DNA from: Obrimoposthia wandeli
Taxonomy: Eukaryota
NCBI GenBank assembly: GCA_977020255.1
Contig: CDROCS010000084.1
Coordinates: forward strand, 1 to 64,000
Direction of reading: 5' to 3'
Length of the DNA: 64,000 bases
Shown: in pieces, positions 1 through 64,000 of the stretch
Numbering within the stretch: position 1 is the first letter of the stretch
Layout of the letters: each line of letters opens with the position of its first letter
Position numbers and translations under genes: made by a program
Notes under the pieces: model-generated
What the model saw: only the letters and a program-made list of their open reading frames with translations
The model's database searches: none
Told to the model about the DNA's origin: nothing

Positions 1-459
1 ATGCTTCAGTTGATGATTGGTTTCATTTTGTTAAAAGCGCTACCTAAATTGAATTCGGTTAGGCTGTGCTTCACCGGTATGGGTGTTACACTATTATTTT
101 TTTTTTCTGTTCTTAAACGTATTTATTTATCAATTGACGAGGAATGCCTCTAACAATCCCCCAAGCATTCACTAACTAGTTACTGGTTTCAAGTGCAGCG
201 ATAGCGGCGCCAAGAGCGCTATTGTAGTAGCGGTTTATCTATCCTTGAAGTCCAGTTCAATTCAATAAATGATTAATAGGTTCGTTATTAAATGTTATTA
301 TTATATATTTAGCATTATTGCTTAAATTATTTTGATAGTGTACTAATTAAAACGAAGTGTCGTTTCCAGAACTTGGTGAGTAAGTTTCTATCACCTCTTG
401 GTGATTGGTAACTAACATAATCGTGAATATAAATTTATAAATAAGGGCCCAGTTTGCTT

Positions 460-1481
460 TCTATAGAATCTAATAAAGAGTTAGTTAATCTTAATACGCT
501 TGCTTTTCAGCCATCGCAGAGCAGTTTTACTGTCATTAAAAATGAAACACAGTTACTTCAAGCTTTACAACATGCGAAAGAGAAAGGATTTAAGTTATCA
601 AGTACTTTCAGGGAGTAATCTACTTATTGAGTGAAAAAGTCCCCGGGGTTAACCTTGCATATGCAATGAATGATATAATTGAACAGACCACTCAAGGAAG
701 TGTTTCTATAAGAGTTGCTGGCGGGAGAAAGGGTAATAAGCTTGTCAGAATATAGCGTTTCTAAAGGTTGGCAGGGCCTAGAAAACTTAGCGCTTATCGG
801 TTTGGTCGGTGCATCCCCCACGGTACAAAATATCGAGATTGCATATGGCACTGAACTAAAAAGATGTATTAATCAAAGTTCGCGCATATGATACGCAATT
901 AGCTACCTTTGTTGATCTTACAAATAACCAGTGCAAATTCGCATACCGAGATAGCATTTTTTAAACGCAGTAAAGCTAGGTACAATAGTGTTAAATGGAT
1001 TTTAAATAGCAAAATCGTTAATATCGATATTAAGTATCAAGCATTGAAGGAACATCTAACCACTTTGAATTTAAAGAACATAAGCAAAAGATGTATTTGA
1101 CGGTGTATGCGAGATTAAGATCTTTAAAACTGCCTGATCTAAATTAGTCGCTAATGCCGGAAGCTTCTTTAAAAACCCATGTGTCGATCAGCAGCATTTC
1201 GAGCAACTTAAGAAAAAGAGTATCACACTATTATTGGTTTTAAAGTTTCTGATAATACAATGAAGGTCGCGGCTGCTTGGATGATTGATAGCTGTGGCTG
1301 GAAAGGGTACGCCAAGCAAGGGGTAGGAGTATATTCAAAACAGGCGTTAGTGTTGATTCATAGCGGCGGGGCAAACATCAATCAGCTTTTAGCTTTAGCA
1401 ACTGACATAAAACAATCTGTACATCGAAAATTTCAGGTAATTCTTGAGATCGAGCCTCAAACATTTCCGCCCCAAAGTTAA
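460..1481 (+). pseudogene. murB: UDP-N-acetylenolpyruvoylglucosamine reductase, multiply frameshifted (likely sequencing error); start approximate
   Basis: Fragments read NLNTLAF, GSNLLI, GLENLALIG-LVGASP-VQNI-AYG, NAGSFFKNP, KVAAAWMIDSCGWKG, KQALVL, LEIEP across shifting frames. Confidence 0.85.
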
Positions 1482-1731
1482 TGAACATCTATTATTGCAC
1501 TTTCATGCCTAGGGATATTATATGAGTCAGCAAGAGCAAAGTACTGCAGTGCAAATTTAGATTGATGATAATCATTGTTACTCAGTGAATGTTTTTCACC
1601 TAGAGCTATAACTATCGGACATGCTCATCAGTATGGCTACATTGCGATCTACGAACAAAAGCAGCAGCTGATTGAATCGAAACAGAGAGAGTATAGTCCC
1701 GTTAGAAATATGAATTGAATCTAGCACTCAA

Positions 1732-1877
1732 CATTATGTCCGGTTAAAAAATGTAAGCCCTCTAACTCATTGATTTGTGATTTTCTATCATGGATAAGTA
1801 GATATTTTTTAGCTAAGGAGTATCTTCCGTTAACGTAAAATCAATGAGTTAGAGAGCAACAAAAATTAAACCGGACA
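1732..1877 (+). repeat. MITE-like family A copy 1; right TIR interrupted by IS110 (TIR resumes at 3298-3306)
   Basis: TGTCCGGTTAA...TTAAACCGGACA ends; perfect inner 17-bp IR CTCTAACTCATTGATTT (1760-1776)/AAATCAATGAGTTAGAG (1838-1854); four more copies in window. Confidence 0.85.
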
Positions 1878-1902
1878 TATATGGACACCCCATAATAGTC
1901 AA
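1876..1902 (-). promoter_or_regulatory. Outward -35 (TTGACT) that completes a sigma70 promoter with -10 TATGCT only at the IS circle junction
   Basis: Minus strand TTGACT at 1902-1897, 17-bp spacer, then TATG; joining to left end CTGAG gives TATGCT. Confidence 0.7.
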
Positions 1903-2200
1903 TTAAAAATGTCGTGTTTATCGTGCCGTCACACCACTATTAATACGCTGTTCTGTCGTGCAGTTTAATTGGTCATTGATAAATAGACGGTACTTTCACA
2001 TATATGCGGCTTCTTCGTGAACACTTTACTGTTCGAGCCATGATGACATTTAAGACGCGCCGACTGCCTTGGCACTAGCTTGGCTTCGAAAGCCGTTGTC
2101 CGGACACAGGTTCCAACCGGCGCTTAACCGTTTTACTCATCAGTGCCAATAGCACCGTCACAGGATTACTCCTTTTTAAAAATAGAAAATGCGTTACATC
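1892..2200 (-). ncRNA. Putative bridge/seekRNA region of the IS1111-type element
   Basis: ~310-bp non-coding end downstream of tnp; contains CATATATG (1999-2006, identical to IS end+core 1876-1883) and TGTCCGGACA (2097-2106, matching target CCGGACA); exact RNA boundaries unknown. Confidence 0.7.
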
Positions 2201-3217
2201 TTAGTAATTTGGTTGATAGTTATTGCCCCTCGCTAACACTGACCAAAGTATTCTTGCGAGCTTATTCGCTAGCGCGACAATGACGGTTTTAGGGGACTTA
2301 TGAGCGATCAAATTCTTAATCCAACAGGATAGTTTATCATCTTTATTATCAACCCAGTTGATCACCGTTCTTGCGCCATGAATGAGTAATGTTCGCAGCC
2401 GCTTGTTACCGTGTTTACTTATTTTTCCCATGTAACACTTTTCGCCGCTAGCATAATGCTTGGGTGTCAGGCCTAACCAAGCAGCAAACTGCCTACCTTT
2501 TTTAAACTGTTGCCCCGTATTAATGGCAGCGATTGTTTCGGCCGCAATGATCGGGCCAATCCCCGGTATTTGCTGTATTCGTTTGTAATCTTTGTCTAGT
2601 TTAAGGAGTTCATGAGATTGAGTTGTTGTTTTTTGGATGCGAGAGTCAAGCTTTATTAGTTCTAGGTACATTTCTTGGAAGAAGGTGCGGGCAGCCAAAG
2701 TGAGCGGTTGCTCTGCATCCTCTATGATACGAGGCAATTGCTTATAAAGTGTATTAGCCCCTGTCGCACAAACGATATGATATTCGGCGAGCAGGCCACG
2801 TACCTGGTTAATAACAGCAGTACGATGCTTCATCAGGCGTTCCCGAATACGCTGTAAACACTGTATATCTTGGTTTTTTAAAGATTTCACTGGCACAAAG
2901 TGGATGTTTGGCCGTTGACTCGCTTCGGCGATAGCGAGGGCATCATTACTGTCGTTTTTATTCCCCTGTACAAAGGGCTTAACTTTTATTGGAGGAATCA
3001 ATTTCACAGTATGACCAAGTTGTTGAATAGCTCTACCCCACGGATGTGAGGAGTAGCAAGCTTCCATAGCGACGATGGTTGGTTCAAATTGGCGAAGCTT
3101 ATGCAGCAAATCCTTCCTGACTACTTTAACGTTAGTGATAACCTTATTATCTGGACTTAAAGCGCATAACTGAAAAACATTCTTTGCTAAATCTATACTG
3201 ATTACGCTAGTCTTCAT
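2201..3217 (-). CDS. IS110 family transposase/bridge recombinase (DEDD RuvC-like + Tnp domain), 338 aa, intact
   Basis: IDLAKNVFQ, AMEAC, KNDSNDA catalytic motifs; IPGIGPI, FAAWLGLTP, SGEK serine motif, ANKLARI. Confidence 0.96.
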   Translation of the reverse strand: MKTSVISIDLAKNVFQLCALSPDNKVITNVKVVRKDLLHKLRQFEPTIVAMEACYSSHPWGRAIQQLGHTVKLIPPIKVKPFVQGNKNDSNDALAIAEASQRPNIHFVPVKSLKNQDIQCLQRIRERLMKHRTAVINQVRGLLAEYHIVCATGANTLYKQLPRIIEDAEQPLTLAARTFFQEMYLELIKLDSRIQKTTTQSHELLKLDKDYKRIQQIPGIGPIIAAETIAAINTGQQFKKGRQFAAWLGLTPKHYASGEKCYMGKISKHGNKRLRTLLIHGARTVINWVDNKDDKLSCWIKNLIAHKSPKTVIVALANKLARILWSVLARGNNYQPNY

Positions 3218-3463
3218 GTGTGGATGCCCCTGCTGATTGAGTTGTTAACGCTCCCAATATGGCACACTTTGATGCCGAGCGGGGGTGTCCATCTCAGCAC
3301 TAATGACTCGAAAGAGAAGTGTTAAGCACAATGTTGTGAATGCTAGCGACTATGCGTTTATCTTCGTAGAACTTGAGTTGAAATAGAATACTCATATTTC
3401 AAGGCGCTTATACTAATAATAGAGCGCGTCAACAACTGTAGATACGCTCTTTTTTATAGATCT

Positions 3464-4595
3464 TTAGTTGAAAGCTTGTTCAACATCACCAATCAGATCT
3501 TCGATATTTTCTATACCAATAGAGAAGCGTACTAAGTTACCTGAAATGCCTAATGTTTCGCATTTCTTTAGGGACAGAAGCATGAGTCACATCGTTTTCA
3601 GGATGATTAACTAACGATTAACACCCCTAAGCTTCTGCTAAGTCGACACTTTTAAGTTTTGCATAAAACTTAGCAGTTGCCGCAAAGTCACCCTCAAGAC
3701 GTGCACTAACAATACCTGAAAAAACCTTTCATCTGCTGTTTGCTATGTCTCCAACCCTGGGTATGATCTTCACTAAATTGTGGCATGGCTTCTAAGCTTT
3801 TGCAAAAGCCATGGCATTCTTTTGATGAACATCCACATACAGATCGCTAACGTTTTGGTAGCTAAGCAATAAAAAACAGTATTGATTTCGGCACCTGCTG
3901 CAAAACTGTACAAAAACGTAATTTTCATACAATGCTTGATCATTTAACATCAGCGCTCCACCAATGATATCACTGTGTCCACCGATGTATTTTTGTAACA
4001 CTGTGCATCACTATCGGCGCCAGTGCCAGTGGGTTTTTGGAGAAAATAGGCGAAGCAAAGTATTATCAGTAGCTAATATTACTTCCTTTGCTTTGGTTAA
4101 AGCTGCGAATAACAGCAATATCCAATGATTTTTAGCAGTGGATTAAGTCAAATTGATTCAACCCATACCAGCTTTGTTGGTATCCTTGAGAAATACTTCT
4201 CTATCTGCACGCTTGGAACGGTCATGTCCACGAATTCAAACTCTATGTTGTACTTAGCGTAAAACTCTCTAAATAAACGGCCAGTTCCACCATAGACATC
4301 GTCACGACAATCACATGACTGCCTGGTTCTAGTAAACTGTCCCACCACTTGTCTTGGCTAAACCTGAAGCAGTAAAGAAATTGCGTGCTCAGCATCTTCT
4401 AATGCAGCTAAAGGCTTTCTAACATCTCTGGTAAGTTTCCGGCTCTTAGGTAATCGTGAGTTTAGGAACACTGAGGAAATCCTGCACATAGGTTGACGTT
4501 TGGAAAATAGGCGTCATTATTGCTTGGTGAGTAGCATCAGGTGTAACGCCAGCATGTACACAAGTTGTTGATTTGTTTGAATACTCAATCGTCAT
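3464..4595 (-). pseudogene. Cys/Met metabolism PLP-dependent enzyme (cystathionine gamma-synthase/lyase-like), multiply frameshifted
   Basis: Fragments VHAGVTPD, TPIFQTSTY, DDVYGGT, KYIGGHSDIIGG, RFSIGIENIEDLI. Confidence 0.85.
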
Positions 4596-4717
4596 ATTCG
4601 CTCCAGAAAATAGCTTATTTAAAGGTGTTCATTCATAAACGCTGTGATTGCGAGGCTGGTCTAATATAGCTTCGCAATAAGCAGCCGTTTCTGAATAAAG
4701 GTTAAGAAGGCTGTCTG

Positions 4718-4846
4718 AGAGAACTGCGATCGTAGCGAGAGCCAAGCTGTTTAAGGCGAATAGTTGCTAAAATTATCGAAAATGAGCAATAAAATTGGAC
4801 TAATAGATTGGTTCGCAGTAAATAAATCTGTTCTCGGGTAGTCTCC
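4718..4846. repeat. Degenerate MITE-like element, family B relative
   Basis: AGGCTGTCTGAG...TTCTCGGGTAGTCTC imperfect ends resembling GAGGCTGTCGTAAAA TIR at 24547. Confidence 0.35.
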
Positions 4847-4995
4847 AGTCACTATAGTATAGAAGATCAAGCGATAGAGATTGTCTCTGATTATAGAGAT
4901 TAAGAATAAAAATTATGACTTTGTACCAATATATGTTTAAAATTCAATTAATATTACGAAATATTAGAAAATAGTAAAACTATGGGTAAAGTATT

Positions 4996-5471
4996 ATGAA
5001 TTCACCGCTACGATTAGATCGGCAAGAACGCGCGATGCTTGATTTACTGCAACAAGACGCTAATTTATCAGTTGCTAGCTTAGCGGAACAAGTAGGTTTA
5101 TCCAAGTCAGCTTGCTGGCGGCGCTTACAACAGTTAACTGATATGGGTTTGATTATCAAAAAGTAACCTTGTTAAATCAAGAATTGCTCAATTTCCAGCT
5201 CACGGTTTACATAACCGTACGTACACAGCGTTTTAATGAACCGAGGGCTGAACAATTCAAATTCTTGATTGATGATGTAGCAGAGCTTTTAGAAGTGCAT
5301 AGAATGACAGGGGATCGTGATTATTTATTAAAGGCGGTAGTACCTGATATGAAAGGTTATGACCGACTATTTAAATCATTAAGTAAGGCTGGTTTGAATG
5401 ACATCCACTCCAGCTTTGTGATGGAAACGATGAAACAAACCACCGCATTACCGCTTATTTATGCCAATTAG
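4996..5471 (+). CDS. Lrp/AsnC family regulator (one apparent frameshift near 5160), divergent from the Met/Cys lyase
   Basis: LLQQDANLSVASLAEQVGLSKSACWRRLQQL HTH, then HRMTGDRDYLLKAVVPDMKGY. Confidence 0.85.
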
Positions 5472-5494
5472 TGGTCTTTATTTTTCCCCTGAAT

Positions 5495-6760
5495 TTAACG
5501 CTTTTGAGTATCGATATATACTTTATTAGCTGACAGAAATTGGCTAATGCAACTGAGTTCTGCAATGCGCACAGCTGCGCCAATATCAGGACCTTTTTTG
5601 CCTTGCTTAATCGCTTCTTGAACGACGGACTTTTTATCCATAGTATCCAATGCAGTGACTAAGGCTTGTGCAAAATCAGCTTGAGGATAAGGCTTATCTA
5701 CGTAATCAGGACCACGCCCTTGGGCATCACAAATGCAAGCTTGCAGGAACTGCTGGAATCTTTCAGGTTGCGCCACTGCATTCAATTTATCGATTAACAG
5801 CTTATGTAGCGTTTTGCTTGTTAACTGAAAAATAGTATGGCACAAAGTGTGATTATCACTGGTGAGAAGCGCGATAGTTTTAAAGCGATTAGGTACTTTT
5901 ATTCGCTCGCAAAAAGCTTCAATAATGGGTAAGCCTGCTTGCTCATGACCATGAAGTTTACCGCGCTTTTTATGGCAAATTGCCTTGCCGAAATCATGGG
6001 TCAACGCTGCAAAACGTGTTTCAATATCACAATTTTTATCGGCTGCTTGCTTAAGTACCAGCATCGTATGGTTATAAACATCGCCTTCCGGGTGGTGCGC
6101 AACAGGTTGCGGAATGTTCACCATGACTTCTACTTCAGGGAAAATGCCCAGCCCTTGAAGCGCTTCAAAAAACAAATGAGGGTATTTTTCGCCAAGCGCC
6201 TTTTCTGTTTCTTTCCACACTCTTTCAGCGACTAAATGCTTTAGCTCGTCGTTATCTCGCAATTGCTGCATCAGCTGGTAAGTTTGGGGATGGATTTTCC
6301 ACTGATCGCCTAAGCGTGCTAAAAACCTGGCTACACGTAATACTCTTACTGGGTCTTCTGTAAAAGCTAAGGTGGTATGGCGAAGTACCTTATCTTGTAA
6401 ATCTTGTTGGCCGTTAAAAGGATCGATAATTTGGCCTTGCCCATCTCTTGCCATCGCATTGATGGTTAAATCTCTGCGCGATAAATCTTCTTCTAAAGTT
6501 ACAGAGCTACTTGCGTCTACTGTAAAACCGGTGTAGCCAGATCCGCTTTTTCGCTCTGTACGCGCTAGAGCATATTCATCTTTAGTTTTTGGATGCAAAA
6601 AAACCGGAAAATCACTACCAATAGCTTGAAAGCCTAGCTTTAACAAAGCATCAACACTTTCACCTACGACAACATAATCACTATCCGCGCATTCAACACC
6701 TAACAATGCATCACGAACTGCGCCGCCAACTAAATAAACTTTCTTAAACCTGGTATCCAT
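5495..6760 (-). CDS. cca: Multifunctional CCA-adding enzyme with HD domain
   Basis: YLVGGAVRD, DxD, GSDFPVFLHP, EYALARTERK, DLSRRDLTINA, EDPVRVLR, HHPEGD, THDFGK. Confidence 0.93.
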   Translation of the reverse strand: MDTRFKKVYLVGGAVRDALLGVECADSDYVVVGESVDALLKLGFQAIGSDFPVFLHPKTKDEYALARTERKSGSGYTGFTVDASSSVTLEEDLSRRDLTINAMARDGQGQIIDPFNGQQDLQDKVLRHTTLAFTEDPVRVLRVARFLARLGDQWKIHPQTYQLMQQLRDNDELKHLVAERVWKETEKALGEKYPHLFFEALQGLGIFPEVEVMVNIPQPVAHHPEGDVYNHTMLVLKQAADKNCDIETRFAALTHDFGKAICHKKRGKLHGHEQAGLPIIEAFCERIKVPNRFKTIALLTSDNHTLCHTIFQLTSKTLHKLLIDKLNAVAQPERFQQFLQACICDAQGRGPDYVDKPYPQADFAQALVTALDTMDKKSVVQEAIKQGKKGPDIGAAVRIAELSCISQFLSANKVYIDTQKR

Positions 6761-7138
6761 ATTATTTGATTCATCGCTAGAGGAGCGTCTACCGGAAAAC
6801 TAATAAGTCTTCAAGAGAGCTACTGGTGAGTGCTAAAGATTTGCTTGCATGCTATTACCTTAATAATACAGGTGACTCTGTTTTGTGTCATTTGATAAAT
6901 AATTTTAACAGTCTTAGCATCAATAAAGAGGAAGTATGCAAGGTGGATGTTAATAAGCAACGCTATGATCATTAGCCGTTACAACAGCTATTGGTAGTAC
7001 AAAGTTAGAATATAATCAGCATTGAGATGAAACAAACATCAGATTGTGCAAATTATTTATTAAAAGAGACTTAGCGCTAGCTTTTTATTAGTGTGTTGTT
7101 AAGATAACGCACTTTTAAATCTTGGATGAAATTTTATC

Positions 7139-7420
7139 ATGTTAAACACAGCTCTGTTAAAACTCGAGCAAGTCATTGATCAAATGATTGAACAGAATAA
7201 AATGTTAACTGCAGATGTTGAACGCGTGACACAAGAGCGAGATCAGCTAAGCAAAACATTACAACAGCTAGAAACTGATAATGAAACATTATTATTGGAT
7301 GGAATAGATCAAGAAGAGAAGCAAGAGCAGACCTTAGATCGTATAAAAGCGATGCTCAATCGTTTTGATCACAGCGAGCAAGAAGGTATATCATCAACCG
7401 TTGAAGTCAAAGCTGAATAG
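7139..7420 (+). CDS. Coiled-coil ZapB-like small protein
   Basis: LLKLEQVIDQMI...heptad coiled coil, 93 aa. Confidence 0.55.
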   Translation: MLNTALLKLEQVIDQMIEQNKMLTADVERVTQERDQLSKTLQQLETDNETLLLDGIDQEEKQEQTLDRIKAMLNRFDHSEQEGISSTVEVKAE

Positions 7421-7571
7421 GCAACAACGCAGCTATATAATTCGCAGGTAAAGCAATCGTTACACTTTACCTTACCTGCAACTATCCTAAACGTATTAAT
7501 GAAAGATATAGCTACAAAATATCCATTTACTAATTAGCGAAGTAGGACGAAAACTAGTTTCTATAGAGTAC

Positions 7572-7703
7572 TTACTCTTTAGGATCTTGGCTAATTAATG
7601 ATTTTACCTTGAACCAGCCCCAGACCATAGCTGCTGTCATACCTGCAATACCTAGAAGACTAGGCCAAAGTGTTTCAAATACATACGGGTCGATACCAAA
7701 CAT
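7572..7703 (-). CDS. 43-aa small membrane protein (not in ORF track)
   Basis: AAGGAGG SD upstream of ATG; MFGIDPYVFETLWPSLLGIAGMTAAMVWGWFKVKSLISQDPKE with one hydrophobic helix. Confidence 0.7.
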   Translation of the reverse strand: MFGIDPYVFETLWPSLLGIAGMTAAMVWGWFKVKSLISQDPKE

Positions 7704-8373
7704 AATAAATCCTCCTTATTGATAAGCTAAAGATACTCCCTTATGGTGTTAATAAATTGATCTAACGCAACAAAAATAGGGCTATAAAAAGGATTGTAAT
7801 TATGTCAGTATTTTTGTTGATACATGTCAAATTATTCTTCATTTGCACTCTCTTTTAGTGCTGTTTAATAATTATATCTATGTGGCTAAAAGAAGGATGT
7901 TTAAGAGAAACTAGCTAGCATGGATCTGTTTATGGTTACAACAAATACTAGGGTTGCGTCGGGTTTTACACACCTTCTAGGTAAGTTATGTTGAGGTCTC
8001 TAAACAATGAATCTGTAATAATCTGATAACAAAGTCAGTAAATGCATTTACAATAGAACACTCATCTCATTTAATTACCATGTTGGGTGGGATTTCCGGT
8101 TTACCTTTCGACCTAGAGAAATTACTTTAAAGACTAGATGCTGAATTGAGCTATATAAGTTTTTATTGGCTTATGCGTAAGCTGTATTAGCCTTGCACAC
8201 TGTCTAAAGCTGATTGATTGAGTATTTACAGTGGCACATTTGCCGTTGGGTTTATTGGTCTTTAGGTTTCAATAAATTCCCTTTCTTGGAGCAACTGTTC
8301 TCTCACCTCAATAATTAAGTAGTCGAAATGAACATAGCGGCCTTTTCAATTAGGGTCTCCACTCGTGGGTAAA

Positions 8374-8604
8374 TTACGGTGAAATGCGTTTATGTTTTTC
8401 TAAAATAATTTCTTTATTTAATATGCGAACTTCACTGACCATTAACAAACGCAGGTCATCGACAATATAATCAGCTAAAACTTGATCGGTAATACTGTCA
8501 CCTTCAATATCAAGCCTAAACCTTTGGCCTTGAATACCTCCACCGTTTGAAAAATCAATCTCGAAATCAAACTGAACTCGCTTGTCATCATTTTCTTTAT
8601 CCAC
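8374..8604 (-). CDS. Conserved-looking hypothetical 76 aa (resembles domain found with cyclase-family proteins)
   Basis: FDFEIDFSNGGGIQGQRFRLDI...LRLLMV..VRILNKEII..KHKR; GAGG SD. Confidence 0.6.
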   Translation of the reverse strand: MDKENDDKRVQFDFEIDFSNGGGIQGQRFRLDIEGDSITDQVLADYIVDDLRLLMVSEVRILNKEIILEKHKRISP

Positions 8605-8665
8605 AACAATACCTCTATTTTTACATTGAACCTACTTATCACATTGATATTACTTCGGTTTAAAA

Positions 8666-9133
8666 AAATCTAGATCGTAGACGAAGTCATTGTGGGGTAT
8701 TCAGCTTAAGTTATATCAGAAATTCACACCATGTTTTTCAGATTACATTTTGTTTGGATTCCAAAGTATCACCATAAAGTATTTGTTGAGCCATTTAGAG
8801 CTGATCTTAAAGCAATTATCCAAAAAATTGGATATGACTACGATATAGAAATTATAGAGCTTGAAATACCAGTTGATCATATTCATATGGTAGTACGAAC
8901 AGATCCAAAAATAGCACCATCTCATGTGATGCAAGTCATTAAAAGTATTTCGGCTCGGGAGGATTACACCCGCTATAAAAAGTGGGAGGGAAGCTGTGGA
9001 CTCAAAGTTATTTCCGTGGAAACAGTGGGAATGCTAGCGAAGAAGTAATTATGTTCAAGACCAACTATTGGTCATGAACAAAAGTGAATTAAATAGTAAG
9101 GCTCAAAAACTCGGTCGCTTGCGGCCGAGATTT
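8666..9133 (+). mobile_element. tnpA: IS200-like (Y1 TnpA-only) copy A, left hairpin lost, internal deletions
   Basis: HFVWIPKY, HIHM (HUH) motifs; right hairpin CTCGGTCGCTTGCGGCCGAG. Confidence 0.9.
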
Positions 9134-9180
9134 AAAATTAGATCTAGTTTTACCTTAAAACAGGGCTGTAGCGAGGCTGA

Positions 9181-9301
9181 CCCAATGGTCTGCGATCGAC
9201 ACTACTAAATCTAGACGCTTGGTTGTTCTAAATGACTACATTTAGTGGTGGTCAGGTCAAGCTAGTGAATCAGTCGCAGTAGACATTCGTTTCTGGATGG
9301 A
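9181..9301 (+). repeat. MITE-like family D, 5'-truncated copy
   Basis: Colinear similarity to 31497-31645, ending CGTTTCTGGATGG. Confidence 0.65.
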
Positions 9302-9624
9302 AGCTATCTATCTAGATAGCATACTAAGGAATAACAATTTTTGGATTTTGATTCGTAAGCTATCGAGTTAAACGTTAGCAGATGGATCAATAGGTTCAGT
9401 GGGTTAATGAGTTCACAGTGGCTTGATCATTCGTTATATCAAATAATTTAACGTCGTCAATTACTGACACATAAACAGATATTCATGATCTGAATTAGGA
9501 CAAGTGATTGAAAAAAGTTCAAATTCTAGTAAAACAATGTTATTTTAAAACAAGTGTTTAATTAACTGACTGCCTATTTGATCTTAATATAATAAAGCTA
9601 GGTGCAGTAACCGAGGAGTATTGG

Positions 9625-11235
9625 GTGAAGTTGTTAAAATCCATTGGCAGTTACTTTCAAGTACATCTACAAAAGCCTTTCACTCAAGAAGTGTTGGGAA
9701 CGCTAGTCATTGGTGCCATTATGTATTGGCATGCACAAACTCAAAACCTCTTTGGTGAGATAGCACGTGTTTCAGGGATTCTAGATAAGTTCGAGTTAGA
9801 TGAAGTTTTTAGGCTGTTATTTATTGCTTCGTTAGGTTTTATTTTCATTATTTACCGGCGCACTAGCTATTTAAAGAAAGAGGTATTTCGTCGTAAAAAA
9901 GCAGAGATAGAAATAAAAAAAATAGCGTTTTATGATAGCTTAACTGGCTTAGCAAACCGCGACCTGTGTAAAGAAAAGCTAGAGCTAATGATTTCTACGG
10001 CTTGTGCCCAAGATTCTAAAATAGTATTACTCTTTATTGATATTGATAACTTCAAAGGGATTAATGATTCTTTTGGCCATTCATATGGTGATGAGTTATT
10101 AAGACAAGTCGCTGCTCGCATATCTCTTGAATTAAGAGAGGAGGATGTGTTTTCTCGCATATCGGGTGATGAGTTTGTGATTGTCGTTGATAAGTATAAA
10201 AACAGAGAATCTATTAGTGTGCTTTCTGAGCGATTGTTAAAAAGTGTAGCAAAGTCTTTTAGTTTAAACGATCAAAGTGCTTATGTAAGTTTAAGCATAG
10301 GGGTTTCTGAGTATCCTACTGATGGAAGTGATGCAGAAGAATTGTTAAAGCAGGCTGATACTGCCATGTATCAAGCTAAAAACGAGGGTAAAAATACTTA
10401 CAAATTCTTTTCATGCGCTATTCGAAAGCAATCTGAAAGAAGGTCACGCGTGCGCCTAAACTTACGACAAGCATTGTTAAATAGAGAACTCAGTGTTGTA
10501 TATCAACCCGTTGTCGATGTTCAAACAAGTAAGATAAAAGGCGCAGAAGCTTTAGTGCGTTGGAACAATGCAGAACTCGGGGTTGTTTCCCCAGATGAAT
10601 TTATCCCAATAGCTGAAGAAATAGGCATGATTGGGGCTATAGATGACTGGGTTTTAAACAACGCTTGCAGGCAAAACAAGCAATGGCAACGAGAGGGCTC
10701 GGACTGTATTGTCATGTCGGTAAACATCTCTGCAAGCCATTTAAACTCCAATAGGATCGTTGATTCTGTGACTCGATCTTTAATTTCAAGTGAATTGCAC
10801 CCTAACTATTTAGAACTAGAAGTGACAGAAACATCAATGATGAAAGATGTCGATGTGGCGATAAAATGTTTAGAACAGCTGAAAAGTATTGGAATATCAC
10901 TGGCATTGGATGATTTTGGCACCGGCTATTCATCGATAAACTATCTAAGGCGATTTAAATTAGATCGACTGAAAATTGACCAGAGCTTCATCAAGAACAT
11001 CCCATCAAGTGAAGAAGATATGCTAACGACGAGTACCATTATTACATTGGCTAATAATTTAAACCTAGCAATAACCGCAGAAGGTATTGAGACGATAGAG
11101 CAGCTCGATTTCATCAAAAGCACTGTGTGTGATTCAATTCAAGGGTATTATTTCAGTAAGCCGGTTAGTGCAAATGAGTTTAAAGTGCTGCTATCTACTT
11201 CTCATATGCAAGAGAGCCAAGCGGTAGCTCGATAG
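9625..11235 (+). CDS. Membrane-anchored GGDEF-EAL protein
   Basis: 2 TM helices, FYDSLTGLAN, SGDEF, EAL, DDFGTGYSS, QGYYFSKP. Confidence 0.93.
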   Translation: MKLLKSIGSYFQVHLQKPFTQEVLGTLVIGAIMYWHAQTQNLFGEIARVSGILDKFELDEVFRLLFIASLGFIFIIYRRTSYLKKEVFRRKKAEIEIKKIAFYDSLTGLANRDLCKEKLELMISTACAQDSKIVLLFIDIDNFKGINDSFGHSYGDELLRQVAARISLELREEDVFSRISGDEFVIVVDKYKNRESISVLSERLLKSVAKSFSLNDQSAYVSLSIGVSEYPTDGSDAEELLKQADTAMYQAKNEGKNTYKFFSCAIRKQSERRSRVRLNLRQALLNRELSVVYQPVVDVQTSKIKGAEALVRWNNAELGVVSPDEFIPIAEEIGMIGAIDDWVLNNACRQNKQWQREGSDCIVMSVNISASHLNSNRIVDSVTRSLISSELHPNYLELEVTETSMMKDVDVAIKCLEQLKSIGISLALDDFGTGYSSINYLRRFKLDRLKIDQSFIKNIPSSEEDMLTTSTIITLANNLNLAITAEGIETIEQLDFIKSTVCDSIQGYYFSKPVSANEFKVLLSTSHMQESQAVAR

Positions 11236-11715
11236 TGGTTATTGGATTTATCTGTTTATACGTAATACTTCAATTCATAAGCAAATAGTGAGGCTCGGCA
11301 TCGACGCTTCGATGCGGTTTATCACTGTAACGAACAATGCATCATTGTTGAATTAAGCGCTAATGATATTGCTATCAGCGTTTTGTATAACATCCCCTTA
11401 AAAAACCAGTGCTGACAAATAGCTTATAGGGAAGTTAATGAGCTGTGCGGCCGATGAATATAATCTTTTGGATCTCAGGCCTGCATAGTAATGAATAAAT
11501 CAGAGATCCAAGCGCAGGGGAAACCAAAGTGTCGCAGTGTATGGAGCGAAGAAACATATAGAGAAGAAATTTTTCATTAGAAGGAGGGTTACTATAGATA
11601 AAATAGAGCAAAAAATATCAGATGTTGTCTCATTTTAAAAATCTGTTAGTAGTCAATATTAATATTCCTTAAACAAGGTTATAGTCCATTCTAAAATCTA
11701 TTTGCAAATATAAGA

Positions 11716-13761
11716 GTGATGCGGAGATCCTTTATGTTATTGGAAGCGTTCGAGAAAATTCCTAGTCCAGCACTACTTATCGACAAATTGGGAAAAATTG
11801 AGGCTTTCAGTGCGGCTTTTGCTCTATGGAGTAATTGCGATCTTAAAGTGGGTGCCAATATAGCCGATCAGCTAAGTGAAGATCTCTATCTGTGTTTGCA
11901 GGAACCGATACTTAAGGCGGGTAGAGGAGAGTATTCAGAGTTGACAGTTACTTTGTGTGATGAAAATAGTCCTAGGGCGAGGGTATGCGTTAACCCAACA
12001 CTCAATGGCTGTGTCATTTTAGCGAAAATTCCACTGGAAAATATGTTTTTCGAGAGCGATCAGCATAAACTACAAGACATGCTGCGCGTGACCTTTGATG
12101 CTATAGACCAAGGAATTTCAATTTACGATGAACAATTACGCTTAGTGACCTGGAATTCGAAATTCGAAACCATGGGCATAAACCCTGCAGGGCCTATTCG
12201 CGAAGGAGCAAATTTAAAAGATCACTATCTGGAGTTAGCGCACAAAGGTGTACTTGGCCCTGGAGATCCCAATATCTTGGCACAAGAGTACGTTGATATT
12301 ATTCTCACTCGCAAAATGAAACTGCAAGAGGATCTAAACGGATCGGATGGTCGTATCATCCAAATCAATCGCTATTACCTCTCAGGTGGTGGCTTGTGCG
12401 CTGTTTTCACCGATGTTACTGAGCAGCGTAAATCACAGGCTGAATTGGTGCAGCGAGCTAATCATGATTTCTTAACGGGCTGCCTTAACCGCCAATTCGT
12501 GGCCAAAGCGCTGGATCAGTTACTGGCAGATATGAATGGCAAAATTGAGACACAACTATCTTTCTTTTTTATTGATCTTGATCGATTCAAATTCGTCAAT
12601 GATACTTTTGGGCATGCCATTGGCGATCAGTTGCTTCAACAATGCGCTAAGCGATTAGAGTCTTTGGTCACAGAAGGTGATTTCTTGGCGCGCTTAGGTG
12701 GCGATGAATTTTTAATCGTGCTCAATAATGAGCGACAAGACTTGTGTGTCACCCAGTATGCGCAGCAATTACTGGAAACAGTGTGCCGAGTTTATGAAAT
12801 TGACAACAATCGAATTCATATGTCTTCCAGTATTGGTGTATCTCGCTATCCACAAGACCGAGGAGACGCGGTTGAGCTGATCGCTAAGGCAGATATTGCG
12901 ATGTATCAGTCAAAGCTAAAAGGGCGTAATACTTATCACTTATACAATAATGAGTTAGGTGAAAAGATTAAACGGAGAACTTTAGTTGCGAATCAGCTGA
13001 CTGAAGACGTCGCAAGTCAACGAGGTTTTTACTTGCACTATCAACCCATTCTAAAATTAGCCACCAATACCTTGGTATCATTTGAAGCTTTACTACGTTG
13101 GAATAATGCACAATTGGGTCAAGTTTCCCCTGAAGAGTTTATTCCAGTCGCCGAAGATACTGGGGATATTATGTTGCTCGGTGAGTTTGTGATTGAGCAA
13201 GCTTGTCAGTTTCTAGCACAAATATCGCAACACAACAGTGAAGTGATGATGGGAATAAATGTCTCTTCCTTGCAGTTGTTAAACCCCAGTTTTCATCAGA
13301 TTTTAGCTCGTTATATTCAACGCTATGCGGTGAATGCCAAGTTTCTTGTTATAGAAGTGACAGAGTCAGCGATTATCGATGATCTCAGTGAGGTCTACGA
13401 TAATTTAGTGCAGATTCGTGCTTTAGGCTGTGGCCTTGCAATCGACGATTTTGGCACCGGCTATTCGTCACTTTCCTATATCAGAAAGTACCCTTTTAGC
13501 CATATTAAGATTGATGGCTGTTTTATCAAAGACCTACAATCAAATCCTCAGAATGCATCGCTGGTCAAAGCGGTAATCGACATCGCCAGTGCTTTCGAGT
13601 TAAAAGTGGTGGCCGAGGGGATTGAAACAGCGCAGGAAAATCAATTTTTAAAAGAGATTGGCTGCACTTATGCTCAGGGATACTTCCACAGTAGGCCAAT
13701 GAATGAGGCGCAAGCGTTGGAATTAACGACAAGGCCTATTCAGTCCAGTGAGGTTCAATAA
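11716..13761 (+). CDS. PAS-GGDEF-EAL protein
   Basis: DAIDQGISIYD PAS, GGDEF, FEALLRW, DDFGTGYSS. Confidence 0.93.
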   Translation: MMRRSFMLLEAFEKIPSPALLIDKLGKIEAFSAAFALWSNCDLKVGANIADQLSEDLYLCLQEPILKAGRGEYSELTVTLCDENSPRARVCVNPTLNGCVILAKIPLENMFFESDQHKLQDMLRVTFDAIDQGISIYDEQLRLVTWNSKFETMGINPAGPIREGANLKDHYLELAHKGVLGPGDPNILAQEYVDIILTRKMKLQEDLNGSDGRIIQINRYYLSGGGLCAVFTDVTEQRKSQAELVQRANHDFLTGCLNRQFVAKALDQLLADMNGKIETQLSFFFIDLDRFKFVNDTFGHAIGDQLLQQCAKRLESLVTEGDFLARLGGDEFLIVLNNERQDLCVTQYAQQLLETVCRVYEIDNNRIHMSSSIGVSRYPQDRGDAVELIAKADIAMYQSKLKGRNTYHLYNNELGEKIKRRTLVANQLTEDVASQRGFYLHYQPILKLATNTLVSFEALLRWNNAQLGQVSPEEFIPVAEDTGDIMLLGEFVIEQACQFLAQISQHNSEVMMGINVSSLQLLNPSFHQILARYIQRYAVNAKFLVIEVTESAIIDDLSEVYDNLVQIRALGCGLAIDDFGTGYSSLSYIRKYPFSHIKIDGCFIKDLQSNPQNASLVKAVIDIASAFELKVVAEGIETAQENQFLKEIGCTYAQGYFHSRPMNEAQALELTTRPIQSSEVQ

Positions 13762-14007
13762 ATGACAAAATTAAAGAGCATCATCAAGCAAAATACTCAC
13801 AACTTGTGGTGATTAAAGCAGGGGACTTTGCTTCTATTTAATTACCCGTAACCCCACTGTAAGAGCTTAGTAGACCTTACCCATAGGACAGGATAACTGC
13901 GTTTTTCTCAGACCGCCTTGTCCTAAAATACTCGATTGTTTGCAGAGATTTTAAAGTCAAAGGTTGCTGCCTATAAATCTGTTAATGCTGTATTTAAAAT
14001 CAAGTAA

Positions 14008-15021
14008 TCACCCAGCCAGCAAACGATAACTGTTCAATCGCGCAGTAAAATCATGGGTTACTGTCACTATCGCAACTTCATTGGTATTGAAGCTCTTGGC
14101 TAGCTCTTCTATTTCAGTTCTACAGCGCTCAGGCGTGCCTACTGTATAGCCTTTTAAAAGATGGGCATAGTGAGCTTCGTCTGAAATTGAAAAATGTTTA
14201 CGCTTATTTTGCACTTCCTCTGGTGCTAATAATGCATCTTGAGAGCCGCTCAGTCTCGTCATCTTTCTATAGATGGCAGTGCCCGCTAACAACTGCGCTT
14301 CCTCTCGTGTTTGCGCGCAAAAGCTACCAAGGGCTAGCATACGATTTGGTTTGCCGCTGTGTCCTGCCTCATGCCAAGCTTGGTCGTATGCGTCGAAAAT
14401 ATCAGGCGTGCAATGATCTGGAGAAATGAAGCGCGCTAAAGCTAAGTGCATTCCAACTTGGCCTGCCAATTGAGCGCTGTTAGCGCTAGAACCTAGCATC
14501 CACATTTGAGGGCTAGATTTTAATTGCGGGGTAATATGCAAATCTTTCCACGGGTGATCGCTAGGTATATCTTGCTCCAATAATGCCTTTAATGTAGCTG
14601 CTTGTGCAGGATAATTGCTGGCATTTAGTGGCTGGCTTGGCCATGCTAAAGCCGATGAAGCCATCGCATCGCCACCAGGTGCGCGACCTATGCCCAAATC
14701 AATACGCTCGGGAAATAGTGCATTTAACATGTTAAATACTTCAGCGACTTTATACGGACTGTAGTGGCTGAGCATTACTCCGCCACTACCAATCCGCATG
14801 TTTTTAGTCACACTTGCGATACTGGCAATCAGGATCTCTGGGCTTGGGCCTGCAAAGTGTGGGCTGTTGTGATGCTCAGCTACCCAATAGCGGCTATAGC
14901 CTAGTGTGTCACAAGTTTTCGCTAATTCCATCGACATTAATGCAGCATTGGCTAATTGTGGCGCGTTTTCTTGAGGGTGAACGGGGCTTTGATCAAGTAC
15001 GGTTAAGTTAATATTAGACAT
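14008..15021 (-). CDS. LLM-class flavin-dependent oxidoreductase (luciferase-like)
   Basis: LTVLDQSP, RYWVAEHHN, RIGSGGVML, RIDLGIGRAPG. Confidence 0.92.
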   Translation of the reverse strand: MSNINLTVLDQSPVHPQENAPQLANAALMSMELAKTCDTLGYSRYWVAEHHNSPHFAGPSPEILIASIASVTKNMRIGSGGVMLSHYSPYKVAEVFNMLNALFPERIDLGIGRAPGGDAMASSALAWPSQPLNASNYPAQAATLKALLEQDIPSDHPWKDLHITPQLKSSPQMWMLGSSANSAQLAGQVGMHLALARFISPDHCTPDIFDAYDQAWHEAGHSGKPNRMLALGSFCAQTREEAQLLAGTAIYRKMTRLSGSQDALLAPEEVQNKRKHFSISDEAHYAHLLKGYTVGTPERCRTEIEELAKSFNTNEVAIVTVTHDFTARLNSYRLLAG

Positions 15022-15448
15022 AGTATTCTTTTATTAGCAGGTTATTAATATGACGAGACCTTGTGATAAGAATGATGGCAAACTCGACAGCACTTGCTAT
15101 ATTCTGCCCTTTAGCTCTTTACACCACAACCTTTAAATATTAATTATAAAAGAGAGAGTAGATGAGGGTGTTTCTACTTTATATGTTATTAATAACCATA
15201 TAGTTAACGTCGGTGCTTGATTGAAGTTAGCCCAGGAAGTTAATGCACATTACATCCCTTTGAAGTGGCTAGAATTGAGTTTTTTGTATTAAGATTAATA
15301 CTGCCTAAAAATATTTATGGTTGTATTGATCAGCTATCAATTAGCTAGTTTAAAATAACGAAGGAGCTTGGTTTTGACTGCTATGAAAAAGATGTATGTA
15401 TGTGAAGCCAATCGGTTATCAGTGTCTACCGCAAAAGTTAGGGACGAG

Positions 15449-15670
15449 TTAAGGCACAAACTCTAATTCTATATCGGTGCAGCCTTTCGCACAGTAAATC
15501 CCCGTTTTGGTCGCTTTTTTTCCTTTAATTGGCGTGGTTAATTGCAGTGGTTTTTGACATTGCTCGCATAACACAGTAGCGCCTTTGGCAATATTCTTAA
15601 TCATATTACGTTGTGCTTTGAAAGAAAGCTGGGTGTGTTTATTAATTGCTGAAAAGTCGAGTTTAGTCAT
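15449..15670 (-). CDS. Small hypothetical protein with Cys pairs (possible Zn ribbon)
   Basis: CEQC...CAKGC, 73 aa. Confidence 0.7.
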   Translation of the reverse strand: MTKLDFSAINKHTQLSFKAQRNMIKNIAKGATVLCEQCQKPLQLTTPIKGKKATKTGIYCAKGCTDIELEFVP

Positions 15671-15934
15671 ATTTAAGATATTATTTTCATTAAGAGTGGA
15701 GTGATGGATTATTGCATATGAAGTTGGGATAGTGAGTAATTTTTCTAAAAATAGTGACTTATGATTTTAAAAAGCGGTTTTAAGGTAATAATTGCTATAT
15801 TTTTGGTTGAGTGGAGTAATAAGTGATTAGGGCGATAAGCAAGAAGCTATTCATACTCAGCTTTTGTCGTAAATCATTTTCCTTTTAGATTGTAACCTCC
15901 TTAATTTGAATTGTTAAAACGCAGCAAAGCATGG

Positions 15935-16048
15935 CTTTTTTAATTTTGAAAGCTTATTTTTATTTGTTTATTGCAGCTAAGTTCAATAATATCTAAGGCG
16001 ATACACACGGCTTTCGTTAATTTGGGTGTTAGCTTATTATTGCTCGCT
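15935..16048 (+). repeat. Intergenic repeat family C copy 1
   Basis: TTTTGAAAG...TTTATTGC(A/T)GCTAAGTTCAATAAT...TTCGTTA...GGTGTTA...ATTATTGCTCG shared with 19291-19405. Confidence 0.7.
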
Positions 16049-16109
16049 ATGAGTTTTTAAGTGTGCCTTGCAAAGCCGCCTGATGCAGAAAACTGAAATA
16101 CTTAGAAAT

Positions 16110-16520
16110 TTAGCTGAACAGGCATGGCTGTTCATCGTTCTAGACATATAGCTAAAGGTGTATCTGCAGATTGATACCAACAAATACTGTAAGAGATAAC
16201 TGAGTATAGGTAATCAAAGGGCCTTTACGATGGTATTACAGCGAGGACCTTTTGAAATAATGATTGTCAAGAAACTGCTACCAGTTAGCAAAATGGCGGT
16301 TAACCGTAGTATTAATAGTTTAGATATTATGCTGATTGGACCAATTAGTGGTGGTAAGCGATACTTCTTGAACATTTGGTAGACAGCACCGCCACGAAGT
16401 GGAGAAACACCGCAATTTAGCGCTATAATCACCATAGAACCATCACGGCTATAGGTGCAACGGGCGTTAAATTAACTGCGGCTATAGTGGAGAAGTTTAT
16501 ACAAACTAATTTACTTTAAG
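16110..16520 (+). pseudogene. Possible decayed SAM-methyltransferase (Pcm-like) remnant
   Basis: Cross-frame reading IGPISGG-AILLEHLV-EVEKHRNLAL-TITAIGATGVKL resembles class I MTase motifs; many stops. Confidence 0.25.
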
Positions 16521-16685
16521 TCCTGATTCTTTTTGGCAAGCTTTAGCGATTGCCATAGTTGCTTCTCTTATTTTTACTTGAATAGAATTAATCCACTACA
16601 AATAAAGATAGCATAGTGGCATGCTAATTTGTGTGTCGAAAAAAGCAGTAATAACATCACTAAATAATGGATATGAACGATTTAT

Positions 16686-17093
16686 ATGAAAATGATATCG
16701 CAGTTTACAGTAGATAACGTCAAGCAAGTACACCAGCTATTTAAACAAGAGTGGTGGTGTAAAGATCGTACTCTACAAGAGACCGAGCACTGTATTAATG
16801 GCTCTCAAGTCTGTATAGGATTAATTGATGATGAGGGTAACCTCATTGCGTTCGCGCGTATCATTAGTGATTTTATATATAAAGCGCTGATTTTTGATGT
16901 AATAGTATGCTCTAGCCATCGAGGTAATGGTTTAGGTAAAAAGCTGATGAAGCATATTGAAAATCATGAGCAATTAAAACACGTAAAACATTTTGAATTG
17001 TATTGCTTACCAGAAATGGAAGAGTTTTATGCTAGTTTTGGTTTTTCTTCAAAAGTAGCGGGTATTAAATTGATGAGACGCACTAATATCTAA
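16686..17093 (+). CDS. GNAT family N-acetyltransferase
   Basis: DVIVCSSHRGNGLGKKLM motif A. Confidence 0.9.
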   Translation: MKMISQFTVDNVKQVHQLFKQEWWCKDRTLQETEHCINGSQVCIGLIDDEGNLIAFARIISDFIYKALIFDVIVCSSHRGNGLGKKLMKHIENHEQLKHVKHFELYCLPEMEEFYASFGFSSKVAGIKLMRRTNI

Positions 17094-17393
17094 GGAAGTT
17101 GAGATTAGGTATCTCTTAGAATGCAACTCTGGCGACTAAGACAAGGAAGCAAGTTAGCTGACCTTAGCGCGTATTATTGCAAGATGGTGAAACTGACTAA
17201 TTGGGTTATATTGGTGATAAAAATAAGAGTCTAATATCTAGTGCAACTTGTAGCTGTGCATTATCTAGATTAATGATTGAACTGCTTGCTGTGTTACTGT
17301 TTCCTACTGAATTTTTAAACTAAGTGAAGGAAAAGTATAAAGTTTGTTATCTAATGGTCGATACTACACTTATTACTTTTCCTTGGGTTAATT

Positions 17394-19250
17394 ATGAAAA
17401 TTTCATCGCATGTAAATTTTATTCAGCAGCAGTCTAATCTTGATAGTGCCCATTCATTGAAGTCGCAACGTCTAAGTTCAGTAATGAAGGCTGATTCTGG
17501 TGTTGCTGAAAATCCGCTCGAATCAAGCCAAGCGCAGCACAGTAAGTTGTTCAGTTCTAACAGCACAAGTGCAGCAGACAAACCTTCCCAGAGTAACCCT
17601 AAAGAAGGTAGGCCAACCAGTATCGAAGGCAAGAACATAATTCTGATCTTAGATGACTCGCTAAAATCAGAGCGTATGCTCAATGTCTACGATCGTTTAT
17701 CTAGTGTCGATCAGGAAAATATAGTTGATACTAATTTAATTAACGATGAAGATTTTCTAAACTTGGCGGAGCAATTAAGTGATGATGAGCTAGCAGATTT
17801 TATGGGTGTCGCTAAAGCACTTCAAAAAGCCCCGGCATTAGATGCTATTAATAGTACATTTATTTCTAGTCAGACTCTCAATACCTTTACCCAAAACCTA
17901 CTAGAATTAAAGCCTGCCGATCGAGAAGAGGTACTACAACAAGGGAAAATTCACGCAGCCAAAGTACCTTCCACTGAGTCAGGCGAGACATACAACCGAC
18001 AAGCATTACAAAGCAGCAATTCTTTCAGCGCAGCTAACGATATACGCAATTTTGTGCTAGCGGTTAATAGCAGCGAAAATGTACCAGATATGCTGGATAA
18101 TTTGCAGAAATTTAGTGCCGATCAACAATCCGACTTGCTGGCAATTCTCCCTAATGAAGTGTTTTCCAATCGTGTAATGGAGCGGTTGGATGACATACCA
18201 GAAGATTTAGTCGGCAGCGCGCTAAGTTTCTTTGCAGACACGCTACAAAAAGTAGATAGTTTCAGCCCAATCATGGCAGAAGATATAAAAGGTGTGAGTG
18301 CAGAATTAGGTTTTGACAATAATACCCAGCAAACTCGATTTGACATGTTAGATAAAGCTTTAAGTTTAATAGAAAACTATGACTTTGACGAGCAGCAGTT
18401 GGATGATATGTTCTCTTCATTGGGAAGCTTAGATATCACTAATCAAAGAGCTTACTTAGAAATTACAGATAGTGGTCTAGATCTTTTAACGGGCGGTAAT
18501 CAGTCATCTGAGAAAATTGACTTACGAGACGAAGCGTTGGTGATTAAAGCTATTGATGAGGTTAGAGATAGTTATTCCGCCAGAGATCTCGTTGCTAAAG
18601 CCCGTATGGGGGATCTTGACACAAGTGGCACCGGCTCAAAATTTTATGAAATAAAGGATAAATTTGCAGCGACACAAGACCAAAAGAGCAGCATTGATTT
18701 ACTAGTCGGTAATGCCTTTAGCCAGTTAGAATATGCCAGTACTACCGATGTTGCCTATAAGAGTAGTACCGAAAATCTTGCACAAAATTTACTGCAATTA
18801 GATGCTGATAAAAGAGATCAGTTAAGCGGGCAGGTTAGCGCCAAACTCAACGGGCAAGGTCCTCTAGATCAAATCGAAAAAGAACAGATTTCAGAGCAAC
18901 TTGGCGTATTTAGTGAACAGGCGAACGCACTAGCCAGCACTAAAGATATCGAATCACTGCTGTTGGCAGAGCAAAAAGTTGAACAACAGACAGAAAACCA
19001 GAGCAATGATGATTTCTGGCGCGCTGCAGATGCGGCTGCTGAAAATGTCGATCAATTCGCTGAGCTATTACTCGAAAGCGAGCCTAAGGTGCAGCGCCAA
19101 ATAGTTAGCTTTTTAGTAGACAATCACCCGGCACAAACTTCAAATGATGAAGCTAAGGCTGCGCAAAACATTGATTCACTGTTTACCGTTTTTGAAAGTG
19201 GCGAAGATGCGCGGCAAATTGATAGTTTTTTTGCGCGCGAAGGTTATTAA
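17394..19250 (+). CDS. Hypothetical acidic helical protein, 618 aa
   Basis: Long intact ORF, S/Q-rich low-complexity N-terminus, D/E-rich body, no recognised motif. Confidence 0.85.
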   Translation: MKISSHVNFIQQQSNLDSAHSLKSQRLSSVMKADSGVAENPLESSQAQHSKLFSSNSTSAADKPSQSNPKEGRPTSIEGKNIILILDDSLKSERMLNVYDRLSSVDQENIVDTNLINDEDFLNLAEQLSDDELADFMGVAKALQKAPALDAINSTFISSQTLNTFTQNLLELKPADREEVLQQGKIHAAKVPSTESGETYNRQALQSSNSFSAANDIRNFVLAVNSSENVPDMLDNLQKFSADQQSDLLAILPNEVFSNRVMERLDDIPEDLVGSALSFFADTLQKVDSFSPIMAEDIKGVSAELGFDNNTQQTRFDMLDKALSLIENYDFDEQQLDDMFSSLGSLDITNQRAYLEITDSGLDLLTGGNQSSEKIDLRDEALVIKAIDEVRDSYSARDLVAKARMGDLDTSGTGSKFYEIKDKFAATQDQKSSIDLLVGNAFSQLEYASTTDVAYKSSTENLAQNLLQLDADKRDQLSGQVSAKLNGQGPLDQIEKEQISEQLGVFSEQANALASTKDIESLLLAEQKVEQQTENQSNDDFWRAADAAAENVDQFAELLLESEPKVQRQIVSFLVDNHPAQTSNDEAKAAQNIDSLFTVFESGEDARQIDSFFAREGY

Positions 19251-19290
19251 ATAACAACGGGTACAATCTTTACTTTGCAACCAAGTAAGG

Positions 19291-19405
19291 CGCTTTTGAT
19301 TTTGAAAGTCTATTTCTATGTATTTATTGCTGCTAAGTTCAATAATACCCAAAGCGGGGCATACTGGTTTCGTTATTTAAGGTGTTAACTGATTATTGCT
19401 CGTTA
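19291..19405 (+). repeat. Intergenic repeat family C copy 2
   Basis: Colinear with 15935-16048. Confidence 0.7.
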
Positions 19406-19466
19406 CGCTCTACAGAAGTCTCACTTTAGAAACCGGATCTTAGATGTATTATAAAATAATGCAGAT

Positions 19467-20747
19467 TTAACCGGTGAGCTTATTGTATAGTACCCAGATT
19501 AAGATTAAGCAAGGAGCTGCAAACATCGCAATGGCTAAGCCAACGGAGAGGCTAGGCGCATTAGCCAGTATGCCGATGCCAAGTGGCGCAATTATGGCGG
19601 CTAATCTAGATCCCGCTGTCATGGCTCCCAACATAGCCCCGGGGCGTTGTTTGTCTTGGGCTGCAGCGTCATAAAGCGTTGGGAAAAGCACAGCGATGCC
19701 TAATCCTGCGATGACTAGCCCTAAGTAAGTGATAGTTATAGAACTGCCAATGCATGCTAAGGCGGCGCCCAACATGGCAGTGGTTATTGAACAGTGAAGT
19801 AACTTGCTCATACCTATTTTGGCTACCACCCAATCGCCTAACAACCTGCCGAATACCATCCCGCTACCAAAGCATACATAAGCAAGGCTTGCGAGTCCTT
19901 CGCTGGCTAATAAATCATCTTTTAATCTAAACGGCGACCAATCGCTTAATGCCATTTCAGGTATAAAGGCGCAGCCGCCTAATATTGCAAACAGCCATAG
20001 GCGGCGAGTTTTTGAGGTAGGTTGCTGGGTGCTTTGCTGTGTACTTAATGGCTGCTCATCATCATTTAAAAGTCCCTTGCCGACGTAAATTAAACAGATG
20101 AATATTAACAGTGATAAAGACGTTAGATGCCAAATTAAGGGAATGGCATAGGCTGCCATGATAGAGGCGATCAAACCGCCCGTAACCATGCCAATACTCC
20201 ATAAACCATGTAATCGATTCATGACAGGTTTATGGCGCCTAGCACTTAAATTAGAACCTTGCATATTAACCGCAATATCGACAGTAACGTCGACGAATAG
20301 TATTAACGCGAGCACTAAAGCCAGTGCAATACCACTAGATGCCAGCGCGATACACGGAAGCAATACAATAAAAGCAAAACAGCCGCTGATTAGCACGGTT
20401 TTCGTACTAAAATATTTTAAAAAGTAACTACATAACCAGCTACCCAGAAGACCGCCAATGCTTGCTGCTGTAATTAACTGGCCGATGGCTGATAAATCGA
20501 GGTTTAAGCTATCTCTTATTTCAGGTAAGCGCGGTATGTATGCGCCAGCAACTATGCCATTAATGACAAATTGAGCCGCCACTGCACGTAATGCTCTTTT
20601 ATCACGCTGAGTGCTTTGTTTTTGCATTAATTTTATCCAAATTATTTGCCATAAGCAGATAATGAGTGAAGAGGTAAAGGTAAAGGTAAATAGAAACTGA
20701 AAATAGCATGTATGTGTTTTTAATAGAACTAAATCGAGAACCGTCAT
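19467..20747 (-). CDS. MFS transporter (true start probably near MQKQSTQ)
   Basis: ~12 TM; PRLPEIRDSLNL, GRLLGDWVVAKIG. Confidence 0.9.
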   Translation of the reverse strand: MTVLDLVLLKTHTCYFQFLFTFTFTSSLIICLWQIIWIKLMQKQSTQRDKRALRAVAAQFVINGIVAGAYIPRLPEIRDSLNLDLSAIGQLITAASIGGLLGSWLCSYFLKYFSTKTVLISGCFAFIVLLPCIALASSGIALALVLALILFVDVTVDIAVNMQGSNLSARRHKPVMNRLHGLWSIGMVTGGLIASIMAAYAIPLIWHLTSLSLLIFICLIYVGKGLLNDDEQPLSTQQSTQQPTSKTRRLWLFAILGGCAFIPEMALSDWSPFRLKDDLLASEGLASLAYVCFGSGMVFGRLLGDWVVAKIGMSKLLHCSITTAMLGAALACIGSSITITYLGLVIAGLGIAVLFPTLYDAAAQDKQRPGAMLGAMTAGSRLAAIIAPLGIGILANAPSLSVGLAIAMFAAPCLILIWVLYNKLTG

Positions 20748-20876
20748 TGTGCAAATTTATAAAACACACATATTTAATTAGTACAAAGCATTGTTTATCT
20801 ATAAAATTTTTTAAAGAAGATCTGAAACCACCGTTTCCTCGCAGCTTACACCTTACACCTTACACCTCTGCCCGCG

Positions 20877-21050
20877 GCTGCGTTGCAAATAAGTTCCTAT
20901 CGTTATAATGGTTGAAATTGTAACGACCGTTGCCTGCGAAACTATTCAAATAGAGTCACTTCCAATATGACATGATTATTTGGGCTGCACGCTGATACGG
21001 CAGAGATGTCATTAGCTATCGGGAACTCGAAGAAATGCTCAAGGAGCGAG
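20877..21050 (+). mobile_element. IS6-family remnant (left IR + transposase N-terminus)
   Basis: GGCTGCGTTGCAAAT resembles IS26-type IR; decayed FK-SHFQYDMIIWAAR-YGR-VISYRELEEMLKER. Confidence 0.75.
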
Positions 21051-21086
21051 CACCAAATGTAGCTAACACTTTTTTAATTTTAGCCA

Positions 21087-21965
21087 TTAGTTATTCATTT
21101 CATGCCTTAATTCATGTGTGACCCAATCAACAAAATAGCGAATACGCGTTGACATCAGTTTCGTATGAGAATAAACGACATTCACCTCCAGAGGAGGTGG
21201 TTCAAACTCTGCTAATACAGTACGCAGTTCACCCTTTTCAAGTTCTTTTTCTACTTGATAAGAGAGAAACATGCCTAATCCAAGACTCTCTTTTACGACA
21301 CTAAGCGCTGAAGTGATATTGTTACAAATCAGTGGACCTTTAACCGGTATTGAATGGGTTTTTTCACCTTGATGCAAATGCCAATTACTGCCATGGCTTA
21401 AGCCTGTAAAAATAATACAAGGTACATTCGCAATATCTCTAGGCTGGATAATAGGGTCTATTTTATTCAAAAAAGCAGGTGTTGCACAAATAACTTTTCG
21501 TACGCTCCCCACTTTTTTTGCGATCATATTTGAATCACTTAAAGCACCAATTCGAATAGCAACATCTACTCCTTCTTCTATCAAATTGATGTTTTGATCA
21601 GATAATATCAGCTCTATCGTTACATGTTCATGTGCCTGTAAAAACTTGGTTATTAATGGCGCAATGTAAATTGAACCGAACATTACTGATGCTGTGACTT
21701 TAAGTTTTCCTCTGGGCGCCTGTTGATTTGCACTTATTTCTAGCTCTGATTGCTCTATTTCGTATTGTATTTTGCGACATCTTTGCAGGTAACGCTGACC
21801 TTCTTCTGTAATAGCTATCTTGCGTGTTGTTCTATTAATAAGTCTAATTTTTAGATGATCTTCCAATGCAGCCAATGTACGTACAACGGTGGGTAATGAA
21901 GTATTTAGTTCATTTGCCGCTTTGGTCAAGCTGCCACTTTCTATGATCTGCATGAATACTTGCAT
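21087..21965 (-). CDS. LysR family regulator
   Basis: GSLTKAANEL...RLINRTTRKI HTH; DVAIRIG. Confidence 0.95.
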   Translation of the reverse strand: MQVFMQIIESGSLTKAANELNTSLPTVVRTLAALEDHLKIRLINRTTRKIAITEEGQRYLQRCRKIQYEIEQSELEISANQQAPRGKLKVTASVMFGSIYIAPLITKFLQAHEHVTIELILSDQNINLIEEGVDVAIRIGALSDSNMIAKKVGSVRKVICATPAFLNKIDPIIQPRDIANVPCIIFTGLSHGSNWHLHQGEKTHSIPVKGPLICNNITSALSVVKESLGLGMFLSYQVEKELEKGELRTVLAEFEPPPLEVNVVYSHTKLMSTRIRYFVDWVTHELRHEMNN

Positions 21966-22111
21966 CGCAATAAGTTTATTAATAATGATTCCTTCATAAA
22001 GTGGAGTTATGTTATCAATATTAGTCTATTTATTGCGTGAGTTAAAGGGTTGATAATGGCTTCAGATTCAACAGAGCAAGAGCTCATAACCAGTTTCTTA
22101 GGAGATATACA

Positions 22112-22486
22112 ATGAAAGCAGCAATTTTAGTTTTATCGGATCCAAACCACGGTCAAGAAGAAGCATTAGGTCGCGTGTTTAACGCCTTAGCAACTGCTTA
22201 TGATTACCAGCAAAGCGGCGCAGATGTAAAAGTTATTTTCAATGGTACCGGCACGCGTTGGATTGCAGAATTAGCTAAGCCTGAAAATCCGGTTCACGCT
22301 TTATTCGAAGCAGTAAAAGATAACATTGCAGGTGTCTCTTGCGGTTGTGCAGATGTGTTTGGTTCAGCTGAAGACGTTGAAGCATCAGGTTTTGATTACT
22401 TGACTGAAAACGCAGTGCCCGGAACTCGTGGTTTACCAAGCGTGCACAAATTAGCGACACAAGGTTATTCCATTCTAACCTTCTAA
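22112..22486 (+). CDS. DsrE/DsrF-like protein
   Basis: VKVIFNGTGT, GVSCGCADVFG. Confidence 0.75.
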   Translation: MKAAILVLSDPNHGQEEALGRVFNALATAYDYQQSGADVKVIFNGTGTRWIAELAKPENPVHALFEAVKDNIAGVSCGCADVFGSAEDVEASGFDYLTENAVPGTRGLPSVHKLATQGYSILTF

Positions 22487-22541
22487 AGAGCATACATCAG
22501 GGTTCTTCATCCGATGAACCCTATTAACACAGATTAATAGG

Positions 22542-24443
22542 TTGGGCATTAGTATGAACGAGCAATCACTTTTTCATGAAGGCGAATTGACAGTACAAGA
22601 ACGCGCTAATGAAGCAGATATTGCTCAACGCAACGGTATTGTCGTTAGTAAGCATATTATTAAAGGCGCTCTCCCTTTCATTGCTCAGCAATATATGACA
22701 GTGATCACCAGTACAGATAAAAAAAACCAAATCTGGACGTCTGTATTATTTGGTAAGCCAGGTTTTATAAATGCCCCAGATGATCAACATATATTGATTA
22801 ATCCTCAACAAATTATTAATCAATCTGCCGATCCGTTATGGCTTAATATAACGCGAAATACACAAGTGGGCCTATTGATCATAGAACTGAGTACTCGTCG
22901 TCGTCTTCGAGTAAATGGTAATATTAGTTTGTTAAGTAATGGTCAATATGAAGTCGTTGTCGCTCAGGCATACCCTAATTGTCCTAAGTACATTCAACGA
23001 AGACAGCCAGAATTAACAGATAAAGCGCTGACTTATAAAACACCTAAGCCTCAGTTCGGTGATAGTTTAACGACAACGCAAGTTGAGTTAATTTCAAATT
23101 CAGACAGTTTTTTTGTCGGCTCTGGAGTGGATAATAACCACAGTGATGCTTCATATCGAGGCGGTGAAACTGGCTTCGTTAGCGTTATAAATAAGTATGA
23201 ATTGCAGATCCCTGATTATAAGGGCAATAGCATGTTTAATACCTTAGGAAATTTTCAATCAAACCCCAATGCAGGTTTGGTGTTTATCGATTTTGTGCAT
23301 AACAAACTATTACAACTTACCGGTACGGCAAAAATTTTATGGGATCAACCCGATGATATTAATAATACCGGTGGTACTAAACGTTACTGGCGTTTTAATA
23401 TTAAAGGTTGGCAAGAAACACAATTACCATCGGGCTTAAATTGGACGTTTTTTGACTATTCACCGCACAACCCTAAAATTGAGAGCTCAGCAGAGTTGAT
23501 TTTACAGATATCTGCTATTGAAAATATATCTGAAAAAATTAAATTATTGAGATTAACAGCAGGCAATGGAGGCATTTTACCTGCTTTTAAAGCGGGTTCA
23601 CATTTGCCTATTGAAGTTAAATTATCAGAAAAAACAACCGTACAACGCCATTATTCAATTACCTCATCTAACCATGATAATCGCTTTTATGAGATTGCTG
23701 TACAGCAAGAAAAGCAAGGGCGTGGTGGCTCAAACTATATTCATGAGCAATTGAAAACGGGTGATTTAATAACCGCTGTGCATCCTGTTAATAAATTTTC
23801 ACTGACTTCTTCTGGCAATCATCATATTTTAATTGCGGGTGGAATTGGCATAACCCCTATTATTTCTATGCTCAAAGAGTTGTCTCAAAGCAATCAATCA
23901 TTTGAATTACATTACAGTGTGAAGAAGGCAAGTGACTTGGCCTTCAAAGCGGAAATCATCAGGCTAGCGGGAGAACATGCACATTTTTATATTACGCAGG
24001 GGCTCGATGCAAACAGGCTGGACTTAAAGTCTCTTTTCATGGAGGGCAATAAATCTAGTCATATTTATATTTGTGGTCCACTAAGCATGATCGAAGCTGT
24101 TAAAGAGACAGCGAATATTCATAACTGGGACCCTAGCCACATTCATTTTGAAAGCTTTGGTCGTTCCCTACAGAAAACTGATAAAGCAGTTGAAGTAAGG
24201 CTGAAAAAGTCAGGAAAAATTATTGTTATAGACCCCAAAGAAACATTATTAGACGGGCTCTTAAAAGCAAACGTCAAAGTGCCATTTGAGTGTAAAAGGG
24301 GAGAATGTGGTATGTGCGCAACTGAATATGTTGAAGGAATACCTGAACATAGAGACGTATATTTAACTAAAGAAGAAAAAACGCATAGTTTGTGTGTGTG
24401 CGTTTCACGCACAAAAAGTCACTCAATTAGCTTAAATCTTTAA
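22542..24443 (+). CDS. Pyridoxamine-5'-phosphate oxidase-like FMN-binding domains fused to ferredoxin reductase (FAD/NAD) and 2Fe-2S ferredoxin
   Basis: FHEGELTVQ, DASYRGG, PDYKGNSMFNTLGN; RHYSIT, GRGGS, AGGIGITP, YICGP; CKRGECGMC...CVCVSR. Confidence 0.9.
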   Translation: MGISMNEQSLFHEGELTVQERANEADIAQRNGIVVSKHIIKGALPFIAQQYMTVITSTDKKNQIWTSVLFGKPGFINAPDDQHILINPQQIINQSADPLWLNITRNTQVGLLIIELSTRRRLRVNGNISLLSNGQYEVVVAQAYPNCPKYIQRRQPELTDKALTYKTPKPQFGDSLTTTQVELISNSDSFFVGSGVDNNHSDASYRGGETGFVSVINKYELQIPDYKGNSMFNTLGNFQSNPNAGLVFIDFVHNKLLQLTGTAKILWDQPDDINNTGGTKRYWRFNIKGWQETQLPSGLNWTFFDYSPHNPKIESSAELILQISAIENISEKIKLLRLTAGNGGILPAFKAGSHLPIEVKLSEKTTVQRHYSITSSNHDNRFYEIAVQQEKQGRGGSNYIHEQLKTGDLITAVHPVNKFSLTSSGNHHILIAGGIGITPIISMLKELSQSNQSFELHYSVKKASDLAFKAEIIRLAGEHAHFYITQGLDANRLDLKSLFMEGNKSSHIYICGPLSMIEAVKETANIHNWDPSHIHFESFGRSLQKTDKAVEVRLKKSGKIIVIDPKETLLDGLLKANVKVPFECKRGECGMCATEYVEGIPEHRDVYLTKEEKTHSLCVCVSRTKSHSISLNL

Positions 24444-24449
24444 TAATAT

Positions 24450-24746
24450 TCATTGCTGTACGGTTTAATTTTTGTTGCTCTATCACTCATTGATTTGACG
24501 CTAACGACAAGTATTGTTTTCTTGAAGAATGCCCCTTTAGCCATTAGAGGCTGTCGTAAAAGGTAGCGAGCGATAATAAGACAAGGCAAAAATCGGAGAA
24601 ATAGCGGAGTTTACTGGTGTAAATGAGCATATTGAGCCGGTTTTTAACGCCGTATTATTGAGCGCAGCCGTTTTACAACAGCCTCATTACGGGGAAGCAC
24701 AAATCAATGAGTAAGAGGGCTTACATTTTTAACTGGACAGCAATGA
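24450..24746 (-). repeat. MITE-like family A copy 2 (reverse), with nested family B element
   Basis: TCATTGCTGTACGGTTTAA...TTAACTGGACAGCAATGA ends; AAATCAATGAG inner motifs. Confidence 0.85.
24547..24685. mobile_element. MITE family B nested in family A copy 2
   Basis: TIR GAGGCTGTCGTAAAA/TTTTACAACAGCCTC flanked by ATTA direct repeat (24543-24546, 24686-24689). Confidence 0.8.
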
Positions 24747-24762
24747 ATGATAGTTTAAAAAA

Positions 24763-25401
24763 ATGGGTATGAATCGTATGAAAAAAATTCTTATGCTAGT
24801 TGCCAATGGTGTTGAACCATTAGAAATGTCTGCTTTTACCGATGTTATGGGTTGGGCTACTTTACTTGGAGATGTAGCCATTGAACTCACTGATGCGGCG
24901 TTGCATAGCGAAATTAAAACAACGTTTGGGTTAACTTTTAAACCGTCTAAATTACTGAAAGAAGTTAATTTAAATGATTACGATGCGCTTGCTGTGCCAG
25001 GTGGTTTTGAACCATCTGGGTTTTATGATGACGCATTAAGCGCTCCATTTTTAAATGTAATAAAACATTTTCATCAGCTTAAAAAACCCATTGCTAGCGT
25101 CTGCGTTTCATCTATTGCCTTAGGCCATGCGCAAATACTGGTAAATAAAAAAGCGACGACTTATCATCAAGTTGGTGGTCAGCGAAAGCAACAATTAGAA
25201 AAAACCGGTGCGATTTTTGTCGATAAGCCAATAGTTCAAGATCAGCATATTATTACTTCAACAGGCCCGGGGACTGCACTTGAAGTGGCTTTCTTATTAT
25301 TAAAAGAAATCACATCAGCAGAAAATGTTGCCACATTGCGCGAAAAAATGCGTGTGCCGACACCGACCAGAGATTGGTACGCAAGTCCGCAAGTAACATA
25401 A
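24763..25401 (+). CDS. DJ-1/PfpI (YajL-like) family protein
   Basis: GVEPLE, AVPGGF, ASVCVSS, ITSTGPGT. Confidence 0.9.
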   Translation: MGMNRMKKILMLVANGVEPLEMSAFTDVMGWATLLGDVAIELTDAALHSEIKTTFGLTFKPSKLLKEVNLNDYDALAVPGGFEPSGFYDDALSAPFLNVIKHFHQLKKPIASVCVSSIALGHAQILVNKKATTYHQVGGQRKQQLEKTGAIFVDKPIVQDQHIITSTGPGTALEVAFLLLKEITSAENVATLREKMRVPTPTRDWYASPQVT

Positions 25402-25409
25402 CTACTATA

Positions 25410-25615
25410 GAGGGCGTCGTAAAACTTACCAAGACGGTCTGATAACTACGCTCAACAATACGGCGTTAAAAAAGGCTCAACAGGCTAGTTTATAACTATA
25501 ATACCCATAAACAGGGGCACACTGATTCTACTATATAGTCGACTTTTTCCCATATTTACTGGCCCAGCTATATTAGCAGCCTGTCGTAATGATTAAGGAT
25601 ATTTTTACGTCACCT
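25410..25615. repeat. Degenerate family B-related element
   Basis: GAGGGCGTCGTAAAA...TTTTTACGTCACCT ends; internal GCTCAACAATACGGCGTTAAAAA matches reverse complement within 24547-24685. Confidence 0.55.
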
Positions 25616-25636
25616 AATAAATCTATAGTTACTAAT

Positions 25637-25758
25637 CATTGCTGTCCGGTTAAAAAGTGTAAGCTCTTGACCCATTGTTTTGTGGTTTACTAGCCAAATA
25701 ACACTTGTGGTTAACGTAAAATCAATGAGTTAAAGAGCAACAAAAATTAAACCGGACA
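25637..25758 (+). repeat. MITE-like family A copy 3 (internal deletion), followed by TATATG
   Basis: CATTGCTGTCCGGTTAAAAAG...AATTAAACCGGACA. Confidence 0.88.
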
Positions 25759-25818
25759 TATATGATTATTAATAAAACAGCGGGCGCTATTTTGGTTTTA
25801 AAGGGGGTTGATAGTGGC

Positions 25819-26766
25819 TTAGTAATATTTCGACTCTAAACCTTCAATTAACCCTCTTTGTTGCTGGATAATATTAATCAAAAATTCTCGACAAACACGC
25901 ACTCTTGCTGTGGAACGTAGGTCAACATGACTCAATACCCATATTCCCCAAGTTGAAGGTGTGAGGTTAAGATCAAGACGAAGTAGTGTTGGCTCGCTAT
26001 CGCCGACGTAACAGGGGAGTCTGCCAACTCCTAAATGATTTTTTATAGATTCCATCATACTCAATACTTCATTTGCTCTAATGGCAACCCGTGCTTTTGG
26101 AAAATGGTCTGTCACCCACTGAGGTGTTTTGTGCTCATGCTCCCACAAGACTAGAGTATCAGTGTTGCGATTTTTATTGAGGTACTTGGCAGTGGCATAA
26201 ACTCCATGAGCGAGTGGTAATACTTTGCGGCCAATTAAATATTCTGGCGGACTAGGGGTCAGCCGCACGGCAATGTCCGCTTGACGACCTGATAGATTAG
26301 CTAGGCCTGTTGAACTAAGAAGCTCTAATACAATGTTGGGGTATTTATGGGTGAATTTGCTGAGTTCAGGTGTTACTAAACGGCTAAAAACGTCGTAGGC
26401 AGCCGTTAGCTTCAAACTTCCGCTTAACTGTGCATCCATGCCGAACACTTCTCTATCGGCCACCTGAATTAACTCTTCCATTGATACCGCGTGTGGATAA
26501 AGCTTTTCTGCCACCTGAGTCATAACATAACCATTGGGCAATCGATCGAATAGTCGGCTGCCCAGTTGTTTTTCTAATGCATTAATACGTCTAGCCACTG
26601 TTGTATGCTCTACCGATAAAGCACGTCCAGCGCCGCTCATCGAGCCTTCCTGAGCCAACGCCAATACATAACGCAGGTCATTCCAATTTATACTATCTTG
26701 CAGTGTTTGTTTTAGTGGCTTCTGTTTCATGGGTAAATTCATTTGTCTCACTGTGCATTTATGCAC
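25819..26766 (-). CDS. LysR family regulator
   Basis: WNDLRYVLALAQEGSMSGAGRAL HTH. Confidence 0.95.
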   Translation of the reverse strand: MHKCTVRQMNLPMKQKPLKQTLQDSINWNDLRYVLALAQEGSMSGAGRALSVEHTTVARRINALEKQLGSRLFDRLPNGYVMTQVAEKLYPHAVSMEELIQVADREVFGMDAQLSGSLKLTAAYDVFSRLVTPELSKFTHKYPNIVLELLSSTGLANLSGRQADIAVRLTPSPPEYLIGRKVLPLAHGVYATAKYLNKNRNTDTLVLWEHEHKTPQWVTDHFPKARVAIRANEVLSMMESIKNHLGVGRLPCYVGDSEPTLLRLDLNLTPSTWGIWVLSHVDLRSTARVRVCREFLINIIQQQRGLIEGLESKYY

Positions 26767-26897
26767 ATTCTAAGTGCTTTTAGTTGTATTTACTAGTGAT
26801 ATAAGCACCGGTAGTATGCATCTTATTCCTGGCAGGCAAAACAAATGCTATGCCAAGAAGCAACTCATTAACTTGAATAAACATTCGGGGATAAACC

Positions 26898-27527
26898 ATG
26901 AAAGCATTTGTATATACAGAAATTCAAGCATCAGTTCCTTTTGCACAAGCACCTTGGAAAGAAATCAATAAAGCATTGAAAGAGCAGCCAGGAATCATAA
27001 ATAAAACATGGTTATCGGGTGTTGGCGATTTGTCGGTAGGCGGCTTTTATACGTTCGATTCAGTGGAAAATGCACAAAAATTTGTCACTGAGTATTTTCC
27101 GAGTGAAGCGCGTAGCCTTGGAGTGCCCCAGCGTACTCTTATTTTTGATGCCGTTGCCGTTGAAGAGGCAAGTAAGGAGATGGATTCGGTTCATTTTGGA
27201 GCAAAAAACAAACAACAACCTGGTGCCTATGTTTATACCGAAGTTCAGCTAAGTGTATTACCTTTTGATAGCGCACCTTGGCGTGAACTTAACCCAGTTT
27301 TAAAGCAACAGGAAGGTATCTTAGCTAAAACGTGGTTAAGTGGTTTACATACCGGTACACCTGGTGGCTTGTATGCTTTTGATACGATTGAAAATGCGAT
27401 GAAATTTGCAATCGACTACTTCCCCAAAGAAGCCAAGCAATTGAATAGCGCCTTTACTACGCGTGTTTTTGACGCTAGCGTTGTAGAGGAAGCAAGTAGA
27501 GAAATGAATTCTCCATTTTATGATTAA
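26898..27527 (+). CDS. Tandem YdhR-like (dimeric alpha-beta barrel) putative monooxygenase
   Basis: Two internal repeats YTEIQ...PGI..KTW...GG.Y.FD..ENA..F..EYFP.EA. Confidence 0.8.
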   Translation: MKAFVYTEIQASVPFAQAPWKEINKALKEQPGIINKTWLSGVGDLSVGGFYTFDSVENAQKFVTEYFPSEARSLGVPQRTLIFDAVAVEEASKEMDSVHFGAKNKQQPGAYVYTEVQLSVLPFDSAPWRELNPVLKQQEGILAKTWLSGLHTGTPGGLYAFDTIENAMKFAIDYFPKEAKQLNSAFTTRVFDASVVEEASREMNSPFYD

Positions 27528-27547
27528 TCATAATTTATAAACTTAAG

Positions 27548-27570
27548 TAAGAGAGGCTGTCCCTCTCTTA
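27548..27570 (+). terminator. Stem-loop between YdhR-like gene and gloA
   Basis: TAAGAGAGG-CTGTC-CCTCTCTTA perfect 9-bp stem. Confidence 0.5.
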
Positions 27571-27597
27571 CTAGATTACTAATATTGGCTATATTCG

Positions 27598-28023
27598 ATG
27601 ATAAAAGTAGCACACAATGAGGTCAAAATGGTCACTCCCCGTATTCTGCATACTATGTTAAGAGTATCTGACATTAAAGCATCAATTACATTTTATACCC
27701 GAATGATGGGAATGGATGTGCTTCGCACGTTTGATCGCCCTGAACAGGGATTCTCATTGACTTTTTTAGGGTATGCAAAGGAGTCACAAAGCTGTGTCTT
27801 AGAGTTGACCTTTAACTACGGTGTAAATCAATATGCATTAGGTAACGGGTTCGGCCATATTGCGATAGGGGTTAATGATTGTTATAAGACCTGTGAACAG
27901 ATCAAAAAAGCAGGGGGAAGTATTGTGCGTGAAGCGGGACCATTAGCAGGTAGTGAGGAAATTATCGCGTTTGTAGAAGATCCCGATGGCTACAAAATAG
28001 AATTAATTCAGAAAGAATTTTAG
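27598..28023 (+). CDS. gloA: Lactoylglutathione lyase (glyoxalase I)
   Basis: RILHTMLRV, LELTFNYG, GFGHIAIGV, AFVEDPDGYKIELI. Confidence 0.93.
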   Translation: MIKVAHNEVKMVTPRILHTMLRVSDIKASITFYTRMMGMDVLRTFDRPEQGFSLTFLGYAKESQSCVLELTFNYGVNQYALGNGFGHIAIGVNDCYKTCEQIKKAGGSIVREAGPLAGSEEIIAFVEDPDGYKIELIQKEF

Positions 28024-28400
28024 GCTCCGTTACCAATATCCAATATGAGCCGAATTCATTAAGAGAAGCCTTTTTATAATAAAAGCACTAACTAGAAAAG
28101 CTTCTGCGCATAAAGGTTATCGTTAGTTGCTTTGGTCGGTTACGCGAGGTTATAAAGCCAAAATTGTACATAAATCTCGTCAAAGAAAGTGACTTCATAC
28201 AGTTTAAATTTAAACAATAGTTATTTTTCAGTAGTTTATGTTCTTACCTTCCAGTAGGTTGACATTGTAGTTGAACTGCATAAAAAGGTGCAGCCTTATC
28301 GGGTTGCCACTGCCATTTGTTCTATGCCAATCCGGTTCGCATGCAATTTCAAGCTACCTCATTGCAAATTCAAGCCAAAGCATAGCAACATTAATACCGT

Positions 28401-29285
28401 TCAAGGCTTATTTTTATCGGCAAACCATTGCTCCAAATATTCAATGCATTGTACTAATTTAGTCGGGACCAGATATCGTACCGGGTATAAAGCATATAGA
28501 GTTAACATTGGTTTTTGGGAGTCTGCTAGAACTTCTACCACCTGGCCATTATCTATTGCCTGCTGACAAACAAAATCAGGGATAAAACCTAGCCCCAACC
28601 CTTGTTTAATCGACTCCATCATAAACATTGTATTATTCACACGTAAGTTGCCAGTCACCGTGACACCATCTTCGATTGGCCACACATTTTTTCCTTGAAA
28701 GTAGCTATAAACGAAACAATTGTGATCTTTAAGATCTCTGGGCAATGTTATTGGTCGGTGTTGCTCAAGGTAGCTTGGTGATGCGCAAACTTTATAGGTA
28801 AAACGGGTCAACGGCCTACCCACATAATTTGAATCGATCGGTTTACTTGACGCTCTAAAACCTAAATCAAAACCTTGCTCTACCAAGTCGACACTTTCAT
28901 CGCCCAAATGGATATCGAGCTCAATTTCAGGATTATCGCGCATAAAGTCAGCAAATAAATGTGATAGGTCGGTAATACCCAGTGCCATCGGCGCATTTAT
29001 TTTAAGTTTGCCACGCAGGTTCTGTTGCAAATCTTGTACAAAACTATCGGCATCATCTAGTTTGGATATTATTTCTCGTGCTCGTTGCAGGTAACCTTCA
29101 CCTGCATGGGTAAGTTGTACATTGCGGGTAGAGCGGTGCAATAAACGTGCTCCCAAATCAGCTTCAAGGCGGCTGATTTCTTTACTGACCATTGATTTAG
29201 AAGAATTCACCTGTTCAGCTACACGAGTGAAGCTGCCCAAGTCTGCCAGGCGCACAAACAACTGAATTGCCCGCAATTTATCCAT
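28401..29285 (-). CDS. LysR family regulator
   Basis: MDKLRAIQLF...GSFTRVA...RLLHRSTR. Confidence 0.95.
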   Translation of the reverse strand: MDKLRAIQLFVRLADLGSFTRVAEQVNSSKSMVSKEISRLEADLGARLLHRSTRNVQLTHAGEGYLQRAREIISKLDDADSFVQDLQQNLRGKLKINAPMALGITDLSHLFADFMRDNPEIELDIHLGDESVDLVEQGFDLGFRASSKPIDSNYVGRPLTRFTYKVCASPSYLEQHRPITLPRDLKDHNCFVYSYFQGKNVWPIEDGVTVTGNLRVNNTMFMMESIKQGLGLGFIPDFVCQQAIDNGQVVEVLADSQKPMLTLYALYPVRYLVPTKLVQCIEYLEQWFADKNKP

Positions 29286-29505
29286 TCTCTCGCCCTGTTA
29301 ATCTCAATACCACCGTCATATATCGTAGCTCCATTTATTAATTTACTTACAAAATTTGTTCTCATTTTGAAAACAGTATATGCACATTATAGGTATATAT
29401 GAAAACAAATTATAAGATTAATATCCATACATCGCATTCAGGAAGGCATCTGCCACTGAGCCGCGAGATTACAAATTTAAGCTATTTAATTTTTAGGGGA
29501 ACACC

Positions 29506-30126
29506 ATGTACACACTTTATTATGCTCAAGGCGCTTGTTCTGTCGCTACCCAAGTTGTGCTAAACGAGTTGCAGCAAGAAGTTAAAATTATTGATGTAAA
29601 ACAGTTAGATAACTTTAAAGCAATCAACCCGGTCGGTACTGTGCCGACCTTGATTGATGGTGAGAAAATGTTAACAGAAGGTGCTGCAATTATGCTTCAT
29701 ATTCTTACTAAACATGAAAACTCACTTTTTCCAGTACTAGCAGATGCGCGTCAAAAGGCTATTCAAGACATTATGTTTGCTAACGCCACTATGCATCCGG
29801 CCTATGGCAGATTATTTTTTTTGAGCCAAAACATCAGTGATGAAAAAATAAAGCAAGATACTTTAGATAGCGCCGCCAAAAGTATCAACCAGTTATGGCA
29901 AGTTGTTGAAAAGCAGCTAGCAGACAAAAGCTTTCTAGGCGGTGATAGTCCTTCAGCGGCCGATATTATGCTGACTGTTTACTCTCGTTGGGGTGCATAT
30001 TTTCCAGTCGATATAATCTTTGGTGAAAAAACCGCACAAATGTTAGATGCCGTGCAAGCTATGGCGAGTTTCAAAAAGACAGATGAAGCAGAGCAGGCGC
30101 AGTATCTTAAAAATACCACCAAATAA
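29506..30126 (+). CDS. Glutathione S-transferase
   Basis: LYYAQGACS, INPVGTVPTL, TEGAAI. Confidence 0.93.
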   Translation: MYTLYYAQGACSVATQVVLNELQQEVKIIDVKQLDNFKAINPVGTVPTLIDGEKMLTEGAAIMLHILTKHENSLFPVLADARQKAIQDIMFANATMHPAYGRLFFLSQNISDEKIKQDTLDSAAKSINQLWQVVEKQLADKSFLGGDSPSAADIMLTVYSRWGAYFPVDIIFGEKTAQMLDAVQAMASFKKTDEAEQAQYLKNTTK

Positions 30127-30173
30127 TCGATTGTCAGTAAGGTATAGGCATTATTGTTTATGCTTTCTCAGCT

Positions 30174-30575
30174 ATGCATCACTCATTGGGAGCAAGCATG
30201 AAAAAAATTCTAAAAGATACAAGTGACTTCGCCAGTATCACTGGCATTTTGCAACGCTATTTCGATGGTCTGCATCACGGGGATGTCGATAAGTTAGCAG
30301 CACAATTTCACGATGATGCATGGTTAAAAGCCCCCGGTGCTCGACGCTCTTTAAACCAATGGTTAACAGACGTTGCTAGTCGACCGGTACCTGCAGTACT
30401 AAATAAGCCCTTTGCATTTCAAATACTGTCCATCGATATAGTACAAGACCAAGCCATGGCAAAAATTCAATGTCCATTGTTTGATTTCAATTATGTCGAT
30501 TTTCTCGGGCTGCTTAAAGAAGAGGGTCAGTGGCGAATCGTAACCAAAATGTATACTGACGTAGGGGCTAAATGA
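30174..30575 (+). CDS. NTF2/SnoaL-like (lumazine-binding-type) protein
   Basis: YFDGLHHGD, AMAKI, YVDFLGLLKEEGQWRIVTK. Confidence 0.85.
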   Translation: MHHSLGASMKKILKDTSDFASITGILQRYFDGLHHGDVDKLAAQFHDDAWLKAPGARRSLNQWLTDVASRPVPAVLNKPFAFQILSIDIVQDQAMAKIQCPLFDFNYVDFLGLLKEEGQWRIVTKMYTDVGAK

Positions 30576-31255
30576 TTATGAATGCACTACCTACACAAAC
30601 ATTAAAGATTGAAATGGTGCACGATATTGTTTGTTCATGGTGTCCAGTAAGTTACAACAACATTAGAACTGCTATCGATAACTTAGGCATTGAGGTTGAA
30701 TTTCGTTTCCTTCCTTTTGAGCTAAATAGAGAGATGGGTGAAAGTGGCGAATCGATAGCCAGTTACTTTAATCGTCACTTTGACTGGGATGAGCGCAAAT
30801 TACTTGATTATCAAAAATCGTTGGTAACAACCGCAGCCCAATCAGGCGTAATTATTGATTTCTCGAAACGCAAGTACTACTACAACACCCGCAATGCACA
30901 TCTATTGATGCATTGGGCAGAACGCTTCAATAAACAAACTATTTTGAACGAACAGTTAATCGTCGCCTATTTTAAGGATGGACGGGATATTAGTGACTTA
31001 ACAGTCTTATTGAATATTGCTGAAGAAATAGGATTAGATAGGCAAGAAACGAATGCGGCACTAACTTCAACGCAGGTAAACCAGCAATTTGATAAAAAAG
31101 TAGCACGTCATAAAGTGTTTAATCTGCGCAGTATTCCCGCTTTCATCATCAATGAAACCGAGCTGATTAGCGGTTCTAGCTCAATAGAATTTTTTGAAAA
31201 GACCTTATCGCAGTTTATTGATAAGCGTGCGCTTAAACACAAGTTAGCCATCTAA
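30572..31255 (+). CDS. DsbA family FrnE-like oxidoreductase
   Basis: DIVCSWCP, PFELN, NTRNAH, SIPAFIIN. Confidence 0.9.
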   Translation: MIMNALPTQTLKIEMVHDIVCSWCPVSYNNIRTAIDNLGIEVEFRFLPFELNREMGESGESIASYFNRHFDWDERKLLDYQKSLVTTAAQSGVIIDFSKRKYYYNTRNAHLLMHWAERFNKQTILNEQLIVAYFKDGRDISDLTVLLNIAEEIGLDRQETNAALTSTQVNQQFDKKVARHKVFNLRSIPAFIINETELISGSSSIEFFEKTLSQFIDKRALKHKLAI

Positions 31256-31277
31256 CATTTAACCTAAAGGACAAATC

Positions 31278-31478
31278 ATGCCATACATTAATGTAAAGAT
31301 TACCGATGAAGGTGTCACTAATGAACAAAAAAAAGCCATTATCAAGGGCTGTACCCAGCTAATGGTGGATGTATTAGATAAAAATCCGGCAACTACTTTT
31401 GTCGTTATAGATGAAGTTAATACAGACAACTGGGGCATTGGCTTCGATCAAGTAACTCAGTTGCGTAACCAGCGTTAA
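31278..31478 (+). CDS. 4-oxalocrotonate tautomerase family protein
   Basis: N-terminal Pro (MPYINVK), VVIDEV..DNWGIG. Confidence 0.92.
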   Translation: MPYINVKITDEGVTNEQKKAIIKGCTQLMVDVLDKNPATTFVVIDEVNTDNWGIGFDQVTQLRNQR

Positions 31479-31496
31479 CTTTACCTAATTAGTGCT

Positions 31497-31645
31497 CATC
31501 CTGAAACGGGGTCGTGGCGAGAGCGCCCCAATGATTCAAGATACGTACTACTAGATATGGGCGTTTGGTTATTCCAAACAACTAGATCTAGTCGTGAGTA
31601 GATTGAGTTAGTGAGGCGTTCGCAGTAGGCATCCGTTTCTGGATG
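31497..31645 (+). repeat. MITE-like family D, full-length
   Basis: TIR CATCCTGAAACGG/CCGTTTCTGGATG (12/13); second copy at 9181-9301. Confidence 0.75.
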
Positions 31646-31721
31646 GGTACTAATTATACATTGAGAGATTAATCCTATGACAACAAAATTTTTACTATCT
31701 GCGGCGGTAGCAGCAATAAAG

Positions 31722-31819
31722 ATTGGGCGGATAACGTTGTTGTGGACCCTGAGCTAATCACAGGGCAAAACCCTGCGTCAGCAAACGATGTCGCCACTGA
31801 GATTTTAAAGATGCTGTAA
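31722..31819 (+). pseudogene. C-terminal remnant of a class I glutamine amidotransferase-like (PfpI/HchA) gene
   Basis: DWADNVVVDPELITGQNPASA. Confidence 0.7.
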
Positions 31820-32175
31820 TGGCATTTTAGGCTACATACTGCTAACGCTGTGGATCTTTTAAATTTAACTGATATGTATGCTTTTCGATAGTTTGCATGT
31901 CAGATTCAGTTTTTAGGCCACATTTAAAAACTTGGTTACCATCATTTCAAAACAATTATGTAAACTTAGACCCTTATTTAAAATAGCATGATATCTGCCA
32001 GTAATTTTTTAGCTGGTAGTTCATCGCCTCTTCACTAAGGATTGAGTTTGCTGAGCTTTGAAGATATAAACCAAGTAGGGCGTCATGAGCATAATCAGGT
32101 AGGCCTGTAAATGCATTTTCATACTCTCGAACGTGAGTGACAAACGGCGAACCCCAACGGGTAAGTGCTACTGGG

Positions 32176-34371
32176 TCAATATTCGTTAATTTTTATATAC
32201 AATAATAGCTTATCTAAATCGAGGGGCTTCGAGTAATAGTAACCTTGAATAAGTTCACAACCTAGTTGTTGTAAAAAAGCTAATTGTTCTGCTGTTTCAA
32301 CCCCTTCTGATACGCAGTGCATTCCTAGGTTTTGACTCATTTTGATGATTGACTCAACTAAATAAAAAGCCTCATTATCGGGTGCGATATCTTGGATAAA
32401 TGATTTATCTATTTTTAGAATATCGAAAGGGAATTTCTTAAGGTAAGACAGCGAAGAATAACCAGTGCCGAAATCATCTAGCGCTAATTTAAAACCTATC
32501 TTCTTCAGTGTATTTAGTTTGAACTCTGCTAGAACAGGATCTTGCATCAATGAGCTTTCGGTGATTTCTATAATAATTAAATGAGAAGGTATATCAGCCT
32601 CTGCCGCAAGTTTGATAATAGTATCAACTTGTGCTTCGTCACGAAACTCCTCTGCGGAACGATTAATAGAAATTCCAATAGGTTTAGCTATTTTATGATT
32701 AATAATTGATAAATCGTGTAATGCTTGCACAGCAACTTGATAACCCAGTTTGTGAATCAACCCTGAATGTTCTGCTATAGGGATAAACTCAACTGGACTA
32801 ACTATTCCTAACTCTTTATCAGTCCAACGTGCTAGTGCTTCAATATATTTTATTTTACCTGATGCCCGATCGATAATTGGTTGGTATTTTACATCTATGT
32901 TTTGTTTGTCTAGGGTATCAGCTAAGCGTAATCTCACTTTCTGACGCCTCTCTGCTTTTATTCGCAATTCAGGTGTGAAAAATGAATAGTTAGATCCTCG
33001 TATGGCTTTTGCTACGGATAGTGCTTGATCAGCACAACTAAATAAATCTCGGCTATTACGACCGTCTGCCGGGTATACACTTATTCCAATGGAAGTATTA
33101 CAACGTAACCTCAATCCATTAAAAATAAAAGGGGAGTTGAGTTCCTTATAAATAGAGTCGGTAAGAGTATTAATTTCATTTATTTGTGTGAAACTGGTAA
33201 AAATTGCAAATTCATCCCCACCTATTCGAGCTAATATGCAGTTTTCAGAAATACAGCTGTTTAATCTTTTGGCCACTTTCTGTAACAAAGCATCACCAGT
33301 ATGATGTCCTTGAGTATTATTTACGGCTTTGAAATCATCAATACCGAGCAGGATAAAAGCGCCTAACTTTTGCTGCTTATGTAAATTGACCAAGCATTTA
33401 CGTAACTGTACATCCAGCTCATATCTGTTCAATAATTTAGTGAGTGGATCATGTTTAGCTTGATAGGATATTAGCGCTTGCGCTTCTTTTTCTCGACTAA
33501 TATCTCGGTGAATAGCAACGAAGTGCTTGGTATTGTTATTTTCATCAGGAATCTGGCTAATACTCGTCGATACTGGATATAAAGCTCCATCTTTGGTTCT
33601 ATTCCAAAAGTCGCCTTGCCAGTGTCCTTCTTTTAGTAATTGCTTCCATAAGGTTTTATAAAACTCATTACTTTGCTGATTGGAACTCAATTTACTAGGG
33701 TTGTTGCCTCGTAACTCGTCAAGCTGATAACCTGACATTTGTTCAAGGGAAGGATTCACGAATACGATATTATTATGCTTATCTGTTATTACAATGCCAT
33801 CTTTTGAAAAATCGTAAATTGATTGGGCAATGTTTAATTTATCATTTTTTTCTTGTAAATTTATGATCTCTTCTTTCAAGTAACGCTCGTACTTAATTCT
33901 TTCTAATTCACGTGAGGAGCGTTTAGCAATTGAATTAAATAAATGGGTGATTCTTTCTACTTCTTCTGTAAGAATCGGGGTTTTAAATAACGCTGATAGA
34001 ATGCCGATTACTTTCCCTGCTTCATCATTCAAAGCTATTCCAAGATAGCCCTCGATTGAAAGATCTTGAAGGAATCTGTCTGTGGGATAGTTTTTGATGA
34101 TATCACTAGTAACACAAAAGTTACCGGTGCATCGGAGGTCTTCGCAAGGAGTCCCTTTAAGTGGGTAACGAACTGGCGGAAAATAAAGGCCCTCACCCCA
34201 GAATGAAATAGTTTCTGCTTCTTTATCATCAATGACCCTAGCGACATAGGTATAATCAGCATTGATCAAATCACAAAGCTTTTTCAGCAGAACATTAAGA
34301 TATCCTTCTCCGCAGAGCTCACTTAATTCATCTAGGCTAAATACTATATTTTCATTTATCATTATGCCCAA
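32176..34371 (-). CDS. GAF-PAS-GGDEF-EAL protein
   Basis: YPLKGTPCE GAF, PAS, GGDEF, IEALARW, DDFGTGYSS. Confidence 0.94.
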   Translation of the reverse strand: MGIMINENIVFSLDELSELCGEGYLNVLLKKLCDLINADYTYVARVIDDKEAETISFWGEGLYFPPVRYPLKGTPCEDLRCTGNFCVTSDIIKNYPTDRFLQDLSIEGYLGIALNDEAGKVIGILSALFKTPILTEEVERITHLFNSIAKRSSRELERIKYERYLKEEIINLQEKNDKLNIAQSIYDFSKDGIVITDKHNNIVFVNPSLEQMSGYQLDELRGNNPSKLSSNQQSNEFYKTLWKQLLKEGHWQGDFWNRTKDGALYPVSTSISQIPDENNNTKHFVAIHRDISREKEAQALISYQAKHDPLTKLLNRYELDVQLRKCLVNLHKQQKLGAFILLGIDDFKAVNNTQGHHTGDALLQKVAKRLNSCISENCILARIGGDEFAIFTSFTQINEINTLTDSIYKELNSPFIFNGLRLRCNTSIGISVYPADGRNSRDLFSCADQALSVAKAIRGSNYSFFTPELRIKAERRQKVRLRLADTLDKQNIDVKYQPIIDRASGKIKYIEALARWTDKELGIVSPVEFIPIAEHSGLIHKLGYQVAVQALHDLSIINHKIAKPIGISINRSAEEFRDEAQVDTIIKLAAEADIPSHLIIIEITESSLMQDPVLAEFKLNTLKKIGFKLALDDFGTGYSSLSYLKKFPFDILKIDKSFIQDIAPDNEAFYLVESIIKMSQNLGMHCVSEGVETAEQLAFLQQLGCELIQGYYYSKPLDLDKLLLYIKINEY

Positions 34372-35228
34372 CGTTACAGTTCGGGTAGTAGATTAGTTTA
34401 GTTTATTAAATGCTGTAAACGGTTGATGTTAGAGGAATCAATAAATAATTATTAGCAAAGTAACTATAACTCAAGTCACAGAAAACCCCAAGCGCTAGGA
34501 ATTACTGTAAACCTATCTCAAATATAATGCTCCCAATATATGATTTTTATTAAGTTTAATAGTATTTCCTAGGCAGCCCCTAGATTCTCATAATAACCGA
34601 CACACTTGGTAATAGGCTAGAGAGCTTGCTAGCGATCGGTTAAAAGATTTTTTGATAAGCTTTAGCACTTTTAGCAGCGTGTCCTGGATGAGAAGGCCAA
34701 CGAATTACTGCGACGATGCTATCCAAAAGGGATGAAGACATGCGCGTTCATCTAAACGAGTATTGGCACAACTTAGAAATAACATGCGCTATAGAAAGGT
34801 ACTAAACTATTTGTTCACGTATTAATTTTTAGCGGGGTAAGTGTGTGCTGTTCATGTTATGCATCTCTGCTTTGATGCGTTTTATCTGGGTTTTGAAAGA
34901 TTATCAATAAACGCCTGTTTCCATTGCCTAACTTGTTGAGGGAGCCGTATTCCTGGTAATGCAGACTGAAGTGGCTGTTTCAAATACATATGTAAGGCTT
35001 TACTCAGAAGAATGCTGTGTAGTGGGCATCGTCATATCCTAGTTGGAGAATATGCTGTAGTTACTCAATAGACCCTAAATGCTATTAATTTAAGAGTTGA
35101 CAGTCATTTTGCCGTAAAACTAACTCTGCAACGTTTATCATTAAGCTGCATGCTCGATAAGTTGACAACACCGATTGAATACCTCAATATTTTAATTCAA
35201 ATTGTTTGAGTAAAATTTATCTTAACCT

Positions 35229-35963
35229 ATGATCATTCTGGAGATTTTGATGCCCCGCTCTTTTACTTTACTCATATTACTATGTATAAATTCATTCAAT
35301 CTAGCTGCTAATGAAATAGAAATCAGAACAATAGACATCTCTCCTTACGGAATTGATAGCAATGGAGAGCTAAGTGGTGTCTATTACGATTTGGCTAACC
35401 TACTTTTTAGCAAAGAGGATAAAATTAACCATTCGATTTACCCTTATGCTAGGATCGTTTATGAACTTAAGGCAGGGCATACCGATTTAACAATCATGTT
35501 CAAATATAAAGAACTAGCAAACTATGTCACCTATATCACACCTTTGCCACCGCTGCAGAATGTAGTTGTAGGAATTAGCGGAACAAATGCTACTTCAATT
35601 GATGATTTAGAAGGAAGAAGCATTGCCTACCTTCGAGGTGCTCACTTTAGTAATGAAATTGAGAATAACTCATCAATTACCCTGTACAGAACTAAAAATT
35701 TCAAGAGAAGCGTAGAGATGCTAATTGCAGGAAGGGTGGATGCAGTGATTGGTCCGTTTGAGGCATTGCAAATGGCTGCGAAAAGCTTAGGAAAAAGCAA
35801 AGGTTTTTTTGGTGAAGCGTTGATTGTTTCAGAACGTACCCCTTGGTTGCAAATATCAAATAAAAGCAAGTATAAGTTTGATATAATTGCGCTAGAAGAA
35901 CAATTTACTAGAATAATTAAAAACAACAAATTAGAGCAGCTAAAGAAAAACTACTTACCATAA
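35229..35963 (+). CDS. Periplasmic substrate-binding protein (family 3-like), upstream of sensor gene
   Basis: Signal peptide, SPYG...GVYYDL, YPYARI, GRVDAV. Confidence 0.85.
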   Translation: MIILEILMPRSFTLLILLCINSFNLAANEIEIRTIDISPYGIDSNGELSGVYYDLANLLFSKEDKINHSIYPYARIVYELKAGHTDLTIMFKYKELANYVTYITPLPPLQNVVVGISGTNATSIDDLEGRSIAYLRGAHFSNEIENNSSITLYRTKNFKRSVEMLIAGRVDAVIGPFEALQMAAKSLGKSKGFFGEALIVSERTPWLQISNKSKYKFDIIALEEQFTRIIKNNKLEQLKKNYLP

Positions 35964-35994
35964 AAAACGCTATAGGTTGGAAAACAAATAAATT

Positions 35995-38788
35995 ATGGTT
36001 AGATTATTTTATAGTCAATTGGCTAAAAAAATGACAGTTTTTGTTATTTTAATTAGCACTTTCTTTGCTTTATTTAGTGCTGCCTTTCAGGTTTATTTTG
36101 AATATAAAAAGGAAGTAGGTATTGTTTATTTAGAGCTAGAGCAGATTGAAAAAACACATTTAGCTAACATAACATCGCAAGTTTGGTTACTTGAGAATGA
36201 TGGACTTTTGGTCGTTGTTCAAGGTTTGTTAGATCTTCCCAATATTAAATATATTGCTATACATTCAGAAAAAAACATAATATTGGAAAGAGGAAAAGAT
36301 GGTTCAGATAATATTATTGTTAAAGATTTTCCGTTAATTCATATACATAATGGTGAATCAAAGATAATCGGTAAAGTGGTGATTAAGGCAACATTAGATA
36401 ATATTTATCAAAATGTTATAGATAGAGCTTTACTAATAATTCTAATAAATACTATCAAAACATTCATCGTTTCTTTTTTGATCTTATTAGTTTTTTATCG
36501 TTTTGTATCACGACATTTAAATGACATAGCCAATTTTGTCCAACAAATAGATATTAATTCTTTTGAAGGTAAATTTTCATATGACCGCAAAGAAAACTCA
36601 CCAAAGTCACAGGATGAGTTAGATATTTTAAATACCACAATTTTCAAAATACTGAATAAATTAGGCGTAACAACTAAAGAACTCATTATTAGAGAAGAAG
36701 AATTAAAAGAAAAGATTAGCACTATTGTTGATGCTTTAGAAAAATTGAAAAAAAGCGAACAAAAATTAAAACTAGCTGCCAGTGTATTTACTCACGCTCG
36801 AGAAGGAATCGCCATCACTGATACTACCGGCACTATCATTGATGTAAATGATACCTTTACAACCACAACTGGCTATAGCCGCGATGAGGTTATAGGAAAA
36901 AACCCCCGTATGTTTCAATCTGGACGGCAAACACCTGAGTTCTATGCCAATATGTGGCAATGCCTACTGAAAGAAGGTTGTTGGTACGGAGAGCTTTGGA
37001 ACAAGCGCAAAAATGGCGAAGTGTATGTTGAAATGAAAACCATTAGTGCAGTACATGACGAACAAGGAGCCACTACCCATTATGTTGCCTTAGGTAACGA
37101 CATCACACAAATAAAAGAACATCAAGAGCAATTAGAGCGAATTGCCCATTATGACTTACTGACAAACCTACCCAATCGAGTATTGCTAGCAGATCGAATA
37201 TCTCAAGCCATGTTGCAGTGTAGCCGTCACGGGCAATCACTTGCTGTTGTATTTCTTGATTTAGACGGCTTTAAAGCCGTTAATGATGCCTATGGACATG
37301 ATATGGGTGATGAATTGTTGGTTGCACTATCAACTCGTATGAAAGAAGCTTTACGTGAGGGTGATAGTTTAGCCCGGATTGGCGGGGATGAATTTGTTGC
37401 CGTTTTAACCGCATGACTTTGTGGGTATTCAACGAAATTCACACCATGTTTTCCAGATTAATGTATCATTTTTGTTTGGATTCCAAAGTATCGCCATAAA
37501 GTATTTGTTCAGCCATTTAGAGCTGATCTTAAAGCAATTATCCGGATATGACTACGATAGAAATTATAGAGCGATACCAGTTGATATATTCATATGGTAG
37601 TACGAACAGATCGCACCATCTCACAAGTCATCGGCTCGGGGAGTTTTTTCGATTACACCCCGCTATAAAAAGAAGTATTTCTGTCAATTATTTCGTGGAA
37701 ACAATTGGAAATATTGTGATTAAATAGTAAGCAATCGGTCAGCTGACTTAACAAATATTGATGACTGTGAACCGATTTTAGAGCGATTACTATTAGCCGT
37801 CTCAAACTCTATCACTGTCAATGATATTGTATTAAATATCTCAGCAAGTATCGGTGTCACTCTCTACCCTGAAGACAACGTGGATGTAGATCTACTCATG
37901 CGCCATGCCGACCAAGCCATGTATGTTGCTAAAGGATCAGGTAAGAATCGTTATCACTTGTTTGATACGGCTCAAGATGACGCGGTTAAATTACACCGCG
38001 AAAGCCTAGAAGCGATTCAGAGCGCATTGGATAACGATCAATTTGTACTCTATTATCAGCCTAAGGTTAATATGAAAACGGGTACAGTGACGGGTGTTGA
38101 GGCGCTTATTCGCTGGCAGCATCCAGAGCGAGGGCTATTAAGTCCAATTGAATTTTTGCCGGTAATTGAAAATAATCCTATGATGATTGAGATGGGTGAG
38201 TGGATTATTGATACGGCACTGGCACAAATTAGCCAATGGCAAACGATGGAGCTAGACATACCCGTAAGTACCAGTGTAAATATAGCTGCAGTACAATTAC
38301 AGCAGCCTAACTTCTCACAGAGGCTAGCAGTACTGTTAGCCGCCCATCCCGATGTCGAACCACACCATTTAGAACTAGAAGTACTCGAAACAAGTGCCTT
38401 AGATGACGTATACCAGGTCTCAACAATCATGAAAGACTGTATGGCGCTGGGCGTAAGCTTTGCCCTAGATGATTTTGGCACAGGCTACTCATCTCTCACT
38501 TACCTGAGACGGTTACCAGCAAGTTTAATTAAGATAGACCAAACCTTTGTACGTGACATGCTGAATGACCCGGATGATTTAGCCATTGTTGAGGGCGTGA
38601 TAGCTTTAGCTAAATCTTTTAAACGGGATGTGATTGCTGAAGGGGTTGAAACGATTGAACATAGCACTGCGCTGTTAGAACTAGGTTGTGAATTAGCACA
38701 AGGTTACGGCATTGCCAGACCGATGCCGGGGGACAGTATTCCAGCGTGGATAAGTGAGTGGAAGCCAGATGTGAGTTGGAAGGTCTGA
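35995..38788 (+). pseudogene. TM/HAMP-PAS-GGDEF-EAL gene split by IS200-like insert (ORFs 35995-37416 and 37880-38788)
   Basis: Removing 37408-37741 restores GGDEFVAVL-ADLTNIDDCEPILERLL in frame, giving an 819-aa ORF. Confidence 0.9.
37408..37741 (+). mobile_element. IS200-like copy B, deletion-riddled, inside GGDEF domain
   Basis: TTTA|ACCGCA left junction; tnpA sequence blocks colinear with 61241-61791. Confidence 0.88.
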
Positions 38789-39406
38789 ATAATCTTTAGA
38801 ACGACTTAAATACATCAGCCTCGAAGTTATACCCGTTTAATTCCTAGTTTACCCATTCAAAACATTAGCTGATGACGTAGCTAAGTTGTTAGATATACCA
38901 GTAATTTGCAAAGAAGAAAGTAATCACAACTTACCATCATTGTATTCAGAAGATTTAACGTTAATTTCATTGTTGATGTTATGTAATATCACCAAATATG
39001 GGAAGTAATTGGTGAAAACTAAATTCAAATTGACTATTATCAGTGCCCAGAAAAATGCATTGTAACATTGTTGTGAATAAGCTCTAGGCTTTGCAGTACA
39101 GGGCTTTAAGGTTGTCTACGTTTTAACTACATAGGTACTGAGGCCTTTAACAACAATATAGTTAACTGCTTAAAATAAAGTTTTTAACCTTTTTATTTTA
39201 TAGGTAAATCTATTATTATTTTAGCGCTTCAACGGGAAGGCCTTATTGCAACGGAATCAGTTTCTAACTGTATAAAGTCAATAGATTATATGATGTTCAT
39301 AGTAATGACATAAATGTAAAAGATATTTAAAGTATAAGCTCGAGGCATTAAAACTAGATGCCCTTGTCTGGGTATATTTATTGATGAACAATCTAGGAAT
39401 AAAATT

Positions 39407-39727
39407 ATGACGAACATTGTGAAAGGTCATGTCTGGCATGACGAAGACATAGTTGGCGTAGACCATAAAAATGCAGATGACCCAGCTTTCGAAACTATTT
39501 TCATCGATATGGGTGACGAGGGCTCTGTTATACTTAATAGAGCAGATGTCATCATGTTAGCTCAGCAATTTGGTATAAAAGTAGTCGAAGGGTTCTCTCC
39601 GAAAATACTGACAGAGCAGCTAGATAAGGCATACTTCATCGCTAAAGAAGCAGGTCTAAGTACAAATGGTATCAACAGTGCGGAAAACACCGTTGTTGAT
39701 ATAGAGAAGATGTTAGCCAAAGGGTAG
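39407..39727 (+). CDS. Hypothetical protein, 106 aa
   Basis: AGGA SD, intact ORF, no motif recognised. Confidence 0.65.
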   Translation: MTNIVKGHVWHDEDIVGVDHKNADDPAFETIFIDMGDEGSVILNRADVIMLAQQFGIKVVEGFSPKILTEQLDKAYFIAKEAGLSTNGINSAENTVVDIEKMLAKG

Positions 39728-40041
39728 TTATACGAAGAGGGAGCAAAAGAGGGATATCGGCAGAAGAGTTATCCTCATAAACGTTAACTACTTGTTAATT
39801 GTTATGAGAGTAATCAATAATTTGGAAGTTAGGTAGATAATAAGGCGCCCAGCAATTCTATTGATCATTTTACTCTGTGTTATTGATAGAAACACCCTGC
39901 AAGAGAGATTATTTTATTGATTGTATTGAAATTAAATGCAGCAGAGCGGGGAAGTTTGCTGCATAAGTGAATTGCACTCTTATAAATAAAAAAGCCCCTA
40001 TGCTATCAGCATAGGAGCATTCATTATTTAATACTTAGCAC

Positions 40042-41463
40042 TCAATTGTTTTTATTAGCGGTCTCTGAAGCGATTTTCTTAACGCTGCGTTTATCTATTT
40101 CAGTATCGACTAAGTTGTACCAATCAATATGGCGAGTAAAGATCATCATTAATGCCAAAGTGATAAAAGTTAATAAAGTACCCATCAGTAAAGCAAAATC
40201 TTCTGCACTGATAATCACATAGAGAACGGCGTATAATACACAGAGTAACGCGGCAAAGAAAAACGCATCTTTTACGCTTTGCAGCACATAGCGTAAGTAA
40301 TAAAAGAGTAAGCTAATGCAACAAAACGAAGCGATCGCATATGCGGCAGAAAAAGCGATATGCTCAGACAGTGAAATCAACAGCAAGTAAAAAATAGCAA
40401 TTGATAAGCCGACTAACGTGTATTGGATCGCGTGAATAGGTAGCTTTTTAGTGACTTCAAAAATAAAGAAAGCGATAAAACTAAGTCCGATGAATAGCAC
40501 TCCATATTTTACTGAGCGTTCGGCTTGTACATAAATGCTTACCGGCTCTATTTGCTTTACTCCAAAGCTGGTGCTGAATAACTCATTGCAATTACCACGA
40601 GCGCATTGGTTTAATTTACCTTGAATATTACTGGCAAAAGAAGAGACTTGCCACTGAGCTTGATAACCGTCTTCGCTGATTTGGCGATCAGCGGGTAAAA
40701 AATTTCCAATAAATTCAGGGTGTGCCCAGTTGGAGTTAACAGAGATTTCACTCTGAGCGGAGACGGGAATAAAACTAATTCTCTCCATGCCGCGCAGTTT
40801 CATTTTATAGGAAAACTCGATGGCTCCTTTGCCACTTTTGCTTACTGTTTCTGGTTGACGAAGTGCCGATATTGGTAGTATGGCATGTAAGCCGTTGCTA
40901 TTGGCTTTTAGCCGGCTACCAGGAGCAAAAGGAATGCTTTTCTCATTCCAGCGCAGTATTGGTGCATTACCGATACCACGGGCATCAGACACCATTGATG
41001 AAACATAAGGAGCTGAAAAACGCTTGAAATCGGTGCTGTTTTCGATGCTTTTTAAGTGTTCTTGAATAGCTTGTTGATCGAATTGTCCCTTCACAGATAC
41101 TTGTGCATTATAAACCGGTACTTGGTAGATACCTTTATAGCGCATGCTGGTATCTAAACTAGCATCAACGGTTAGGTTTTTTGCCAATACCAGCACCATT
41201 TTGTTATGCCGTTCAGTATTGACTTTGTAGCTCTCACTTTTACCGTCATAGTACTGAGTATTTTTTTCTGTGACATAAGGTATCACTAATATTGGTGTTA
41301 TTAGGCGCTGTGCACCGGTCCAGCTTTGCGCCACACTGTGCTTGGCATCTTGAAGGTAGCTTTGGCGTTCGTAAATTTTTTCGCTAATCATCAGTAGGGG
41401 AATCATCAACAAGGTGCCGATGACAAAGATAACTATTATTTTCAAGCTCAATTTTTTTTGCAT
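40042..41463 (-). CDS. creD: Inner membrane protein CreD
   Basis: SWTGAQ, AHPEFIGNFLP, ERSVKYGVLFIGLSF, HAIQYTLVGL, LLLISLSEHI, RHIDWY. Confidence 0.95.
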   Translation of the reverse strand: MQKKLSLKIIVIFVIGTLLMIPLLMISEKIYERQSYLQDAKHSVAQSWTGAQRLITPILVIPYVTEKNTQYYDGKSESYKVNTERHNKMVLVLAKNLTVDASLDTSMRYKGIYQVPVYNAQVSVKGQFDQQAIQEHLKSIENSTDFKRFSAPYVSSMVSDARGIGNAPILRWNEKSIPFAPGSRLKANSNGLHAILPISALRQPETVSKSGKGAIEFSYKMKLRGMERISFIPVSAQSEISVNSNWAHPEFIGNFLPADRQISEDGYQAQWQVSSFASNIQGKLNQCARGNCNELFSTSFGVKQIEPVSIYVQAERSVKYGVLFIGLSFIAFFIFEVTKKLPIHAIQYTLVGLSIAIFYLLLISLSEHIAFSAAYAIASFCCISLLFYYLRYVLQSVKDAFFFAALLCVLYAVLYVIISAEDFALLMGTLLTFITLALMMIFTRHIDWYNLVDTEIDKRSVKKIASETANKNN

Positions 41464-41580
41464 AACAATCTCCGTCTCTTAATGGGTATTGCTGCAGTGT
41501 AAATGGGTTATGTCGAACTAATATGTGCGGTTTGTGTTAATTGTGTGTAATTGCAAAAAAGCACTCACAGCGCTTGAAAG

Positions 41581-43005
41581 CTACTTTCGAGCTAGTTTTA
41601 AACAGGCACTAACTCCTCCTTCATGGTGATTGTTTAGTTTTATCTCACCGCGATGTAGTAAGCAGATTTGTTGAACAAAACAAAGGCCTAGGCCGCTACT
41701 TTTAGCGGTACTTGCAGGGCGCGGCAGTGAATAAAATCGTTCGAAAATTTTACCCAATGCATAGTCCGGTATTCCTACACCCCAATCTTTGACGGTAATA
41801 TCTAAGGTGTCGTTTTGCGCGATAGTAATTTTAATTGTGCCTCCTTGACCGCTAAAATCCAAAGCGTTTTGTATTAAATTATCGAGTGCTTGAGTGAGTA
41901 AAAAATTGTCAGCTTCGATTTTTCCCACCGCTGCAAAGTCCTTTTCAATCTGGATTGATTTCTTTGCAAGTTGCAGCGCTTTACTGGCGAGTACTTTTTC
42001 GACTAATTCTACAGAATCAACGGGTCCTAGCTGAGCCAGTGCTTCGCACTTTTCCAGCTTAGTGAGTTGCAGCATTTTATTGATCATTTCATCGATTCGT
42101 TCGATTTCAGTGCGGATGTTAGCGATAAAATGATTGCGATCAGCGCTGGGCATTTGATCGTCGATAATTTCCGCCGCCCCTTTAATGGCGGAGACAGGGC
42201 TTTTTAATTCGTGGGTTAGGGCGTATACATATTTTTCGACATACTCTTTACCCTCCAATTGTTGACGCATATTATCCATAGACTGTGCTAGTTTTGCTAA
42301 CTCGCGCTCACCCAGCGGTGGGGGAGCTATCACTTCACCTGCAGCGACTTGATCAGCGTATTTGGTTAGCTTACGAATTGAAGCAGTTAACCAGTAAGAA
42401 AGCACCAGGGCGGCGATAATAGAGAGTAAAACGAGTATCACACCGCGCGTTTCAATTTTTTGTCGTGCCATATTGATAAAAGGCTGTAGCGATAGATTAG
42501 TTTTTGCGACGGTTACTGTCCCTATAATTTTCCCTTGATCGACAATTGGTGCTGCCACGTGCATTACAGTAGTGGTAGGGTCATCAGCGGCAGCCGGGGT
42601 TGATCTGGCGCCGTACTTACCACGCAGTGTAAGGTAGACATCATTCCACTGTGAATAATCTGCGCCCAAGGCTAAATTAGCAGAGTCAAACTGGACAATC
42701 CCCTGAGCATCTGTGATGTAAATGCGTATTGAGCTATCATATTTTTCAACCGCGAAGATTTTAGCGCGATAACTGCGGGCTAAAAAGCGTTCAATTTGCT
42801 GTTTAAAATCACCGCTTTGTAAGCGCTGTCGTTGTAAGTCTTCAGCGACAATCTCAGCCAATAGGTTAGACATATCTACTAAAGTATCTTCCGTTGATTG
42901 GCGCACGCCGGGTTTAATCTCCGACATAAACACATTGAGCATCATATAGATAGCAATGCCTAAAATGGCAAAGTAAGCAAGAAAGATGCGAGTAGATAGA
43001 TTCAT
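41581..43005 (-). CDS. creC: Sensor histidine kinase CreC
   Basis: IYITDAQGIVQFDS, DYSQWNDVYLTLRGKYGARST, THELKSP. Confidence 0.95.
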   Translation of the reverse strand: MNLSTRIFLAYFAILGIAIYMMLNVFMSEIKPGVRQSTEDTLVDMSNLLAEIVAEDLQRQRLQSGDFKQQIERFLARSYRAKIFAVEKYDSSIRIYITDAQGIVQFDSANLALGADYSQWNDVYLTLRGKYGARSTPAAADDPTTTVMHVAAPIVDQGKIIGTVTVAKTNLSLQPFINMARQKIETRGVILVLLSIIAALVLSYWLTASIRKLTKYADQVAAGEVIAPPPLGERELAKLAQSMDNMRQQLEGKEYVEKYVYALTHELKSPVSAIKGAAEIIDDQMPSADRNHFIANIRTEIERIDEMINKMLQLTKLEKCEALAQLGPVDSVELVEKVLASKALQLAKKSIQIEKDFAAVGKIEADNFLLTQALDNLIQNALDFSGQGGTIKITIAQNDTLDITVKDWGVGIPDYALGKIFERFYSLPRPASTAKSSGLGLCFVQQICLLHRGEIKLNNHHEGGVSACLKLARK

Positions 43006-43024
43006 GTTTGAGTTCTCTGTATGG

Positions 43025-43750
43025 CTATTGGCACTTTTTATTGAAGATACTATAACCGATACCGCGGTGGGTCACTAAAGGTTGCTCGTTTTGATCCACA
43101 GCTTTGAGTTTTGCTCGCAGTTGTTTAATCGTCGTATCTACTGCGCGATCAAAGCTTTCATTATGTGCAGGCCATACAGAGTTCATCAGCTGCCCTCTGC
43201 TAAAAACACGCTCAGGTTGGCTCAATAACAATGACAGGACACCAAATTGGTAAGCGGTGAGTTGCAGTGTTTGGTTGCGGTAGCTGATTTTGTGTTTTTC
43301 GATATCGACACTAAAAACGCTGTCTAGCAGGGGCTTTGTTGATTGAGTTTTAGCGAGATCTGAATCTTGAGTCGGTATGTTATTCATTTGCTGGCGGCGT
43401 AAGATAACTTTAACCCTTGCCACCAGCTCGCGCGGGCTAAAAGGTTTAACTACATAATCATCGGCGCCAATTTCCAAACCAACCACTCGATCAATTTCGC
43501 TATCACGAGCCGTTAAAAAAATCAGCGGAACATCACAATGCTGGCGAATTTTTTTACATAGCTCGAAGCCATTGATATCTGGTAGTCCAACATCAAGTAT
43601 TACAAGATCAACGCGATTGTGTTGTAAAAAATCTAGGCCAGCGGAGCCGACATTGAACCACTGAGTATCAAAGTTTTCACTGCGCAATATGTACAGTATG
43701 TTATCGGCGATCGCAGCTTCATCTTCGATAAGAAGCACCGTTGGTTTCAT
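43025..43750 (-). CDS. creB: Response regulator CreB
   Basis: OmpR-type receiver + wHTH adjacent to creC/creD. Confidence 0.93.
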   Translation of the reverse strand: MKPTVLLIEDEAAIADNILYILRSENFDTQWFNVGSAGLDFLQHNRVDLVILDVGLPDINGFELCKKIRQHCDVPLIFLTARDSEIDRVVGLEIGADDYVVKPFSPRELVARVKVILRRQQMNNIPTQDSDLAKTQSTKPLLDSVFSVDIEKHKISYRNQTLQLTAYQFGVLSLLLSQPERVFSRGQLMNSVWPAHNESFDRAVDTTIKQLRAKLKAVDQNEQPLVTHRGIGYSIFNKKCQ

Positions 43751-43819
43751 AATATAATTACACTCTGTTATACAAGAGGTTATATGATCGTTTTATCTAG
43801 TTACTGTGTCACTATTTTT

Positions 43820-43835
43820 TTGAATTGTAGATGAA
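43820..43835 (-). promoter_or_regulatory. cre-tag-like direct repeat upstream of creB
   Basis: Minus strand TTCAT-N6-TTCAA versus E. coli TTCAC-N6-TTCAC. Confidence 0.35.
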
Positions 43836-44562
43836 TTGCGACGAGAAACTGCTGAGAAATTATTTTTAGAATCAGTAATAGTAGATTTATTGGCCTCTCA
43901 AATAAACGATTAAAAATAGCTCATAAAATATTTAACCGAAAAAGTTTCAAACAGATAAGTCCTTTGAAGACAAAAGGCGCGAAATAGACTTACAGCGAGT
44001 GGCTATGTGGTGGGGTAAAAACTCGTAGAGAAAATCTTCAGTTATTTAAAGCTTATTACTATCAAGACAATCGTCTAAGTTATGATTACATTGGTACACT
44101 TATTTTACTTCTTCTGAGAAAAGTAATAAAACAGCAATTGTCGAATATGTTACTCAAATGAATAAATTTTGAGTCAAGCAGGCTTTTAAAGATGGCTGTG
44201 AAGGGGCTTAGATGCACAAACATTATTCACTTGCGTGGCTTACATTTAACTAAATTATATAGGGCTCAAATAACTAAAACTCCACAGACATCAGAATTTA
44301 CTTCTGTAAAACAGATTAATGGCGAGCGTGATCTAAGTAATAGTAGTGCTAAGCAAGTACCACGAGAGAAGCTGCCCTGTCATTTACCCCACAAAATATG
44401 CCTAGTTGAAGGCAAGTACATCGCACTAAAATGCGTTTAGTGCCGTCATAACATGCTGCAAAATACTCACCAATCTCATAGCTAATGAGTAATGCAAAAT
44501 TAACCAATCTAAGCTATTCTTTACTTTTAGCTTATATCATAGAATTATACTAGGGAAGTAAT

Positions 44563-45333
44563 ATGGCACCTTTGCAGGTTGTTCAGATCACAGATATTCA
44601 TCTATTGTCCGATGAAAATAGCTTACACTATGAAGTAGATACAGCCTTAAGTTTAACCAAAGTATTGAATAAAATTGAATCTTTGGCTGTTGATTTAATC
44701 GTCGTTAGTGGTGATCTGGCTGAAGATGGCAAAGCAAGTACTTATAAGCGGTTGGCTAAAATATTTAAGGCTTTGACAATCCCTGTTTTTTTTCTACCCG
44801 GAAACCATGACGATCCTAAATTGATGAATGAGCATTTAAATGATAGCAATTTAAATCACTGTTTTAGCATGGAGACGGCAGGCTGGGGTTTTTTGTTCTT
44901 ACATTCCCAAGTAGAGGGGTGCTCATTTGGAAAGATAGGAGATAATCAATTATCAAGAATTGATAAGTATTTAACTGATCACTGCGATAAGCCAGTTTTT
45001 ATAGCTCAGCATCATCCTTCTTTTACTGTTTGTCCTGTTACTGGATGCCAGCTGGAAGATGCTGTTATTTTGCATGAAGTACTAATAAAGCATAACAATG
45101 TTCAAGTGATAGTGGCTGGCCATACTCATAATGATAAAGAGGATTTAAGTTTAAATTATGCTCAATATGTAACACCTTCAAGCTTTGCTTTCGCCACTCA
45201 TCATCAAGATAGTGCAATGCATAAAAAAGATGATTTTTGGGCGGCACATAAATTAGATTCTTCAAAAATTGGTTTTCGTTACTTGCAATTAACAAGCCAG
45301 GGGACTGTGACATCAGAGGTTGTTTGGGTTTAA
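44563..45333 (+). CDS. CpdA/Icc-like metallophosphoesterase
   Basis: TDIH, SGDL, PGNHD, QHHP, GHTH motifs. Confidence 0.88.
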   Translation: MAPLQVVQITDIHLLSDENSLHYEVDTALSLTKVLNKIESLAVDLIVVSGDLAEDGKASTYKRLAKIFKALTIPVFFLPGNHDDPKLMNEHLNDSNLNHCFSMETAGWGFLFLHSQVEGCSFGKIGDNQLSRIDKYLTDHCDKPVFIAQHHPSFTVCPVTGCQLEDAVILHEVLIKHNNVQVIVAGHTHNDKEDLSLNYAQYVTPSSFAFATHHQDSAMHKKDDFWAAHKLDSSKIGFRYLQLTSQGTVTSEVVWV

Positions 45334-45924
45334 ATGTATCTATCTCAGAGGGCGTTTTCCCAGAAAAACCCTCATTCTTAATCAAATGCCATATCCACCT
45401 AACTTACAGCGCGTCAGTGAAATAGCCGGCGCTCACTATGAGACACTTATTGGCAAAGGTTATCCTAGAAAATTAACTCAGGACTAATTTTCAATCCCTA
45501 CGAGAGTTTGGCCTATTGTTGATATTTTTAAGCCTTAACGGCAGCAGATCGCCCCTATAAAAATGCTAAAACGTTAACTGAAGCTATTTATATCTTAATT
45601 TAAATATGATCAATACATAGATCCTTTGCTGTTTGATCTTTTTTTGAGCGAAGGGATTTATATAAAGTATGCAGAGCGTTTCCTCGTATCTGAATAGATA
45701 GACGTGGTAGATATAAATCGCTATTTGGGGTGATAGCTCTACAAGCTGCCTTTTAACATGAGTATCAATGGCGCAGATTAGATTAATTATTTTTGTTGTG
45801 ATACTTGCGATCAATAGCTTGGCTAATATCACAAAGGTTAATATTTAATGGCTCACTTAACCGCTTTCAACGATGAATTTTCTTTGCTGTACCGAAAGTG
45901 GTCATACATAGCTTCAAAAAAGAG

Positions 45925-47211
45925 CTATGCACCATTTTCTGTTTTGCAGCGCCAAGGTCTAAATGTACACCACAGCAGTAAACCGGGAATTTGTAAGGTA
46001 ATTATTATTCCTAAACACCATTGATAAGCCGCGACAGGATAGTGGCCATCAAGGCCTTGCCACTGGCCAATAACAATGCCGGCTAACCACTGCACAATAA
46101 AGGCCAATATAAACACCACTAAATTGAACGAAGAACTTACGCGTCCTGCAAGGCTAGGTGAGACTGATTGTGCTACGATCGCGTAATTCATGGTTGTTGC
46201 AGTACCAAAAAACGCAAATCCACCAACCAATAAATATGGAGATATGTGTAAACCACTGATCATCAACATTTGAATAGCAACGAATACGGTGATTCCGCCT
46301 CCACAGACCATCATCGGTTGAACGCCAAACCTGCGAAGATAATCAATTAAAGAACCAAAACTCAAGGATCCAGCTACCATAGCGACGGTGCCATACATCA
46401 GCACATCTGTCATTGCATCAACATCTAAATTGGCCATATCACGTAACCAGGGTCCCATCCATAACGATAATATGGCCATATAAGCGGCATGAGCAAACGC
46501 CGAGTACATTACTAAGCGCCAAAATGACCACGACCTATAAAGTTGTGCAACTTCTCTGCACATGTCAATTATGCGTGCTTCTTTCTTAGGAAAGTGACCT
46601 GTCACGGTAACGTAAATAATAATACTGGCTGCAGCTGTTAAACCTGCCAGCATCAAAAACGCTTCACGCCAGTCAAAAATACTTAGCAGCTGATGTAATG
46701 GTGCGGTTGAAGCCATTGCTCCAAGACCACCTATAGCTAATAGGCATGCAGTGCTTAAAGGTAAACGTTCAGGTGGCAGCCAAATAGAACAAGCCTTAAT
46801 AGCACTCATTAATGAACCCGCCACGCCCAAACCAATTAACCCTCGACCGATCAATAAACCCCATTCAGATTGAGCCATAGCGAAAACAATTGATCCGATA
46901 GCGGCAATAAATAACATTGGGCTTTGCACTGCACGTGGGCCATAGCGGTCAAGTAGCACTCCTAGTGGTAGTTGGGCAACAGCAAAGGTGAGAAAATAAA
47001 TACTGGTCATTAAACCTAAGCTGCTGGCAGGCAACGACAAATCGTACGATAAGTCACCATAGATCACTACATTGATAGTTCTAAACAAATACGAAATAAA
47101 GTGGCCTAATCCGAAAGGCACTAAAATGGTTAAAAACAGCATAACAAATCTATGATTGATTATTTTACTGCCATCATCGAGTGTTTTTTCACTGCTGTTG
47201 ATGCTTTTCAT
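45925..47211 (-). CDS. MFS transporter
   Basis: QLPLGVLLDRYGPR motif, ~12 TM. Confidence 0.92.
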   Translation of the reverse strand: MKSINSSEKTLDDGSKIINHRFVMLFLTILVPFGLGHFISYLFRTINVVIYGDLSYDLSLPASSLGLMTSIYFLTFAVAQLPLGVLLDRYGPRAVQSPMLFIAAIGSIVFAMAQSEWGLLIGRGLIGLGVAGSLMSAIKACSIWLPPERLPLSTACLLAIGGLGAMASTAPLHQLLSIFDWREAFLMLAGLTAAASIIIYVTVTGHFPKKEARIIDMCREVAQLYRSWSFWRLVMYSAFAHAAYMAILSLWMGPWLRDMANLDVDAMTDVLMYGTVAMVAGSLSFGSLIDYLRRFGVQPMMVCGGGITVFVAIQMLMISGLHISPYLLVGGFAFFGTATTMNYAIVAQSVSPSLAGRVSSSFNLVVFILAFIVQWLAGIVIGQWQGLDGHYPVAAYQWCLGIIITLQIPGLLLWCTFRPWRCKTENGA

Positions 47212-47277
47212 TGCTTTCCTTTATCGAGTACTAAATTGTTAATTTGCCTTTAAACGGACGATAATGCATATTATAAT

Positions 47278-47312
47278 TCGGTGCAATATATAAATAACAC
47301 TCGGTGCAATAT
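47278..47312 (+). promoter_or_regulatory. Perfect 12-bp direct repeat, probable MocR operator
   Basis: TCGGTGCAATAT at 47278-47289 and 47301-47312 between divergent MFS and MocR genes. Confidence 0.6.
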
Positions 47313-48654
47313 GAAAAAAACATACTTAATGATTGCTGATACCGTTGCTGAGAATATTCGCTCAGGAAAATTGCAAACGGGGGAGCGATTGTCATCACAG
47401 CGTATTTTTGCCTATGAACATGGCATTGCAAATTCGACGGCAGGGCGAGTTTACGCAGAGCTGGTAAGACGGCAGTTAATTTCGGGCGAAGTTGGCCGAG
47501 GTAGCTATGTTCGAGCATATCCGCCAAAAATGGATCAACAAACATTATTAGAAGTGCGCAAGGATGCAAAATTTGACATGGAAACCAATTTCCCAATCTT
47601 ACCGACACAAGCGAATATGATGGTAAGTGCTTTGCAAAGTATCATCCGTCCAGATGTGCTAGATAAAGCTATTCGTCCCATTTCAGTCAGCAATGATGAG
47701 CAGTTGAAAGTTCAAAGGGAAATAGTCAGTCGTTTTCTGGGATGTACTGATTGGCGGCCTAATCCCGATTGTATTTTGTTTCCAGGCAGTGGACGACAAG
47801 CTATTGGAGCCGCAATGGCAGCACTTGTCCCCGTTGGAGGTCGGCTGGGTGTTGAGAAGCTTACTTATCCTATCCTTAAAGGTCTTGCAAACAACTTGGG
47901 GCGTATATTAGTCCCCATCGAAATAGATAACGAGGGAGTTATTCCTGAAGCTCTTATTCTTACCCATAAAGAGAAAGCGTTAGATGCTGTTTATCTTCAA
48001 CCAACGCTACACAACCCGACCGGAAACACGATGAGTATCGAACGGCGGATGGCAGTAGCTAGGATAGCGATAGAACAAGGTTTTCCTATCATTGAAGATC
48101 AAGTATACCGCTTCTTAATAAAAGAGAATCTGCCACCTATCGCCAAGTTTGCCCCAGAGAATATTATCTTAATCGATAGCATTTCTAAGCGTATAGCTCC
48201 AGGGTTATCGCTGGGTTTTATTGCGCCCCCTGAGCATTATATGCCCGCGATCTCAATCACGATGAAGCAGTTTGGTTGGGTATCAGGAGCGTTTGCAATC
48301 GAAGCGGTGTTCAGATGGATATCAGATGGTACGGTTGAAAAAATAGGTGTTCTCAAACGAGAGGATGTTGTTCGTCGACAAGCCACTGCACGAAAAATAT
48401 TATCAACATACGTTGAGAATTGCAGTAAAGATGCATGCCACCTTTGGTTGAACCTTCCAAATAATTGGCATTGTGATAGCTTTGTACTTGCAGCAAAGCA
48501 ACAGGGGATAATGGTGGCAGCTGGTTCCGCATTTGGAGTGGGTTATGTACCTAATGCTGTTCGTATTTCGTTGGTATCGATGTCTTACCCTAGGCTTGAA
48601 TATTCACTTCGTCAAATTGCTAGTATTTTGAAAGCTAAGGATAGCGAAACATAG
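47311..48654 (+). CDS. MocR/GabR-type GntR regulator with PLP aminotransferase domain (ATG at 47311 preferred)
   Basis: GERLSSQR..A wHTH, GEVGRGSYV, LHNPTG, DSISKRIAPG. Confidence 0.92.
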   Translation: MKKTYLMIADTVAENIRSGKLQTGERLSSQRIFAYEHGIANSTAGRVYAELVRRQLISGEVGRGSYVRAYPPKMDQQTLLEVRKDAKFDMETNFPILPTQANMMVSALQSIIRPDVLDKAIRPISVSNDEQLKVQREIVSRFLGCTDWRPNPDCILFPGSGRQAIGAAMAALVPVGGRLGVEKLTYPILKGLANNLGRILVPIEIDNEGVIPEALILTHKEKALDAVYLQPTLHNPTGNTMSIERRMAVARIAIEQGFPIIEDQVYRFLIKENLPPIAKFAPENIILIDSISKRIAPGLSLGFIAPPEHYMPAISITMKQFGWVSGAFAIEAVFRWISDGTVEKIGVLKREDVVRRQATARKILSTYVENCSKDACHLWLNLPNNWHCDSFVLAAKQQGIMVAAGSAFGVGYVPNAVRISLVSMSYPRLEYSLRQIASILKAKDSET

Positions 48655-48826
48655 GTCTTAGAAAAACAGGTCTTAGAAAAAAAGATCTTAGATAAAATTT
48701 CTAATATTTTTGATTGAAACTAACATCTAGTGATTGTTAATACTTAGATTCTCACTAAAACCGATAAGCTTGGTATATAGACTGGAAAGTTTACTAGACG
48801 TAAGCACACTATAAACATGTAACCAC

Positions 48827-49018
48827 ATGGATATTCTTTACAACCAGCTGACTATTGATGAACGAGATCAGATTCAAGCGCTTAACGAACTAAATCATTC
48901 AGCACGAGCGGTTTCTAATATACTGAATCGCTCTAAAAACCGATTTCCAAAAAATGACAACACTACTGTGTGGGTTCTTATTACGCGAAAGAGGATAATG
49001 ATCAAGCGAATGTACTAA
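48827..49018 (+). mobile_element. IS30-family transposase N-terminal remnant
   Basis: YNQLTIDERDQIQAL...SARAVSNILNRS resembles IS30 HTH. Confidence 0.7.
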
Positions 49019-49248
49019 AATGGGCAGCAGCCAAAAAAAATCAAGGTAAACGTTCATTCCTTTGAATTAATGACTCAGACTATCTAAGCAAGCGAAAAAC
49101 AGAAGAACGAACTGATAGAAAGTGCAGCCCTTATCAGTGATAACTGAGGCCATATGCCGAATAAACATCAAGAAGATAGAAAAATATTGATTTGTGTAGA
49201 GTTCTATCTAAATTAACCTTCGAAGCAGGTCAGTTTTTTACTTATAAA

Positions 49249-49797
49249 AAATCTCGGCCGCAAGCGACCGAGTTTTTAGAACAGCCCGAGCTGCTTACTA
49301 TTTAATTCACTTTTGTTCATGACCAATAGTTGGTCTTGAACATATTTTCGTATTACTTCTTCGCTAGCATTTCCAATTGTTTCCACGAAATAACTTTGAG
49401 TCCACAGCTTCCCTCCCCAGAAGTACTTCTTTTTTATAGCGGGGTGTAATCGAAAAAACTCCCGAGCCGAAATACTTTTAATGACTTGCATCACATGAGA
49501 TGGTGCTATTTTTGGATCTGTTCGTACTACCATGTGAATATGATCAATAGGAATTTCAAGCTCTGTAATTTCTATATCATAGTCACATCCAATTTTTGAA
49601 TAATTGCTTTAAGATCAGCTCTAAATGGCTCAACAAATACTTTATGGCGATACTTTGGAATCCAAACAAAATGATACATTAATCTGAAAACATGGTGTGA
49701 ATTTCGATATAACTCCATAAGCTGAATACCCCACAATGACTTCGTCATTGTACGCTATCCAGCTCGGGGGCAAGCCCCGAGATTTACGCTTTGCGGT
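49249..49797 (-). mobile_element. tnpA: IS200-like copy C, near full length, both hairpins; single 1-nt lesion in tnpA (49718-49276)
   Basis: Left hairpin CTCGGGG(G)CTTGCCCCCGAG, right hairpin; HFVWIPKY, HIHM, LWTQSYFVETIG. Confidence 0.95.
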
Positions 49798-49808
49798 TAA
49801 AATATACT

Positions 49809-50345
49809 TTACGCGAACTGCTGATACCATTCCTCTTCACTAATCAAATCTATTGTCGATTCTAATTGGTCGATAAAGGTTAAGCCGTTTAAGTGGTCTA
49901 ACTCATGTTGAAAAATACGGGCAATAAATCCCGTCAGCGTCTTTTGTTGTTCGTTACCTTGTTGATCAAAATAACGGACTGTAATTTGGCTATGCCTTGG
50001 TACTAAACCGCGCATGCTAGGTACACTTAAACAACCTTCCCAGCCTTTTACTTTTTCATCAGAGTAATGCAATATTTCAGGATTAATAATCGCTGTTGGT
50101 GACATTAATGGCGCGTCTGGATAACGAGCATTAGGTTTTGAACACATAATAAAGATGCGGACACTGTGGTGAATTTGTGGTGCAGCAATGCCAACTCCAC
50201 CAGCTTGGGAGACTGTCAACATCATTTGACTAATTAGTTGTTGGCATTCATCTCCAAGAATATTGTCAATTTCAGTCGCTCTTTGTCTTAATACCGCATG
50301 GCCTAATTGAGCAATGGAATATGTATTATTTTTAGTTTGATTCAT
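49809..50345 (-). CDS. def: Peptide deformylase
   Basis: GVGIAAPQI, EGCLSVP, QHELDHLNG. Confidence 0.96.
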   Translation of the reverse strand: MNQTKNNTYSIAQLGHAVLRQRATEIDNILGDECQQLISQMMLTVSQAGGVGIAAPQIHHSVRIFIMCSKPNARYPDAPLMSPTAIINPEILHYSDEKVKGWEGCLSVPSMRGLVPRHSQITVRYFDQQGNEQQKTLTGFIARIFQHELDHLNGLTFIDQLESTIDLISEEEWYQQFA

Positions 50346-50518
50346 TCTCTTTAATCTTTTGTTTTAATGGTTATTTCAATATTTTCATTATCACCGGCAA
50401 ACCATTTTTGCACGTAGATAGATCCTAAAGCAGGTGACATGTTGCCTTCAGGTATTGCATTATAGCGAATGCTGTTTTATTTTTCTTTTCAATTTAGAAT
50501 GTAATTACTTTCACAGAT

Positions 50519-50664
50519 CATTGCTGTCCGGTTAAAAAGTGTAAGCCCTCTAACTCGTTGATTTGTGGTTTTCTAGCATAGTAAATTGGATTCTTTCAGC
50601 CGAATAACACTTGTCGTTAACGTAAAATCAACGAGTTAAAGAACAACAAAAATTAAACCGGACA
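50519..50664 (+). repeat. MITE-like family A copy 4, followed by TATATATTCTCAG
   Basis: CATTGCTGTCCGGTTAAAAAG...AATTAAACCGGACA; inner IR TAACTCGTTGATTT/AAATCAACGAGTTA. Confidence 0.9.
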
Positions 50665-50820
50665 TATATATTCTCAGATATAATTATTCCAATCTCTATT
50701 AACGTTTGATCGAATTGTATAAGTGCGCATAAATAAATTCTAGCGCTGTTAGTGATTAGAGTGTTATCAGTAAATGGGCAGCTTTAAAAAGGATGTTGCT
50801 ACTGGCGTAAATAATAAGGC

Positions 50821-52038
50821 TTACATTGTTTTTAACCTCAAGCATCGTTGATACTTAACGTCCTCTAATGGCCCTCTAAAGCAAACTTTATTAATGAAAG
50901 TATCAGGGCCTTCATTTTTGTAGTAAGGATTTAATGCCGAGCCGACACCTTCATTAAGCGCATTTAAAAGTGCTAATTTAGCGTCAAAATCCATAAATCT
51001 AGCCACATATAAATCATAATTTGGCAAGGCTATCCTGTTTAGTATATTACCCACATAGTTTCTAATACTTGAGGTTGGCAATTCCAAAGCTGGCTCTAAT
51101 TCAATCTCTTTAGCGAAATCGGTTGGAGAAAGCAGAGATAACCGCCCCCATCTAGTATGAAATGGCTCTATAGTGTTTATTGACATGTTTGGTTTATAAA
51201 ATATCCGCGATAACCAAGCTGGAATGTAATCTACTACCTTTGTAAAACTAGAAAGGTCTTGCAGGTTGTTGAAACTATGATAGCTCAGTGCAAATTCCCG
51301 TGCTGATGCAACCTTGAGGCTTTTTTCTTTGATGCTTAATGGTTCGATCTTGTTAAGCACTATTTTAGATTCATAGGCAATGATAGCGAGTACATCGACC
51401 ACTTCTGAGAGCTTTGATAAAAACACCATTTTACCTACCAAAGTATCTTGCAATGCTAGCGAATGTCTTAATTGAAGTAACTGGTACTCGAGATCCAAAA
51501 TAGCTTCTTCAGAAAAACCTGCTTTGTATATCTTTATCGCATGCAACACTTTAACGCGCACCGCTGTACTAATGTATTGAAAAGGAGCAAAGCGCTCCGT
51601 TATGTTTGGTGTTGTTAACGTTTTGTATTCTTTAAAGCTATAAAACTGCTCTAATCTTGACAGTAAAACAGCATGTTTTTGATTAATAGGGCCAATATCA
51701 GTATTAAATAAATTATCTAAGCAGCCTTGTGCCCACCAAGAACAAAATAGGTCTCCTTCAGGTAACGGTATTTTGCGCTTTGGTGGGTAGTCTTTAATGA
51801 TATAAGATTCATCAACTTGCTCTTTTCGATATTCTTCTAGTAATGAGCTACCCACTTTTTCAGGGTTATCGTTTTCATTGGCATTTAAGCCTAGTAGGTA
51901 TATAAAAGATGGGCTAGAGTCTGTTGGTTCTATCCTATCTAAAAGCGTTTTTACTTCGGCTGTCAACTTATCATCAATTTGAGCAACTAACAGCAATGCA
52001 AAAATTAAAGCCGTAGTAAAAATAAAAACCTTTTTCAT
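50821..52038 (-). CDS. Hypothetical exported/membrane-anchored protein, 405 aa
   Basis: N-terminal hydrophobic segment, intact ORF. Confidence 0.8.
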   Translation of the reverse strand: MKKVFIFTTALIFALLLVAQIDDKLTAEVKTLLDRIEPTDSSPSFIYLLGLNANENDNPEKVGSSLLEEYRKEQVDESYIIKDYPPKRKIPLPEGDLFCSWWAQGCLDNLFNTDIGPINQKHAVLLSRLEQFYSFKEYKTLTTPNITERFAPFQYISTAVRVKVLHAIKIYKAGFSEEAILDLEYQLLQLRHSLALQDTLVGKMVFLSKLSEVVDVLAIIAYESKIVLNKIEPLSIKEKSLKVASAREFALSYHSFNNLQDLSSFTKVVDYIPAWLSRIFYKPNMSINTIEPFHTRWGRLSLLSPTDFAKEIELEPALELPTSSIRNYVGNILNRIALPNYDLYVARFMDFDAKLALLNALNEGVGSALNPYYKNEGPDTFINKVCFRGPLEDVKYQRCLRLKTM

Positions 52039-52206
52039 CTTATGCCTTTTTAATGTTGTTGATCTTGAGTTTAAGTAATGAGCTGTACTGTTAACTTAAT
52101 GTGATTAAATAATATTTTATAAAAGAGCAACAGTAAAGAACGGCAGTGGTCTACAGATCTATAAGGCAGGGTTTTTGATTGAACTGGTCTTAAGCGTATT
52201 AATTTA

Positions 52207-52633
52207 ACCGCATAGCGTAAATCTCGGGGGCTTGCCCCGAGCTGGAAATGACGAAGTCATAAATATATCGAAATGTTTTCAGATTAATGTATCATTTTGT
52301 TTGGATTCCAAAATATCGATCCATTTATTCTTAAAGCAACCAAAAAATTGCTACGATTAGAACTTGAAATGTTGATCATATTCATATGTAGTACGAACAG
52401 ATCCAAAAATAGCACCATCTCATGTGAGCAAGTCATTAAAAAGTATTTCGGCTAGGAGTTTTCGATTACACCCCGCTATAAAAAAGAAGTACTTCTGGGG
52501 AGGGAAGCTGTGGACTCAAAGTTATATCGTGGAAACAATTGGAAATGCTAGCGAAGAAGTAATACGAAAATATGTTCAAGACCAACTTATGAACAAAAGT
52601 GAATTAAATAGTAAGCAGCTCGGGCTGTTCTAA
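52207..52633 (+). mobile_element. IS200-like copy D, deletion-riddled, right hairpin absent
   Basis: TTTA|ACCGCATAGCG left junction and left hairpin; tnpA blocks. Confidence 0.9.
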
Positions 52634-52731
52634 ATAATTTTATATGTTGAAATAGCTACAACATGATGCCGTTTTGGTCTATTGAACGCGTTATCATGAG
52701 TCATTTAGGGGGGGAAAAGAAGCACCCATTA

Positions 52732-53625
52732 CTATAAAGCGCTATAAATATCCTCGCTAAGCTCATCAGCTAAAAAATCAATAAAACGACGTACTAATGG
52801 AGATTGATAACTGCGAGATAAATATACTGCCCAAAGGGAGAACCGCCACTGGCTGTAGTTTTGCAAAATAGGCACTAGCTCACCAGATTTTAAATAGGGA
52901 TTGGTTAAATCACAGGGGGCTCTGACTATACCGTTTCCATGAAGAGCAGCGCTGACTAAAATGTCCAGTGAATTTGCTTTTATGCTCCCTGAAACTGCAA
53001 CTTCTAGATTTTGTTTTTCATCGACAAATGCCCATTGATGTTGATTTAAATGAACGAAGCAATTGTGATTTTTAAGCTCTAGTGGATGTTTCGGTGCGCC
53101 GTACTTTTGTAAATAGCTAGGGGCTGCACACAGTATGGATTCTAGTTGGAACAGCTTTCTTGCGATAAGAGATTCATCAGGCTGGTGGGTGAAGCGCAAA
53201 GCAATATCAACTCTATCTTCTACTAATTCGTTGAAATCATCAGAGGCGACGATATCGATGGTGATCCGCTGATTTTGTTGTGTAAATTTCTCGACAGCTT
53301 GCAGCATTAGCTTTCCGGCAAAACCTATGGGTGCGGCTACTCGTATGCTGCCAGAGAGTTGTTGGCTTTGCTCTTGAGCATTGAATTGTAAGGCGCATAC
53401 TTCGTTCAAGATGCGCTGGCAATAGATTAGTGCTTCTTCACCTGCAGGCGTCAAGCTGACTCGACGCGTAGTGCGGTGTAATACACGCTGTTGCAGCCAA
53501 GCTTCCAATTCTTTAACGTGTCGCGAAACTTGCAGGCGGCTAAGTTGTAATTGCTCTGCAGCTTTAGTAAAGCTTTGGCAACTGGCAACTTCAACAAAAC
53601 TTTTGATGGCACTGAGTTTATCCAT
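52732..53625 (-). CDS. LysR family regulator
   Basis: MDKLSAIKSF...SFTKAA...HRTTRRVSLT. Confidence 0.95.
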   Translation of the reverse strand: MDKLSAIKSFVEVASCQSFTKAAEQLQLSRLQVSRHVKELEAWLQQRVLHRTTRRVSLTPAGEEALIYCQRILNEVCALQFNAQEQSQQLSGSIRVAAPIGFAGKLMLQAVEKFTQQNQRITIDIVASDDFNELVEDRVDIALRFTHQPDESLIARKLFQLESILCAAPSYLQKYGAPKHPLELKNHNCFVHLNQHQWAFVDEKQNLEVAVSGSIKANSLDILVSAALHGNGIVRAPCDLTNPYLKSGELVPILQNYSQWRFSLWAVYLSRSYQSPLVRRFIDFLADELSEDIYSAL

Positions 53626-53765
53626 TATTGTCTCTTATTTTGATACAATATTAATCATAATGGCTAGTCTATATCATTTATCATAGCTATTACACTGTGA
53701 ACCTCTAAAGCGAGCGATTAAAAAGCTCAGTAATAACAGCAGTTAATTAAACTAAGAGGCAGTAG

Positions 53766-54404
53766 ATGAAAATAGCAATTGTTGGCGCAGCGGGTTGGAT
53801 AGGTTCGCACATTACACAAGAAGCACTGAGTAGAGGTCATCAAGTAACAGCGTTAGTACGTGACCCAAGTAAGGTAACTAATAGCCAAGTTACGGCGAAA
53901 AAATTTGATGTAACTGATAAAACAAACTCATTAGTAACAGCCGTAGCAGGGTGCGATGTGGTGATCTCTTCGATATCTGGGCGCCATGATGGGGACCAAA
54001 GCATCTATGCTAAAGCTGCACAGCGTTATTTAAAGCAGCTGCCTGAAACACCGGTAAAAAGGTTATTGTGGGTTGGGGGTGCCGGTAGTTTAGAAGTTGC
54101 ACCAGGGATAGCGTTGATTTCAACGCCCGAGTTTCCAAATGAATATAAAGCAGAAGCGACCGGTATGGGGGAGGCGCTTAAGGTATTTCAAGCCAGTACT
54201 AGTAAACTTAATTGGCTATTTATTTCCCCAGCAGCTGAAATATTCCCAGGTGACAAGTTAGAGAAATATCGTATTACAAAGGATCAACTACTGGTAGATT
54301 CAGCAGGGAACAGCAGAATTTCGGTGGCAGACTATGCAATGGCTTTAATCGATGAACTCGAATCTGAGACGTACCTTAATCAACGCATTGGTGTTGCTTA
54401 TTAG
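53766..54404 (+). CDS. NAD(P)-dependent oxidoreductase (atypical SDR, YwnB-like)
   Basis: GAAGWIG, VGGAGSL, SRISVADYA. Confidence 0.92.
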   Translation: MKIAIVGAAGWIGSHITQEALSRGHQVTALVRDPSKVTNSQVTAKKFDVTDKTNSLVTAVAGCDVVISSISGRHDGDQSIYAKAAQRYLKQLPETPVKRLLWVGGAGSLEVAPGIALISTPEFPNEYKAEATGMGEALKVFQASTSKLNWLFISPAAEIFPGDKLEKYRITKDQLLVDSAGNSRISVADYAMALIDELESETYLNQRIGVAY

Positions 54405-54534
54405 TTTTGGATGCGCTGCTGCACAGTTAGTGCTGCAGCGCTGTATAAAGCTTTTAATAGTCTCGAAACACAAGAAGTTATCAGTTTAATTGATTGATAA
54501 GTAATCATATTAATTTTAAAAAGCACTTAAAAAG

Positions 54535-55056
54535 ATGAAAAAAATTTGTGTCACGACAGTCGGCTTACCTTTAAACAGTGAGATTTTCAAGAAAGTGGCA
54601 CTTGCTAACTATGTAGATGCCTATCAAATTAACATTGACTATAAAGAGCGTTCGGCGCTACAACTGTGGATAGCGCATATCTGCGATACACCCAGATGGA
54701 TAAATGTATTAATGGCAGCCCGTAACAAAATAGTATCGTTAGTCGGGCTAAAAAACTTAGGTGCGCTAGCTGCGATTGATCATAAAAAGCCCGCTGATAG
54801 TTATTGTGTTGGCGATAGAATAGGTATATTCACACTCAGCTTTATGTCTGAAACAGAAGTGGTGTTAACGATCGTTGATAAACATCTGGATGTGCATGTT
54901 TCATTACATAAAAACACCCAAGCAAGTAACCAAATAGGGGATATCACCGTTTCCTCTGTGGTTGAGATTCATAATCGCTTAGGTAAGATCTATATGTTTT
55001 TTATCAAACCTATACATCGTTTCATTGTTCCACACAGATTGGCGCAATTTGGTTAA
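54535..55056 (+). CDS. DUF2867-like protein
   Basis: YVDAY, LMAARNKIV..VGL, DKHLD, HNRLGKIYM..IKPIH. Confidence 0.8.
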   Translation: MKKICVTTVGLPLNSEIFKKVALANYVDAYQINIDYKERSALQLWIAHICDTPRWINVLMAARNKIVSLVGLKNLGALAAIDHKKPADSYCVGDRIGIFTLSFMSETEVVLTIVDKHLDVHVSLHKNTQASNQIGDITVSSVVEIHNRLGKIYMFFIKPIHRFIVPHRLAQFG

Positions 55057-55088
55057 TATAGCTTGTCTCGGCATCAAATAAACTGATT

Positions 55089-55634
55089 TCAACATCGACC
55101 GCAATTGCCGGATTTAGCGTTATATTCCACAATATTACCTTGAGTATCCAGAGCAAAATCGCAGCAACTGTTAAATAAGCGATAGAGTTTATTTCTGCTT
55201 ATTTTAACCCTTGATTTTAAAGTGGAGTAGTTCACTTGGTTAGTTTCAGCAAACTTCTTTTGGGAAATGCCTTCTATCTCGATAGCAATTAATAACTGCG
55301 CATCCTCTTCAGGCAGCTGATTAATAAACGGTAAAAGGCATTTTGATAGATCTTTAATAATGTTCTCTTGATCTTGTCCGTCGTACCACAAATCATTCAT
55401 TGTGAGATCTTTTCGTTTATGGTTTTGGCGGTAGAAGTCAATAATGGTGTTATTTGCGATCTGGAAAATCCACGATTTAATTTTGCTACTGTCGGTAACT
55501 GTTTGAAGGCTCTTATGAGTTTTAATTAATATCTCTTGAAGAAGGTCTTCAACATCTTCTGTATTGGTAATTTTACTATGTAAAAAAGCTTTCAAACTAG
55601 TTTGATATTCTGCCCAGATAGATTCCAATTTCAT
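55089..55634 (-). CDS. sigZ: ECF RNA polymerase sigma factor SigZ-like
   Basis: EDLLQEILIK, STLKSRV, C-terminal CCDF...CGRC. Confidence 0.85.
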   Translation of the reverse strand: MKLESIWAEYQTSLKAFLHSKITNTEDVEDLLQEILIKTHKSLQTVTDSSKIKSWIFQIANNTIIDFYRQNHKRKDLTMNDLWYDGQDQENIIKDLSKCLLPFINQLPEEDAQLLIAIEIEGISQKKFAETNQVNYSTLKSRVKISRNKLYRLFNSCCDFALDTQGNIVEYNAKSGNCGRC

Positions 55635-55825
55635 GTAGCTAACCCGATGTTGATAATATAAAACATAGCTTATCTTCGATTCCTTGGCTTGTCTTACTTT
55701 ATTTGTTGAGGAACTACGCAGCCAGTTGCAATATCTTTAACTTCTTTAGACTTGCATCTATGCATAAATGAAACCGGAGTTTTCTCATTACTAATTCTAA
55801 AAAACTCCAGTTTCATAGATACTTG

Positions 55826-56521
55826 TTAACTACAGCAACCAGATGACGACCCTGAGTAATTGTCTGTACCACCTGTTACTAAGCTTCCAAGATAGGTGTT
55901 TTCTAAGTAAAACTGACTGAATGTACGGACAAAGTCAATTGACACAGTTTGATCTGTAAGGCTTGATTTCACTAGTGCAAGTTGCCATTTCTTCATTTTA
56001 GGATAATCATTTAGCATATCAAAGCCTGATAGATCATTTATTATTGCCGCTCGATGTAGCAATGGCAGCCATGCAATATCAACATTAGAAATATAATTCC
56101 CTTTAAAAAATGCTGTTTCACCCAGCTTACTTTCTGCTTTTTTAAACGCTTTTGATAAGTTGGCCAAACGCGCTTCAAACGTCTCTTTATCCTGACTTCC
56201 CATCGTTCCACATTGGGGCATGTAGTGTTTACTTGCTTGATATGACCAGGCACGATCTAATGCTTTTTGCTCTGGTGAGATATTTTCAATGGGCAAATAT
56301 TTATCATCTAAGTATTCCACAATAGCATCTGATTCGAACAATACGGTTTCGGTCTCAGTAATTAATACCGGAACTTGGCCATTGGGAGAAATATCTATAA
56401 ACCACTGCGGCTTATTGCTCAATTCAATATATTCGATCTCAAAGGGTACTTTTTTCATCACAAGAGTCCCCATTACGCGTTGTACGAATGGGCAGTTTTT
56501 AAAGCTAATCAATTTAATCAT
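55826..56521 (-). CDS. Glutathione S-transferase (CPF active site)
   Basis: SFKNCPFVQR, SPNGQVPVL, FESDAI; C-terminal GCCS. Confidence 0.92.
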   Translation of the reverse strand: MIKLISFKNCPFVQRVMGTLVMKKVPFEIEYIELSNKPQWFIDISPNGQVPVLITETETVLFESDAIVEYLDDKYLPIENISPEQKALDRAWSYQASKHYMPQCGTMGSQDKETFEARLANLSKAFKKAESKLGETAFFKGNYISNVDIAWLPLLHRAAIINDLSGFDMLNDYPKMKKWQLALVKSSLTDQTVSIDFVRTFSQFYLENTYLGSLVTGGTDNYSGSSSGCCS

Positions 56522-56976
56522 TTTTTCACCAAATAGGAGTAATATTTTCTACTTACATCTATAAGACGAACGAAGATGATAAAAGACGAAAGTTTTCTAT
56601 ATAGGCTTCGAATCAGCTTAAATTTTTCCAATTGAGTTCAAATGTTTGATTTGGAAAGTACCCGAGCAATGCAGCAGTATTTGGCTGTAATTAATAAAAA
56701 ATTACATTGTTATCGATAGAGTCGCCAATGCTTGTATAAAATATAATCACAAATGACTAAGTGACATTTTTAAAGAGGGTTGTTATCCCCTTCATGGCGA
56801 ATTTTACTTGCTTTGATGTAAACTTCATTATCATTTTAGCGTTTTAACAGGCAAACTTTATGGCATTGAGACAGCTGAAGGCTTAACAAGAAAAATGTTA
56901 GTTAACAGCTGTACATTTAAACTCTCTATCGTTCGTTCCAACAAACGGGCAGCGATATGCTAAAGGAAAACTTTGT

Positions 56977-57558
56977 ATGGCAATTAAGATGGCTAAGGGG
57001 TCGTTGTTCGCACTGCTATTGCGCTCTTCGTGGTGGTATAGCGTATTAATCGGCTTGTTCGTTCTAGCGGTCAGTTTGCTTGTTACAGAAGCTGAATACA
57101 TAATTCTTAGCATTACCGGTGCACTACCATTTCTGGGAATAGGTGGGTATGCTTTTTATAAGCAGTTTCAGCAACCTTCAGCTAAGCGAGTTCTAAAAAT
57201 TACTGAGCAAGCGAAAAATATGCCAGCTGGGGTTATTGCTCAAAAAATAGCGGCTAACTATATAAAAAGTAGCTATGAATCTAGTACGTTTAAAGGTAAT
57301 GGCGCTGATTTGGAGTTAACTCGCGGTAGCCGTAAATTATTGTTATGTTGCAAGCGATTTAAAGCGGCTAATACAGGAATGGAACCTTTGAAATTATTAG
57401 TAGCTGCAGGTGAAAAAGCTGAAGCCATGGGATATTTGTACGTAACGCTGGGTGAAGTCTCAACCTCTGCTCGCAATTATGCTCAAAAGAATAATATTGA
57501 ACTAATTCAAGCTGGCAGACTCGCAGAACTGTTTGATGGTAAGGCGAAGATAGACTGA
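56977..57558 (+). CDS. Membrane-anchored Mrr-like restriction endonuclease-domain protein
   Basis: 2 N-terminal TM; GADL...LLCCKRFK...TLGEVSTSARNYA...IELI..GRL resembles Mrr_cat. Confidence 0.7.
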   Translation: MAIKMAKGSLFALLLRSSWWYSVLIGLFVLAVSLLVTEAEYIILSITGALPFLGIGGYAFYKQFQQPSAKRVLKITEQAKNMPAGVIAQKIAANYIKSSYESSTFKGNGADLELTRGSRKLLLCCKRFKAANTGMEPLKLLVAAGEKAEAMGYLYVTLGEVSTSARNYAQKNNIELIQAGRLAELFDGKAKID

Positions 57559-57668
57559 AGGAACTGTTTTTTCTATAGCTCTCTTTCTATTAGTATCTTC
57601 CAGAAGCCCCCGATGCATAAATCATAATACGCTAGGAATTATTAAGCAGGAAATAGCTAGGGATAAAT

Positions 57669-58349
57669 ATGGACGCATTGAGTGATAGGAAGATCCTCGA
57701 TTCATGGATGAAAAATGCATCTCCATGGGTGAAAACTATTCAACTTAAACAAATTGAGAGTAGGAAAGTTGTCACTGATAAAGCAATTGTTGAGGCTGTA
57801 TCATCTATTTCTGGGAGTAAGGTTCTTGACATAGGTTGTGGTGAAGGTTGGCTTGTTCGGGAATTGTCTGCGCAAGGGTTAGCTGTGACGGGTATTGATG
57901 CAATTGATGAATTAGTAAATAAGGCAAAAGAGCTTGGAGGTGGATCATATAAAGTTCTTGCATATGAACAAATGTCGGCCCGTACTCTTGATGAAAAATA
58001 TGATATAGCTGTCTGTAATTTTTCACTTTTGGGTAAAGAATCGGTAGAACATATTTTCAATGTAATCCCGTCAATATTGAGTGACGATGGTTATTTTATA
58101 ATACAAACTTTACATCCTCGTATCAGTTGTGGTGAACGCCCATATATTGATGGTTGGCGTGAAGGTTCATGGACAGGCTTTAGTAATGAGTTCAGTGACC
58201 CTGCCCCCTGGTATTTTAGAACTCTCGAATCATGGTTTAATTTGTTCCATAATAGTGGGCTTAAACTGAATCAGCTTATTGAGCCTGAAAATCCAAATAC
58301 AGGTAAAGCTGCCTCTTTGATTCTGATAGGGAGTGTGGTCACTAAATAA
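57669..58349 (+). CDS. Class I SAM-dependent methyltransferase
   Basis: VLDIGCGEGW, YDIAVCNFSL. Confidence 0.92.
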   Translation: MDALSDRKILDSWMKNASPWVKTIQLKQIESRKVVTDKAIVEAVSSISGSKVLDIGCGEGWLVRELSAQGLAVTGIDAIDELVNKAKELGGGSYKVLAYEQMSARTLDEKYDIAVCNFSLLGKESVEHIFNVIPSILSDDGYFIIQTLHPRISCGERPYIDGWREGSWTGFSNEFSDPAPWYFRTLESWFNLFHNSGLKLNQLIEPENPNTGKAASLILIGSVVTK

Positions 58350-58521
58350 GGATTTAAAGCAGCTTGTTTTTTTGATCTAAAAATTATCATTTTGTTATTA
58401 ATCATAGAGGTACGGACATTATAATTGTTCCCTTTGTGTCAATTCCAGAGTGTTTTCCAAAGTTGAGCACCAAACAACTAGTGTTCAAAAGAGAACGGTT
58501 TTCAAGTTATAAGCGCATAGC

Positions 58522-59415
58522 TTATATAGTCATTTCTAATTTTAACCACGCCATAAAAACTTTTAAACGGGCGAGTTTGAAGGAATTCGGATCATAAACC
58601 ATATAGCGTTCTACTGGGTTAGGATGGGGCAGTTCAAAGGGAATGACGAGCTCACCAGAGTCAAGTTGACGCTGACATAAATAAGGTACGGCCAGCGTAA
58701 CACCGTGTCCACTGACTACTGCGTTTAACGCCATGTCAGTGCTATTAACCTTAGTCAATTTCTTATGATGTTCATATCCAGTTTCACCATTATGACTAAA
58801 CCAGCTTTGCCAATCAAAAGCTCCTGGGGTTTCCAACGTCACCAACCAAGTGGAAAGAAGGTCCGAAGGGGAGTTGAAATTCAATTTTTTGGCTAATAAT
58901 GCAGAACATATTGGATACGCATTTGCTTCACCAAAGTACTCACAAGCGAGGCTACGCGGGGTCTTTTTTTGTACTTCAGAGCCAAAACGTATCGCCAAAT
59001 CTATATGTGCTTGTTTCAGATCTTCAAATGCAGAAGAAGAAACGACGTGAATTTGTATATCAGGATGTCGTTCACAAAAATGCTGTAATCTTGGCATAAG
59101 CCATAGGGTGCTAAAGGCTTGAGTAGAGCTAATAGTAAGTTCGCCTGCAATATCTGCTTGATGAATTTTGCTTAATCCTTGATTGATAATTTCAAGTGCT
59201 TTGCGTGCGCATTCGAACAAGGTTTCGCCCTGTTGACTCAACAACATCTGCCTGCCTTTTCGAATAAATATTCGCGTCTCTAGTGTTCGCTCTAATTGTC
59301 GCATTTGTTGGCTGACAGCGGCTTGAGATATACAAAGCTCCACCGCAGCTAAGCTATAACTCTTATGTCTTGCTGCACTTTCAAAGGTGACTAACAAATT
59401 AATATTTTTGAACAA
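58522..59415 (-). CDS. LysR family regulator (GcvA-like)
   Basis: FESAARHKSYSLAA..L..SQAAVSQQ. Confidence 0.94.
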   Translation of the reverse strand: MFKNINLLVTFESAARHKSYSLAAVELCISQAAVSQQMRQLERTLETRIFIRKGRQMLLSQQGETLFECARKALEIINQGLSKIHQADIAGELTISSTQAFSTLWLMPRLQHFCERHPDIQIHVVSSSAFEDLKQAHIDLAIRFGSEVQKKTPRSLACEYFGEANAYPICSALLAKKLNFNSPSDLLSTWLVTLETPGAFDWQSWFSHNGETGYEHHKKLTKVNSTDMALNAVVSGHGVTLAVPYLCQRQLDSGELVIPFELPHPNPVERYMVYDPNSFKLARLKVFMAWLKLEMTI

Positions 59416-59575
59416 AATGGATAAACCTTGGATGTTATTTAAAAAGTGCTATAAGCGTATCTTATATTAATAGTCGATTTATGTCGTTGGTATATTTCTT
59501 CATTTATTTGGAGAATAGCTTTCACAGAAGCGTGTAACACATAGCTACTTTCTTTCCAAATAGAGGATAAATACC

Positions 59576-60337
59576 ATGCAAGACTTTAAACAACTACACC
59601 AACAAGCAAAACCACTTCTATTAGGAAATGTTTGGGATGTAACCAGCGCAAAATGTGCACAACGGGCAGGTTATAAGGCTTTAGGCACCTCCAGTGCGGC
59701 AATCGCTAGCTTACTGGGTTATGAAGATGGTGAGCAAATGTCTTTCAGTGAATTGGTTTACATGGTTAAACGTATTATAACTTCTAGTTTGCTTCCTTTA
59801 ACTGTGGATATCGAAGCAGGGTTTAGTTTAGATCCAGCAATGATTGCCGATCAGATTCAGCAATTGGCTGAACTCGGTGTAGTCGGTATCAACATAGAAG
59901 ATAGCCGAGTAGGTGCGAGTAGAACTTTGATCCCAACTGATGAGTTTACCAATCTACTATTTGCCACTAATCTTCAATTGCGTAAGCGCCAGATAGAAGT
60001 GTTTGTTAATGTGCGCTGCGATGCGTTTTTATTAGGGGTAGACAATGCAGTTGAAGAAGCAATTAAGCGGGCGCAATTATATCAACGAGCGGGCGCTGAT
60101 GGACTATTCTTTCCTTGTATAACCGAAATTGATGATATTAAAGCTGTAGTGACGGCTACATCACTTCCGGTCAATGTTTTGTCGATGCCTGAGTTGCCAA
60201 ACTTTGAAGTATTAGCAGGCTTAGGTGTTAAACGTATTAGTATGGGTAATTTTGCTCATGAGGCCGTTTACACTGGTCTAGAACATAAATTATTCGAGAT
60301 TATAGAAACAGGAACCAGCGCACCTCTCTTCACTTAA
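59576..60337 (+). CDS. Isocitrate lyase/PEP mutase family protein
   Basis: NVWDVTSA, GTSSAA, VDIEAG, GINIEDS, GADGLF. Confidence 0.92.
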   Translation: MQDFKQLHQQAKPLLLGNVWDVTSAKCAQRAGYKALGTSSAAIASLLGYEDGEQMSFSELVYMVKRIITSSLLPLTVDIEAGFSLDPAMIADQIQQLAELGVVGINIEDSRVGASRTLIPTDEFTNLLFATNLQLRKRQIEVFVNVRCDAFLLGVDNAVEEAIKRAQLYQRAGADGLFFPCITEIDDIKAVVTATSLPVNVLSMPELPNFEVLAGLGVKRISMGNFAHEAVYTGLEHKLFEIIETGTSAPLFT

Positions 60338-60414
60338 GGTAAATGGGTATCAAGCTGTATTGCTACGTATTGATATTGTTACGTATTGAATGCGTGATAA
60401 TTTACAAATGATTT

Positions 60415-60827
60415 GTGCTGCCTATTATTTATAAAAGCGAGTCATGTAGGTATGAACATTTGGCCGATGTTTATGGAAGGGAAGATTTCGACTGCAAAGA
60501 AGTAATTTTACCGAACGGTCAATCAGGGATGCGAGTTGGATCTGGTAAAGGGGATGTTGCTGAAGGTGCTGCTGAAGTGAATGTTTGGGAGCAAAGATTA
60601 CGAACTTACTCTCAAATTAAGATCGGTGTCATATGCTTTTTCCTGAGCCCACTATAAAGGGAGTATTGAGAGATGAGCGAATGCTAGGCTCGGCAAGAGA
60701 GCAATATTACAGAGTTAACGCAGGTGTGAATTATGATCTTATAGTCAATAAAACACATTACTCGGTAATTGAATGTGCCCAGCAGGTAGTTGATCACCTA
60801 ACAAAAAATCAGTTCATGACAAACTAA
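60415..60827 (+). pseudogene. Chloramphenicol phosphotransferase-like (P-loop kinase) C-terminal fragments
   Basis: ERMLGSAREQ...VNAGVNYDLIV...SVIECAQQV; split ORFs, no N-terminal P-loop seen. Confidence 0.55.
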
Positions 60828-60974
60828 AATACTTATTTTATAAATATACCGTTAGCATTATAACTGATTAGTTAGTGCAGCTGAGGTGGCTAGTAATCGA
60901 TGGTTCCGGCTGCTTTTGGATTTTATAGCTATGTTATTTGAGGTAATTAACGGCTAAATAATGCCATTAACTTG

Positions 60975-61122
60975 ATTGCTGTCCGGTTAAAAAATGTAAG
61001 CTCTTTACTCATTGATTTGTGGCTTCCTAGCATAGTAAATTGGATTGTTTTCAGCCAAATAACACTTATGGTTAACAAAAAATCAATGAGTTATAGAACA
61101 ACAATTAAACCGGACACTAATA
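60975..61122 (+). repeat. MITE-like family A copy 5 with empty IS110 target
   Basis: ATTGCTGTCCGGTTAAAAA...AATTAAACCGGACACTAAT; right end equals the reconstructed pre-insertion site of copy 1. Confidence 0.9.
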
Positions 61123-61240
61123 CATTAACTTAAGCTAAAAGTGATATTTAAAGTACGTTTAAGGTGAGGTGGGGTATTTGAAATCTCATTTTCCGACCAT
61201 TAACTAATTAATCCAGACATTTGATTCACTTAAGTATTTA

Positions 61241-61791
61241 ACCGCATAGCGTAAATCTCGGGGGCTTGCCCCCGAGCTGGATAGCGTACAATGACGAAGT
61301 CATTGTGGGGTATTCAGCTTATGGAGTTATATCGAAATTCACACCATGTTTTCAGATTAATGTATCATTTTGTTTGGATTCCAAAGTATCGCCATAAAGT
61401 ATTTGTTGAGCCATTTAGAGCTGATCTTAAAGCAATTATCCAAAAAATTGGATATGACTACGATATAGAAATTATAGAGCTTGAAATACCAGTTGATCAT
61501 ATTCATATGGTAGTACGAAGAGATCCAAAAATAACACCATCTCATGTGATGCAAGTCATTAAAAGTATTTCGGCTCGGGAGTTTTTCCGATTACACTCCG
61601 CTATAAAAAAAAGTACTTCTGGGGAGGGAAGCTGTGGACTCAAAGTTATTTCGTGGAAACAATTGGAAATGCTAGCGAAGAAGTAATACGAAAATATGTT
61701 CAAGACCAACTATTGGTCATGAACAAAAGTGAATTAAATAGTAAGCAGCTCGGGCTGTTCTAAAAACTCGGTCGCTTGCGGCCGAGATTTT
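61241..61791 (+). mobile_element. tnpA: IS200-like copy E, near full length (tnpA 61321-61763 with 1-nt lesion)
   Basis: TTTA|ACCGCATAGCGTAAAT-CTCGGGGGCTTGCCCCCGAG left end; right hairpin CTCGGTCGCTTGCGGCCGAGATTT. Confidence 0.95.
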
Positions 61792-61796
61792 ATCTA

Positions 61797-62088
61797 TGAT
61801 TCAGCTTATGGAGTTATATCGAAATTCACACCATGTTTTCAGATTAATGTATCATTTTGTTTGGATTCCAAAGTATCACCATAAAGTATTTGTTGAGCCA
61901 TTTAGAGCGATCTAAAGCAAGGATATGACTACGATATAGAAATTATAGAGCTTGAAATACCAATCATATTCATATGGTAGTACGAACAATCCATAGCACC
62001 ATCTCATGATGCAAGTCATTAAAAGTAAAAAAAGTTATTTCGTGGAAACAATTCCAAGACCAACTATTGGTCATGAACAAAAGTGAAT
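61797..62088 (+). mobile_element. IS200-like copy F, tandem partial, deletion-riddled
   Basis: Restarts at ATTCAGCTTATGGAG; tnpA blocks; no hairpins. Confidence 0.85.
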
Positions 62089-62108
62089 TACATTTTGAAT
62101 AAAGTGGG

Positions 62109-63623
62109 TCAAGTTTGAATTAATGTAGCGGCATCTGCGTTTTTAATCATTTCATCAACACTATGGATGCTATCAGACGACAAGCTGATGCCAATACTGG
62201 CGCAAATAGAGATAAAGTTTCCATGTAATTTAAAAGGCTGTGAAAGTGATTGAATTATATTTTCAGCTGTTTTACCAGATAGTTCAGATGTGCAGTTTTC
62301 AGTAATAAGAACGATAAACTCATCACCACCAATGCGCGCCACTAAATCTTCTGTACGCGCTACTTTGCTGATTCTTTTGGCAACAATACTGAGTAATTCA
62401 TCCCCTACATGATGCCCAAACGAATCATTCACTTTTTTAAAGTGATCTAGATCTATAAATAAAATGGAAAAGTGATTCGAAGTTGAATTCCCAAGTAGAC
62501 CGTTGAGTTGGTTATAAAACATGTGGCGATTAGGTAAACCTGTCAACATATCATAGTTAGCCTGACGGTTTAGTTTTTCATTATTTTTGACTCTCTCCAT
62601 TGCTCCGCTGATCATGGCTCCCATTGCACCTAACATTTGATTCATATTAACATTTTGTGTATTAATTTTTTCGGAGGCGGCGCTGAGTATACCGACTACT
62701 TCTCCATCGACGATGATGGGAATACTCATTGAGCTTCTCATCCCCATTTTATATAGTATCTTATGTTCAGAATTTTGATGTAATGATAAGTCAGGGGAAA
62801 AAACAGGCTGCTTCTTGATTAATATGCGTTCCAGTTCTGAGCCGCTCGCACTGAACAATTGAAGATCTTTCTTTATTTTTCCAGAGAGTACTTTTACCGA
62901 AAATAAATCACCTTCAGCTTGATACTGGGCATAACTCACACGTTGCGACGGCATTATGTTTTGTACAGTTTCCTCACAGATCTGCATTATTTCAGGTACA
63001 GATTTAACAACAGCTAATTGTTGAGCCAATTGATTTAAATTTTCTAGCTGAGATGCATAGGAACGATACTTATCTAATGCTTGTTGTCGCTCCTGAAGTA
63101 GCATATGGTGTTCTAGGCATTTAGAGACCAAGCGGGCAGTTAGCTCTAGTAGTGCAAGTGATTTATCATTAAAACCGAAAGGGTTTTCAGTAGCAGTGTT
63201 AATGGCACCAATAGATTGGCCATTTATAATAATAGGGGCGTTTAAAATGCAATGCATACCCTCGTTATATAATTTCTTGCCATCGAGAGTCTCTGTATGA
63301 GCGTCAATAATATGGTTCTGACCAACTTGTTGAAGCACCGCCCAGCCCGTATAAGTGTTATCCAGTGGTAACTGTTTCCCAGCAGACAACACTCCTTCGC
63401 AGCCATGCAAGGAAAAGATTTCCAACATGTTTTCCTCAATATTTAGTAGAGTAACACTGGCTCGATCATTGGGGATTAAGTGATTGAGATTCTGTGCGAG
63501 TATCGCATACACCATTTGTTCAGATGAAGCGCTGATCACTTCACTAATAAAATGTCCCAAAGCAATAGAACTTTGCTCATCAAAGGCTGCATATTTAGGT
63601 TGATTCATTTGAGTCCTGCGCAA
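62109..63623 (-). CDS. GAF-GAF-GGDEF protein, probably C-terminally truncated
   Basis: Two GAF domains, YDMLTGLPNR, GGDEF; ends ADAA-TLIQT instead of the usual ADAAMY.AK. Confidence 0.85.
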   Translation of the reverse strand: MRRTQMNQPKYAAFDEQSSIALGHFISEVISASSEQMVYAILAQNLNHLIPNDRASVTLLNIEENMLEIFSLHGCEGVLSAGKQLPLDNTYTGWAVLQQVGQNHIIDAHTETLDGKKLYNEGMHCILNAPIIINGQSIGAINTATENPFGFNDKSLALLELTARLVSKCLEHHMLLQERQQALDKYRSYASQLENLNQLAQQLAVVKSVPEIMQICEETVQNIMPSQRVSYAQYQAEGDLFSVKVLSGKIKKDLQLFSASGSELERILIKKQPVFSPDLSLHQNSEHKILYKMGMRSSMSIPIIVDGEVVGILSAASEKINTQNVNMNQMLGAMGAMISGAMERVKNNEKLNRQANYDMLTGLPNRHMFYNQLNGLLGNSTSNHFSILFIDLDHFKKVNDSFGHHVGDELLSIVAKRISKVARTEDLVARIGGDEFIVLITENCTSELSGKTAENIIQSLSQPFKLHGNFISICASIGISLSSDSIHSVDEMIKNADAATLIQT

Positions 63624-64000
63624 GGAAAATATTCTTAAGTAATCAGCATTCCTTGCTCAAAAAACAGTTCCATGCATCTTAGTATACTAGGTTTTAGTTT
63701 ATATACTTAGCTGAGTGAAAAATGTCTTTTACAATCAACGCCAGATGTTTTTAAAATGATTTAAAAAGGCCTCACTTTCTTCAATTACTTTGGTGTTCTT
63801 AAAAAAACTATTCCCTCTGTTTATTTGAGGCCATAAGCGATAAATTCAAAAAATATCAATGATGGACCATGACTCCTTTGCCAGGTTTTTAGAAGCAATA
63901 ACTATCTGAATTTCCGCAAAAGTTAGAGCATAGCTAATGCGGAGAATTGTTTAGCTTCGCTACGGAACATACCTTGGTATCAGAGTATCTTTGCGGCTGT

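What the first reader, a model, noticed from the sequence alone, without database searches (positions are those of the whole stretch)
1892..2200. Candidate bridge/seekRNA with donor- and target-matching segments
Seen: the ~310-bp segment downstream of tnp contains CATATATG (1999-2006), identical to right end+core (1876-1883). It also contains TGTCCGGACAC (2097-2107), which matches the target on both strands (CCGGACA; GTGTCCGG). On the transposase strand CACTGATGA matches the other target flank CACTAATGA at 8/9. Established: IS1111-group elements encode their guide RNA downstream of tnp. Inference: these are programmable guide loops. I could not assign a convincing guide for the left donor end (CTCAGCA).
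Basis: partly seen in the sequence, partly recalled or inferred. Interest (0 to 1): 0.85.

Follow-up and report, generated by a model that had tools for sequence, protein, structure and literature searches.

The report
Guide-RNA gene of an IS1111 element
The non-coding stretch behind this mobile element's recombinase gene is very probably its guide ("bridge" or "seek") RNA, which spells both the end of a small repeat the element inserts into and the element's own ends; it is an ordinary new example of a class described in 2024, and RNA expression was not shown.

Summary
The observed motifs are all in the sequence. The main reading holds: this is the guide-RNA gene of an IS1111-type element. 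Two guide assignments needed correction.

- **Element:** 1,422 bp, window 1878-3299, recombinase gene on the minus strand. It sits 7 nt inside the terminal repeat of a highly repeated ~146-bp MITE. Contigs of a DNA run show empty sites, CCGGACA|CTAATGA.
- **RNA structure:** a covariance model built from the non-coding regions (NCRs) of 11 relatives hits the window once (1974-2164, minus strand). It also hits 115 NCRs downstream of related recombinase genes, including IS4321. 94% of cells pair against 66% in shuffles. 20 of 21 pairs show compensatory changes. G·U outnumbers A·C 46 to 7, which points to an RNA on the recombinase strand.
- **Guides:** four loop segments change together with insertion-site flanks or element ends across 17-64 distinct guide sets (0/5000 permutations each).
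  - right target guide CCGGACA, 2097-2103 (reader correct)
  - left target guide CUAGUG, 2073-2078 (reader missed it)
  - left donor guide AUAUAUG, 1999-2005 (reader correct)
- **Open:** no expression evidence was found.

The scan has already reported a similar IS1111 element on other DNA of this genome (s1-229442). Verdict: new member of a known kind.

The parts
1878..3299 (-). IS1111-type insertion sequence, 1,422 bp. The 2-bp core CA/TG makes the boundary ambiguous by 2 nt.
   Evidence: A second insertion of the same element (L081, 96% nt identity) loses similarity exactly here. Twenty contigs of run X1 continue after 1877 with CTAATGA, which is the empty-site form. An empty MITE copy reads CCGGACA|CTAATAC at 61108-61122.
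2201..3217 (-). Recombinase (transposase) gene, 338 aa, intact.
   Evidence: Pfam PF01548 (6.9e1 bits, E 4.8e-19) and PF02371 (E 2.1e-25). NCBIfam NF033542 'IS110 family RNA-guided transposase', 317.7 bits against a cutoff of 140. The GLxPxxxxSG motif is present and S257 and G258 are invariant.
3282..3292 (-). Left subterminal inverted repeat, ATGGACACCCC on the tnp strand.
   Evidence: Perfect 11-nt inverted repeat with 1881-1891. The ATGG...CCAT repeat is conserved across the family.
3293..3299 (-). 7-nt left-end extension TG-CTGAG: the core TG plus the start of the right donor half.
   Evidence: A 7-bp left extension is described for the IS1111 family (PMC11187229).
1881..1891 (-). Right subterminal inverted repeat, GGGGTGTCCAT on the tnp strand.
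1878..1880 (-). 3-nt right-end extension ATA (left donor half).
1974..2164 (-). Conserved structured core of the guide RNA gene (covariance-model match).
   Evidence: This is the only hit of model R1 in the window.
2097..2103 (-). Right target guide (RTG) CCGGACA. It would pair with the top strand of TG-TCCGG at the MITE end.
   Evidence: Coordinates. Across the family the guide matches the reverse complement of the right flank at 6.45 of 8 positions against 3.53 in permutations, 0/5000.
2073..2078 (-). Left target guide (LTG) CUAG-UG. It reads in the same sense as the left flank plus core, so it would pair with the bottom strand.
   Evidence: It matches L081's flank CTAG-TG at 6 of 6 and the window's flank TTAG-TG at 5 of 6. 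Across the family 6.05 of 8 against 3.46, 0/5000.
2041..2049 (-). Candidate right donor guide (RDG) AUGUCAUCA, antisense to the left end TG-CTGAGAT at 7 of 9 positions.
   Evidence: Across the family 5.52 of 7 against 4.80, 0/5000. Examples: CCCAUU with AATGGG, ACUAU with ATAGT, UCCAUUGAG with CTCAATGGA.
1999..2005 (-). Left donor guide (LDG) AUAUAUG, same sense as the right-end extension plus core, (CC)AT-ATA-TG.
   Evidence: It covaries with the right end: ATATG, ATACG, AGATT, ACATG and GTATG. 4.71 of 5 against 3.75, 0/5000. IS4321 serves as a control: GGAU-AGA-UU against CCAT-AGA-TT.
2114..2124 (-). 5' strand of the long stem closing the target-binding loop. It pairs with 2057-2066.
   Evidence: All 8 pairs show compensatory changes and 95.9% of cells are paired.
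2057..2066 (-). 3' strand of that stem.
2082..2094 (-). Hairpin GGCUUUCGAAGCC between the two target guides.
   Evidence: All 4 pairs show compensatory changes and 97.1% of cells are paired.
2008..2039 (-). Stem-loop GGCUC...GAAGCC between the two donor guides.
   Evidence: 4 of 5 pairs show compensatory changes and 93.8% of cells are paired. GGCU/AGCC becomes GGCG/CGCC in L004 and L005.
2137..2142 (-). It is not a target guide.
   Evidence: It is kept in relatives with different flanks. It is complementary to UCAUCA at 2041-2046, but a permutation test gives no covariation support: 5.21 against 5.18.
1897..1902 (-). -35-like TTGACT near the right end. In a circular form it would give TTGACT-17 nt-TATGCT across the junction.
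   Evidence: Read from the sequence. TTGAC sits at a conserved distance in relatives. A junction promoter is described for ISEc11 (PMC11187229). This is an inference and was not tested.
1737..1877 (+). MITE copy that holds the target. Its last 7 nt, CTAATGA, lie at 3300-3306 on the far side of the element.
   Evidence: Four full copies in the window. Summed contig depth in run X1 is about 3000 against about 8 for the element.

Best explanation
Window 1974-2164 (minus strand) is the guide-RNA gene, a seekRNA or bridge RNA, of an intact IS1111-type insertion sequence at 1878-3299.

**Proposed mechanism**
1. The RNA is transcribed in the recombinase sense, most likely as the 3' part of the tnp transcript. 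This step is inferred.
2. It folds into two modules.
   - A long stem (2114-2124 with 2057-2066) closes a target-binding loop. Its 5' side carries CCGGACA, which would pair with the top strand of TG-TCCGG. Its 3' side carries CUAG-UG, which would pair with the bottom strand of (C/T)TAG-TG.
   - A second module flanks the stem-loop at 2008-2039. It carries AUGUCAUCA, antisense to the element's left end TG-CTGAGAT. It also carries AUAUAUG, in the same sense as the right end ATA-TG.
3. The RNA would thus hold the joined ends of the excised circle next to the terminal repeat of a MITE.
4. The DEDD recombinase would then exchange strands at the shared TG/CA core. That inserts the element between CCGGACA and CTAATGA without a duplication.

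**Shown here:** the structure, guide-flank and guide-end covariation, the exact insertion site, and a second independent insertion.

**Inferred:** transcription, processing, protein binding and catalysis, by analogy with ISEc11, ISKpn4, ISPa11 and IS621.
For: - **Recombinase family.** Pfam PF01548 plus PF02371. NCBIfam 'IS110 family RNA-guided transposase', 317.7 bits.
- **IS1111 anatomy.** 11-nt subterminal inverted repeats, a 7-nt left and 3-nt right extension, and a long NCR downstream of tnp. This is the layout described in PMC11187229 and PMC11208160.
- **Structure.** RNAalifold finds 21 pairs, 12 of them compensatory among 11 sequences. On 65 distinct sequences 94.0% of cells pair against 66.4% in shuffles and 24-49% in slid controls, and 20 of 21 pairs are compensatory. 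G·U 46 against A·C 7.
- **Model hits.** Model R1 hits only this place in the window and 115 NCRs downstream of tnp in other loci. It also hits IS4321 (38.3 bits), whose guides match its right end and the flank of that copy.
- **Guide covariation, each 0/5000 permutations**. LTG 6.05 of 8 against 3.46. RTG 6.45 of 8 against 3.53. LDG 4.71 of 5 against 3.75. RDG 5.52 of 7 against 4.80.
- **Order of guides.** The top-strand-pairing guide lies 5' of the bottom-strand-pairing guide, as reported for IS1111 seekRNAs. The strand assignments match the IS621 model.
- **Boundaries.** L081 is a second insertion next to a different MITE copy. Empty-site contigs are seen in run X1.
Against: - No RNA evidence. 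The only RNA run found held next to none of the sequence and nothing could be laid on it.
- No internal promoter or terminator stands out.
- The single-sequence fold is unremarkable (z = 0.09).
- The left target guide matches this copy's own flank at only 5 contiguous nt. There is a C opposite the T of TTAG.
- The right donor guide matches the element's own left end at only 7 of 9 positions. It is more complementary to the internal UGAUGA box than to the left end.
- Related sequences share ancestry, so the permutation counts overstate the number of independent events.
Confidence: 0.88

Rival explanations
1. The conserved region acts as DNA, for example as recombinase-binding sites or a single-stranded DNA fold near the right end, and not as an RNA guide.
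For: No transcript was observed. The region lies inside the element's right end, where protein-binding sites are expected.
Against: Helices tolerate G·U (46 cells) far more than A·C (7 cells), which is a strand asymmetry expected of an RNA on the tnp strand. Loop segments track flanking host DNA that the element does not carry, which fits guide pairing. In experimentally studied relatives the NCR works in trans as RNA (PMC11187229).
Confidence: 0.03
2. The guide RNA gene is a relic. The element is no longer mobile in this genome, and the match to the MITE only records a past insertion.
For: Contig depth of the element in run X1 (about 7-10) is similar to the unique flank (8.2), which suggests one or few copies. 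The left target guide mismatches the consensus MITE end at one position. The surrounding genes look broken.
Against: The recombinase ORF is full length and keeps all family-invariant residues. All helices and guides are intact. A 96%-identical copy sits next to a different MITE copy in a metagenome contig, L081, so the element moved recently.
Confidence: 0.08
3. The matches between the non-coding region and the flanks or ends arose by chance.
For: Each motif alone is short. CATATATG occurs as often as expected in the window.
Against: None of 5000 permutations reaches the cognate match for any of the four guide segments. The structural covariation is strong.
Confidence: 0.01

Closest known systems
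seekRNAs of the IS1111 family members ISEc11, ISKpn4, ISPa11 and ISPst6 (Siddiquee et al. 2024, PMC11187229)
   Same: The NCR lies downstream of tnp. The element has subterminal inverted repeats with a 7-nt left extension. The two target matches overlap at the core, with the top-strand match 5' of the bottom-strand match. The target lies in a repeated, potentially folded sequence, as ISPa11 targets REP elements. The target module (about 68 nt between stem ends) and the whole two-module region (about 150 nt) are close in size to the reported 82-96 nt and about 154 nt RNAs.
   Different: The recombinase is distant from the IS1111-family members that could be compared: about 36% identity to IS4321/IS5075 and 42% to the best Enterobacteriaceae plasmid hits. 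ISEc11, ISKpn4 and ISPa11 themselves were not fetched or compared. The target, a MITE terminal repeat (C/T)TAG-TG-TCCGG, is different. No RNA or activity data exist for this element.
IS621 / ISCro4 bridge RNA (Durrant et al. 2024, PMC11208160; PDB 8wt6, 9t56)
   Same: The logic is the same: a target module and a donor module. [quoted passage not shown] Discontiguous right-donor pairing has a precedent in IS621.
   Different: Only the C-terminal domain aligns to the solved proteins (E about 2e-12). The RNA lies in the right end, not the left end. The order of guides within a loop is reversed. The subterminal repeats are long. The core is TG, not CT.
IS4321 / IS5075 (Partridge and Hall 2003)
   Same: Model R1 hits the IS4321 NCR at 38.3 bits, E 6e-7. 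The equivalent loop positions read AAAACGG-AA and AU-AGA-UU. These match the right flank of that copy, TT-CCGTTTT, and the right end CCAT-AGA-TT.
   Different: Recombinase identity is 36%. The target is the terminal repeat of Tn21-family transposons and the core is TT.

Membership tests
IS1111 group of the IS110 family | DEDD recombinase with the PF01548 and PF02371 domains, 330-350 aa, and a GL-P----S(T)G motif | tested here: met
   Both Pfam domains are found. NCBIfam NF033542 scores 317.7 bits. The protein is 338 aa and carries GLTPKHYASG, with S257 and G258 invariant.
IS1111 group of the IS110 family | Subterminal inverted repeats of 7-17 bp with short terminal extensions (7 nt left, 3 nt right) | tested here: met
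   ATGGACACCCC and GGGGTGTCCAT, 11 nt each. The extensions are TGCTGAG and ATA.
IS1111 group of the IS110 family | The longer non-coding region lies downstream of tnp | tested here: met
   323 nt downstream (1878-2200) against 82 nt upstream (3218-3299).
IS1111 group of the IS110 family | Site-specific insertion without target duplication | tested here: met
   Two independent insertions sit at the same position of a MITE terminal repeat. Empty sites read CCGGACA|CTAATGA. Only the 2-nt core is shared.
seekRNA / bridge RNA | Conserved structured RNA element in the long NCR | tested here: met
   94% of cells paired and 20 of 21 pairs compensatory. G·U far exceeds A·C.
seekRNA / bridge RNA | [quoted passage not shown] | tested here: met
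   0/5000 permutations each. In the window they are CCGGACA and CUAG-UG.
seekRNA / bridge RNA | Donor-binding segments complementary to the element's joined ends | tested here: met
   The left donor guide is clear: 4.71 of 5 against 3.75. The right donor guide is weaker: 5.52 of 7 against 4.80, and 7 of 9 in this element.
seekRNA / bridge RNA | The RNA is expressed and bound by the recombinase, and is required for circle formation and insertion | not testable with these tools
   One metatranscriptome (X13) held 7% of the sampled words, and nothing could be laid on the stretch. No run of the source organism is identified as an RNA library.

The most novel reading that the evidence does not exclude
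The conserved 5' box UGAUGAG (2136-2142) has the same sense as the family-consensus left end (TG-ATGAG). It is perfectly complementary to the consensus right donor guide (CUCAUCA). It could be an intramolecular mimic of the donor that masks the right donor guide until the recombinase or the circular donor is present. That would gate the order of assembly or the direction of recombination in IS1111 elements. In this element the guide pairs better with the box (6 bp) than with its own left end (7 of 9, discontiguous).
Probability: 0.12. Interest if true: 0.55.

Novelty: new member of a known kind. Interest (0 to 1): 0.3.

Why it matters
RNA-guided IS110/IS1111 recombinases are being developed as programmable tools for inserting DNA. 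This element adds a natural system whose recombinase, guide RNA, donor ends and 11-nt target are all defined from sequence. It comes from a marine bacterial clade only about 36-47% identical to the IS1111 relatives found on sequenced plasmids.

The family alignment (about 116 NCRs with their flanks) shows which RNA positions are programmable in this branch. It also shows a recurrent mismatch in the right donor guide.

Biologically, the element homes to the terminal repeat of a MITE present in very many copies. That gives it many harmless landing sites, which is the known strategy of relatives that target REP elements.

None of this changes the current picture of the family.

Tried and rejected
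- **Rfam scan of the whole window:** no family hit.
- **Single-sequence fold of 1877-2200:** no better than shuffles, so uninformative.
- **Promoter and terminator scan:** nothing above the shuffle expectation.
- **Genome-contig scan:** neither the source genome nor close relatives were returned. Close relatives came from the metagenome scan and protein look-ups instead.
rejected, because it is conserved across different targets.
- **A helix between the UGAUGA box and UCAUCA:** complementary in this sequence, but permutation gives no covariation support, 5.21 against 5.18. Paired cells reach 77.6% on columns aligned by sequence only.
- **Two candidate outer helices (GACGGU or ACGGU with ACCGU):** they covary in the closest relatives but only 52-55% of cells pair family-wide. 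Left open.
- **First version of the 'flank without core' test:** it was mis-registered (second line). It was redone correctly.
- **RNA-run search:** no usable transcript evidence.

Full report
**What is there.** The window's first 3.3 kb hold one intact 338-aa ORF on the minus strand (2201-3217). It carries the two Pfam domains of IS110-family DEDD recombinases. It scores 317.7 bits against NCBIfam NF033542, 'IS110 family RNA-guided transposase', whose cutoff is 140. In the gene's orientation the element reads as follows:
- left flank ...GAGTCATTAG
- TG-CTGAG, then the repeat ATGGACACCCC
- tnp, then a 323-nt non-coding region (NCR)
- the repeat GGGGTGTCCAT, then ATA
- right flank TG-TCCGGTTTAA...

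This layout has 11-nt subterminal inverted repeats, a 7-nt left and a 3-nt right extension, and a long NCR downstream of the gene. It is the anatomy that defines the IS1111 group (PMC11187229; PMC11208160).

**Boundaries and target.** The right flank is the end of a ~146-bp palindromic MITE.
- The window holds four full MITE copies and one partial copy.
- A metagenome contig, L081, carries the same element (96% nt identity, 98.5% aa identity) next to a different and diverged copy of this MITE. Similarity ends exactly at ...CACTAG|TG on one side and at the outer end of the MITE on the other.
- In contigs of DNA run X1, the MITE has a summed depth of about 3000. The element and its unique flank have about 8.
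- Twenty X1 contigs continue after position 1877 with CTAATGA..., which is the sequence found at 3300-3306 on the far side of the element.
- The window copy at 60975-61117 is also empty and reads CCGGACA|CTAATAC.

So the element is 1878-3299, 1,422 bp. It is inserted without a duplication at a shared CA/TG core, 7 nt inside the MITE's terminal repeat.

**Is the NCR a structured RNA?** The single-sequence fold (z = 0.09) and Rfam say nothing either way. The comparative evidence is strong.
- I collected NCRs from relatives with 50-88% recombinase identity and aligned them.
- RNAalifold finds four helices with 21 pairs, 12 of them compensatory among 11 sequences.
- A covariance model built from that alignment hits the window once, at 1974-2164 on the minus strand.
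- It hits 115 further places, all just downstream of related recombinase genes and on their strand.
- On 65 distinct sequences, 94.0% of cells form standard pairs. Column shuffles give 66.4% and slid controls give 24-49%. Twenty of 21 pairs show changes on both sides.
- G·U pairs number 46 and A·C pairs 7. This asymmetry is expected only if the folded molecule is an RNA, or a single strand, of the recombinase sense.

**Are the loops guides?** I located each relative's subterminal repeats. I then read off the flanks and end extensions at fixed offsets. One representative was kept per distinct guide, giving 64 for the target guides, 60 for the right donor guide and 17 for the left donor guide. 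Flanks or ends were permuted among elements.

| Segment | Compared with | Cognate | Permuted | Permutations reaching cognate |
|---|---|---|---|---|
| 3' side of first loop | left flank + core, same sense | 6.05 of 8 | 3.46 | 0/5000 |
| same, 5 nt before the core only | left flank | 4.44 of 5 | 2.35 | 0/5000 |
| 5' side of first loop | reverse complement of core + right flank | 6.45 of 8 | 3.53 | 0/5000 |
| segment after the second stem-loop | right-end extension + core, same sense | 4.71 of 5 | 3.75 | 0/5000 |
| segment before the second stem-loop | reverse complement of core + left-end extension | 5.52 of 7 | 4.80 | 0/5000 |

For the third segment the guide/end pairs are ATATG/ATATG, ATACG/ATACG, AGATT/AGATT, ACATG/ACATG and GTATG/GTATG. 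For the fourth, examples are CCCAUU with AATGGG, ACUAU with ATAGT and UCCAUUGAG with CTCAATGGA.

These strand assignments are those of the IS621 model. There the left guides pair with the bottom strand, the right guides pair with the top strand, and the core is included in all four pairings (PMC11208160). The order found here, with the top-strand match 5' of the bottom-strand match, is the order reported for IS1111 seekRNAs (PMC11187229).

As a control, the model also hits the NCR of IS4321 (38.3 bits). There the same positions read AAAACGG-AA and AU-AGA-UU. The flank of that copy is TT-CCGTTTT and its right end is CCAT-AGA-TT.

Related elements share ancestry, so the permutation counts are not probabilities of independent events. 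Even so, the many distinct combinations of guide and flank make chance untenable.

**The window's own RNA (coordinates).**
- Right target guide: CCGGACA, 2097-2103.
- Left target guide: CUAG-UG, 2073-2078.
- Right donor guide (candidate): AUGUCAUCA, 2041-2049.
- Left donor guide: AUAUAUG, 1999-2005.
- Helices: 2114-2124 with 2057-2066; 2108-2110 with 2067-2069; hairpin 2082-2094; 2035-2039 with 2008-2013.

The inferred target is (C/T)TAG-TG-TCCGG, or CCGGA-CA-CTA(G/A) on the plus strand. The left target guide matches L081's flank fully. It matches this copy's flank, and the consensus MITE end, with one mismatch.

The right donor guide matches the element's own left end at 7 of 9 positions. One of the two mismatches, a C:U, is shared by the whole close clade. 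Discontiguous pairing at this guide has a precedent in IS621. This remains the least secure of the four assignments.

- The motifs are all present.
- 'Candidate bridge/seekRNA' is right.
- CCGGACA and CAUAUAUG are correctly identified as target and donor guides.
- The 'both strands' remark about TGTCCGGACAC only reflects a palindrome.
- CACTGATGA (2137-2145) is not the guide for the other flank. It is unchanged in L161, L164 and L166, whose left flanks are TATGCC, AGTGCC and TATGGG.

That box is complementary to UCAUCA inside the candidate right donor guide. Family-wide permutation gives no support for that pairing, 5.21 against 5.18. Its role is therefore open, and the novel-case field gives one reading of it.

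**What is not shown.** There is no evidence of transcription. The only RNA run found held 7% of the sampled words, and nothing from it could be laid on the stretch. No internal promoter or terminator stands out. By analogy with ISEc11, the RNA would come from the tnp transcript. That transcript would be driven in the circular form by a junction promoter, here TTGACT-17 nt-TATGCT, with TTGAC conserved in relatives. This is an inference.

**Verdict.** This is a well-supported new member of a known kind, the guide-RNA gene of an IS1111-type RNA-guided recombinase that homes to a MITE terminal repeat. The scan has already followed up a similar IS1111 element on another piece of this genome (s1-229442). 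That report is not independent evidence and I did not test it. Interest is modest.

Noticed in passing
window 1737-1877, 25638-25758, 50520-50664, 60975-61116; partial inverted copy about 24439-24549: A ~146-bp palindromic MITE with terminal repeats TCATTRS-TGTCCGGTT. In DNA run X1 its summed contig depth is about 3000 against about 8 for unique sequence, which suggests very many copies in the source genome.
   Followed up: partly
window 25750-25770 and 50656-50690: Two MITE copies without the element end in CCGGACA-TATAT(G/A) in place of the usual CCGGACA-CTAATGA. That is the element's right-end extension. The 50.6-kb copy continues TATAT-AT-TCTCAG-AT-ATAAT. This resembles right end, then left end (ATCTCAG-CA), then CTAAT, with everything between the subterminal repeats missing. 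It may be a footprint of a lost element copy.
   Followed up: partly
window 454-1481, plus strand: Several short ORFs in different frames (454-618, 715-891, 1260-1481) read like consecutive pieces of one housekeeping enzyme. From memory it is MurB-like. That suggests a gene broken by frameshifts, or indel errors in the assembly. The region looks rich in pseudogenes.
   Followed up: no
window 8692-9100, 37414-37541, 49243-49778, 52459-52587, 61261-62099: A second, unrelated repeat family with 93-99% identical direct and inverted copies of 60-216 nt.
   Followed up: no
L045:2574-2769 and L045:2941-3136 (Coxiellaceae MAG): One related recombinase gene is followed by two identical copies of the guide-RNA module, each followed by a right end, with different sequence beyond each. 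This is a tandem duplication of the RNA-plus-right-end part.
   Followed up: no
window 2165-2200 and relatives: A conserved AAAGGAG-like motif lies between the tnp stop codon and the structured core in relatives with 55-88% recombinase identity. Its function is unknown.
   Followed up: no
window 1905-1973 (minus strand): The stretch between the structured core and the right repeat carries a motif, GUGUGACGGCACGAUAAACACGAC, that is conserved down to 68% recombinase identity. It echoes the 5' CUGUGACGGUGC of the RNA. It was not explained.
   Followed up: no
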